Of a stretch of 38,305 bases of DNA, positions 1-38,305 are shown one piece after another; positions within the stretch are counted from its first letter, which is position 1; each line of letters opens with the position of its first letter. The notes under the pieces were generated by a model. That model ran no database searches. It worked only from the letters and a program-made list of their open reading frames with translations, and was not told the origin of the DNA. A program made the position numbers and the translations under genes. The stretch is from Clostridia bacterium (lineage in GTDB: Bacteria; UBA6262; WVXT01; JAUXBS01), in contig JAUXDE010000002.1 of the NCBI GenBank assembly GCA_030618495.1, positions 1 to 38,305 of the forward strand. Direction: 5' to 3'.

Positions 1-288
1 TGTAAAACTCCTGCATATCTTCACGGCATGGGCAAGCCCCAACGGGGCCTCCTGCCGGATATAGGTGACTTTTATCCCCCATTTTTTGCCGGTGCCAACC
101 GCCTTTTTGATTTCATCCCCCGTGTCTCCGATAACTATGGCAATATCGGTTATCCCGGCATCCCTGACCGCCTCTATGCCGTAAAACAATATCGGCTTGT
201 TTGCAACAGGAACGAGCTGCTTTGCATTAGTATGAGTAATAGGACGCAGGCGCGTACCCTTCCCGCCGCTTAATATTACTGCTTTCAC
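1..288 (-). CDS. Sugar-phosphate nucleotidyltransferase (RmlA-like, glucose-1-phosphate thymidylyltransferase family). Only the N-terminal 96 aa are present; the C-terminus runs off the window.
   Basis: Manual minus-strand translation from GTG at 288..286 gives [90 protein letters not shown]... It contains the G-G-x-G-T-R-L-x-P-x-T pyrophosphorylase loop. The start overlaps the stop of the upstream SDR gene (GTGA). It is absent from the supplied ORF track; the 28..273 plus-strand ORF is its shadow. Confidence 0.75.
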
Positions 289-1238
289 AGTTTCTCCCTC
301 CAATAGTTTAACAGGTCTTCGGCTGTCTTTTCAAAAGGTATTACGGGTTTCCATCCCGTGGCTTTACAGAACTTCCCATTATCACCCAGAAGGATCTGGA
401 CATCCGAAGGCCTCATCCTGGCAGGGTCATTTTCTACCTGAACCTTTACCTTTGACATGCCAAGCAGCATATCAAGCACTTCCTGTATGGAGTAATCCTT
501 ACCGGAACAAATATTATATGCTTCTCCATATTCACATTTTTCGGTAGACAACCAGTACGCTTTCACAATATCCCTTACATCCGTGAAATCCCTTCTGGCT
601 TCCAGGTTTCCTACACTCATAACCGGTTTTCTCATGTTTTTTTCAATCTCAGCTATCTGCCTGGCAAAATTGGAAACAACAAAAACCTCTCCCCTCCTCG
701 GACCGGTGTGATTAAACGCCCTGGTTCTCACCACTCTTGTTTTATAACTCCTGAAATATTGATATGCGAGCATGTCCTGCCCCACTTTGCTGACCCCGTA
801 CGGCGACAGGGGGCGCAATTGATTGGTTTCTTTTATCGGGACCTCGTTTTCCATTACCAGCCCGTATTCCTCGCTTGAACCCGCGATCTGCATTACCGGG
901 TCCGTGTTTGAATTACGTATTGCTTCAAATATGTTCAATTCTCCTATTATGTTAGTCGTTAACGTTTCCGCAGGCGCATGCCATGACGACTGAACGAATG
1001 ACTGCGCTGCCAGGTGGAATATCTTTTCCGGCTTAATTTTTTTTATCACCTTGTCAACCGACGAGGCATCACGGATATCACACTCGATTAATTCAATCTT
1101 ATCCTTTATATGATCAATGTTTTCCGTGTTACTCCGCCACCTTTCAATACCGTAAACCACAACACCCTTTTTGCTAAGCAAATATTCCGCCAGGTGACTG
1201 CCCACAAATCCCGTAATTCCTGTAATCAATGCTTTCAT
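285..1238 (-). CDS. NAD-dependent NDP-sugar epimerase/dehydratase (extended SDR, GDP-mannose 4,6-dehydratase/Rmd-like)
   Basis: N-terminal Rossmann motif [12 protein letters not shown] and catalytic YGVSKVGQD (Y-x-x-x-K). ATG at 1238 with AGGAG 9 nt upstream. Coupled to the downstream nucleotidyltransferase. Confidence 0.85.
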
Positions 1239-1270
1239 TTAATAGCGCTCCTTTTATAAAATGTTCAATA

Positions 1271-1299
1271 ATTTTATCAAATATGTATAATATTTACAA
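1271..1299 (-). promoter_or_regulatory. Candidate sigma70 promoter for the NDP-sugar gene pair
   Basis: The minus strand reads TTGTAA-17 nt-TAAAAT, about 32 nt upstream of the ATG at 1238. The context is AT-rich, so a chance match is possible. Confidence 0.3.
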
Positions 1300-1325
1300 G
1301 AAAAATGGCAATTGTTTCCATTTTT

Positions 1326-3641
1326 CTATTCAGTTAGTAATTCCCACTGAGTGTTCCAACTATCATCTACGGTGGGCCTGGTTCTTCTACCCGATACTCC
1401 GATTTTGGATTCAGGAATTACTTTTATATTGAATCTAAGCCACAGTTCCTGAGTTGTAGGCTTCATCACCCATTTAAGATTCACCTCCCAGCAGTGCAGG
1501 TCCCTGTAGATATTAATCTCACTTCGCACAAAATTACTGGCTCCGAAATCATCGGTAAACACATCTGCCCTTGTGCGAAAATCAAACCGCATCTTCCTGG
1601 TAAACCAGAAACCAAAATTATTGGTGATATCGATTTTATTGGGAGTACTGCCAAAATATTTGATATTATTGGTCCAGTACCAACCCTTCTTATCTTCCCT
1701 TTTGCTTAAGTTAGACCCGAAAGGAGTGTATATAAAGTTCATATCCAAACTCAAAGGCTTCCACAACACCTGCGCCGTGTCTTTGATGTCATAATAATAA
1801 TCCATATAGAATAACGAATTGTCTGTATCATAATTTATCTTGAGATGGATTTTATCAAGGTTTTCCATAAAATAGGTACACATTCCCGTAAGCGTTGGAA
1901 TTCTTACTTCATCTTTTATCGCAGGCAATGTCAACCCCGTAGTTACCACAGCCCCCAACTGCTTCTTTTTTCTCTTCTTACCCCTTAATGAATCCACCCT
2001 GAAGCTGAAGTTATTAGAGCTTGACTCATTCTTCTTCATATCCCAGGCAAACGTATAGTTCATTTTCACGGGCAGTAAACATACCATATTCAAATCCGAT
2101 GTCCATGTGAACCCACTGGTAAACGAATCCGACAGCTCATTTGTCTCCTCATCCCAATTCTGTCCGTACTTCATGTTCATGCCAAAAGTGTTTATAGTAT
2201 TAATATTGAAACTCGTTTCTAATTTCGCATTATCTCTTGCGGACAATTTATAATTATTACTATTTGTAGTATTATACTTGTTATCAATGCCGGCGCCCGC
2301 GCTAAAATAAACGGGGAATTTTGAAACACTGAATAATTTTATTTGATTCAGATTAAAACTGGCCGAGGGCAGGTGCCCGCCGCTCTGTTCAAATTGATTT
2401 GTTGTATCGTTCCACAGGTCCTTTCTTTCCGCAAACACCTTCATGCTGTAATTTGATTTCGTATATGAAAAAGCTATATCGGAGGATATGTTCCTCGTTA
2501 CCAGTTCCATTTCCTCCCTTGCCAGGTCTTCCCCTTTCTGATGACTTTGTTTTTGATTAACATCATTCTTGTTCATGTAGTTAACATTTGACTGCAGTTT
2601 CAAACCCGGCAGGCCCGGAAAATCCTGATTATGTTTAGCGTAAACATTCAGGTTATTCTCCAATTCACCCCCGATGGTCCTGTAGCCGTCATTACTTATA
2701 TGAAAGTTACCGTCTATGTATTTAGTTTTATACTTTTCATCCAAACTCACGCCATACTCCAACTGTTTTGCCGTAGATAGTTTAATATCAAGCATTCCAT
2801 CGTTTTTTGTAAATATAGTAAATGGAAGAAACGCCATCGCAAAAGGGCCATCCTGTGAATTATAACCTACTTCATAATTTCTGCCCTTCCAGCCCAGCCT
2901 TTCCATTTTCAAAGGTATCACGATTTTCGGGAATGGGAGAATGGGGGGAAGTAAGGGAATATTGCCAATCATTAAACTGACCCAGTTGAATATTAACCAC
3001 CTGTCAGGAATAATCGTTATCCTGGATGCCGCTAACCTGTAATGGGCGGGAAGCTTATCACAGGAAGAAGCATAGCCCCTGTACAGGATGAATTTTCCAT
3101 CCCCCTTCTTCTCCATCCTCGGTCCCCTGAAGTACCACTCTTCCACCCTGCAGTTGGCATTGATTACGGTTCCGTCTTTGGTGTCGAAATTATATGTTAT
3201 ACTGTCTCCGTATATTTCATAGCTGTCTTTTATCGAACAGTTGCCCCTCGCGTTAATCTCCTTTGCCTGGATTTTAATGTCTATCTCATCGCACTTGATA
3301 ATCGTCCCCTCATATTCAACTACCACATTACCCCTGGCATATAACCTGTCTTCCTCTCTAATGTACCTGGCATAATCAGAATTAAGTTTAATGGGAACAC
3401 CCGAAAGAATAGTTGAAGAACTTATACCGAATTCACATTCAATGTCTGACAATGCGGGAATCGTGGAAGGAACTACTTTAAACTTCTCTTCATTACCTCC
3501 GGAAACGGGATTCGTGGAATGAATTGCTTCGTATTTCTCTTCAGCGCCAAAAGCCTCCACAAACGGATAAAAGGCAAAAAAAACAGCTGTTATTACAAGA
3601 AGGGCTTTGGGGGCAGATCTCATTTTTTTTGGAATATTCAT
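1326..3641 (-). CDS. lptD: LPS-assembly outer-membrane protein LptD/OstA homologue
   Basis: Signal peptide (MNIPKKMRSAPKALLVITAVFFAFYPFVEAFGA). OstA-like N-domain (LYARGNVVVEYEGTIIKCDEIDIKIQAKEINARGNCSI...ITYNFDTKDG). SSCD...PAHYRLAASRITII...IGNIPLLPPILPFP junction typical of LptD. Long beta-barrel-like C-terminal part. Confidence 0.8.
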   Translation of the reverse strand: MNIPKKMRSAPKALLVITAVFFAFYPFVEAFGAEEKYEAIHSTNPVSGGNEEKFKVVPSTIPALSDIECEFGISSSTILSGVPIKLNSDYARYIREEDRLYARGNVVVEYEGTIIKCDEIDIKIQAKEINARGNCSIKDSYEIYGDSITYNFDTKDGTVINANCRVEEWYFRGPRMEKKGDGKFILYRGYASSCDKLPAHYRLAASRITIIPDRWLIFNWVSLMIGNIPLLPPILPFPKIVIPLKMERLGWKGRNYEVGYNSQDGPFAMAFLPFTIFTKNDGMLDIKLSTAKQLEYGVSLDEKYKTKYIDGNFHISNDGYRTIGGELENNLNVYAKHNQDFPGLPGLKLQSNVNYMNKNDVNQKQSHQKGEDLAREEMELVTRNISSDIAFSYTKSNYSMKVFAERKDLWNDTTNQFEQSGGHLPSASFNLNQIKLFSVSKFPVYFSAGAGIDNKYNTTNSNNYKLSARDNAKLETSFNINTINTFGMNMKYGQNWDEETNELSDSFTSGFTWTSDLNMVCLLPVKMNYTFAWDMKKNESSSNNFSFRVDSLRGKKRKKKQLGAVVTTGLTLPAIKDEVRIPTLTGMCTYFMENLDKIHLKINYDTDNSLFYMDYYYDIKDTAQVLWKPLSLDMNFIYTPFGSNLSKREDKKGWYWTNNIKYFGSTPNKIDITNNFGFWFTRKMRFDFRTRADVFTDDFGASNFVRSEINIYRDLHCWEVNLKWVMKPTTQELWLRFNIKVIPESKIGVSGRRTRPTVDDSWNTQWELLTE

Positions 3642-3663
3642 TTATGTTTATTATAAATTTGCA

Positions 3664-3786
3664 GGGGTCAGACCTTAACATTTAACAAAATCTGAGTTTG
3701 ATACTTATTCAACAACTGCCAACAAATGAGCAAAAATAGTAATAATGTTAAGTGCTACTTTTTGTTAAATGTTAAGGTCTGACCCC
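3664..3786. repeat. Long inverted repeat (element B): perfect 27-bp arms GGGGTCAGACCTTAACATTTAACAAAA (3664-3690 and 3760-3786) around a 69-nt loop
   Basis: Base-by-base reverse-complement check shows 27/27 pairing. It fills the ROK-lptD intergenic space. The right arm contains the last 6 codons and the TAA of the ROK gene. Confidence 0.9.
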
Positions 3787-4769
3787 TTTTTAATTTGCCT
3801 TACCAGCAAGGCCGCTCCAACAACTCCAAGGTCATCACCCAGCTTTGAAATTATATAATTTATTGGTTTCCTCTTACTGACGAACGAACGTTTTCTTATG
3901 ACTCTTTTCATTGGCTCCAGGAACAAGTTTCCGGCGCGGGAAACACCGCCGCTGAACACAACAACCTCCGGATTCAATACGTTTATTATGCCTGCTAATG
4001 CGATCCCGAGGTACTCTCCTGTTTCCTCCCATATATTATTTGCCAGAGAATCATTTTTCCTTGCCGCTTCCGCAATAATTTTTGGAGTGATTTTATTTAA
4101 TTTGCCTTTTACAAGTCCGGTTATTTTAGTTTTTCTGCCCTTTTTTATTTCCTCTACCGTTCTTTCTACTATGGCGCCCGCACCGATATACTTTTCAAGA
4201 CAGCCGTTACTGCCGCAATTACACCTCGGCCCCTCCGTGTTAATTGTAACATGCCCTATTTCACCGGCAAGCCCGTTCGACCCGTGATAAATTTCGCCAT
4301 CGATAATAATCCCTCCCCCTACCCCAGTCCCCATTGTCACACAAACCACATCATTGACTGCGGCAGGAACTTCCAGTTGATATGCTCCCCAGGCGGCAAC
4401 GTTTGCGTCATTTTCAAGGAATATCGGAAGTTTTGATAAATTATTTCTCCTGATTTTCTTCTTCAGCATGCTCACAAAGGGGAATTTCTTTTTATACATA
4501 TTAGGAGAACACTTTATTTCCCCTTTCCCGTGGTCTATTAAACCCGCAGAACCTACCCCTATCCCCTGCACGGAATTAATCGGAACACCATCAACGATCT
4601 CGGATAATTGAACAGCTACATGATGAACAAATAATTCTTCTTTCTCCAGAACATTAGCGCTGTATTTTATTTTATTAACTATAACGCCTTTCATGTCCAC
4701 CAGGGCCACAGTAACATTAGTCCCCCCGATATCGACTCCTATTGAATATTTATAACCGGTTTGTTTCAT
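3765..4769 (-). CDS. ROK-family sugar kinase (glucokinase-like)
   Basis: GVDIGGTN ATP-binding start, GHVTIN, and the C-x-C-G-x(2)-G-C-x-E zinc motif (CNCGSNGCLEKY). Start moved to ATG 4769 (MKQTGYKYSIGVDIGG) because GGAG lies 4 nt upstream. The track start at 4805 lacks an SD. Confidence 0.85.
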   Translation of the reverse strand: MKQTGYKYSIGVDIGGTNVTVALVDMKGVIVNKIKYSANVLEKEELFVHHVAVQLSEIVDGVPINSVQGIGVGSAGLIDHGKGEIKCSPNMYKKKFPFVSMLKKKIRRNNLSKLPIFLENDANVAAWGAYQLEVPAAVNDVVCVTMGTGVGGGIIIDGEIYHGSNGLAGEIGHVTINTEGPRCNCGSNGCLEKYIGAGAIVERTVEEIKKGRKTKITGLVKGKLNKITPKIIAEAARKNDSLANNIWEETGEYLGIALAGIINVLNPEVVVFSGGVSRAGNLFLEPMKRVIRKRSFVSKRKPINYIISKLGDDLGVVGAALLVRQIKKGSDLNI

Positions 4770-6072
4770 AGCACTCCAATATTTCAATTGCTTTTCCAAC
4801 GACATAGAGCGAACCGGACACGCAAATCAGGCTGTTACTAAAAGCCATTTCAACCGCTTTCCTGACCCCTTCCCCTACTGTTCGCGCCGTAAATACATCG
4901 CTGGTATTTTTATATTTTAATATTTCTTTCTTCAACGTTGTTCTACTCAATGCCCTCTTGACCTGCGGTGACACTGCAATTACCCTGTCAGCAAGAGGTA
5001 CTATTCCGGACGTCATTAATTGCACGTCTTTATCCGACAGCGCCCCGAAAACCAGGATTAAATCATCGTAAGTAATACTCCCGCCGCTCAGAAATTCTTT
5101 CAGGGATTCTATGCCCGAAGGATTATGCGCCCCGTCAAGAATTACACGAATTCGCTTTCCACCGGCGTTCAGTTTAATGAAGTCCAGCCTGCCCGGCCAT
5201 GACGCTCCTGCAAGGCCCTTTCGTATGTGCGTCTCACTTACGTTTATATTTCTTAGCCCGAGGACTTCTACCGCCCCTACCGCCAGCGCCGCATTCTGTA
5301 CCTGGTGTTCTCCCCTCAGCCTTATTTTAAGCCCTTTATAATTATTGGAAATACCCTGATAATCAAATTCCTGGAACCTGTTATTGACACTTGAAATACT
5401 GGTATCCAGGTCCCTGCCTGCGCAAAAGAGTTTTCCATCTTTTTTTCTGCAAACATCCTTTATGACTTCAAGCGCCTCTTTGTCCTTTGTCGCGGTAATA
5501 ACAGTTCCGTTTTTCTTTATTATTCCCGCTTTTTCACGCGCTATGGATTTAAGGCTGTTACCCAGGTAATCCATGTGCTCATAATCTATATTCGTAATAA
5601 CGGAAACCAATGGATTCTTAATGACATTCGTGGCGTCCAGCCTGCCACCCATGCCCGTTTCCAGCACAACGATATCAACTTCCTTCAAGGCGAAATACAG
5701 GAAAGCAACTACGGTCAGGAATTCAAAATAAGTCAATTCCAGCGATAAACGCCCTGACGCATTCCTGACGGTTCCTGTCAGCCGCGCAACATCCCTTTTT
5801 GAAATCCTTCTACCGTTAACCTTGATACGCTCAGACAGGTCTATCAGGTGAGGCGACGTATACAAACCGGTCTTAAAACCCGCTTCCTCCAGTATACTGC
5901 CTGTCATCACTGCCACCGAACCTTTGCCATTTGTCCCTGCAATATGAACGGAGCGGAAGTTTTTTTCGGGATTATCTAACAAACCCAGAACTTTATTAAC
6001 ATTAGAAAGACCAAATCTTATACCCAGACATCCCAAGCTATTTATATAACTAAGTGCCTTGTTAAACAACAT
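4750..6072 (-). CDS. folC: Folylpolyglutamate synthase / dihydrofolate synthase
   Basis: P-loop HIAGTNGKGS about 46 aa from the proposed start, Mur-ligase fold motifs (DYEH, LDGAHNP). Start trimmed to ATG 6072 (MLFNKALSYINSL) to match the usual FolC N-terminal length. The start remains uncertain (6087 is an alternative). Confidence 0.85.
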   Translation of the reverse strand: MLFNKALSYINSLGCLGIRFGLSNVNKVLGLLDNPEKNFRSVHIAGTNGKGSVAVMTGSILEEAGFKTGLYTSPHLIDLSERIKVNGRRISKRDVARLTGTVRNASGRLSLELTYFEFLTVVAFLYFALKEVDIVVLETGMGGRLDATNVIKNPLVSVITNIDYEHMDYLGNSLKSIAREKAGIIKKNGTVITATKDKEALEVIKDVCRKKDGKLFCAGRDLDTSISSVNNRFQEFDYQGISNNYKGLKIRLRGEHQVQNAALAVGAVEVLGLRNINVSETHIRKGLAGASWPGRLDFIKLNAGGKRIRVILDGAHNPSGIESLKEFLSGGSITYDDLILVFGALSDKDVQLMTSGIVPLADRVIAVSPQVKRALSRTTLKKEILKYKNTSDVFTARTVGEGVRKAVEMAFSNSLICVSGSLYVVGKAIEILECYETNRL

Positions 6073-6310
6073 ATGTAACCATAACATGTCTGGATATGGC
6101 TTAGTTGCAATGAACGACAACGCCGGCGTGCTGTACGCACTCCAAGGCGGAGTGAAGCAGCAAACAACCATATACGGACATGCCCTTCAGGGCAGAAATT
6201 CTTTTAACCAGATTCTTCATCACTCGTCACTCATTTGCCGCAAGCAAACATCGTTCCTCGTTCTTTGAATCCGGTTAAAATAATCTCTGTTATGATTACA
6301 TAGGTTACTT

Positions 6311-6332
6311 AACCAGGCACTCGTGCCTGGTT
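6311..6332 (-). other. GC-containing stem-loop (9-10 bp) immediately after the accD stop codon
   Basis: AACCAGGCAC-TC-GTGCCTGGTT is a perfect palindrome 5 nt downstream of accD. No U-tract follows on the minus strand, so I did not call it an intrinsic terminator. Confidence 0.4.
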
Positions 6333-6337
6333 ATAAG

Positions 6338-7162
6338 TCATTTTCCTTTTTTAAGTAAACCCAGAGTTCTATCCAGTACATCCTTCAAGTCCTTCCTTTC
6401 GACAATCATATCGATCATCCCGTGTTCAAGCAGGAACTCCGACTTTTGAAAGTGAGGAGGAAGTGTTTGTTTTATGGTCTGTTCTATAACCCTGGGGCCC
6501 GCAAAGCCGATCAATGCCGCGGGTTCCGCGATATTAATATCCCCCAGCATCGCAAAACTCGCAGACACCCCCCCGGTTGTAGGGTCGAGAAGAATGGAAA
6601 TATAAGGAATCTTTTCCTTGTCCAAAAGAGCAATGGCCGCGCTTGTCTTCGCCATCTGCATAAGAGAGAATATTCCTTCCTGCATGCGCGCGCCGCCTGA
6701 AGAAGAAACAATTATCATCGGATATTTTTTTTTCACTGCATTTTCTATAGCGCGCGTTATTTTTTCTCCAACGACCGAACCCATACTGCCGCCCATGTAA
6801 TTAAAATTCATAACTGCAATCACTACGTTATTCCTGCCTATTTTTCCGTAACCCGTGACAACGGCATCATAAAACCCGGTTTTTTTCTGGTGTTTCCTGG
6901 TCCTGTTCGTATAACTTGTTGTATCCTTAAAATTCAACGGGTCCTTTGGCTGAACCTGAGCGTCAATTTCTTTGAAACTGCCGGGATTCAACAACAACTT
7001 TATCCGCTGCCCTGTATTCAGCCTGAAATAATGATTGCATTTAGGACATACCATGAAGTTGCTTTCCAGGTCCTTGTTGTAAATTATTTCCTGGCATCCC
7101 TCGCACTTTATCCACAACCCATCAGGTACGCTCTTTTTTTCATGAGGCGTTTCTACTGCCAT
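6338..7162 (-). CDS. accD: Acetyl-CoA carboxylase carboxyltransferase beta subunit
   Basis: N-terminal C-x2-C...C-x2-C zinc ribbon (CEGCQEIIYNKDLESNFMVCPKCNHY) and carboxyltransferase core (GGSMGSVVGEK, GGARMQEG). Start moved to the second ATG (7162), which has GGAGG 8 nt upstream. Confidence 0.9.
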   Translation of the reverse strand: MAVETPHEKKSVPDGLWIKCEGCQEIIYNKDLESNFMVCPKCNHYFRLNTGQRIKLLLNPGSFKEIDAQVQPKDPLNFKDTTSYTNRTRKHQKKTGFYDAVVTGYGKIGRNNVVIAVMNFNYMGGSMGSVVGEKITRAIENAVKKKYPMIIVSSSGGARMQEGIFSLMQMAKTSAAIALLDKEKIPYISILLDPTTGGVSASFAMLGDINIAEPAALIGFAGPRVIEQTIKQTLPPHFQKSEFLLEHGMIDMIVERKDLKDVLDRTLGLLKKGK

Positions 7163-7216
7163 ACTTCCCCCCTCCATATATTCCGCCCGGCTGGCCGGGC
7201 TGTTTCATTGAACTCC

Positions 7217-8572
7217 CTACTTAACTTCCGGGATATCTTTTAAAGCTTCCTTTATCTTTTCTTCCGGATAATCATAATCCTGGAGCTTGTTGTCATAATA
7301 AGCTTCATAAGATGCAAGATCAAAATAGCCGTGCCCGCTGAAGTTTATAACTATTGTCTTAGCTTCGTTATTAGCCTTGCATTTATTAGCTTCATCTATC
7401 ATCGCCTTAATGGCATGAGAAGTCTCGGGCGCAGGGATAATACCTTCCGTCTGGGCAAACAACTTCCCAGCTTCAAAACATGTATTCTGATGATAAGCCC
7501 TGGCCTCAACCACCTTTTCGTTTACCAGGTTGCACAGTACCGGGGCAGCCCCGTGATACCTGAGCCCTCCCGCGTGTATAGTCGGAGGAATGAAACCATG
7601 TCCGAGTGTATACATCTTCAGCAGCGGAGTCATTTTTGCCACATCGCCAAAATCATAAATATACGGCCCCTTGGTCAGGGTTGGACATGAAGTTGGTTCC
7701 ACCGCGATTATATCTATAGGCTGTCCCTTAAGTTTATCCTTCACGAAAGGCAGGAAAAAACCCGAGAAATTACTGCCGCCGCCAATGCAGCCAATAAGCA
7801 CGTCCGCTTTTTCCTTAACCAGTTTCAACTGTTTCTTAACCTCCTGCCCCACAATTGTCTGGTGCAGAAGTACATGATTAAGCACGCTGCCAAGCGAATA
7901 CTTGGTATCATCATGGGTTGCCGCATCCTCAACAGCTTCAGAAATGGCAAGGCCAAGGCTCCCCGGACAATCCGGATCTTTCTTTAGTATCTCCCTGCCT
8001 GAATTTGTTTTATCTGTTGGTGAAGCAAAAACCTCCGCACCCCAGGTCTGCATCATTATCTTACGGTACGGCTTTAAATTGTAACTGCATTTAACCATGT
8101 ACACAGTGCACTTAAGGCCAAAAAGGTTACAGGCAAACGAAAGAGCGCTCCCCCACTGACCGGCGCCTGTTTCGGTGGCTATCCTTTTGGTGCCTGCCAT
8201 TTTATTATAGTATGCCTGGGCTACCGCCGTATTCGGCTTATGGCTCCCGGGAGGCGATACACTCTCGTTCTTGTAATAAAGACGCGCCGGGGTACCAAGC
8301 TCTTTTTCCAGGCGGTGCGCTCTCACCAGCGGTGTCGGCCTCCAGAGCCTGTAAATATTCAATATTTCATCGGGAATTTCTATTTCGTGTTCAGCGCTTA
8401 CTTCCTGTTTTATCAACTCCATGGGAAAAAGCGGAGCCAAATCTTCGGGGCCAAGCGGTTTGCCTGTGCCCGGATGTAAGGCCGGAGCCAGCGGTGTCGG
8501 CAGGTCCGGTAAAACATTGTACCACCTCTGCGGAATTTCCTTCTCACTCAGAAGAATCTTTGTTTCTTTCAT
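7217..8572 (-). CDS. trpB: TrpB2-type tryptophan synthase beta-like PLP enzyme
   Basis: The 451-aa length and the N-terminal extension [14 protein letters not shown] are characteristic of the TrpB2 clade. PLP-lysine region HKPNTA and GGGSN loop are present. No trpA is adjacent. Confidence 0.85.
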
Positions 8573-8970
8573 TTTTTCCTCCTCTTTTGAGAATAAACTT
8601 TGCCGGGGCTAAAAACCCTTTTATCCACAATCTTATAATTACCGTTACTATCAACCCTGGTATGGAAACAGGAGCGGTAACCCCTGTGACAGGCCGCGTC
8701 TCCAACCTGCCTGACTTTTATAAGCAGGGTATCGGCGTCACAATCAAACCTTATTTCCTTTATCAACTGAAAATTACCCGATTCCTCACCCTTGACCCAG
8801 AACTTCTTCCTGGACCTGCTCCAAAAACAGGTTTTACCTGTTTTAAGGCTCTTTTTTATTGAGTCCCTGTTCATCCACCCGACCATAAGTACCCGGCCGT
8901 CTTTGTAGTCCTGTATTACCGCGGGTATTAAGCCCTTTTTATCAAATTTTAGTTCTTCAATGAATTTCAT
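8569..8970 (-). CDS. hisI: Phosphoribosyl-AMP cyclohydrolase (monofunctional HisI)
   Basis: GLIPAVIQD...[19 protein letters not shown]...DCDADTLL...[10 protein letters not shown]. 4-nt overlaps with both neighbours. Confidence 0.9.
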
Positions 8971-9695
8971 TTTTCTCCCGCTAATTTTACAGCATCTATT
9001 AAACTAATGGATTCCGTATACAAGGCTTTACCGATAATTATCCCGGTAATATTCTTTATTCCCAGGTCTATAATGTTTTTTACATCACCTAAATTCGAAA
9101 TCCCCCCGGCAATAATAACAGAAGCTTTCACTTTTTCCGCAAATTTTTCTATTGATTTCAGGTTGGGCCCTTCCATCATGCCGTCTTTTTTAATATCGGT
9201 AAATATAATTTCCTTGAAACCGTAATTGCAGATTCTTTTCCCCAGCTCCAGCGCAGTCACTGAAGTAACATCCTTCCATCCCCCGATGGCAACCTTGTTT
9301 CCAACCACGTCAATGCTTATAATTATCCTGTCCTTGAATTTCTTCTTGGCTTTTACCAGGAATTCGGTATCATAAATTGCCGTTGTCCCGAGAACCACCT
9401 TATCAATACCTTTTGACAATACCTCCTGCATAACCGCCATTTTTCTTATCCCGCCGCCAACATGGACAGGGATGTCAACCGCCTTTGAAATCTTCGAAAT
9501 AATCGACATATTTTTCGTTATTCCCGAGAAAGCGCCATCCAGGTCCACCACGTGTATTCTCTTCGCCCCCTGGGCTTTCCACAGCTTTGCGATGAATACG
9601 GGGTCCCTGGAATAAATAGTTTCATTTTCCAGTTTACCCTGGCCAAGCCTTACGCAATAGCCGTTACGAATATCAATAGCCGGTATTATTCTCAC
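8967..9695 (-). CDS. hisA: ProFAR isomerase HisA
   Basis: MRIIPAIDIRNGYCVRLGQG, VVDLDGA, and GGGIR in the (beta/alpha)8 phosphate-binding halves. Confidence 0.9.
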   Translation of the reverse strand: MRIIPAIDIRNGYCVRLGQGKLENETIYSRDPVFIAKLWKAQGAKRIHVVDLDGAFSGITKNMSIISKISKAVDIPVHVGGGIRKMAVMQEVLSKGIDKVVLGTTAIYDTEFLVKAKKKFKDRIIISIDVVGNKVAIGGWKDVTSVTALELGKRICNYGFKEIIFTDIKKDGMMEGPNLKSIEKFAEKVKASVIIAGGISNLGDVKNIIDLGIKNITGIIIGKALYTESISLIDAVKLAGEK

Positions 9696-10279
9696 AACAC
9701 ACCCTTTGTAGACGGAACACCTTTTACCCCCGGGTTTATGCGTACGGCGCTACCCAATGCCCTGGCAAACCCCTTGAATACGCATTCGGCAATATGATGA
9801 TTGTTTCTGCCGTATCTTAAGTTAACATGCAGGGTCAATCCCGCGTTAAAACATACTGCGCGGAAAAATTCTTCCAACAATGAAAAATCAAAGTCGTCCT
9901 TCTTCCGGGATTTGTCAAACTTAACGTTAAAAACCATATACGGCCTTCCGGAAACATCCACGCACACATCGGAAAGTGTTTCATCCATTGGCAACGAAAG
10001 ATTCCCGTAACGCTCAATACCCCTCTTACCGCCCAATGCTTTCTTAACGGCGCTGCCCAGGCATATACCTATATCCTCAACCGTATGGTGGTCATCCACA
10101 CCGGTATCGCCTGACGCAACCAGTTTTAAATCAAACATCCCGTGTTTGGCAAATAATTCGAGCATATGGTTAAGAAACGGTATCGGCGTCTTTATATTGC
10201 CCTTCCCGCTTCCATCCAGATTAAGCTCAAGCGCAATTTCGGTTTCCCTTGTCTTCCTGGTTATTTTCGCTTTTCTCAT
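9692..10279 (-). CDS. hisB: Imidazoleglycerol-phosphate dehydratase
   Basis: RKTRETEI..., DDHHTVEDIGI, and NNHHIAECVFKGFARAL metal-binding motifs. Confidence 0.9.
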   Translation of the reverse strand: MRKAKITRKTRETEIALELNLDGSGKGNIKTPIPFLNHMLELFAKHGMFDLKLVASGDTGVDDHHTVEDIGICLGSAVKKALGGKRGIERYGNLSLPMDETLSDVCVDVSGRPYMVFNVKFDKSRKKDDFDFSLLEEFFRAVCFNAGLTLHVNLRYGRNNHHIAECVFKGFARALGSAVRINPGVKGVPSTKGVL

Positions 10280-10291
10280 GTGCTCTCCCGG

Positions 10292-11557
10292 TTAAACCCT
10301 GTTTTTTTTGACTCTTTTTATATCCGCCCCGAGTTTGGTTAATTTATTTTCAATTTTTTCATATCCCCTGTCAAGGTGATAAACCCGTGAAACCTCCGTC
10401 CTGCCACGGGCAAAAAGCCCTGCCAGGATAAGAGCAGCCGACGCGCGTAAATCCGATGCCATAACAGGGGCGCCGCTCAATTTGCTTGCGCCTTCAACGA
10501 AAGCGCTGTTCCCTTCAATCCTTATCTCCGCGCCCATACGGCACAGTTCCGCAACATGAAGGAACCTGTTCTCAAAAACCGTTTCGGTAATTATTGAAGA
10601 CCCCTTCACAGTGCTCATGAAAGCCATCCACTGGGCCTGCATGTCCGTAGGGAACCCCGGAAACGTTGAAGTCTTGATATCCTGTGTTTTTAGTTTTTCT
10701 CCCGCGCTGACACGGATTTCCCCGTCATTTATAACATCCACAACCACTCCTGACGCTCTTAACTTCTCAATTAATGGTTCCACGTCAACTGCTCTCATAT
10801 TCTTTAATAGCACGCTGCCCCTGGTTATTGCCGCAGCTATCATGTACGTTCCCGCCTCAATCCTGTCCGGGATAACACTATGGCGGGCTCCCCGGAGTTT
10901 CCGTACCCCCTGTATTCTGATAATGCTCGTGCCGGCGCCTTTTATAACGGCGCCCATTTTTACCAGGAAATCCGCCAGGTCTTTAATCTCAGGTTCGCAG
11001 GCAGCGTTCTCAATAACAGTTTTACCCGTTGCGTAAACCGCTGCGAGCATCAGGTTCTCCGTGGCTCCTACACTCGGAAAATCAAAATATATTTTGGCGC
11101 CCTTTAATCGTCCAGCCTTCATGCGTACATAGCCGTCACTGATATTAACTACGGCGCCCAGCTTTTTAAAACCTTCAAGGTGCAGGTTAACGGGCCGGCT
11201 TCCTATGGCGCATCCACCGGGAAGAGAAACCTCAACATGCCCCAACCGGGCAAGCATGGGCCCCATTACCAGCGCGGATGCTCTCATCTTCTTTACCTGG
11301 TCGTACGGAGTCTTTGAATTCAGTTTACCTGAAGAAGCTACGTGGACCTTCCTGCCTTTCCGGGTTATTTTTTTACCCAGATGATTCAGCAGGATAAGAA
11401 CAGTATCTATGTCCTTCAAATCAGGCACATTTTCGACAATGCATTCTTCATCCGTAAGTAACGTTGCAATCAATATTGGCAGTGACGCATTCTTGGAACC
11501 GTTGATGGTTACACTGCCGCTCAGCTTCTTCCCGCCGTTAATAATAATCTTATCCAT
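10292..11557 (-). CDS. murA: UDP-N-acetylglucosamine 1-carboxyvinyltransferase
   Basis: MDKIIINGGKKLSGSVTINGSKNASLPIL, active-site region LPGGCAIGSRPVNLH, and C-terminal YHLDRGYEKIENKL. Confidence 0.92.
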   Translation of the reverse strand: MDKIIINGGKKLSGSVTINGSKNASLPILIATLLTDEECIVENVPDLKDIDTVLILLNHLGKKITRKGRKVHVASSGKLNSKTPYDQVKKMRASALVMGPMLARLGHVEVSLPGGCAIGSRPVNLHLEGFKKLGAVVNISDGYVRMKAGRLKGAKIYFDFPSVGATENLMLAAVYATGKTVIENAACEPEIKDLADFLVKMGAVIKGAGTSIIRIQGVRKLRGARHSVIPDRIEAGTYMIAAAITRGSVLLKNMRAVDVEPLIEKLRASGVVVDVINDGEIRVSAGEKLKTQDIKTSTFPGFPTDMQAQWMAFMSTVKGSSIITETVFENRFLHVAELCRMGAEIRIEGNSAFVEGASKLSGAPVMASDLRASAALILAGLFARGRTEVSRVYHLDRGYEKIENKLTKLGADIKRVKKNRV

Positions 11558-11581
11558 TAATTAATTCCAAATTGTGGGGAG

Positions 11582-11655
11582 AATTTGGGGACACGTACCT
11601 AATTATTTTTTTTCGAGTTATGCCTTTAAAATAATTAGGTACGTGTCCCCAAATT
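11582..11655. repeat. Palindromic element A, copy 1: 28-bp perfect stem AATTTGGGGACACGTACCTAATTATTTT, 18-nt loop TTTTCGAGTTATGCCTTT
   Basis: Stem is 11582-11609 paired with 11628-11655. It is identical to the reverse complement of 18073-18146. The right arm encodes the last 6 codons (NLGTRT) and the TAA of prmC. A degenerate extra copy of the terminus (AATTGTGGGGA) flanks it at 11570-11580. Confidence 0.92.
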
Positions 11656-12546
11656 CACAACCACTATCCTGTCCTTGCCTGAATAATCCTTCACTATCCT
11701 TTTTAATGATAGTTCACCCGTATCATTAATAATTTTCCTGACCTCACTGCCCTGCTCACTTCCAATTTCCATAATTATGAAACCACCCTCAACCAGGTAC
11801 ATGCCGGCTTCGTTGATTATTCTCCTGTAAAACATGAGTCCGTCTTCACCCGCGTCCAGCGCCCTGGCGGGTTCCCGCAGAACCTCCTCCTGAATGCAGG
11901 CTAAATCCCCGGAACGTATATACGGCGGATTGGATACTATGAAATCCATGTTACAGAAGAAATCCCCCGAGCTGAAAGGATTAAAAAGATCCCCGGCAAA
12001 AAATCTTATATCATCGCTTACCCCGTTGATTTGGGCGTTCCTCCCTGCAACGTCCAGCGCCCTTGCGTCAACATCCGATGCAAACATATCAAAAACAATA
12101 CCTTTATCCTCCTTCAGGTATTTTGCAATGCTTACAGCAATATTACCCGAACCGGTGCACATATCCAATATCTTAACGACCTTCCCATTCTTGCGGTGAT
12201 TGTAACTCCTGATATGTTTTATAGTTTCTTCCACAAGCAACTCGGTTTCAGGCCTCGGGATTAACACATCTTCATTTAAGAAGAATTTTAACCCCATGAA
12301 TTCTTTTTCTCCGGTAAGATATGCCACGGGCTTTCGGCTTATTCTCTGGCGTATTAACTCCATATAGGAAGAAATGACACCCCCGGAAACCATCATGTCG
12401 TTTTTTACTATAAAATCCATCCTATTAATATCAAGTAAGTGGGCAAGCAGTACTTCCGCATCAATCCTGGCATCGGGTATGCCCTTTGCGGAAAGAAGGC
12501 TTTCGGCGTATCTTAAAATATCCCCCGCGCAACGATTTCTTTCCAT
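11635..12546 (-). CDS. prmC: Release-factor glutamine N5-methyltransferase
   Basis: SAM-binding LDMCTGSGNIA and catalytic NPPY (VSNPPYI). It lies downstream of prfA, as in most bacteria. Confidence 0.88.
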   Translation of the reverse strand: MERNRCAGDILRYAESLLSAKGIPDARIDAEVLLAHLLDINRMDFIVKNDMMVSGGVISSYMELIRQRISRKPVAYLTGEKEFMGLKFFLNEDVLIPRPETELLVEETIKHIRSYNHRKNGKVVKILDMCTGSGNIAVSIAKYLKEDKGIVFDMFASDVDARALDVAGRNAQINGVSDDIRFFAGDLFNPFSSGDFFCNMDFIVSNPPYIRSGDLACIQEEVLREPARALDAGEDGLMFYRRIINEAGMYLVEGGFIIMEIGSEQGSEVRKIINDTGELSLKRIVKDYSGKDRIVVVNLGTRT

Positions 12547-12634
12547 TAGTTTACAGTTCCTCCGAAACTTTTAACTGGTGGCGCATCAAAAATATTTAAC
12601 TAATAAAGCTCTTTGAAAACCAGCTATAAACAAC

Positions 12635-13681
12635 TTATTCTAATACGCCACTTAACTTCTCAATAAACTCATCAATATTCCCCGCCATGATGTTATCAAG
12701 TTTATGCAAACTGAGATTTATACGGTGATCCGTTACCCTGTCCTGTGGAAAATTATAAGTGCGTATCTTTTCACTCCTGTCTCCCGTGCCTACCTGTTTT
12801 TTTCTTAATTGGGATTGCTCTTTCCTTTCCGCTTCCTTGATTCCCACTGAAAGTCTTGCCCTCAGCACCTTCATGGCTTTGTTCTTGTTCTTGAGCTGAG
12901 ACCTCTCATCCTGGCACTGGACAACAGTTCCGGAGGGAATATGCGTAATACGCACGGCAGAACTTGTTCTGTTGACACTCTGCCCCCCTTTGCCGGATGC
13001 TGAATAGGTATCAATTCTAAGGTCATCCTGCTTTATATCTATTTCCTTCTCTTCAGTTTCAGGCATTACGGCAACTGTCGCGGCGGAAGTATGTATTCTT
13101 CCGCTTGTTTCCGTTTTCGGCACCCGCTGGACACGGTGCACCCCGCTTTCATGCTTAAGTAAACCGTATACATCACTGCCTGCAATGAAAAGAATAACCT
13201 CCTTTATGCCTCCCAGTTCCGTTAAACGGGAACTGATTACTTCCATCTTCCACTTCTTCTTCTCTGCATACCGCGTGTACATTCTCATCAGTTCCGCCGC
13301 CCATAAAGCAGCTTCCCCACCGCCGGTCCCCGCTCTTATTTCAAGGAGCACGTTCCTTTTGTCATCCGGGTCATTTGAAGCAAGCATCATTCTGAGTTCA
13401 CCCTGAAGCGCCTCTTCATCACCGGTCAGTTTCTCAAGCTCTTCCCTTGCCAGCCCCTCCATTGCGGAATCATTTTCACTGATTAATTGGCGGGTATCTT
13501 CTATCTCTCCCTTAACCTTTTTCCACAACCTGAACTTGCCTACTATCAGCCTAATCCGGGAATGCTCCTTCGCAAGTTCCTGGAACCTGTTTTGGTCTGA
13601 AATAACAGAAGGATCAGAAAGCAGTTTTTCCAGTTCGTTATACCTGTTATCTATTTCTCTTAATGTTTCTACAATTTCCAT
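12635..13681 (-). CDS. prfA: Peptide chain release factor 1
   Basis: GGQ motif (SGKGGQSVN), P-x-T tripeptide region ([10 protein letters not shown] = PKT), and RF-1 domain order. Confidence 0.92.
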
Positions 13682-13703
13682 TATTTATATCGTGAAATAA
13701 GTA

Positions 13704-14006
13704 TTACTTTTCGGCTTTCTTTGCTTTCTTTACTTTCAAAACCTTTTTTGCCTTCTTGGCTTTCTTCCGTTTTACGGTCTTTTTCCTTACCGTCTTACCC
13801 TCCGTTTTTGCAAAACGGCGCTTAAACTTATCAACCCTTCCGGCAGTGTCAAGCAACTTGTCCTGGCCGGAACCTGTAAAGAAAGGATGGCACGCAGAAC
13901 ATATTTCAACACGAATATTCTGTACCGTGGACCTGGTCTTGCTGGTATTGCCGCAAGCGCAGGAAATTGTTGTATCATAATACTTTGGATGGATTTTTTC
14001 CTTCAT
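13704..14006 (-). CDS. rpmE: 50S ribosomal protein L31 with a lysine-rich C-terminal extension
   Basis: [13 protein letters not shown]...[10 protein letters not shown]. Start set at ATG 14006, which has AGGAG 5 nt upstream; the track's TTG at 14021 lies inside that SD. Confidence 0.88.
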
Positions 14007-14055
14007 CTTTGCTCCTCTCAAACCAATTTTAAATACTGCACCGGTTCATATTATT

Positions 14056-14145
14056 TTATTTTTGCTTGTGACGGTTCTTTTTTCTGCGTTTCCTCAGCTT
14101 ATGAGTGCGAATCTTCTGTAGTTTTCTTCTTCTGCCATGCGGCAT
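14056..14145 (-). CDS. Untracked 29-codon ultra-basic small ORF (MPHGRRRKLQKIRTHKLRKRRKKNRHKQK), a possible tiny ribosomal-type protein
   Basis: Manual translation: ATG 14145, TAA 14058..14056. GGAGG lies 6 nt upstream of the ATG. It sits between tyrS and rpmE on the same strand. 16 of 29 residues are Lys/Arg. Confidence 0.5.
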   Translation of the reverse strand: MPHGRRRKLQKIRTHKLRKRRKKNRHKQK

Positions 14146-14175
14146 AACAAACCTCCATTTCTATATTAAAGTGTT

Positions 14176-15342
14176 TTAATGGGAAACACGCCTTACTTTT
14201 TTGAATTTCCTCTTTCCTGCCTGTAACACGTACTCCCTGTCCATGACCAGGTCCAGTTTATCATCAACAACTTTTTCCTGGTTTATTCTTAATGCCCCCT
14301 GGTGTATTATTCTTTTCGCATCATTTCTGCTGGTTGCAAGACCCGATAAAACCAGCAGGTTCACTATCCATATCTTCTTCTGGTTGACTTCAACTACCTC
14401 AATATTCTCAGGAAGGCCTTTTTTAACAAAAACCTTTTCAAATTCAGCCCACGACTTCTCAGCCTCAGCCTCACCATGGAACCGCCCTACGATTTCCTTT
14501 GCCAGCTTAATCTTTGCATCACGGGGATCCATTGCCTTAACTTCATCCAGGTCCTTATCCGTAAGCAATTCATAATACCTTACCATAAGCGTATCCGAAA
14601 CCGACATTACCTTTCCAAAAACCTCTATGGCAGGCTCATTTATCCCTATATAATTATCATATGTCTTGCTCATCTTTTTTACGCCGTCAAGGCCTTCAAG
14701 CAACGGCATGGTTATCACTACCTGTGGTTCCATCCCCTTGTCAACCTGAAACTCGCGCCCCATAAGGAGATTAAATATCTGGTCAGTGCCGCCCAGTTCC
14801 ACATCAGCTTCTACCTGTACGGAATCATACGCTTGAAGCAGGGGATACATGAACTCCAGAATACTTATATCTTCGCCTTCGGTATACCTCTTTTTGAAAT
14901 CCGCGCGCGCAAGCATCTGCGCTACCGTGGAATGCGCGGTCAGCTCCAGGAGGTCTGAAAAAGCCATTTTATCGAACCATTCGCTGTTAAAAACTACTTT
15001 TGTCTTTTTCCTGTCAAGTATTTTAAATACCTGTTCCTGGTAAGTCCCGGCATTATCACTGACATCCTTCTGGCTCATTTTCTTCCTTATCTCGCTTCTG
15101 CCGGATGGATCTCCTATACGGGCAGTGTAATCACCTATGATGAACACAACATTATGCCCCATATCCTGAAATGTTTTTAATTTCTCAAGCGCGACCGTAT
15201 GACCGAGATGTAAATCAGAAGAAGTGGGGTCAGCTCCGAATTTAATGTTTAACGGTTTGCCTTTCCCCAGTTTCCTTTCCAGGTCCTTGGCTGAAATAAT
15301 TTCAACAGTTCCTCTTTTTATAGCATTAATATCTTTTCGCAT
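14176..15342 (-). CDS. tyrS: Tyrosyl-tRNA synthetase
   Basis: HIGH-type motif (DLHLGH), KMSKS-type motif (KMSKT), and a C-terminal S4-like domain. Start set at ATG 15342 ([11 protein letters not shown]) to match the usual TyrS N-terminus. Confidence 0.9.
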
Positions 15343-15349
15343 GGATATC

Positions 15350-15378
15350 TTTATACCAAAAAAACCTCCTTCTTGCAA
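15350..15378 (-). promoter_or_regulatory. Candidate tyrS promoter; the ATG lies 7 nt after the -10 box (leaderless-type)
   Basis: The minus strand reads TTGCAA-17 nt-TATAAA-7 nt-ATG(15342). Confidence 0.35.
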
Positions 15379-15389
15379 GAAAAAAAGTG

Positions 15390-15417
15390 TTTACAAAATT
15401 TCCTTTTATGATATAAT
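15390..15417 (+). promoter_or_regulatory. Candidate promoter of the class A PBP gene; the ATG lies 6 nt after the -10 box (leaderless-type)
   Basis: TTTACA-16 nt-TATAAT-6 nt-ATG(15424). No SD is present. Confidence 0.4.
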
Positions 15418-15423
15418 AGGCGC

Positions 15424-17517
15424 ATGATGTTAAAACAAAGAAAGTATTATATAGTATTTATATTTATAATAGCTCTATTTATTTTTATTACAATGTTAAA
15501 GGGATTCTTAAAGGATTTGCCTTCCATTGATTCCCTTGAAGACTACACTCCCGATCTGATAACTAAAATTTATGACATCAACAATGACGTCATAAGTGAA
15601 TTCTTCATTGAACGCAGGACGCTGGTTCCATTATCGGAAATTCCCGTGGACCTGCAGAATGCCGTCATATCGGCGGAAGACACTAATTTTTTCAAGCATT
15701 GGGGCATTGATATATACGGCATTTTCCGTTCCGTCTTCAAGAACTTCCTTCACGGACGCAAACTCCAGGGAGGAAGCACCATAACCATGCAGCTTGCAAG
15801 GGGGCTTTTCCTGTCACGCAAGAAAACCTATGAGAGAAAAATAAGGGAAATACTCCTCTCGGTAAAACTTGAAATGAATTACTCAAAAGAGGAAATCCTG
15901 CAGTTGTACTTGAACCAGATTTTTCTCGGCCACGACATTTACGGTATTGAATCCGCCGCAAAAGGATACTTCAATAAATCCCTTAAGGAACTCAACCTGG
16001 CCGAATGCGCCCTTATTGCGGGGCTCATCCCTTCACCCAACAGGTTTTCCCCATACCATGACCTTGCCCTGGCGTATAAACGCAAGACATATGTTCTAAA
16101 CAGAATGAAACAGGAAAGGTTCATCACTGAAAGCGAGAAAAGGAAAGCAAATAACATTCCCATATACGTACAGAAACGCGAGGAAATCCTGAAACAGGCC
16201 CCTTATTTTGTAGAATGGATACGCCAGCAGTTAGAGGAAAAATACGGCAGTAATGCCATTTACAAGGGCGGGCTGAAAGTATACACAACCCTGGACATGA
16301 AAATGCAGAAAATTGCCGAAAGAATACTTGAGGTTCACCTCATGGACTTTGACAACAGGAGAAAGGAAGAACTACCGAAGGAACTTGAAAAAAAGGAAGT
16401 GGAGATATCCCCTGGGGAACTGGAAGGACTGCTCCAAAAAAAAGTACAGGGCGGCATCATAGCGCTTGATCCGAAAACAGGACAGATACGAACGCTTGTT
16501 GGGGGCAGGGACTTTAAGGAAAGCAAGTTCAACAGGATGATCCAGGCAAAAAGACAGCCCGGCTCCGGTATTAAGCCGATTATTTATACCGCAGCCATTG
16601 AAAACGGCTATACCCCCTCGTATATAATCGATGATTCACCCGTATCTTACTTTAATGATTTTAACAATTGGAAACTGCTTTGCAACACCACCGACCTCTC
16701 AGACCTTGAACCTGAAATTGTGGAAAATATTGACATGGACAGGGTGTGGTCGCCGCAGAACTACAACAAGAAGTTCATGGGCCCTACCATACTGCGCAAT
16801 GCGCTCATTTATTCAAAAAATGTATGCTCCGTAAAACTACTTGACAGGATAAGACCGTTAACGGCTGCCTATTGCGCAGAAAGAATGGGTATATCGACGT
16901 ACATTGAAAAAACGCTGTCCATGGCTTTAGGCACGTCCGAGGTTCTGCCGATCGAACTGGCATCGGTATACGGTGTCCTGGCAAACCAGGGGATCAAAAC
17001 GAAGCCTTACAGCATAATCAGGGTCAAGGATATGGCGGGGAACGTATTGGAAGAAAACTTCCCTGAAGAAGAGGAAATATTAACCACTCAGAACGCTTAT
17101 ATCGTCACTCACCTTATGAGCGAGGTATGTGAATACGGCACGGGCAGGTATACCAGGCTTCTAAGACGGCCGCGGGCAGGAAAGACAGGCACGACTAATG
17201 AGTACACGGACGCCTGGTTCACGGGGTTCGTACCCAACCTCATATGCTGCGTATGGGTCGGTTACGATGATAACATGACGCTCGGTGAAAAGAAAACCGG
17301 CGGGGGCGTTGCCGCTCCGATATGGACTGACTTCATGAAGGCTGTACTTGCGGATACGCCTGTCCTCGACTTCCCGGTGCCCCCGGGCATCACCTTTGCC
17401 AAAATCGATACCAAAACAGGACTGCTGGCTTTAGAAGACAGCGAAGACACTGTCCTGGAAGCATACATAACGGGAACCGAACCAACAGAATATTCACTAC
17501 CAAATAATAACGAATAG
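15424..17517 (+). CDS. mrcA: Class A penicillin-binding protein (bifunctional glycosyltransferase/transpeptidase, PBP1A type)
   Basis: N-terminal membrane anchor. GT51 motifs (EDTNFFKHWGID, GGSTITMQL, RKIRE). Transpeptidase motifs (SGIKP = S-x-x-K, KTGTT). Confidence 0.9.
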   Translation: MMLKQRKYYIVFIFIIALFIFITMLKGFLKDLPSIDSLEDYTPDLITKIYDINNDVISEFFIERRTLVPLSEIPVDLQNAVISAEDTNFFKHWGIDIYGIFRSVFKNFLHGRKLQGGSTITMQLARGLFLSRKKTYERKIREILLSVKLEMNYSKEEILQLYLNQIFLGHDIYGIESAAKGYFNKSLKELNLAECALIAGLIPSPNRFSPYHDLALAYKRKTYVLNRMKQERFITESEKRKANNIPIYVQKREEILKQAPYFVEWIRQQLEEKYGSNAIYKGGLKVYTTLDMKMQKIAERILEVHLMDFDNRRKEELPKELEKKEVEISPGELEGLLQKKVQGGIIALDPKTGQIRTLVGGRDFKESKFNRMIQAKRQPGSGIKPIIYTAAIENGYTPSYIIDDSPVSYFNDFNNWKLLCNTTDLSDLEPEIVENIDMDRVWSPQNYNKKFMGPTILRNALIYSKNVCSVKLLDRIRPLTAAYCAERMGISTYIEKTLSMALGTSEVLPIELASVYGVLANQGIKTKPYSIIRVKDMAGNVLEENFPEEEEILTTQNAYIVTHLMSEVCEYGTGRYTRLLRRPRAGKTGTTNEYTDAWFTGFVPNLICCVWVGYDDNMTLGEKKTGGGVAAPIWTDFMKAVLADTPVLDFPVPPGITFAKIDTKTGLLALEDSEDTVLEAYITGTEPTEYSLPNNNE

Positions 17518-17532
17518 AGGAGACATAAAACC

Positions 17533-18063
17533 ATGCTAAAAAAAGATATCAACGCCGAGCATGAAGGAATTCTTGATATTGCGAACCTCATATGTATTGC
17601 AGCCCGTACCGCGCCAAAGGGTAAAGGTGTGGATAATATAGTCACCGCCATTGCAACTGAAAAAGATAAGGAAGAAATCGCCCGAAAAATGAAATCAATC
17701 GGCGAGAAAAACGGCAACAAGACCTTCCTGAGGGATTCGGACAATATCAACCGGGCGCAGGTTATCGTAATCATCGGCACCAAAACAAATCCTCTCAAAC
17801 TGAAACTCTGCGGTTTCTGCGGATTCAAGGATTGTGATGAAATGGAAAAGAACCGGGGAATTTGCGTTTTTAATTCAGGGGACCTGGGAATCGCAATAGG
17901 TTCGGCAGTCTCAACCGCCTCCATTCATAAGGTTGATAACCGTATCATGTACACGGTTGGATATGCAGCCCTTGAGATGAAATTACTTGGAGATGACGTG
18001 AGGATTGCCTACGGAATTCCACTTTCGGTAACCGGCAAGAACATCTTTTTCGACAGGAAATAA
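17533..18063 (+). CDS. DUF2148-family ferredoxin-domain protein
   Basis: AARTAPKGKGVDN..., CGFCGFKDC cysteine cluster, DLGIAIGSAV, NRIMYTVGYAALE, GIPLSVTGKNIFFDR. AGGAG SD upstream. The stop codon overlaps the outer arm of element A copy 2. Confidence 0.8.
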   Translation: MLKKDINAEHEGILDIANLICIAARTAPKGKGVDNIVTAIATEKDKEEIARKMKSIGEKNGNKTFLRDSDNINRAQVIVIIGTKTNPLKLKLCGFCGFKDCDEMEKNRGICVFNSGDLGIAIGSAVSTASIHKVDNRIMYTVGYAALEMKLLGDDVRIAYGIPLSVTGKNIFFDRK

Positions 18064-18161
18064 TTTGGGGAGAATTTGGGGACACGTACCTAATTATTTT
18101 AAAGGCATAACTCGAAAAAAAATAATTAGGTACGTGTCCCCAAATTATTTGTCCCCAAATT
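18062..18161. repeat. Palindromic element A, copy 2: core 18073-18146 plus an extra 10-bp outer stem (18062-18071 with 18152-18161)
   Basis: The core is the exact reverse complement of 11582-11655 (same stem, loop AAAGGCATAACTCGAAAA). It fills essentially the whole convergent DUF2148 / PorV-like intergenic region, so it is a plausible bidirectional terminator. Confidence 0.92.
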
Positions 18162-18162
18162 A

Positions 18163-19137
18163 TTAGAACTTGGCGGTAACTGAGAACCTGTGAGTAAACA
18201 AGTCCAGCACGCCGTAAGAAACCCACGCGTAATCAATGGCGAATTTCTCCAGATTAAAACCCGCTCCTACGGACAAACCTGAAAGGAAACCTAAATCGGC
18301 AAGGGTCGTTGTTTTAAATCCCGCCCTCACCGCAAACAACTTGGTGATGTAGTACTCTCCCCCGAAATGCAGGTTAAGCTCGTTATCGGCAGGCATGTTG
18401 ACATCTGCGCCAACGGTAAAATTACTTTCCATATCCTTGTACGCAATACCCACTTTTATGTTAAACGGCAAAGCAGCCTCCACTCCCGTAAAACTATCCG
18501 GTCCGCTGAAACTGTACCCCGCTCCTATGTTCTGGACTACCGCCCCGGCAAGGATTCCCTTGCCAAATTCCACCCCCTCTGATGCAAAGTGAACTCCGGC
18601 ATCAAAAGCAAGGCCTGTTGCCGCGTAACCGCCTCCGGCAATATTTTCAACCCCGATACCCTCATAAATCAATTTAACGCTTGCTCCGACACCGAACATC
18701 CCAAACTTCATGCTGAAAGCGCCGATACCCGCCAAATTGTTCGCTCCAAACAGGTAATCTGCCGTATCGGTATCACCTGTCCTCGCCTCCAGTCCTCCAA
18801 GGGTAACGTAAGACGCCCCCACGCCAAAAGCCATATTCTCGCCAATCGGCATCCCGAAAGCCGCAAAATCATGGTTGATGCCCTGGAACAGCATCATGTA
18901 AGAACCTGTCAACTGCATCCCGCTCATGCGGCACAGTCCCGCAGGGTTCCAGTAAAGGGCATTGATGTCGTCCGCAATACCCGCGAACACCTCCCCCATA
19001 CCAACGGCGCGCGCGCCTACCCCGAGTTTTAAAAACTGGGCGCCCAGCGTCCCCGCATTTACATTTATCTCCGCGCCCACAGGGTTTGCAAGCGCCAGGA
19101 TAAGCCCGGCAATTATTACAATTGTTTTCTTATTCAT
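18163..19137 (-). CDS. PorV/PorQ-like (UPF0164-type) outer-membrane beta-barrel protein
   Basis: Signal peptide, then GTLGAQFLKLGVGARAVGMGEVFAGIADDINALYWNPAGL, which I recognise as the family signature. Gly/aromatic-rich alternating strands and a terminal Phe (TAKF). AGGAGG lies 8 nt upstream, and the gap after the giant gene is 21 nt. Confidence 0.7.
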   Translation of the reverse strand: MNKKTIVIIAGLILALANPVGAEINVNAGTLGAQFLKLGVGARAVGMGEVFAGIADDINALYWNPAGLCRMSGMQLTGSYMMLFQGINHDFAAFGMPIGENMAFGVGASYVTLGGLEARTGDTDTADYLFGANNLAGIGAFSMKFGMFGVGASVKLIYEGIGVENIAGGGYAATGLAFDAGVHFASEGVEFGKGILAGAVVQNIGAGYSFSGPDSFTGVEAALPFNIKVGIAYKDMESNFTVGADVNMPADNELNLHFGGEYYITKLFAVRAGFKTTTLADLGFLSGLSVGAGFNLEKFAIDYAWVSYGVLDLFTHRFSVTAKF

Positions 19138-19158
19138 GAGTTCTTACCTCCTATTATA

Positions 19159-22100
19159 CTACTGGCTTCTCAATAATGCAACCTTTTTAATTATTTCCGT
19201 TTCACCCATCTTTATATAACACATATATATTCCGTTAGCCACATAACTACCGCTTTCATTTTTCGCATCCCAGGTCGCCCTGTAAACATAACCGCCGGGC
19301 ACCGCAATTTCACTAAAAGTATCCCTTACGAGTTCTCCTGCAAGGTTATATATCTTTATATCAACACTGACATTGCTTGCCGAACCGGGAGGAATCCTGT
19401 ATTTTATAGTAAGCGGAGTTTCAGTTGTCGGATGGAACGGGTTCGGGTACACCCACATCTTGTAATCTGTGTCGGAATACGCAACAGTCACCTGGTTAGA
19501 AAAACCGCTCATGTTGGGTGTCGTCGCATCATCCACCGCCTTTACCGCAAAGTACGGACCTGTAACAATAGTAACTATATAACTGTGTGTGGGCGCCGTT
19601 ACCGTAGCAAGGAGTGTATAATAACCGCCTTCATCAGGGTTCGATGCCTCCACTGAGGACTGGTGGACTTCATAGTATTTAATATCGCTTGCTTCACTCT
19701 CGTCCCAGTCAAGTTCAACACCACCGCCCCCCGCTATTTTATTCGCGCTTAATTTCGGTTTTGCCGGAGCAGTCTCATCGGCGAATGCCGCGTACTTGGT
19801 GAAGTGCGACACGTCTACCGATATGGTGTTGTTTTCACTATCAATTGTCCTGCTGGCCTTCTCCTTTACCCAGGTAGCGTTGTCCTCATCATAGTAATTG
19901 ATATCTAATTTACTCACGGGTACGGTGCTTGCGCCCATATCATATTCAACAGTAACTTTCGAAGTTTCACCTTCCGCTAACTGCGCCAGGGGTCCCGTAA
20001 CAAGGTATATTTCCATGTTATAAACCGAACTGAGCATTTCACCCGGGGCGCCGCTTGCCTTGACAGCAAGGCTCGGTACGATAAACGAATACGCGCTCAT
20101 GCTCTTCTTCATTACCCCCAGAGCGCCGACCTCATCGGGATCAATACTCGCAATGAATATCTTCAAACCCGTAATATCCTCCACGTCTTCGCCGTCGACC
20201 GTCACCTTCGTTCCCATCGGCAGGTAAAAACCGGATGCATTGCCCTGCCCTATAACAATGTTGCCGCCGGTAACGGGATTAATATATTCTTCGTTCCTTC
20301 CCTTTTCACCGGTGTATATAGTAAATACTTTTGTGGACAGTTGCCCTTTCAGGTCATGCCCTGTTACCTGTATCTTGAATTTGTCTTCGCTGGCGGCGGC
20401 ATACTCTGCGCTGCACTCTCTCCTGTCATCGGATAAAATCCTTCCGCTCAACGTCCCCGCCCCTTCTGTAAGAGTAATGATATCCGAAGCGTTTCTTTCA
20501 GCCAGGGGTTCATTGCTCCACACGTCGATTTCGAATACGTCTCCTGTTTTCCTTTCAGCCTGTACAATGAACTGAGGAGGATTATCGGTATAGATAACGC
20601 CTTTTGTTATCGTATCGGTAGGACTGCCTACCGCGAAACTCACCGTGGCGGTATCAATGAATACATCCGCCTTTCCCTCTCCCACGAGAGCAATATAATA
20701 GTTTATGCCCTCCTCCAGTCCTTCAACGCTGTAACTTTCGATCTCGTTGGTCGTGCTGTTGCTGTTAACCGTACCGAATACAAACCTGCTGAAATCATTT
20801 GTAACCGCCACGACTTCCCGCACATCCGACGTATTTATCTTCTTTCCGTACTTGTCAACAATGGACCCCTGCACCTTCTTTCCCGTTACAAGCTGTATCT
20901 CACCAAGGCCGGTGGCCCCGTTGACTGTAATATCGGCAACATGGGTTTTAAGGCCTTTTGAAAAAACCTTCAAAACGTAATCATTCGCAACAATGCCTTC
21001 AATCAGGAAATCACCGTCATAATCGGTTATCTGCTCTATGCCACCCATGGGGTCATTGTATATCTTGCCCTTCTCCTGCAGGAGCACCATCGCGCCGGGC
21101 ATGTCGTTTCCCATTTCCTCAAAAGGCAATGTCAGCGACTTGCCGCCCGAGGGAGTAATTGTCCCCGATAGGCTGGCGTTCGCCTCGCTGAGAACGAAAT
21201 TAACGTTCTCTGATTTTGCCGTAACGTTACTCCTGGATTTTTCACCGTAGCCGGATATTATACCCTCCGTCCATTCGGGCCTTACCGCGGCATAAACGTC
21301 CCAGTACGTTATATCTTCATTAATACCTTTAATCGTATAATAACCTTTTGTATCGGTCTTCGCCTCCAGACGGACTGTTTCACCGTGATGCGATGCGGGT
21401 TCCGCGGACATCCTGATATTCGCAATCCCCGTACCACCTGAATCTTCAACCTTGCCTGAAATTGTTGAACCTTCCTTTAACTTAATAGTCCCGAGGTCAA
21501 TGTCCTCCGCGTTATCAGGCACGGTAATCCCCGCAATCAGCATGCCGGCGTAGTTTTTGTACTGAGCCGCAAAACCGTACATATCCTCCTTCTGCCCGCT
21601 GACCCTCACGACATAGGTCCCGGCAGGCAGGTTCTCTAACCTGAATTCACCTGTTGTTTCATCTATTTTTCTTTCATTGTCCCACTGCTCGGTATGCCTG
21701 TAACTCCCCTCAACCCAGGGCCTTGCCTCGCAGTTTACGGTCATGCCGTTTATGCCGCTCACCGGCTGTCCTGTCTGGCTGTCAACAAGCCTCCCTTTTA
21801 TGTTTGCGCCTTTACCAAGCAGAATTGGAGCAACCGACACATCGCTGCCCGTAACGGACACTTCTTTTGCCACCTCTTTGTAGTTATTTGACCAGACCCT
21901 TACTATGTATGACCCCGTGCTGACCGGGCCGAGAGTAAAGTATCCTGTCCTGTTGGTCGGCTGAGACGAAAAATCAACCCAGTAACTTGAAATGCTGTCC
22001 TTATTGTACCCCGCGCTGAACAATTCAATATTCATCCCCTCCGAACCTGTCAGGGGCCTATTCACCGAACCCGATATACTGTAACCGTCCGTCAGGTAAA

Positions 22101-25100
22101 GGTCTACATTAGCCGCCTCCCCCGCGTCTACGGTCTTAACTTCCGCCTTGCCCGCCATTTTGCCTGAATCAAGATTAACCGGGGGCCTGACCACGTAAAT
22201 CCCCTTATCAAGTCCGCTGACGCTAAATGTTGCGGAGCTTTCACCGACAGGCGTCAGGGGCGCCATGTAATATGCGTTTGTCATGTCCATCCAGTCCATC
22301 TGTTTAGGCATGACTTCTACGAACTTCCCGGTAAGCTCAGTAACAGCAGTTCGTAATGGTGTAGTTGAAGAACTGATATAAACCGTACCTGAAATCGAAG
22401 CGCTGGTATATAGACTTAGAATTCCCGCATTAAAGTCAGCGTCGTTGGTAACCCCGACCATCTTACTCAGGGTGGCAAAGTTACCGTCCGATATACCCAT
22501 GTAATTTGACGTGCCTGGCGCTACATCATACTGGTTCACGGACAGCATGTATTCCCCGGTCCCCAGATTCTCAATTTTAAACGTTCCGGATGTAGAATAT
22601 ATAGTCGTAAGAGACTCAACCCTCATACCGCCCGTCATACCGCCTGTAACCGAAACCCTAACTTTGGAAGGAACACATTCCTCACCCGTAATAATACCGT
22701 AAACAGAACCGCCAAAGGCCTGCAAGTCTATAACCGCAGTATTAGTTGGAGCGGTTACTATGTAAGGCCTGACGGCCATTTCAAAACCCTCAAGCCATGT
22801 ATCAATGTAGTATTGGGCTCCATTAATTAATCCGCTTATTGTCCAGGTACTTACAGGTAAAGTTATGCTGGTTCCCGCACCATGATTTTCCCCGGGTGAC
22901 CATGCATTTATCCATAATGAACTTCCCGGCGTTCCTCCGTTTATCCCTCCTGAAATAGTGCCACCTTCCGAGAATGCATAGGTCCCGAGCGTCACGTCAG
23001 TCGTCCCGATATCAACGTCATAATTCTGTTCCGCGTAACCGTCGGCGTGCAGGTTAAGCTCATAGGTGGTGCCCGGAGGGACATCGTGTATCATAAAGGA
23101 TGCCGTGTTAGTTGAAGCATATATCTCTGTGCCGCTATACGCATACTTCATGTCGGCATCGTTCTTTAAATTAATATTAACGTACACGTTGTTGCCCACA
23201 TCCTCTACGGGTATCTGCACGGTGCCGCTTACAATAACGTTCCTATCAGTTCCTCCAATGGTAAAGTCCTTTGTTGCGCCGTAGGAAGTAATCTCCACGT
23301 TCTGCGCAACCTGGAGCGAGTATCCGAACAATTCGACCTCAACCCTGTAGAATCCGGGCGGCAGAGATATTTTATACGTTTTTAAACTCTGGCCGCTCAC
23401 TATCTGGAAGTTCGTAAACCCATAATTTCCCGTTGTCTCATCCCAGGCGTTGACGTGCCCCCACAACTCGTTGACAGAATTACCCCACTGGTCAGTATAA
23501 GCTGTAAACGGCGCCGGCAGGGTAATGGTTCCCGTGAGTTCCCCACCCTTGTTAAGGATAATATCAGGAACCTGTTTCGTGGTTTCGGCCGCGCCGTAAA
23601 ACACTCCCGGTTCATCATGAGGCTCGTACCCGTCTTTTTCCACGTGAATATAATAATTCCTGTCCTTGGGAACGCCGCTTATAAAATATTTTCCGCTGGA
23701 ATCCGTGTACGCCTCCCCAAAATAATCGTGCGTCCCCGCCTCAACCCTGGCGGTTCCGACAGGCGAGGTGGTACTGCCAACCATCTGGTATATCCATCCG
23801 TAGAGTCCCGGGATATTGCTGTCTATTGTTACGGTTAAATCAGTGTTGGATTCTCCCAGGTAAGCGTTATCCCAGTACGATGAATGACATATTTGGATCT
23901 TAACATCATAGTCACCCGAAGGAAGCACATTCCAGGAATTATCCCTCCCCTCCCACATAATATCAATATACTTCGTGCCGGTCGGTTCGTATCCTATCCA
24001 CCAGTCTGTAAACCAGTCCTTCTGAGCCACTATTGCATCCAGTTCCTCGTAGGTAAGTTTCTGGACGGGCGTCCCGTACCACGGATTGCCCATATTGTCC
24101 CAGGTAACATCATCCCAGTTAAACACCTCAAAAGCACTGTCCCTGTTGGTATCAATGACAACCCTTACAATGGCTCCCGAAAAGTCCGCTGAAGTGGGTA
24201 TATCATTCATCGTGAAACTAATATTGGCAAAGTCCTTAATGTTATCACCGTCGGGCGTTATTGTAACCGTCGTGGATGAGGTGTCGATTCCGTTGTAAAC
24301 CGTAACATCGGTCCCCAGCGTCAGTGTGCCCGAAGTTTGGCTCATAAGAAAATCATCTATAACATACTGAACGGCTGTTGAGAAATATATATTGTAATTG
24401 GGCATGTTCACAATATAGCCGTCCTTCTTCACCTTGACAAAGTAGGGATAGGACTCTGACTGGGGGTAAATCCCGTGAATCTCGAAGTTGTAACCGGGCC
24501 CCAGGTCGGTACCGGATGAAACCGTTGAAGTACTGAAAGTATGGTCAGCCGTATCCCAGCTGTTATTCGAATCCCAGAGTTCCACCGTAACCCCGCCCAT
24601 AGGGATACCCGGAGAGGCAGAGTCCTCCACCTTGCCTCTTAACGTACTTGGGTCAGTCACCACGGGGTCAGAGACGCCGAAGTACACGTAATCCATGTTG
24701 TTCCCGGACAGGTTAATTTCACACGCGCCTTCCATCCCGTCTCCTCCGGCGCCGCACTTATAGACGCCGTAGGGTTCCCACGGGTCTCTTTCATCGTTGC
24801 TGTTATTGTCAATGAAAGCGCCGAGGTAATAGATACCGTCCACCAACCCGTTTATCATGTAAGTGCCTGAGTACATACCTGTTGACACATACAATGTGCT
24901 GTCAGTGCCGCCTTCCACATATGCCTCCGCAAAAGACGGGTCGGAGAATACCCCGATTTTTACATCGTACGTCGGCGTTGCAGATGAAGGAGTTTTGTTG
25001 TAATAAACAGTGCCGGATATTGACCTGTTACCCGTTGGGTCATCAAGTGTCACGTCAATGCCGTACATCTCCCCCTGAACGTATATGGAGGTGTAATCAT

Positions 25101-27351
25101 CGCTGTTCTCAAAGAACCTGCCCATAGGCTCGCCGTCATCAAGAATATAGTTGTTGTTGGTATCCATATAGGTAACAACATAGTAGTTTTCCCCGGTTTC
25201 GGTAGGTCCAAGCCAAACGTTGTCTATCGTGTATCCTCCCACGGCATGTATCATCGTAGACGATTCGGGATCTCCCGCGGGGTTGCCGTTGGCATCCAGG
25301 TTCAGGAAGGCTCCAACGTAAATATCTCCGCTGAATTGCGTACCGCTGTAATAAATGGTACCGTTTATCTTTCCGTAGCCTCCCGCGCCGCCCGCGTAAA
25401 TATTCACGCCAGCCTCGGCCGAATTGCTCGTTGTAAGCCCGTCCGTTTCTGCGATAACCATCGCGTATCCCGTTGTGTTCTTTGAAAGCAGTTCTATGGT
25501 AGCTATACCGGCAACAGTGGCCACAGGATTTGTTAGATTAATAAACTCCGCGCACTCGTTGAATAGAACAAGCCCCTGTTCCCCCATAATCAGTTCCACG
25601 TTCACGTAATCAACATTCATACTAACAGAAGGGTTATCGATACTGAACAGCACCTTCAATATCTCCCCGGGAACAAGGTAATCCCCGAGAGTCCCCGGAA
25701 AGAATTCAAAATTATAGGTTGTCGGTGACATGTCAAACATATTGTTGCTAACGGTTTCCCAGTTACCAAGGGACTCTTTCCATACGCTGACTGTGAAAGG
25801 CGCCGACGATATAGCCACCCATGCCGTTATGGAAATTTTCACGCTGTCCACGCTATTAAGATCTATCGGTTCATAATCAAGATCAAAATCTGTCATGAAG
25901 AACGCATAGTCGCCCACTCCGGCGAAGACTTCAAAATCCTGACTGTCATTAATCTGTTCAATCAGCATGGTTCCGGCGGGGTTAGAAAGCATGACATTAA
26001 TCTCATTCGGAGGAGGCAGCGGAGGATTGATATTAATACCTGGCGAGTGAAACGCTTCATTATTCCCGTACTTGAAATCAAATATCATGCCGCTCTCGGT
26101 GAGCACTTCTATGCCTGTATAGTCAATCTTTATGGGACGGCCTTGCTCGTCCGCTTCAAACACTACGTCAATGGTTCCTCCGGTTAAATAATTTGAGATA
26201 TTTGTGTTAAGTTCAACTTCATAATCACCGAATTCATAGTTAATATATATCGGACTGCCTATAACATCATAAGTACCCCCGTTCCATGCATATACGTTTA
26301 CCTTTAAATCACTCACGTTATCGGTGGCGGCCCTTATGAATATTCTTATCTTCATTATATCGGGAACGTTTTCCGCAATGTTGTTATACTGCGCCCTGAA
26401 CGCGGAATACATGGCCGGAGTCCAGCCTGTATCCCACTGGTAGCCGTCAACTTCCATTATATCGCCGGTCGGTACATTATTATTGATTTCACCTTGAGCT
26501 ATGGGCGGTATGTTCGATAATGACATCGTGTAATACGCCCAGTGGCCCGTATCCATGAAATCGTAGACGTTCCCGAACTCACCACCTTCCCCGCCGCTTT
26601 CGGAGACCGACAGTTCAACGTAGTTCACCTTCAGCCCGTAACCCGGGTTCTCCATCACGTACAGTAATTCCATCCTTTCATCACCGTCATGGTACCAGAT
26701 ATAATCGGCAAAGTTAGCAAGGTTCACAGCATCCTTGGTGAATGACTGCTCCTCGTAACCGAGAAGCATGTTATCGGGTGTTATTTCGTCCCATGCGCCT
26801 GACTTATTATATGCATAAATTATCAACCTGCAGTTACCCTCGGGACACTTGCCCGCGAACTTCGCCTGTATGCTGACTATATTGGATACATTCTCCTCAA
26901 TCACAAAACTCGCCTGGAAGGCGGAGTAATATCCTGACATTTTATAAATATCCAGCATCATGGCATCGTCCATTTTTACCTTATCAACCTCAACAGGCGG
27001 AACTTCAAAGGTCACCATATCGACAAACGTCGGGGGGATAGAGTCCAGTTGGTTATCAGAATACGCCATGTGCATGAGGGCGTCATTGAAGTTATAAACA
27101 TGCGGCCCGCCGCCCGGGCCTGAAGTACCGAGACTGAAGTAAACATCCTTTGTAGCAGTTATATCAACCTGGCCACCCGCATCATAGATGGTTGCTGTAA
27201 TTAATGAAGTACTCATGCCGTCAGCCAGTATGCCCGTAGGGCTTGACTGAATGACTATATAATCATTGGCGCTTACCCTGCCCGCACAAAAAAATAAGAC
27301 AACGGTAAGAAGAAAATAAAATAATATGCCCTTAAATTTCATATCTTTCAT
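19159..27351 (-). CDS. Giant (2730 aa) secreted multidomain surface protein. Domain order: signal peptide; split Ig-like domain with three ~170-aa repeats; an array of carboxypeptidase-regulatory-like beta-sandwiches; FN3; T9SS-type C-terminal sorting domain.
   Basis: Uninterrupted 8.2-kb ORF. GGGAGG lies 6 nt upstream of ATG 27351. Signal peptide ...FFCAGRVSA. Many G-x-[IV]-x-D/G...G-x-Y beta-sandwich units (e.g. IKGRLVDSQTGQPVSG...GEFRLENLPAGTYVVRV). FN3-like PAKPKL...VELDWDES...YYEVHQS. The last ~97 aa read VYPNPFHP...IKIYNLAGELV...WDAKNESGSYVANGIYMCYIK...KKVALLRSQ. Confidence 0.9.
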   Translation of the reverse strand: MKDMKFKGILFYFLLTVVLFFCAGRVSANDYIVIQSSPTGILADGMSTSLITATIYDAGGQVDITATKDVYFSLGTSGPGGGPHVYNFNDALMHMAYSDNQLDSIPPTFVDMVTFEVPPVEVDKVKMDDAMMLDIYKMSGYYSAFQASFVIEENVSNIVSIQAKFAGKCPEGNCRLIIYAYNKSGAWDEITPDNMLLGYEEQSFTKDAVNLANFADYIWYHDGDERMELLYVMENPGYGLKVNYVELSVSESGGEGGEFGNVYDFMDTGHWAYYTMSLSNIPPIAQGEINNNVPTGDIMEVDGYQWDTGWTPAMYSAFRAQYNNIAENVPDIMKIRIFIRAATDNVSDLKVNVYAWNGGTYDVIGSPIYINYEFGDYEVELNTNISNYLTGGTIDVVFEADEQGRPIKIDYTGIEVLTESGMIFDFKYGNNEAFHSPGININPPLPPPNEINVMLSNPAGTMLIEQINDSQDFEVFAGVGDYAFFMTDFDLDYEPIDLNSVDSVKISITAWVAISSAPFTVSVWKESLGNWETVSNNMFDMSPTTYNFEFFPGTLGDYLVPGEILKVLFSIDNPSVSMNVDYVNVELIMGEQGLVLFNECAEFINLTNPVATVAGIATIELLSKNTTGYAMVIAETDGLTTSNSAEAGVNIYAGGAGGYGKINGTIYYSGTQFSGDIYVGAFLNLDANGNPAGDPESSTMIHAVGGYTIDNVWLGPTETGENYYVVTYMDTNNNYILDDGEPMGRFFENSDDYTSIYVQGEMYGIDVTLDDPTGNRSISGTVYYNKTPSSATPTYDVKIGVFSDPSFAEAYVEGGTDSTLYVSTGMYSGTYMINGLVDGIYYLGAFIDNNSNDERDPWEPYGVYKCGAGGDGMEGACEINLSGNNMDYVYFGVSDPVVTDPSTLRGKVEDSASPGIPMGGVTVELWDSNNSWDTADHTFSTSTVSSGTDLGPGYNFEIHGIYPQSESYPYFVKVKKDGYIVNMPNYNIYFSTAVQYVIDDFLMSQTSGTLTLGTDVTVYNGIDTSSTTVTITPDGDNIKDFANISFTMNDIPTSADFSGAIVRVVIDTNRDSAFEVFNWDDVTWDNMGNPWYGTPVQKLTYEELDAIVAQKDWFTDWWIGYEPTGTKYIDIMWEGRDNSWNVLPSGDYDVKIQICHSSYWDNAYLGESNTDLTVTIDSNIPGLYGWIYQMVGSTTSPVGTARVEAGTHDYFGEAYTDSSGKYFISGVPKDRNYYIHVEKDGYEPHDEPGVFYGAAETTKQVPDIILNKGGELTGTITLPAPFTAYTDQWGNSVNELWGHVNAWDETTGNYGFTNFQIVSGQSLKTYKISLPPGFYRVEVELFGYSLQVAQNVEITSYGATKDFTIGGTDRNVIVSGTVQIPVEDVGNNVYVNINLKNDADMKYAYSGTEIYASTNTASFMIHDVPPGTTYELNLHADGYAEQNYDVDIGTTDVTLGTYAFSEGGTISGGINGGTPGSSLWINAWSPGENHGAGTSITLPVSTWTISGLINGAQYYIDTWLEGFEMAVRPYIVTAPTNTAVIDLQAFGGSVYGIITGEECVPSKVRVSVTGGMTGGMRVESLTTIYSTSGTFKIENLGTGEYMLSVNQYDVAPGTSNYMGISDGNFATLSKMVGVTNDADFNAGILSLYTSASISGTVYISSSTTPLRTAVTELTGKFVEVMPKQMDWMDMTNAYYMAPLTPVGESSATFSVSGLDKGIYVVRPPVNLDSGKMAGKAEVKTVDAGEAANVDLYLTDGYSISGSVNRPLTGSEGMNIELFSAGYNKDSISSYWVDFSSQPTNRTGYFTLGPVSTGSYIVRVWSNNYKEVAKEVSVTGSDVSVAPILLGKGANIKGRLVDSQTGQPVSGINGMTVNCEARPWVEGSYRHTEQWDNERKIDETTGEFRLENLPAGTYVVRVSGQKEDMYGFAAQYKNYAGMLIAGITVPDNAEDIDLGTIKLKEGSTISGKVEDSGGTGIANIRMSAEPASHHGETVRLEAKTDTKGYYTIKGINEDITYWDVYAAVRPEWTEGIISGYGEKSRSNVTAKSENVNFVLSEANASLSGTITPSGGKSLTLPFEEMGNDMPGAMVLLQEKGKIYNDPMGGIEQITDYDGDFLIEGIVANDYVLKVFSKGLKTHVADITVNGATGLGEIQLVTGKKVQGSIVDKYGKKINTSDVREVVAVTNDFSRFVFGTVNSNSTTNEIESYSVEGLEEGINYYIALVGEGKADVFIDTATVSFAVGSPTDTITKGVIYTDNPPQFIVQAERKTGDVFEIDVWSNEPLAERNASDIITLTEGAGTLSGRILSDDRRECSAEYAAASEDKFKIQVTGHDLKGQLSTKVFTIYTGEKGRNEEYINPVTGGNIVIGQGNASGFYLPMGTKVTVDGEDVEDITGLKIFIASIDPDEVGALGVMKKSMSAYSFIVPSLAVKASGAPGEMLSSVYNMEIYLVTGPLAQLAEGETSKVTVEYDMGASTVPVSKLDINYYDEDNATWVKEKASRTIDSENNTISVDVSHFTKYAAFADETAPAKPKLSANKIAGGGGVELDWDESEASDIKYYEVHQSSVEASNPDEGGYYTLLATVTAPTHSYIVTIVTGPYFAVKAVDDATTPNMSGFSNQVTVAYSDTDYKMWVYPNPFHPTTETPLTIKYRIPPGSASNVSVDIKIYNLAGELVRDTFSEIAVPGGYVYRATWDAKNESGSYVANGIYMCYIKMGETEIIKKVALLRSQ

Positions 27352-27397
27352 AACTTGCCTCCCTGATATATACGTAATACTTCCTGCTTCTGAAACA

Positions 27398-27426
27398 AGT
27401 ATACCCTATCATCTATATATTGTCAA
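27398..27426 (-). promoter_or_regulatory. Near-consensus sigma70 promoter of the giant gene
   Basis: The minus strand reads TTGACA (27426..27421)-17 nt-TATACT (27403..27398). The predicted leader is about 40 nt and ends in GGGAGG-6 nt-ATG. Confidence 0.5.
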
Positions 27427-27436
27427 TAATTTTTGT

Positions 27437-27452
27437 TGTGACTTTAATCACA
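27437..27452. promoter_or_regulatory. Perfect TGTGA-N6-TCACA palindrome (CRP/FNR-family-type operator)
   Basis: TGTGACTTTAATCACA lies 10 nt upstream of the -35 hexamer of the giant-gene promoter. It is followed by an overlapping ACACGTGT palindrome (27450-27457). Confidence 0.45.
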
Positions 27453-27580
27453 CGTGTTATTTCATTAAAAAATAAGCACTATATATTCTTTTATTAACTA
27501 AAATAAGATTATTATTTTCCTTAAAATAAGACAAAACCCGGTTAAATCTAAACTTGTAGTGGAAATTTAACGGTTAATTT

Positions 27581-27589
27581 TGTTATAAT
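27581..27589 (+). promoter_or_regulatory. Extended -10 element (TGtTATAAT) 6 nt upstream of the GT-C gene ATG (leaderless-type)
   Basis: TGTTATAAT-ACAGCT-ATG(27596). There is no recognisable -35 and no SD. Confidence 0.35.
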
Positions 27590-27595
27590 ACAGCT

Positions 27596-29185
27596 ATGGT
27601 TACCAGGAAAGATTTAAAATTTATTGTCATTATAGCATTTTTCATTATAGCGCAGTTACTCCCGTATATTAACAAACCCTTTCATATAGATGACCCGTTT
27701 TACCTTGAAATGGCAGAACAGATAATTCATGACCCGGTAAGGCCCTACAGTTTTTCAATAAACTGGAGCGGTGAACTGAGAAACGTCTGGTCACACATGG
27801 AAGCGACCTTCCCTCCTTTGATTCCTGTTTACATGGCTTTAATAGCTGTTATACTTGGAATAAATGAAATCATCATGCACTCGATGTTCCTTGTATTCCC
27901 CGTAATCGCGGGAACATCAATGTACTTTATTTCAAAAAGGTTCGGGGCGCCCCCGTTGATTTCATCGCTTCTTATGGTATCAACGCCGGTGTTCCTGGTA
28001 ATGTCCACTACACTCATGCTTGACGTCCCGCTGCTCGCCTTCTGGCTGTTATCAACCGCCCTGTTCATAAGCGGTGTTGATAATGATAACAAGACACTTC
28101 TGTTGCTGGCATCGGTTTCCATGGGTATCTGCTCCCTTGTCAAGTACACCGGGCTGCTGCTCTTTCCCCTTCTTTACCTGTGGCTTTTCCTTAACGGAAA
28201 TGCCAGGAGGTACCGGGCATGGTTTCTTCCGGGACTCACGATATTCCTTGCCTGGTGCATTCACAATCTTATAATTTACGGCGATATCCATTTTCTGCTG
28301 GCAGGCAGTCATATCGGCAAGGAAATATCAATACATAAAGCATTGAGTTTACCCGTATTCTTTTCCGGGAGTTTGGTATTCCCGTTTTCAATCTTTTTTT
28401 GTCTTGATAAAAAACACAAACCACCTGCCGTAATCATCGTTTTGTGCTTATTCCTGTTTTCATTAATCGCTCTATTTCACAAAATGCATTTCATACTGTT
28501 ATTTACCTTGCTTTCTTCATCCGCCCTGATATTTCTTTACCGGATATCCTCCTCCTTTAAAAAAGAGCCTGACACGATATTTTTATTCGTGTGGCTTTCG
28601 ATGGTATTACTGGTTAACTTCATAACGGAACCCTGGGTGGCTGCAAGGTACCTGATATTATGCATACCCCCTGCTGTAATCCTGTTCTTGAGAATAATTA
28701 AATCCATCAAGAAACCTTTGACAAACCATCTAATCATCCTTACGGTTATCGTAACCCTGGTTTCCGGCCACCTTCTTTGTTACGCTGATTATATCTGGGC
28801 GGCGGCTTACAGGGAATTTGCGGGATACGTACGGCAAGAAGGGTATAACAAAGGCTACTTCACGGGTCATTTTGGCCTTCAGTATTATCTTGAGAAGGCG
28901 GGGATGAAGGCGTTTGAAACACACAGGGAGGACATTGAAGAAGGAAGCTATTTCATAACCGCAACCCTGCCCGACCCGCAGAAACCAAACGACAAACTGC
29001 TCCGCAAATTAAGAATCATCGAACACAAATCGTATGAATCACGGTTCCCCGTAAGAATAATGAACCCCGCGGGCAGGGCCGGTTTCTATTCAAGTTTCTG
29101 GGGTATCCTGCCCTTCGGCATTTCAAAAAAACCGCTTGAGGACTTCTACATATTCCGGATTCAGGCGCCGGACACCGAGGAATAA
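27596..29185 (+). CDS. GT-C fold membrane glycosyltransferase (family 39, ArnT/PMT-like)
   Basis: About 12 predicted TM segments. The first periplasmic loop has the acidic motif PFHIDDPFYLEMAE, typical of GT39/ArnT-like enzymes. C-terminal soluble domain of about 130 aa. Confidence 0.75.
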   Translation: MVTRKDLKFIVIIAFFIIAQLLPYINKPFHIDDPFYLEMAEQIIHDPVRPYSFSINWSGELRNVWSHMEATFPPLIPVYMALIAVILGINEIIMHSMFLVFPVIAGTSMYFISKRFGAPPLISSLLMVSTPVFLVMSTTLMLDVPLLAFWLLSTALFISGVDNDNKTLLLLASVSMGICSLVKYTGLLLFPLLYLWLFLNGNARRYRAWFLPGLTIFLAWCIHNLIIYGDIHFLLAGSHIGKEISIHKALSLPVFFSGSLVFPFSIFFCLDKKHKPPAVIIVLCLFLFSLIALFHKMHFILLFTLLSSSALIFLYRISSSFKKEPDTIFLFVWLSMVLLVNFITEPWVAARYLILCIPPAVILFLRIIKSIKKPLTNHLIILTVIVTLVSGHLLCYADYIWAAAYREFAGYVRQEGYNKGYFTGHFGLQYYLEKAGMKAFETHREDIEEGSYFITATLPDPQKPNDKLLRKLRIIEHKSYESRFPVRIMNPAGRAGFYSSFWGILPFGISKKPLEDFYIFRIQAPDTEE

Positions 29186-29316
29186 ATGCATTATCCATCA
29201 TAATCAGCTTAGTCTTCAATGTCCATCCTCATTAATAACACTTAATATAAGTTGTAATACATGTAATTATATGCTATTATCGTAAATATAATAAAAATGT
29301 CCCAAAGGAACAAAAT

Positions 29317-30627
29317 ATGAACTATTTACTCATTAATGCATCTTTTGCAAAGGCTGGAAACTGGTCAAGTAAGTTAAAACCAAGGATTTCCACTTACCCG
29401 TCCCTGGCTCTTACACTACTTGCAGCGTTGGTGCCACCTGAAGATAATGTCCGTATAATAAACGAGGAATTCGAAGAAATAGACTTTGAGGAAAAATTCG
29501 ACCTTGTGGGAATATCCTTCCTCACCCCGGCAGCTCCCAGGGCTTATGAAATCGCGGCTACGTTCAGGAAAAAAGGCATTACGGTGATTATGGGCGGAGT
29601 GCATGTCACCGCGCTGCCCGAAGAAGCGGCCGAACATGCCGATACCATCGTGGTCGGGGAGGCGGAAACCGTATGGCCCGTACTGCTGAATGATTTCAAG
29701 AACGGAACACTTAAGAAACGTTATAAAGCCGACGGTTTCATTGACCTGGCAAACATACCCAGGGCAAGGCTTGACCTCCTGAATAAGAAACATTACGTCA
29801 CAATCAACGTAATCCAGGCATCAAGGGGCTGTTCGTTCGGGTGCGAGTTCTGCTCTATAGCGGAAATGTTCGGAAAGAAAGCAAGATTTCGTCCGGTGGA
29901 AAAGGTTATAGAAGAGATAAAAATGATGGGCAAACAGAGAGTACTGCTCTTCACCGATGATAATCTCATCATGAACCCACCCTACGCAAGGAAACTGCTC
30001 ACCGCCCTCAAGCCGCTGAAACTGCGATGGATAGGTGAAGCGTCCTGGACGATAGGCAACAAACCGGAGATACTTAAACTGATGCAGGAAAGCGGCTGTG
30101 TCGGCCTTCTCATAGGCTTTGAATCCATCCAGGCACAGACCTACACGAAGAAGATTTCAAGGCACAAGGACATGAGGGAAGCTTACATGAAAACGGTCAA
30201 AGCGCTCCACGATCACCAGATTGCCATCGTGGGAGCCTTCATATTCGGCTTTGACAACGACACTCTTTCTACCCTTGATAAAACGCTCCAGTTCTGCCTT
30301 GACGCCGATATCGACATCCCGGAGTTCAACGGGATAATACCGTATCCCGGAACCCCGTTGTACAGGAGATTATCCGCTGAGGGCAGGATATTTAGCAGGG
30401 AATGGCAAAAATACACCTACGAGCCTCCGGGCAGCGTATTTCACTTGAAGAACATGAAAAACGAAGAAATGAACAAGAAACTCAAAAGCATATACCGCGA
30501 CTTTTACTCCTACAAGCGCCTCATCCCAAGGCTCATACGCGCATTTATCCGGTATAGAAACCTGGAAAAAGTTATCTACCTGTTCATAATCTTCCTGGGC
30601 TTCAGGAAGAAAACAAGATTCGAGTAA
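29317..30627 (+). CDS. B12-binding-domain radical SAM protein (class B, with DUF4070-like C-terminus)
   Basis: N-terminal cobalamin-binding-type Rossmann region (LVGISFLTPAAPRAYEIA...GITVIMGGVHVTALPEE) and the radical SAM cluster motif CSFGCEFC (C-x3-C-x2-C). Confidence 0.85.
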   Translation: MNYLLINASFAKAGNWSSKLKPRISTYPSLALTLLAALVPPEDNVRIINEEFEEIDFEEKFDLVGISFLTPAAPRAYEIAATFRKKGITVIMGGVHVTALPEEAAEHADTIVVGEAETVWPVLLNDFKNGTLKKRYKADGFIDLANIPRARLDLLNKKHYVTINVIQASRGCSFGCEFCSIAEMFGKKARFRPVEKVIEEIKMMGKQRVLLFTDDNLIMNPPYARKLLTALKPLKLRWIGEASWTIGNKPEILKLMQESGCVGLLIGFESIQAQTYTKKISRHKDMREAYMKTVKALHDHQIAIVGAFIFGFDNDTLSTLDKTLQFCLDADIDIPEFNGIIPYPGTPLYRRLSAEGRIFSREWQKYTYEPPGSVFHLKNMKNEEMNKKLKSIYRDFYSYKRLIPRLIRAFIRYRNLEKVIYLFIIFLGFRKKTRFE

Positions 30628-33300
30628 TTACTTCTCTTCCAATACCGCGTGCGCGGCTGCAAGCCTTGCTATGGGCACCCTGTACGGCGAGCATGAAACA
30701 TAGTTCATGCCTATGTTATGACAGAATTTCACGGTATCAGGATCTCCCCCGTGTTCACCGCAAATACCTATTTCAAGATTCTTATTCGTCTTCCTGCCCT
30801 TCAATATCGCCATTTTCATCAATTCGCCGACCCCCTCCTTATCAACAGTTGCGAATGGATCATTGCCGAGTATTTTATTATCAGTATAATCCTTGAGGAA
30901 CTTACCGGCATCGTCACGACTGAACCCAAAAGTCATCTGGGTTAAATCGTTGGTGCCGAACGAGAAGAAATCAGCCTCCCTGGCTATTTTATCTGCAACA
31001 ATACATGCCCTGGGAATCTCTATCATGGTTCCTATCATATAATTTAACTTAACCTTTTTCTTCTTAATAACTTCCTTTGCAACTCTTTCAATCACAGCCT
31101 TCTGGTTAATGAATTCATTTTCATGCCCAACCAACGGCACCATTACCTCGGGAATAACCTTAACCTTCTTTTTAGTTAACTCGCAGGCCGCCTCAAAAAT
31201 CGCCCTTGCCTGCATTTCAGTAATTTCCGGGTAAGAAACACCAAGCCTGCATCCCCTGTGCCCCAGCATGGGGTTGAATTCATGAAGGCTGTCTTTCTTC
31301 AATTTTAATTTACTAAAACTCACCCCCATTGCTCCTGCAAGTTCTTTGATATCCTTGTCTTCATGAGGAAGGAACTCATGAAGAGGCGGATCCAGAAGCC
31401 TTATGATAACCGGGAAACCGTTCATTGCCTTGAATATCCCTGTAAAATCAGACTTCTGCATGACAAGTAATTTAGCCAACGCCTTCCTTCTGCCTTTTTC
31501 ATCCTCTGATAAAATCATTTCCCTGACAGCCTTAATCCTGTCACCGCCAAAGAACATGTGTTCCGTCCTGCAAAGGCCTATGCCCCTTGCGCCGAAATCC
31601 CTTGCTACTTTTGAATCCTTTGGCGTATCCGCATTGGTCCTTACGTGAATTTTGCTTATCCCGTCAGCCCAGGACATGACTTTTGCGAAGTTGCCCGAAA
31701 GCTGGGGTTCAATTGTCGGGATCTTGTCAAGCATCACCCTGCCCTTTGAACCGTCCAGGGAAATCCAGTCTCCCTGCTTGATAACCACGCTGCCTGCCTT
31801 GAATAACGATTTTCCGTAATTGATCTCAAGCGCGCCGCAGCCAGCCACACAGCACTTTCCCATACCCCTGGCAACCACCGCCGCATGGGATGTCATCCCG
31901 CCCCGGCCCGTAAGTATGCCCTGCGCGGCATCCATCCCCGCGATATCCTCCGGAGACGTTTCAATTCTTACAAGAATGACTTTTTCCCCTCCCTCGGCCT
32001 GCTTCACGGCATCCTCGGCGGAGAAAACCACCCTGCCCGATACGGCTCCCGGCGAAGCGGGCAGCCCCTCGGCAATCACGTTCAACTTTGCCTTCGGGTC
32101 AATAGTTGGGTGCAGCAGCTGGTCAAGCTGTTCCGGCATAACGCGGGAAACAGCGGTTTTCCTGTCAATCAGTTTCTCCTGCACCATATCCACGGCAATA
32201 TTCACCGCGGCTGCCGCAGTCCTCTTCCCGGTCCTTGTCTGCAGAAGGTAGAGTTTTCCCTTCTGAATGGTAAACTCAATATCCTGCATATCTTTATAAT
32301 GTTTCTCCAGCTTTTTATAAACGGTTTCCAGCTCGCTGTACATTACCGGCATCACCTCTTCCAGCGACTTTGACTTCTTGTCCTGCTTCCCTGCCTTGTT
32401 CACGGGCTGAGGCGTCCTGATACCCGCAACCACATCCTCCCCCTGGGCATTTATCAGGTACTCGCCAAAAAACCTTTTTTCTCCCGTGGAGGGGTCTCTC
32501 GTAAAAGCCACTCCCGTGGCGCAGTCATCGCCCATGTTGCCGTAAACCATTGTCTGGACGTTCACCGCCGTACCCCAGTCGCCCGGAATCTTATTCAACC
32601 TCCTGTACTCGATGGCCCTTGCAATATTCCATGAACCGAACACGGCGCCTATCCCGCCCCATAACTGCTTCATGGGGTCTTCGGGAAAGGTTATATTCAA
32701 CTTCTTCTTGATCATCGTTTTAAACTGCCTGACAAGGTCCTTTAAATCCTCTGCGCTCAGCTTGTTGTCATCCTTCACCTTCCTTGCCTTTTTCTTCCTA
32801 TCAAGCAGAACTTCAAATGGATCTTCCTCGTTGCCCTCGGGTTTCATGCCGAGGACTACATCACCGTACATCTGGACAAACCTGCGGTAGCAGTCATAGG
32901 CAAACCTCTCGCTGCCGGACTGTTTTATCAGTCCCTTCACCGTTGTATCGTTTAACCCCAGGTTTAAGACAGTATCCATCATTCCCGGCATTGAAACCCT
33001 CGCGCCCGAGCGTACCGATACAAGCAGGGGATTATTGCTGTCGCCAAACCCTGCGCCCATCGCCTTTTCAACCTTCCTGAGGTTTTTTCCCACTTCATCC
33101 TTCAATCCTGGTGGATAACGCCTGTTATTTTTATAGAATTCCGTACACACATCCGTTGAAATAGTAAAACCGGCAGGTACACGGACCCCCAAATTCGTCA
33201 TTTCCGCAAGGTTTGCTCCTTTGCCCCCGAGCAAATTCTTCATTTTTGCCTTACCCTCCGCTTTCTTCTCGCCGAAGAAATACACATACTTCTTTGCCAT
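30628..33300 (-). CDS. ppdK: Pyruvate, phosphate dikinase
   Basis: 890 aa. LLGGKGANLAEM ATP-grasp start, phosphohistidine region GGMTSHAAVVARGMG, and PEP-utilising C-terminal motif GICGEHGGDP. Confidence 0.93.
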   Translation of the reverse strand: MAKKYVYFFGEKKAEGKAKMKNLLGGKGANLAEMTNLGVRVPAGFTISTDVCTEFYKNNRRYPPGLKDEVGKNLRKVEKAMGAGFGDSNNPLLVSVRSGARVSMPGMMDTVLNLGLNDTTVKGLIKQSGSERFAYDCYRRFVQMYGDVVLGMKPEGNEEDPFEVLLDRKKKARKVKDDNKLSAEDLKDLVRQFKTMIKKKLNITFPEDPMKQLWGGIGAVFGSWNIARAIEYRRLNKIPGDWGTAVNVQTMVYGNMGDDCATGVAFTRDPSTGEKRFFGEYLINAQGEDVVAGIRTPQPVNKAGKQDKKSKSLEEVMPVMYSELETVYKKLEKHYKDMQDIEFTIQKGKLYLLQTRTGKRTAAAAVNIAVDMVQEKLIDRKTAVSRVMPEQLDQLLHPTIDPKAKLNVIAEGLPASPGAVSGRVVFSAEDAVKQAEGGEKVILVRIETSPEDIAGMDAAQGILTGRGGMTSHAAVVARGMGKCCVAGCGALEINYGKSLFKAGSVVIKQGDWISLDGSKGRVMLDKIPTIEPQLSGNFAKVMSWADGISKIHVRTNADTPKDSKVARDFGARGIGLCRTEHMFFGGDRIKAVREMILSEDEKGRRKALAKLLVMQKSDFTGIFKAMNGFPVIIRLLDPPLHEFLPHEDKDIKELAGAMGVSFSKLKLKKDSLHEFNPMLGHRGCRLGVSYPEITEMQARAIFEAACELTKKKVKVIPEVMVPLVGHENEFINQKAVIERVAKEVIKKKKVKLNYMIGTMIEIPRACIVADKIAREADFFSFGTNDLTQMTFGFSRDDAGKFLKDYTDNKILGNDPFATVDKEGVGELMKMAILKGRKTNKNLEIGICGEHGGDPDTVKFCHNIGMNYVSCSPYRVPIARLAAAHAVLEEK

Positions 33301-33342
33301 TCTTTTCTCCTCTCCTTTTTTTTAATAGGGACAGACACCTAT

Positions 33343-35433
33343 TTAATCTTTTACTACGATTGATGAAAAATCAGCAATTTCCATGAACAGTTTAACTATG
33401 TTCCTCAATAAGGCAAGCCTGTTATCCCTCAGTTTTTGGTCCTTATCCATGACCATTACCTTATCAAAAAACCTGTCCACCGGCTCGCGCAGGCTTACAA
33501 GCCTGCTTAAAACTTCTTCATACTTCCTGTCTTCCAACATCTTTTTAACATCATTTTTGGTTTTATAATATTTTTCAAACAAATCCTTTTCCTCGGGTTC
33601 CTTCAGGTTATCCGGAATGAATTTCAAGCCAATTACATCCAGTCCAAGTTTTTCTTCTGCCTGTTTGAGTATATTTTTCGCCCTCTTGAATGCGCCGGAG
33701 ATTGGTTCAAAATCAGGCAAGGGGTGCAGTTTATGAACGGCATTTACCCTGGATTGAGCATCAACCGGAAAAGAAAACCCCGTGTCAAGAACAGCCTTGA
33801 TTTCATCATAAGCCATTCCTCGTGACTCGAAGATATTCTCGATACGCTGCCTGAAGAACTTCATGATTTGTTTTTTAATGTTATCCTCATCAGGACACTT
33901 CAACAGTTTCAGCGATTCATGAACAAGTTCGTCCAGGGATAAATCCAGTGATTTTTCAAGTATTATTCTTATAATGCCGTGCGCCTGCCTGCGCAAGCCA
34001 TAGGGATCGCCTGACCCCGTGGGAATCCTGCCGGCATAAAAATCACCGGCAATCGTATCAACCTTATCCGCAATGCCCACCACTGCGCCTTCAATGGATT
34101 CAGGAAGATTGCCGTCAGCCGTCAGTGGCATATAATGTTCGCCTATTGCCTTTGCGGTAACCTCGTCTTCCCCGGATATCACGGCATATTCCCTTCCTAC
34201 TTTCCCCTGAAGCTCGGGAAATTCCCTGACCATCTGCGTCATCAAATCCGCCTTGCATAAATACGCAGCCCTGAGGACGGCTTGGCTGTTTAATTTTTTC
34301 GAATTCAGTTTCTCAATCACGAATTTTACCAGTTCGCGAAGCCTTAAAACCTTATCAAAAACGGTTCCTGTTTTTTCCTGGAATAAAACGTTCTTCAGTT
34401 GGTCAACATAATTCTCCAGTTTCCCGGCGGTATCCTGCCTGAAGAAGAACTCGGCATCCTCGAGCCTTGCGGTAAACACCCTTTCATATCCTTCCTTCAC
34501 ATTTTTCATGTACTCGGAAATACCGTCCCTCACACCTACAAAATACGGAAGCAGTTTCCCATCCACATCAACTACCGAGAAATACTTTTGATGATGTTTC
34601 ATACATGTAACAAGAACGTCCTGGGGCAATTTAAGGTATTTCCTGTCAAACTGTCCCAGTATGGGAGTTGGGAATTCAAGGAGATAATTAACTTCATCCA
34701 GCAGGCCTTCATCCTCCAGCAGGAAACCACCCGTTTTCTTTAATACATGGCTTACCGCATTATAAATAATCTTCCTTCTTTCATCCTGGTTAACAATTAC
34801 ATGATTATGCTTCAGGACTTTCTCGTATTTTTCAATGTCTTTTATATTTATCGGTTTTGAAACCAAGAATCTATGCCCGCGCGTGTTTCTTTCCGAGCTA
34901 AGCTTTCCAAGAGAGAATTTCACGGTTTTATTTTTGTAGAGTACGGTAATCCATCTCACGGGCCTGGCAAACTGAAAATCCGATTGGGGCCACCTCATTA
35001 CCCTGGGAAAAGATATGTTCGAAATGAGCGTGGTTATCAGTTCCGGTAATATTTTTCTCGTTTCAAGGCCTTTTTTCGTCTTTTCGGCAAAAACCCTTTC
35101 ATCATCCCCTTTTTTCCTTATAACAAGACTGTCAACCTCCACGCCCTGACTCTTCGCAAAGCCCGCAGCGGCAGGCGTAGGACTGCCTTTTTCATCGAAA
35201 GCCGCTTTCCTTGAAGGGCCCGAAACAATCGTTTTTATATCATCCTGGTGTCCCGCAAGCTCATCCACAACCAGGACAATCCTTCTGAAACTGGCAAATA
35301 CGTGTATTTCCTTGAAACTAATCCTTTTTTCACTAAATAGTTTTCCCGCTGCAACCCCGAGTTGCTTTCTTGCAGAATCAATATATGCGGCAGGAAGTTC
35401 TTCCGCTCCGATTTCAAGTAGAAAATTTTTCAT
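33343..35433 (-). CDS. glyS: Glycyl-tRNA synthetase beta subunit
   Basis: [16 protein letters not shown]-terminus, 696 aa. ATGA overlap with glyQ. Confidence 0.92.
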
Positions 35434-36272
35434 GGTTTAATTTCCATATACAGTTCAGCAACCTTCTGCGCCAGGGTTCTCACCCTTGCAATAAAATTCG
35501 TCCTCTCCTTCACGCTGATTGCCCCCCTGGCTTCAAGCAGGTTAAATGCATGGGAACATTTCATAACATAATCATGGGCAGGCAGGAGCAATTTCCCGCC
35601 CAGCAGTTTTTCCGCCTCTTTTTCATAAATATCAAAAAGCTTGAATTGCGTTTCAACGGTCGCCTCATCAAAAGCATATTGAGAGAATTCCTTCTCTTCA
35701 TTAAGATGGATTTCCCCGTATTTCACATTCTCTGAATAATCTATGTCGAAAACATTTTCCTTTTTCTGAATGTACATCGCAATCCGTTCCAGCCCGTAGG
35801 TTAATTCCACGGTAACAGGGTTTAATTCAATTCCACCCATCTGCTGAAAATATGTAAACTGAGTTATTTCCAGTCCATCCAACCAGACTTCCCATCCCAG
35901 CCCCCATGCCCCCAGCGTGGGTGATTCCCAGTTGTCTTCCACAAAGCGGATATCATGCTGCTTCGGATTAATCCCTAACTTCTCAAGGCTCGCTATATAG
36001 ATTTTTTGTATGTCTGCCGGCGAAGGCTTGATAACAACCTGGAACTGGTAATGTTTCCTGAGCCTATTCGGGTTTTTCCCATACCTGCCGTCCGAAGGCC
36101 TTCGCGACGGTTCTACATAGGCGGCAGCCCATGGTTTTTTTCCGAGACACCGCAAAAAGGTAGCGGGATTAAAAGTACCCGCGCCTTTCTCAACATCGTA
36201 AGGCTGCAATATTATGCATCCTTCCACTGCCCAGAAATCCTGCAACTTCATTATTATTTTCTGAAAAGTCAT
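35430..36272 (-). CDS. glyQ: Glycyl-tRNA synthetase alpha subunit
   Basis: [36 protein letters not shown]. Start moved to ATG 36272, which forms an ATGA overlap with the recO stop; the track's GTG at 36290 is less likely. Confidence 0.92.
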
Positions 36273-37033
36273 GAAATCAGTACTTCCCACTGTTTAATAA
36301 ATTTTTCTGTCTTCAATTCACCCGAAAGATGGCTCGAAAGATATGAACCTATTATGCTCTCTAACCCTTTTCTGTGTGACTGGCTAATCCCGGCAGTGTC
36401 TATTTCCGTAAAAGCTTTACTCTCAAAATCCTCGAGGTAATCAATATAACGCCATGGCACGCTGACCGAATTTAAATCTCTTGATTCGCACCTGGGACAG
36501 ATAACTCCGCCCTGAAACGAACTGAATTTCACAATATCCCTTGCGCGCCTGGCGGTTATTCCACAACATGCGCATTTATCAAGACAAAGCTTGTAACCTG
36601 AGGCGGACAGTAACTTCACAACAAAAGCCCATTTAATCACATCCCTGTCACAGTCCGGCATTTGCGAAAAAACTTCGTTCAACATAAAAAACATCTCCGG
36701 GTGAGGCTCATTATCCTCAGTTATCTTATCAATCAATTCCACAATATAACTTGCCGTTATAAACGAATCCAGGTCTTTCCTCAAATAACTGTATGAATTG
36801 ACTGTACTGCAACCTGTTATTTTATATAATTCCGCGCCCTCTTTCTTGTAAAGCATCATTTCATTATAGGAGAAAGGTTCCATTGAAGAACCGTACTTGC
36901 TCTTCATTCTGCGCGCGCCTCTCGCGACAGCCCGCAGTTTGCCCTGATTTCTGGAATACAGAACAACCACCTTATCTGCTTCTCCAAAATCATAGTGCCT
37001 TAAAACAATGGCTGATACTTTATGAAAGCGCAT
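36269..37033 (-). CDS. recO: DNA repair protein RecO
   Basis: N-terminal OB-fold pattern ([35 protein letters not shown]) and the C-terminal zinc motif C-x2-C...C-x2-C (CACCG...CPRC). Confidence 0.85.
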
Positions 37034-37066
37034 ATATCTCCGGGGACAGGTTATCTATGCCCCCTG

Positions 37067-37822
37067 TCAACTGAAGACCTGGAACATCAACGCGGTAATC
37101 AGTATTCCAAAAACAGACCCGGTAATTATTTCCAGTATAGTATGAATACCTTCCCTGTGCCTGCTTTCGGCAATCAACACCGCCATGATTAGCGTCATTC
37201 CTATTAAAACAACATTCTGCGTAATGAAAGCGGTCATGGTTGCAACCGAAAAAGCAAAAGCGCTGTGGAAACTCGGCATTCCGCCGTGTAGGGGCGTCCC
37301 CTTGCCGATATATGATTTCACGGTAATAATCAAAATAAACATTATTACAAGGGAAATGATAATTACGTATTCAGGCGCATTTCTTACCTTTATGAGCAGT
37401 GGAATTGTCATATCATAACCAAAAAACTTTTTCCTGAAAAAAATCAGGTAACCTACCACAACTGCGTTTAACGAAGCCAGAAAAACCATTCCCGCAGCCA
37501 TGTCTTTTATATTTCTTATGGCCGGGCTATATTTCTGACTGAGGAGATTTGATATGTTTTCAACGACCGTATTAAGTATTTCCGTTATGAATACGAGAAG
37601 GATTGTAAATATCAACACTATAACGTCCATTCTCTCCAAATCCAGAAATAAACCGATAATCAAAACAATCAGGGCAATAAGGAAATGTATCCTCATGCTT
37701 CTCTGTGTCTTCAATGTATAAACAACCCCCTTGAGCGCGCAGTCAAAACTGTTAATAAGATTATTTTCCTGCCCTACTCCAGGTTCATTCTCTTCAGGTT
37801 TATTTTTTAAAGGTTCAGGCAA
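37067..37822 (-). CDS. dgkA: Fusion protein: DgkA-type lipid kinase (diacylglycerol/undecaprenol kinase family) N-terminal half plus PAP2-like phosphatase C-terminal half
   Basis: DgkA motifs: NSFDCALKG, TEILNTVVEN, IKDMAAGMV. PAP2-like motifs: K169-x6-TP, PSFH (183-186), SR-x5-H-x3-E (220-231). It needs a TTG start at 37822, because the conserved region precedes the first ATG. Confidence 0.75.
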   Translation of the reverse strand: MPEPLKNKPEENEPGVGQENNLINSFDCALKGVVYTLKTQRSMRIHFLIALIVLIIGLFLDLERMDVIVLIFTILLVFITEILNTVVENISNLLSQKYSPAIRNIKDMAAGMVFLASLNAVVVGYLIFFRKKFFGYDMTIPLLIKVRNAPEYVIIISLVIMFILIITVKSYIGKGTPLHGGMPSFHSAFAFSVATMTAFITQNVVLIGMTLIMAVLIAESRHREGIHTILEIITGSVFGILITALMFQVFS

Positions 37823-38280
37823 TTCAGTATTTCCTCTTCTTTCTTTCTCATTTTTACAGCGTCTTTTTTTCTTTCGTGGTCATAACCAAACAGGTGCAAA
37901 ACCCCGTGCGCGCATAGAAGCGTCAATTCTTTCTTCAGTGAATGATTGAACTTTACGGCCTGGCTTCGCGCCCTTTCAATCGAAATAAAAATGTCCCCGC
38001 CATACACCCTGTTGCCGTGAAAATCGAAGCCGGCGGATTTTCCCGAAAACCCGGAAACCGAAGGGAAAGCAATTACATCCGTAGCCCTGTTAACCTTTCT
38101 GTATTTCCTGTTTATAAGCCTTATGCGGCTGTTATTAACAACCGTTAAACTGATTTCAACCGGAGAAAACCGGACACCCGCATAATGAATGCTTTTTTCC
38201 ACAACCTTTCTAATATGACTCCTATTAAACCGAATCTTATTTTGAAGGTTTCTTATCAGAATCTCTATTTTCATTCTCAT
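37807..38280 (-). CDS. ybeY: rRNA maturation endoribonuclease YbeY
   Basis: Zinc motif HGVLHLFGYDH (H-x3-H-x5-H). The start is uncertain; ATG 38280 has GGAG 10 nt upstream, and the track gives GTG 38298. Confidence 0.85.
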   Translation of the reverse strand: MRMKIEILIRNLQNKIRFNRSHIRKVVEKSIHYAGVRFSPVEISLTVVNNSRIRLINRKYRKVNRATDVIAFPSVSGFSGKSAGFDFHGNRVYGGDIFISIERARSQAVKFNHSLKKELTLLCAHGVLHLFGYDHERKKDAVKMRKKEEEILNCLNL

Positions 38281-38305
38281 TGGTGTCATACTCCACACGT
38301 GTATG

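What the first reader, a model, noticed from the sequence alone, without database searches (positions are those of the whole stretch)
11570..11655. A 74-nt perfect palindromic element in two identical copies; this copy supplies the C-terminus and stop codon of prmC
Seen in sequence: 11582-11655 consists of a 28-bp stem (AATTTGGGGACACGTACCTAATTATTTT), an 18-nt loop, and the 28-bp complement. The region 18073-18146 is its exact reverse complement (74/74); the loop orientation shows the inversion. The last six prmC codons (NLGTRT) and its TAA lie inside the right arm, so the element has rewritten the gene's 3' end. Both copies carry an extra degenerate copy of the 10-12 nt terminus on the same element side (AATTGTGGGGA here, TCCCCAAATT at 18152-18161), and copy 2 has one on the other side as well (AATTTGGGGA at 18062-18071). 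This looks like a MITE/REP/Correia-like mobile or recombinogenic repeat, with reiterated end-binding sites. No transposase is in the window, and I do not recognise the sequence as a known family.
Basis: seen in the sequence. Interest (0 to 1): 0.65.

Follow-up and report, generated by a model that had tools for sequence, protein, structure and literature searches.

The report
Mobile hairpin repeat rewrote prmC's end
The 74-base palindrome is one copy of a small mobile hairpin repeat (a REPIN-like element) that goes with a single tyrosine transposase gene elsewhere in the genome; its recent insertion replaced the last codons of prmC, but this is a known kind of element.

Summary
Window 11582-11655 is a perfect 28-bp-stem, 18-nt-loop palindrome, and 18073-18146 is its exact reverse complement.

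It is not a two-copy oddity. The arm occurs 47 times (about 24 loci) in this 1.69-Mb assembly, nearly always as inverted doublets. The loops vary and fall into subfamilies.

On contig C61, two arms in inverted orientation flank the genome's only HUH/Y1 transposase gene (218 aa). Its best sequence and fold match is E. coli TnpA-REP.

Orthologous transposases in two order-level relatives are flanked by a diverged arm. Each of those genomes holds 36-38 copies of its own variant and none of ours.

The arm carries the GGGGWSAS motif described for "TIRYT/TIRtron" systems.

Contigs from other sediment samples show near-identical strains with empty sites at both window positions. In the empty allele prmC ends ...DRIVVGIN* and its TAA overlaps the murA ATG. 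The 87-90-nt insertion gave ...DRIVVVNLGTRT* and moved murA 77 nt away.

Five other genes also end in an arm, with tails ending GT(R/C)T*.

Verdict: a REPIN-like population of a RAYT/TIRYT system, a new member of a known kind. The short reiterated outer ends remain unexplained.

The parts
11581..11656 (.). REPIN-like doublet, copy 1: arms 11582-11609 and 11628-11655 (29 bp with G11581/C11656), 18-nt loop 11610-11627
   Evidence: (I3)
11568..11657 (.). The 90-nt segment absent from the empty-site allele (3-nt CAA/TTG ambiguity, so an 87-nt insert plus 3). It comprises the palindrome plus the partial outer-end copy
   Evidence: Contigs of runs X2 and X4 join 11567 to 11658; reconstruction
11570..11580 (+). 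Partial direct copy of the arm's outer end (AATTGTGGGGA). It is part of the inserted DNA, not of the target
11635..12546 (-). prmC (release-factor glutamine methyltransferase). The last 21 nt (NLGTRT + TAA, 11635-11655) are read from the right arm
10292..11557 (-). murA. Its ATG overlaps the prmC stop (TAATG) in the empty allele and lies 77 nt after it in the occupied allele
18073..18146 (.). REPIN-like doublet, copy 2: exact reverse complement of copy 1, between convergent genes
   Evidence: I1, I6
18066..18159 (.). The 94-nt segment that is replaced by AAAAAC in the empty-site allele of run X2. It comprises the palindrome plus partial outer-end copies on both sides (TGGGGAG on the left, ATTTGTCCCCAAA on the right)
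18062..18071 (+). Partial outer-end copy AATTTGGGGA. Its AATT is target sequence (it overlaps the TAA stop of the DUF2148 gene); TGGGGA came with the insert
18152..18161 (-). Partial outer-end copy TCCCCAAATT on the other side of copy 2
17533..18063 (+). DUF2148 ferredoxin-domain gene. Its stop lies 9 nt before copy 2
18163..19137 (-). PorV-like outer-membrane barrel gene. Its stop lies 16 nt after copy 2

Best explanation
The palindrome is a non-autonomous mobile element of the REPIN type: two copies of a 25-28-nt repeat, (G)AATT[A]TGGGGACACGTAC[C/T]TAATTATT, in inverted orientation around a short variable spacer.

It belongs to a population of about 24 loci in this genome. It is most likely mobilised in trans by the single HUH/Y1 tyrosine transposase (RAYT/TIRYT type, 218 aa) encoded at G000:C61:1172-1828, whose gene is bracketed by the same two arms.

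By analogy with IS200/IS605 and E. coli TnpA-REP, the enzyme would act on single-stranded DNA in which the doublet folds into a 28-29-bp hairpin. It would cut and rejoin at the foot of the hairpin and insert the unit into AT-rich AATT-containing spacers at gene ends.

Steps that are shown:
- the family and its doublet architecture;
- the physical and co-evolutionary association with the transposase;
- the presence/absence polymorphism between near-identical strains at both window sites;
- the effect on prmC: the tail GIN* became VNLGTRT*, the TAATG overlap with murA was lost, and a 29-bp hairpin now lies 24 nt before the murA ATG.

Steps that are inferred:
- that this enzyme is the mobilising activity;
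- the single-strand mechanism;
- the cleavage positions.
For: 1. Family. The arm core occurs 24 times forward and 23 times reverse in the own genome, and 0 times in 39 of 40 relatives, including the same-genus genome (one lone chance-level 2-mismatch match in unrelated G040); the reversed-pattern control also gives 0. All but two loci are inverted doublets.

2. Loops differ between loci but recur in subfamilies (C44/C106; C28/C128b/C29; C82/C88/C152/C50; the two window copies plus C3). Whole doublets therefore multiply as units.

3. Arm variants are mirrored in both arms of every doublet: the outer AATT versus AATTA form is concordant in all doublets, position 13 is C/C or T/T and never mixed, and position 19 is G/G in two doublets.

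4. Transposase.
- C61:1151-1980 is arm - 218-aa ORF - inverted arm.
- Pfam Y1_Tnp 2e-14. The best NCBIfam model is REP_Tyr_transpos at 65.5 bits.
- The only significant PDB sequence hit is TnpA-REP 4ER8. H60/H62, Y119 and N123 align to its H59/H61, Y115 and N119 (residue roles from PMC3479197). These residues are invariant in 26 homologues.
- The AF2 model has pLDDT 92, and its best fold match is 4er8_A at E 2e-9, ahead of IS608/ISDra2.
- The gene is single-copy in the assembly.

5. Co-diversification. Orthologues at 67-68% identity in G002 and G010 are flanked by TTCTGGGGACACAATACTTAATTAT. Those genomes hold 36 and 38 copies of that variant and none of ours.

6. Mobility.
- Contigs in X2 and X4 join 11567 to 11658. 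In X4 the sides are 368 and 128 nt with one mismatch.
- X2 joins 18065 to 18160 with AAAAAC between, with sides of 316 and 278 nt.
- X8, from the same study, holds the occupied junction.
- Older, degenerate loci (C128) are occupied in all strains.

7. The empty allele looks ancestral. Relatives keep prmC-murA adjacent with 2-19-nt spacers and PrmC tails DRVVVAQKLxx*.

8. The arm fits the GGGGWSAS motif of TIRYT-flanking repeats (PMC3733652; PMC6006769).
Against: - No experiment or read-level evidence links this enzyme to movement of the repeats.
- A single arm does not fold on its own (z = -0.8 to +0.8), unlike the classical REP hairpin that TnpA-REP binds. It also carries no GTAG or CGTC tag, so the recognition mode may differ.
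- The transposase scores below the NCBIfam RAYT cut-off (65.5 against 80).
- The two insertions are not clean. Site 1 has a 3-nt TTG ambiguity and an extra 10-11-nt partial end. Site 2 replaces six bases and has partial ends on both sides. This is not the seamless insertion known for IS200/IS605.
- The empty-site evidence comes from assembled unitigs of metagenomes, not raw reads.
Confidence: 0.88

Rival explanations
1. A host-selected structural hairpin (transcription terminator, mRNA 3'-end stabiliser or protein-binding site) that is conserved in place and is not mobile.
For: The elements lie in transcribed spacers next to stop codons. The stems are perfect and arm variants are compensated. 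Classical REPs are known to stabilise upstream mRNA.
Against: Near-identical strains differ in presence or absence at both sites. The repeat is genome-specific and absent from the same-genus genome. The arms bracket a transposase gene. The consensus scan calls no terminator at either copy: the loop is 18 nt and there is no T tract. Copy 1 sits inside an operon 24 nt before the murA start. A secondary RNA-level effect is still possible.
Confidence: 0.03
2. A MITE derived from a conventional (DDE-type) insertion sequence: the arms are terminal inverted repeats acted on as double-stranded DNA, with target-site duplication.
For: The arms behave as TIRs and do not fold singly. A 3-nt TTG repeat flanks the site-1 insert.
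Against: The only gene bracketed by the arms is a Y1/HUH enzyme. tblastn finds no other copy of it, and no DDE gene was seen next to any arm. Site 2 has no duplication; six bases are replaced instead. A 3-nt match is weak evidence (1 in 64 by chance).
Confidence: 0.04
3. The copies spread or are homogenised mainly by recombination or gene conversion between hairpins (or by template switching at replication), with the Y1 enzyme only incidentally associated.
For: A third allele at site 2 in runs X3/X5 carries a different doublet subtype at the same position. The loops of the two window copies are inverted while the left flank TGGGGAG is shared (D6). Arm variants are perfectly mirrored.
Against: Recombination does not explain de novo appearance at an empty, unrelated site such as the prmC codons. 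It also does not explain why each transposase orthologue has its own matching repeat population.
Confidence: 0.05

Closest known systems
TIRYT / TIRtron systems with GGGGWSAS repeats (Di Nocera, De Gregorio and Rocco 2013, PMC3733652); probably TnpA-REP subclass 2.1 of Quentin et al. 2018 (PMC6006769)
   Same: A RAYT-like HUH/Y1 gene is bracketed by terminal inverted repeats that are not self-folding REPs. The repeat carries GGGG[AT][CG]A[CG] (here GGGGACAC). One repeat overlaps the 3' end of the gene. The genome holds a moderately abundant family of the same repeat, mostly as dimers. The protein is longer than E. coli RAYT.
   Different: No Bac_DnaA_C, HTH_23 or HTH_28 domain is detectable in the C-terminal 78 residues. 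Instead there is a conserved tail, TGRPLG..F...LE...GR.L...KPGP. Subclass membership was not tested against reference sequences. The host is an uncultured cold-seep/sediment lineage.
REPIN-RAYT systems (Bertels and Rainey 2011, PMC3116915; Bertels et al. 2017, PMC5581495)
   Same: Inverted doublets form hairpins and multiply as units. The transposase gene is single-copy and flanked by the repeat. Populations are lineage-specific and co-diversify with the enzyme.
   Different: The population is small (about 24 loci, against hundreds). The stems are perfect at 28-29 bp. The single repeat has no palindrome of its own.
E. coli REP/BIME with TnpA-REP (Messing et al. 2012, PMC3479197)
   Same: It is the best sequence and fold match of the enzyme, and the HUH, catalytic Tyr and Asn ligand are conserved. 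The repeats are extragenic and lie at gene 3' ends.
   Different: There is no 5' GTAG tag and no imperfect single-REP hairpin with a bulge. The metal ligand H123 of TnpA-REP is Ala here. The C-terminal region differs.
IS200/IS605 transposons (IS608, ISDra2)
   Same: The HUH/Y1 fold. The hairpin-dependent single-strand mechanism is the model for how this element would move.
   Different: Those elements carry their own transposase in every copy, have different left and right subterminal hairpins, and insert seamlessly 3' of a fixed tetra- or pentanucleotide. Here the gene is single-copy and the junctions carry extra partial ends.

Membership tests
REPIN-RAYT system | Short repeat over-represented in extragenic space of one genome | tested here: met
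   47 arm copies in 1.69 Mb against 0 for the reversed control. All lie in spacers or the last 21 nt of ORFs.
REPIN-RAYT system | Repeats arranged as inverted doublets that form a hairpin and evolve as a unit | tested here: met
   22 of about 24 loci are inverted doublets. Loop subfamilies recur, arm variants are mirrored, and the fold z-score is -10.
REPIN-RAYT system | A Y1/HUH transposase gene flanked by the same repeat, typically single-copy | tested here: met
   C61:1151-1980, with one tblastn hit in the genome.
REPIN-RAYT system | Each single REP is itself an imperfect palindrome | tested here: not met
   Single arms fold no better than shuffles (-1.3, -0.9 and 0 kcal/mol; z = -0.8 to +0.8).
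GTAG / CGTC-tagged REP superfamilies | Unpaired GTAG or CGTC tetranucleotide at one end of the hairpin | tested here: not met
   The consensus (G)AATT[A]TGGGGACACGTACCTAATTATT contains neither tag on either strand.
TIRYT / TIRtron | RAYT-like gene bracketed by terminal inverted repeats unrelated to GTAG REPs | tested here: met
   28-nt perfect core, in 42-nt arms 88% complementary, 764 nt apart around the gene.
TIRYT / TIRtron | TIR carries the GGGGWSAS motif | tested here: met
   GGGGACAC in all 49 arm copies aligned. The motif is as given in PMC3733652 and PMC6006769.
TnpA-REP subclass 2.1 (Quentin 2018) | C-terminal HTH-like domain (Bac_DnaA_C, HTH_23 or HTH_28) | tested here: inconclusive
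   There is no Pfam hit in residues 141-218 even at E <= 10. The model shows three confident helices there, but their fold was not compared separately.
HUH/Y1 transposase (Pfam PF01797) | HUH motif and catalytic tyrosine on the Y1 fold | tested here: met
   PF01797 at 54 bits against a cut-off of 23. H60-V-H62 and Y119 are invariant. The fold matches 4er8, 2a6m and 2xma.
NCBIfam REP_Tyr_transpos (NF047646) | Score at or above the curated cut-off of 80 bits | tested here: not met
   65.5 bits. It is the best model but falls below the cut-off.
Mobile element (any) | Presence/absence polymorphism with otherwise identical flanks | tested here: met
   Empty alleles at both window sites in runs X2 and X4; occupied alleles in X1, X3, X5 and X8.
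Mobile element (any) | Catalysis of excision or insertion by the associated enzyme | not testable with these tools
   This needs biochemistry or genetics.

The most novel reading that the evidence does not exclude
This clade of about 220-aa Y1 enzymes has a conserved TGRPLG...KPGP tail and arms that cannot fold singly. It may recognise the stem of the doublet hairpin rather than a single REP hairpin, and insert next to AATT at TAA-TT stop contexts by a chemistry that leaves short 'stutter' copies of the outer end (AATT-TGGGGA...) at each new junction. The partial ends would then be a readable footprint of the cleavage and joining positions. The element would also have a built-in tendency to rewrite gene 3' ends: six genes here end in GT(R/C)T* read from an arm.
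Probability: 0.15. Interest if true: 0.55.

Novelty: new member of a known kind. Interest (0 to 1): 0.3.

Why it matters
The finding extends REPIN/TIRYT-type repeat-and-enzyme partnerships to a compact genome (1.7 Mb, median co-directional spacer 18 nt) of an uncultured cold-seep/sediment lineage.

It also gives something uncommon for this kind of element: matched occupied and empty alleles in natural populations. These show an insertion that replaced the last codons of a housekeeping gene and broke a TAATG translational coupling with the murA gene.

For annotation, six proteins in this genome carry element-derived C-terminal tails and stops. The same prmC-murA spacer has been hit by different palindrome families in related genera.

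It does not change what is known about how such elements work.

Tried and rejected
- Rfam at gathering thresholds found nothing in the window.
- The terminator/promoter consensus scan did not call either copy a terminator.
- The exact-sequence cluster look-up for PrmC returned only the window's own protein, so it gave no independent protein-level record of the empty allele.
- No RNA runs hold the region, so 3'-end formation at the hairpin could not be tested.
- I tested whether the elements avoid divergent (promoter) spacers. With a crude ORF-based gene map, 16 co-directional, 2 convergent and 0 divergent sites do not differ from the genome's spacer mix of 83/9/8% (P = 0.21). I therefore make no claim of orientation or position preference beyond 'in spacers and gene ends'.
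- The close hugging of stop codons is largely explained by the 18-nt median spacer.
- A single-arm hairpin (AATTA...TAATT) was considered and rejected by folding.
- Pfam at E <= 10 found no HTH in the transposase tail.
- Laying contig C128 on four runs showed no polymorphism at its two older loci.
- I could not name the organism.

Full report
**Observation.**
- Window 11582-11609 (AATTTGGGGACACGTACCTAATTATTTT) and 11628-11655 are perfectly complementary around an 18-nt loop. With G11581/C11656 the stem is 29 bp (I3).
- 18073-18146 is the exact reverse complement (I1, 75/75).
- As single-stranded DNA the element folds at about -30.5 kcal/mol against -7.2 +/- 2.3 for dinucleotide shuffles (z = -10).
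- The short partial copies of the outer end at 11570-11580, 18062-18071 and 18152-18161 are present.

**Gene context**.
- The minus strand carries hisA, hisB, murA (10292-11557), prmC (11635-12546; TIGR03534 1.5e-76), prfA, rpmE and tyrS.
- Copy 1 fills the prmC-murA spacer. The last 21 nt of prmC (NLGTRT + TAA) are read from the right arm.
- Copy 2 lies between the convergent DUF2148 gene (17533-18063, +) and a PorV-like barrel gene (18163-19137, -).
- Rfam finds nothing. The terminator scan does not call either copy: the loop is too long and there is no T tract.

**It is a family.** The window is contig C151 of a 1.69-Mb, 179-contig assembly.
- The 20-nt arm core TGGGGACACGTACCTAATTA, allowing up to 2 mismatches, occurs 24 times forward and 23 times reverse in this genome.
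- It occurs 0 times in 39 of 40 other genomes searched, including the same-genus one. The only other match is a single 2-mismatch hit in the unrelated G040. The reversed control pattern gives 0 in this genome and a single hit, also in G040.
- The copies form about 24 loci. All but two are inverted doublets with 14-45-nt spacers.
- Spacers differ between loci but recur in subfamilies: C44 = C106; C28 = C128b = inverted C29; C82 = C88 = inverted C152/C50; and the two window copies plus a 95% copy on C3. Whole doublets, not single arms, are therefore what multiplies.
- Aligning all 49 arms (up to 3 mismatches) gives the consensus (G)AATT[A]TGGGGACACGTAC[C/T]TAATTATT. Conservation ends about 6 nt outside and 21 nt inside the core start.
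- Three variant positions are mirrored in both arms of every doublet, with no mixed case: outer AATT versus AATTA, position 13 C/T, and position 19 A/G. That points either to selection for pairing or to copying of one arm from the other.

**The enzyme.**
- On contig C61 two arms in inverted orientation (1151-1178 and 1953-1980) bracket a 218-aa ORF (1172-1828, minus). Its own stop codon also lies in an arm.
- It matches Pfam Y1_Tnp (2e-14). Its best NCBIfam model is the REP-associated tyrosine transposase, at 65.5 bits against a cut-off of 80.
- The only significant PDB sequence hit is E. coli TnpA-REP (4ER8).
- H60-V-H62, Y119 and N123 align with its HUH H59/H61, catalytic Y115 and metal ligand N119. 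The residue roles come from PMC3479197.
- These residues are invariant among 26 homologues from many phyla.
- An AlphaFold model (pLDDT 92) has 4er8_A as its best fold match (E 2e-9, TM 0.73 on the target), ahead of the IS608, ISDra2 and IS200 transposases.
- tblastn finds no second copy in the assembly.

**Co-diversification.**
- Orthologues at 67-68% identity in two order-level relatives (G002, G010) are bracketed by a related but diverged arm, TTCTGGGGACACAATACTTAATTAT.
- Those genomes hold 36 and 38 copies of that variant and none of ours.
- More distant homologues are bracketed by GGGGACAACTACC, AGGGACAGCGACC and similar.
- One Omnitrophica MAG (56% protein identity) has an identical 18-nt arm core but only four copies.

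**Mobility.** The region is held by cold-seep and sediment metagenomes.

| Site | Allele | Runs | Evidence |
|---|---|---|---|
| 1 (prmC-murA) | empty | X2, X4 | 11567 joined to 11658. In X4 the sides are 368 and 128 nt with one mismatch. |
| 1 | occupied | X1, X3, X5, X8 | Contigs cross the element junctions. |
| 2 (DUF2148 / PorV-like) | empty | X2 | 18065 joined to 18160 with AAAAAC between; sides 316 and 278 nt. |
| 2 | third allele | X3, X5 | A different doublet subtype at the same position. |

The two older, degenerate loci on C128 are occupied in all four runs laid there (X1-X4). This fits the two identical window copies being young.

**What the insertion did**.
- Joining the flanks gives an empty allele in which prmC ends ...KDRIVVGIN* and its TAA overlaps the murA ATG (TAATG).
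- The occupied allele reads ...KDRIVVVNLGTRT*. It has 77 nt, including the 29-bp hairpin, before the murA ATG.
- In nine relatives prmC and murA are adjacent. Spacers are 2-19 nt where no element is present, and PrmC ends DRVVVAQKLxx*. Homology to our protein stops exactly where the arm begins.
- Five other ORFs also run exactly 21 nt into an arm and end IMGTRT*, NSGTRT*, IMGTCT* (twice) or IKGTCT*.

**Comparison with what is known.**
- The arms lack the GTAG and CGTC tags of the large REP superfamilies.
- A single arm does not fold on its own. The classical REP definition is therefore not met.
- The arm does fit the GGGGWSAS motif. Di Nocera et al. found that motif in terminal inverted repeats bracketing RAYT-like genes, which they named TIRYTs and TIRtrons. 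They noted moderately abundant dimeric repeat families there (PMC3733652).
- Quentin et al. equate most TIRYTs with TnpA-REP subclass 2.1, which has a C-terminal HTH-like domain (PMC6006769).
- I could not detect such a domain by Pfam. The clade does share a conserved tail, TGRPLG..F...LE...GR.L...KPGP.
- In behaviour the system matches the REPIN-RAYT picture of Bertels and Rainey: a single-copy enzyme and lineage-specific doublet populations (PMC5581495).

**What stays open.**
- Thirteen partial copies of the outer end lie just outside 9 of the 24 loci. They are always direct repeats of the adjacent arm.
- The empty alleles show that these partial copies came with, or were made at, the insertion rather than pre-existing in the target. 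At site 2 the target's AATT and TT complete them.
- The junctions are not seamless as in IS200/IS605. Site 1 has a 3-nt TTG ambiguity. Site 2 replaces six bases.
- On the + strand both window copies share TGGGGAG to the left although their loops are inverted (D6). That suggests either loop flipping between the arms or a strand-linked insertion process.
- I found no statistical preference among spacer types.
- No RNA data exist for the RNA-level questions.

**Verdict.** The element is real, well above chance, and well explained as a REPIN-like population of a RAYT/TIRYT system. It is a new member of a known kind. The population-level insertion evidence is useful, and one anatomical detail (the reiterated outer ends) remains unexplained.

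Noticed in passing
window 3663-3787; also G000 contigs C82, C108, C13, C101, C18, C54 and others: A second, different palindromic family. Its arms are AGGGGTCAGACCTTAACATTTAACAAAA with a 69-nt loop in the window. About 15-25 good copies of GGGGTCAGACCT exist genome-wide (15 exact 11-mers against 1 for the reversed control). It also fits GGGGWSAS, but no second Y1 transposase is in the assembly.
   Followed up: partly
G000:C106:6988-7100: A family-1 doublet sits inside a family-2 palindrome (GGGGTCAGGTCT ... AGACCTGACCCC). This looks like a nested insertion.
   Followed up: no
L015 (G006) and L019 (G002), prmC-murA spacer; L019-L021 PrmC tails: Related genera carry GGGGTCAG-type palindromes in the same prmC-murA spacer. 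In G002, G010 and G007 the PrmC tail ...RK(W/G)GQ* is read from GGGGTCAG. The same junction has therefore been hit independently by another repeat family.
   Followed up: partly
window 18066-18159, runs X3 and X5: A third allele at site 2: contigs carry a doublet of the ACTTAATT subtype with a different loop and a nearly complete extra arm on the left (26 gap columns, 15-20 substitutions). The same spacer therefore exists empty, with subtype C and with subtype T in different samples.
   Followed up: partly
G000 contigs C19, C128 (6135), C152, C157: The only recurrent unmirrored arm change is C>T at the CpG of ACACGT (position 8). In all four doublets it gives a G.T wobble on the sense strand of the flanking genes, in the arm nearest the upstream stop. 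In three of them it changes the element-encoded tail from GTRT* to GTCT*. The numbers are too small to interpret.
   Followed up: partly
L032 (Omnitrophica WOR_2 MAG, MHGF01000011.1): A transposase only 56% identical to ours is bracketed by an arm core identical to ours (GGGGACACGTACCTAATT), but that genome holds only four copies. This is either strong conservation of the recognition sequence or horizontal transfer.
   Followed up: partly
G000:C61:1172-1828 and alignment A1: The roughly 220-aa clade, found in Omnitrophota, Aminicenantes, Spirochaetota, Planctomycetes, Desulfobacterota and other MAGs, shares a conserved C-terminal tail TGRPLG..F...LE...GR.L...KPGP with no Pfam match. The model shows confident helices at 165-170, 175-187 and 194-204.
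   Followed up: partly
whole genome G000: The genome is very compact. A crude ORF map gives 83% co-directional gene pairs with a median spacer of 18 nt, so 70-90-nt doublets are among the largest non-coding features.
   Followed up: partly
window 11558-11581: murA has no Shine-Dalgarno-like sequence before its ATG in either allele (GGAATTAATTAATG), whereas relatives have GAGGAGG there.
   Followed up: no

Follow-up and report, generated by a model that had tools for sequence, protein, structure and literature searches.

A giant surface-protein gene with a type-A-like sorting domain and the adjacent PorV/PorQ-family barrel gene: a probable cognate carrier/anchor pair

Two consecutive minus-strand ORFs of the window (the whole 38-kb stretch of DNA analysed), the first encoding a giant protein of 2,730 aa and the second a 324-aa barrel of the PorV/PorQ family, have an operon-like arrangement, and they probably encode a surface protein together with its own outer-membrane carrier or anchor, an interpretation held with moderate confidence. 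The giant would be exported by Sec, the extracellular face of the co-expressed barrel would recognise its beta-sandwich C-terminal sorting domain (CTD), and the CTD would stay uncleaved and bound to the barrel, so that a 2,600-residue beta-sandwich stalk and an unannotated head would be exposed at the cell surface, with a non-covalent tether to the outer membrane. For its passage across the outer membrane the giant may use an SprA-like translocon encoded elsewhere, or something undescribed. CTD-barrel binding, CTD retention and surface display are, judged from the sequences, the most likely course of events, and the carrier/anchor reading was favoured because the CTDs linked to barrels look most like the uncleaved CTDs of PorZ and PorU. 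PorU and PorZ keep their CTDs, which bind PorV and PorQ (PMC12365241, PMC11285876, PMC10202324). Anchoring or carrying is a better-supported role for the barrel than that of a secretion module.

The arrangement of the two genes is operon-like because they are separated by only 21 nt, the barrel gene has its own Shine-Dalgarno sequence, no terminator-like site was found in the 21-nt spacer, a promoter-like site lies 47 nt upstream of the giant ATG inside a 244-nt divergent intergenic region, and the genes on both sides of the pair are on the opposite strand. Both ORFs, the gap, the AGGAGG and the peptide strings quoted in the original prediction were all recovered in place. Features of the locus by position in the window:

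18163..19137, minus strand: gene of the PorV/PorQ-family outer-membrane beta-barrel, 324 aa, with a predicted FadL fold, a predicted signal peptide at aa 1-22 and a terminal Phe
19138..19158, minus strand: intergenic spacer of 21 nt from the giant stop codon to the barrel ATG, carrying the Shine-Dalgarno sequence
19147..19152, minus strand: Shine-Dalgarno sequence AGGAGG, 9 nt ahead of the barrel ATG
19159..27351, minus strand: gene of the giant (cargo), a predicted secreted, beta-sandwich-rich surface protein of 2,730 aa
19162..19452, minus strand: C-terminal sorting domain, type-A-like, aa 2634-2730, with TIGR04183, PorZ and PorU CTD-region matches
20902..23775, minus strand: CarboxypepD_reg/prealbumin-like beta-sandwich array, aa ~1193-2150 (PF13620, 89.4 bits in total, at least five stretches)
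23782..27129, minus strand: stretch of about 1,100 aa without family match, aa 75-1190 (no Pfam, PDB or homology match)
27130..27252, minus strand: bacterial Ig-like domain of Invasin_D3 type, aa 34-74, a weak match (23.1 bits, cut-off 33)
27268..27351, minus strand: predicted Sec signal peptide of the giant, aa 1-28 (...CAGRVSA/NDY), read from sequence only
27398..27426, minus strand: promoter-like site TTGACA-17 nt-TATACT, a consensus match only (11/12)
27596..29185, plus strand: PMT_2 (GT-C) membrane glycosyltransferase, transcribed divergently from the giant

The PMT_2 glycosyltransferase was found in the same arrangement beside the orthologous giant gene of the closest relative (L001). 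Tentatively, the enzyme may modify the giant. No further T9SS genes were detected among the window ORFs, in agreement with what had been stated of the core genes, and the remaining sizeable ORFs were housekeeping or unrelated; this result covers the 38-kb window and has no bearing on the rest of the genome.

The N-terminus of the giant is hydrophobic and includes an AxA-like site, and by eye the protein is predicted to be cleaved between MKDMKFKGILFYFLLTVVLFFCAGRVSA and ND. The stretch without family match presumably forms the functional head, and the CarboxypepD_reg array would make up a stalk-like region. A homology search with aa 1-1190 of the giant gave no matches, missing even the known orthologue, and was uninformative. 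No PDB sequence match was found for the giant and no internal repeats were detected by blastp.

Residues 2634-2724 of the giant matched TIGR04183 with 33.9 bits (NCBIfam; cut-off 23, E 2e-8), which bears out the predicted T9SS type A sorting domain. The tail also matched Pfam FlgD_ig with 34.1 bits (cut-off 27), while Por_Secre_tail (PF18962) reached 21 bits, under its cut-off of 27; membership of the type A class is thus given by the NCBIfam model and not by the Pfam model. The type B model TIGR04131 was absent among the NCBIfam matches of the giant at E ≤ 0.1, and Pfam CHU_C matched only weakly (19.5 bits, cut-off 27). The domain starts with PNPF and includes the L-beta3-beta4 glycine motif (IKIYNLAGELV), the string NGIYMCYI and a last strand with lysines (IIKKVALLRSQ). 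The glycine motif and the last-strand lysine are CTD motifs by the definitions of PMC11285876, and both are conserved in the consensus of 61 partner tails (IxIYxxxGxLV ... KxAxI).

When the window CTD was scored alone, the PorZ CTD-region model gave 43.1 bits, the PorU CTD-region model 34.6 and the generic model 25.1. The profile of the barrel-linked CTDs matched PorZ 5m11 with E 9e-15 and PorU 6za2 with E 1e-8, and the CTDs of released cargo scored far more poorly with the same profile (8glj_D, E 2e-3; 8glk_D, E 0.03). By this comparison the barrel-linked CTDs resemble most closely the never-cleaved, barrel-bound CTDs of PorZ and PorU, a likeness that is profile-based and in which longer CTDs may score higher for reasons unrelated to cleavage. 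A single-sequence AF2 model of the window CTD had seven strands but a mean pLDDT of only 59; the top Foldseek match of this weak model was PorU 6za2 (E 8e-4).

For the barrel, the original prediction of PorV or PorQ was confirmed at the family level and failed at the level of the individual proteins. The match to the PorV/PorQ family model NF033709 extended over profile positions 3-326 of 326 with 161.8 bits (cut-off 90, E 3e-47), and Pfam PorV was matched with 28.9 bits (cut-off 27). The equivalog models all remained below their cut-offs: PorV NF033710 with 74.9 bits (cut-off 250), PorQ NF033711 with 92.9 bits (cut-off 220), which is higher than the PorV score, and PorV2 NF052325 with 61.6 bits (cut-off 325). 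Ten partner barrels of other phyla were likewise under the PorQ equivalog cut-off. Among the NCBIfam matches of the barrel at E ≤ 0.1 the PorP/SprF model TIGR03519 was absent, and a weak match to BamG was present (E 0.023). The family is very large, with 9,262 clusters at E ≤ 1e-30.

The signal peptide of the barrel was predicted by reading, with cleavage between MNKKTIVIIAGLILALANPVGA and EI. The AF2 model of the barrel (pLDDT 86.8, pTM 0.82) has a helical segment at aa 33-70 and then about 14-15 strand segments, and its best structural matches were the PorV chains 8gl6_F and 6h3i_F (TMq 0.71-0.72, E 7e-14), with TodX/FadL next and the Bacteroidota BAM components 9hiv_F and 9n2d_B also among the fold matches. 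The family profile of the barrel matched the solved PorV 6h3i_F with E 1e-36. As modelled, the protein is an outer-membrane beta-barrel of FadL type, and by analogy with FadL the helical N-terminal segment probably plugs the lumen. About 65 residues of Flavobacterium johnsoniae PorV are missing from the window barrel (PorV 238-321 vs window 234-253), and therefore its loop architecture, and hence its mode of CTD binding, may differ from that of PorV.

The survey of related barrels included 82 assessable barrels in about 75 genomes, with about 20 kb per genome. A CTD gene was directly upstream on the same strand in 51 of the 82, and the gap between cargo and barrel had a median of 12 nt (55 pairs). 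CTDs were carried by 54 of 68 directly upstream genes (79%) and, elsewhere in these loci, by 50 of 580 genes (9%), an odds ratio of 41 (p 2e-36), while only 4 of 34 directly downstream genes had a CTD. With the curated models, 47 of 61 upstream C-termini matched the PorZ CTD region and 38 of 61 matched TIGR04183. The cargo bodies were mutually unrelated, including an S8 protease, FN3 proteins, giants of 2,200-4,685 aa and others. The order of CTD gene and then barrel is a conserved, directional and highly non-random linkage across phyla, present also in five of the seven barrels of the Poribacteria loci. The preferential linkage of PorV-like genes to CTD cargo that the original prediction had called for was thereby found, and the pair itself is kept in two close relatives. 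The linkage did not hold universally, as about 38% of the barrels were without an adjacent CTD gene (e.g. Firestonebacteria locus L084). Also 50 CTD genes in the surveyed flanks were without a barrel of their own, and at one locus (L043) several CTD genes were located ahead of one barrel; some barrels may therefore serve several cargos.

Two CTD-barrel pairs were located within 7 kb at another locus (L004), and one genome included several diverged pairs, among them L001 and L032, with 31% identity between the barrels and 24% between the CTDs. Across pairs the CTD and the barrel co-diverge, the correlation of their identities (Spearman 0.55, Mantel p 0.001) being confounded by shared phylogeny. 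Upstream proteins of ~1,000-1,190 aa in Ignavibacteria, Bacteroidota and Poribacteria were considered as PorU and ruled out, with zero NCBIfam/Pfam matches. Among the scanned ORFs flanking the surveyed barrels (about 20 kb per genome) none was SprA, PorU, PorKLMN or PorZ. The large ORFs near the barrels that were checked for T9SS genes included one partial BamB-like protein, one with a choice-of-anchor B domain and three without matches.

The pair was kept in the closest relative (L001), with 68% identity in the barrel and 71% in the giant over 2,651 aligned residues, and in L083, the sole extra locus from the metagenome scan for close relatives, with 64% identity in the barrel. Other relatives of the barrel were found in Elusimicrobiota, Poribacteria, Desantisbacteria-type and similar lineages. 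The window GlyS had no named relative above 45% identity (Clostridia 42-44%, Elusimicrobiota 45%). The 'Clostridia bacterium' label on the assembly of the closest relative is probably unreliable, because a weak LptD-like ORF and the outer-membrane barrel suggest a diderm and the identity of GlyS to Clostridia does not exceed that to Elusimicrobiota. These placements agree with the proposed lineage outside classic T9SS biology; descriptions of T9SS limit it to Bacteroidota and a few FCB phyla (PMC11285876, PMC4793230).

Alternatively, the barrel could be the general PorV-type shuttle of a full T9SS encoded elsewhere (SprA, PorKLMN, PorU), with the CTD of the giant cleaved after transport and the adjacency reflecting co-expression only, as in porU-porV. 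This is unlikely, even if the CTD of the giant has both of the motifs needed for translocon recognition in Porphyromonas gingivalis (PMC11285876), the fold of the barrel is closest to PorV from SprA complexes, and the 38-kb window is compatible with T9SS genes elsewhere in the genome. The many CTD genes without their own barrel in related loci also imply a shared export route. The barrel nevertheless falls under the PorV equivalog cut-off (74.9 vs 250 bits) and scores better as PorQ, two or more diverged barrels are encoded in the genome of the closest relative, every one paired with a CTD gene of its own, and L004 has its two pairs within 7 kb. The resemblance of the barrel-linked CTDs to the uncleaved CTDs of PorZ and PorU argues in the same direction, as do the flanks of the surveyed loci, where PorU, SprA and PorKLMN were not seen in the scanned ORFs, and reports that phyla outside FCB, and Poribacteria, lack the T9SS structural genes (PMC11285876, PMC3909097).

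A self-sufficient minimal module, in which the barrel, alone or as an oligomer and perhaps with a FadL-like lateral opening, would first export and then hold the giant without a T9SS, has a low probability. The tight polar genetic coupling in many phyla without a known T9SS (PMC3909097), the very large size of the family and the lack of another dedicated export gene in the window would fit such a module. The modelled barrel is small, with about 300 mature residues and ~14 strands, and has a helical segment (aa 33-70) probably in the lumen; its nearest structures, PorV and FadL/TodX, do not translocate proteins, and in the system with solved structures it is SprA that forms the pore, PorV being only the carrier of the CTD (PMC10994853). 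Pfam and NCBIfam gave no POTRA, Omp85 or TPS domain for the giant or the barrel, and the pair is accordingly not assigned to two-partner secretion (T5bSS). On mechanistic grounds the two-partner-like mode of secretion that had been proposed is unlikely, the barrel being a small one of FadL type with a helical, probably plugging N-terminal segment. Incidental adjacency, with the barrel as a FadL/TodX-like hydrophobic channel or a BamG-like BAM accessory and the tail as a generic FlgD-type Ig domain without a sorting role, is disfavoured and the least credible of all. The 41-fold enrichment and strict polarity of upstream CTD genes over unrelated cargo bodies and phyla speak against it, and PorV is by far the best match of the barrel in both sequence and structure. 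The higher Pfam rating of the tail as FlgD_ig than as the sub-cut-off Por_Secre_tail (34.1 vs 21 bits), the weak BamG match and the presence of TodX/FadL and the two BAM components among the fold matches would be in its favour; the domain is, however, strictly C-terminal and bears the T9SS CTD motifs.

If the giant and barrel are a cognate carrier/anchor pair, CTD-tagged reporters are predicted to stay at the surface if, and only if, the barrel is co-expressed. The same polar arrangement is found again in Elusimicrobiota, Poribacteria and further lineages outside FCB, and the barrel family includes thousands of clusters. For the 'orphan' CTD proteins of Poribacteria (PMC3909097), a barrel of this kind is a concrete candidate as partner, and the pairing gives a rule that could be used in predicting surface-exposed giant proteins of uncultured diderms. 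Together with PorZ-PorQ and SprB-SprF, it suggests that anchoring by a cognate barrel is a general, possibly ancestral mode. More speculatively, and with considerable doubt, the pairs of a CTD and a PorV-family barrel might be an ancient surface-display (possibly export) system of diderms without SprA and PorKLMN, in Elusimicrobiota, Poribacteria, Desantisbacteria-type, FCPU426 and the lineage of the window, from which the Bacteroidota attachment complex (PorU-PorV, PorZ-PorQ) would be derived. Such a system would explain how proteins with a TIGR04183 tail come to the surface in phyla without the Por structural genes, a problem that has stood since 2014.

Presumably, PG0026 and PG0027 adjoin in P. 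gingivalis. These are the locus tags of porU and porV (PMC5562754), and PorU bears a CTD and binds PorV (PMC12365241). The claim that PorV is normally not encoded beside a cargo gene had overlooked this case (PMC12365241) and also that of type B cargo and PorP/SprF (PMC12618676). In PorZ-PorQ and PorU-PorV of the P. gingivalis attachment complex, an uncleaved CTD of the type A class is held by a FadL-fold barrel of the PorV/PorQ family (PMC12365241, PMC10202324); the window barrel belongs to the same NCBIfam family and the barrel-linked CTDs are most similar to those of PorZ and PorU. The differences are in the cargo, which in the window is a 2,730-aa beta-sandwich giant without a C25 peptidase or the PorZ body, in the barrel, which scores below both the PorV and the PorQ equivalog cut-offs, and in the setting, the window genes being translationally close in one operon-like unit of a lineage outside Bacteroidota/FCB. 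Unlike in P. gingivalis, the genes of PorKLMN, Sov, PorU and PorZ were not seen in the window or in the scanned flanks of related loci.

The best match of the window barrel in both sequence and fold was F. johnsoniae PorV (PDB 6h3i, 8gl6), aligned co-linearly over window residues 5-233. The two differ in that identity is 22%, ~65 PorV residues (238-321) are unmatched and the equivalog cut-off was not reached. The window barrel is encoded beside one cargo gene, whereas F. johnsoniae PorV is the single general shuttle for type A cargo, and in Bacteroidota one general PorV has been described as serving every type A CTD (PMC12618676). The TIGR04183-tailed proteins of Poribacteria (Kamke et al. 2014, PMC3909097) are likewise CTD surface proteins of a phylum in which Por/T9SS structural genes were not found; a barrel partner was not reported for them, and the window organism is not a poribacterium. 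In the open-access literature no paper was found that links PorV to Elusimicrobia or reports a pairing of PorV-like barrels with type A CTD genes.

Closest in genetic logic are the type B pairs of F. johnsoniae, SprB-SprF and Fjoh_3952-Fjoh_3951, in which the gene of a large surface protein is followed by the gene of its own carrier barrel, several diverged pairs are present per genome and the carrier serves as the last anchor point (PMC12618676, PMC9143113). A type B cargo gene is typically followed at once by the gene of its cognate SprF-like barrel (PMC12618676), and the window barrel gene is similarly located directly downstream of its cargo gene, on the same strand and with a 21-nt gap. 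Unlike in the type B pairs, the window CTD is type-A-like (TIGR04183) and the barrel is of the PorV/PorQ family, neither TIGR04131 nor TIGR03519 being matched. With PorZ-PorQ, PorU-PorV and the type B-SprF pairs as the known parallels, what is new here is a type-A-like CTD genetically tied to its own PorV/PorQ-family barrel outside FCB.

The original prediction of a giant CTD-bearing protein with a PorV/PorQ-like barrel encoded just downstream, behind an AGGAGG, was confirmed. The two genes lie on the minus strand, separated by 21 nt, with the AGGAGG inside this spacer 9 nt before the barrel ATG. The genes on either side are encoded on the opposite strand:

17533..18063, plus strand, DUF2148 protein
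18163..19137, minus strand, barrel gene, 324 aa (ORF call)
19159..27351, minus strand, giant gene, 2,730 aa (ORF call)
27596..29185, plus strand, PMT_2 glycosyltransferase

No terminator-like site was found within the spacer, and a near-consensus promoter-like site (TTGACA-17-TATACT, by consensus match) is present 47 nt 5' of the giant ATG. Because of these features and the opposite-strand flanks, the two genes look like a self-contained two-gene operon. The other genes of the window are ordinary chromosomal housekeeping genes (ROK kinase, folC, accD, trpB-like, hisI/A/B, murA, prmC, prfA, tyrS, PBP1A, a B12 radical-SAM enzyme, PPDK, glyQS and a GDP-mannose-dehydratase-like NAD-dependent sugar dehydratase/epimerase). 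No T9SS core genes were found across the 38-kb window, and the lack of such genes holds for these 38 kb only. The strand bias is strong, nearly all genes being on the minus strand, and the GC skew is persistently negative (about -0.2) with a monotonically dropping cumulative skew; the window is therefore probably inside one replichore, its genes co-oriented with replication.

The tail of the giant carried the predicted sorting domain: TIGR04183 (T9SS type A sorting domain) covered aa 2634-2724 with 33.9 bits against a cut-off of 23. Pfam favoured FlgD_ig for the tail (34.1 vs cut-off 27), Por_Secre_tail remaining below its cut-off (21 vs 27). When the last 130 aa were analyzed alone, the CTD portion of the PorZ model scored highest (43.1 bits), followed by that of the PorU model (34.6) and the generic model (25.1), and the top fold match of a weak single-sequence model of the CTD was PorU. 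The domain includes the Lβ3β4 glycine motif (IKIYNLAGELV) and the last-strand lysine (in IIKKVALLRSQ), the importance of which has been shown experimentally in P. gingivalis CTDs (PMC11285876). The body consists of a weakly matching Ig-like domain (aa 34-74), about 1,100 residues with no match to anything, and a CarboxypepD_reg/prealbumin-type β-sandwich array (aa ~1193-2150). No catalytic domain was recognisable, and judged from its sequence the giant is built like an adhesin-like or S-layer-like surface fibre. The PMT_2 / GT-C membrane glycosyltransferase encoded divergently from the giant, likewise present in L001, the orthologous locus of the closest relative (5..1576, minus strand), might glycosylate it in the periplasm.

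The barrel passed the PorV/PorQ family model NF033709 (161.8 bits vs 90) but remained far under the equivalog cut-offs of PorQ (92.9 vs 220), PorV (74.9 vs 250) and PorV2 (61.6 vs 325); the predicted class thus stood at the family level and not as PorV or PorQ proper. A profile of 35 barrel-family members matched the solved F. johnsoniae PorV (E 1e-36). The AlphaFold model (pLDDT 86.8, pTM 0.82) shows an N-terminal helical segment followed by about 14 strands, and its best structural matches were PorV chains of SprA translocon complexes (TMq 0.71-0.72), then TodX and FadL; about 65 residues are missing relative to PorV (PorV 238-321). All ten partner barrels compared from different phyla were classified as the window barrel, at the family level only and usually nearer PorQ than PorV. 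The family comprises 9,262 clusters (50% identity) at E ≤ 1e-30 and 43,140 at E ≤ 1e-3, and by sequence classification these barrels make up a third group of large size, distinct from both PorV and PorQ. Barrels of 450-714 aa with an extra C-terminal extension occurred in ten surveyed loci (L032 661..2616, L023, L028, L029, L034, L045, L064, L072, L077 and L082). The extension in L032, from the closest relative's genome, consists of an array of TPR repeats that weakly matches YfiO/BamD, and one barrel homologue, P0045, carries an OmpA domain. By analogy, the extensions suggest periplasmic tethering reminiscent of PorE/PorP arrangements.

The pair is kept in L001, where the giant (2,750-2,766 aa by gene call and ORF call) is 71% and the barrel 68% identical, with a gap of 20 nt. 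A second close relative, L083, also keeps it: here the same kind of CTD tail is followed, after 10 nt, by a barrel with 64% identity. A barrel-alignment scan of one genome per species gave at least 573 relatives, of which the best 80 loci were analyzed. Represented among them were Elusimicrobiota/Endomicrobia, Poribacteria, FCPU426, Sumerlaeota, Aerophobetes, Nitrospirota, TA06 and WOR-3, then MAGs labelled 'Clostridia' or without label, and FCB phyla (Ignavibacteria, Bacteroidota, Gemmatimonadota, Zixibacteria, KSB1, Cloacimonadota, Krumholzibacteriota). With a local iterated profile, CTD ends were detected in 54 of the 68 same-strand genes directly upstream of a barrel vs 50 of 580 other genes of the same loci (odds ratio 41, Fisher p 2e-36), as computed across loci that are related by descent and not phylogenetically independent. 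The predicted preferential linkage was thereby borne out. Curated models applied to the last 130 aa of the upstream proteins gave matches to the PorZ CTD region in 47/61, TIGR04183 in 38/61 and the PorU CTD region in 37/61. A CTD gene was directly upstream of 51 of the 82 assessable barrels, including 11/17 in Elusimicrobiota, 5/7 in Poribacteria and 4/5 in 'Clostridia'-labelled MAGs, with a median gap of 12 nt. This order is directional: among the 34 genes directly downstream, only 4 had a CTD, which is approximately the background rate. The linkage is not universal, as a Firestonebacteria barrel had no adjoining CTD gene.

The cargo bodies form one conserved family of 22 and at least 27 unrelated groups, with examples such as a subtilisin-like protease, an FN3 protein and giants of 2,200-3,300 aa; in a Desantisbacteria-type locus, a giant of >4,685 aa ends in a textbook CTD, and its barrel gene follows after 49 nt. 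The 22 proteins, mostly 940-1,195 aa, are encoded directly upstream of PorV/PorQ-family barrels in Ignavibacteria, Bacteroidota, Kryptonia, Gemmatimonadota and Poribacteria, and include, with 19 others:

L071, 6399..9965
L037, 6956..9934
L036, 6983..9991

The three members scanned had no Pfam or NCBIfam match, and for these identity as PorU was rejected. The family with its barrel looks like an uncharacterised conserved module common to FCB phyla and Poribacteria. In some clusters one barrel is preceded by several CTD genes. Runs of three or four same-strand CTD genes surround a single barrel in L043 (3..9955), L040 (10881..16689), L074 and L050, and one barrel may serve a small cargo cluster, not just one cargo. 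In three unrelated loci (L017, L025, L033) uvrA, not a CTD gene, is directly upstream of the barrel, which may be a recurrent neighbourhood, probably incidental.

The closest relative's genome has at least one second pair (L032), with barrel and CTD 31% and 24% identical to those of the first, and in another locus, L004, two pairs fit into 7 kb, their barrels sharing 42% identity. Over 55 pairs, CTD identity rises with that of the barrel (Spearman 0.55, Mantel p 0.001; 0.47 without close orthologues), a pattern which, as far as sequences tell, fits pairs inherited and diverging as units, with shared ancestry contributing to it. The profile of barrel-linked CTDs best matched solved CTDs that are non-cleaved and barrel-bound (PorZ 5m11, E 9e-15; PorU 6za2, E 1e-8), vs E 2e-3 and 0.03 for substrate CTDs captured in the SprA–PorV complex.

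In the proposed mechanism, the giant would first be exported by Sec, and its CTD would then be bound by extracellular loops of the co-translated barrel, remaining uncleaved and barrel-bound and so tethering the giant to the outer membrane. PorU is held by PorV and PorZ by PorQ (PMC12365241), and the giant CTD may be held in the same mode. A review has hypothesized that cognate PorV-like barrels shield CTDs from cleavage (PMC10202324), and type B cargos, whose SprF-like carriers are encoded directly downstream, stay on these carriers (PMC12618676), a retention like that envisaged here. In the solved system SprA provides the pore, and the role of PorV is limited to carrying the CTD (PMC10994853); the pair therefore does not account for the crossing of the outer membrane, for which the giant would need either an SprA-like translocon elsewhere in the genome or another route. 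Of the readings still in play, two-partner-like secretion by the pair itself, as originally proposed, has the lowest likelihood.

The window GlyS had a 73% match on the contig carrying the orthologous pair (JAUXBS01, GCA_030619245.1), followed by a MAG group at 55-65% and named phyla at ≤45% (Elusimicrobiota 45%, Clostridia 42-44%). This is a deep uncultured lineage, outside classic T9SS biology as predicted. A 771-aa ORF (1326..3641, minus strand) with a signal-peptide-like start has no Pfam or NCBIfam family; the sole lead is that aa 98-230 weakly match the LptD N-terminal region (7omm_A, E 0.017). Should this ORF encode a divergent LptD, the organism would be diderm with LPS, against the 'Clostridia bacterium' label of the closest relative. 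This label is doubtful because the window encodes an outer-membrane barrel and the weakly LptD-like ORF; the lineage is probably diderm. The original interpretation was partly supported, in the linkage and the unusual lineage. Its premise that PorV is not normally encoded next to a cargo gene overlooked type B/SprF pairs and porU-porV, which are adjacent genes in P. gingivalis.

In these phyla such barrels already carry the name 'PorV/PorQ family protein' in NCBI annotation, so the domain assignments, taken one by one, are not novel; no description of the pairing of a CTD gene with a PorV/PorQ-family barrel was found in the open-access literature. In one study the T9SS was confined to Bacteroidetes (PMC4793230), and pairs are common in phyla said to lack T9SS genes (PMC11285876). 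How TIGR04183-tailed proteins are secreted in Poribacteria 'remains to be revealed', since no Por structural genes were detected there (PMC3909097), and the pairs supply a candidate partner for these proteins. That a CTD is held by a cognate barrel is a concept already known. In F. johnsoniae, however, a single general PorV is described as recognising every type A CTD (PMC12618676), whereas the type-A-like CTD of the window pair has a barrel of its own.
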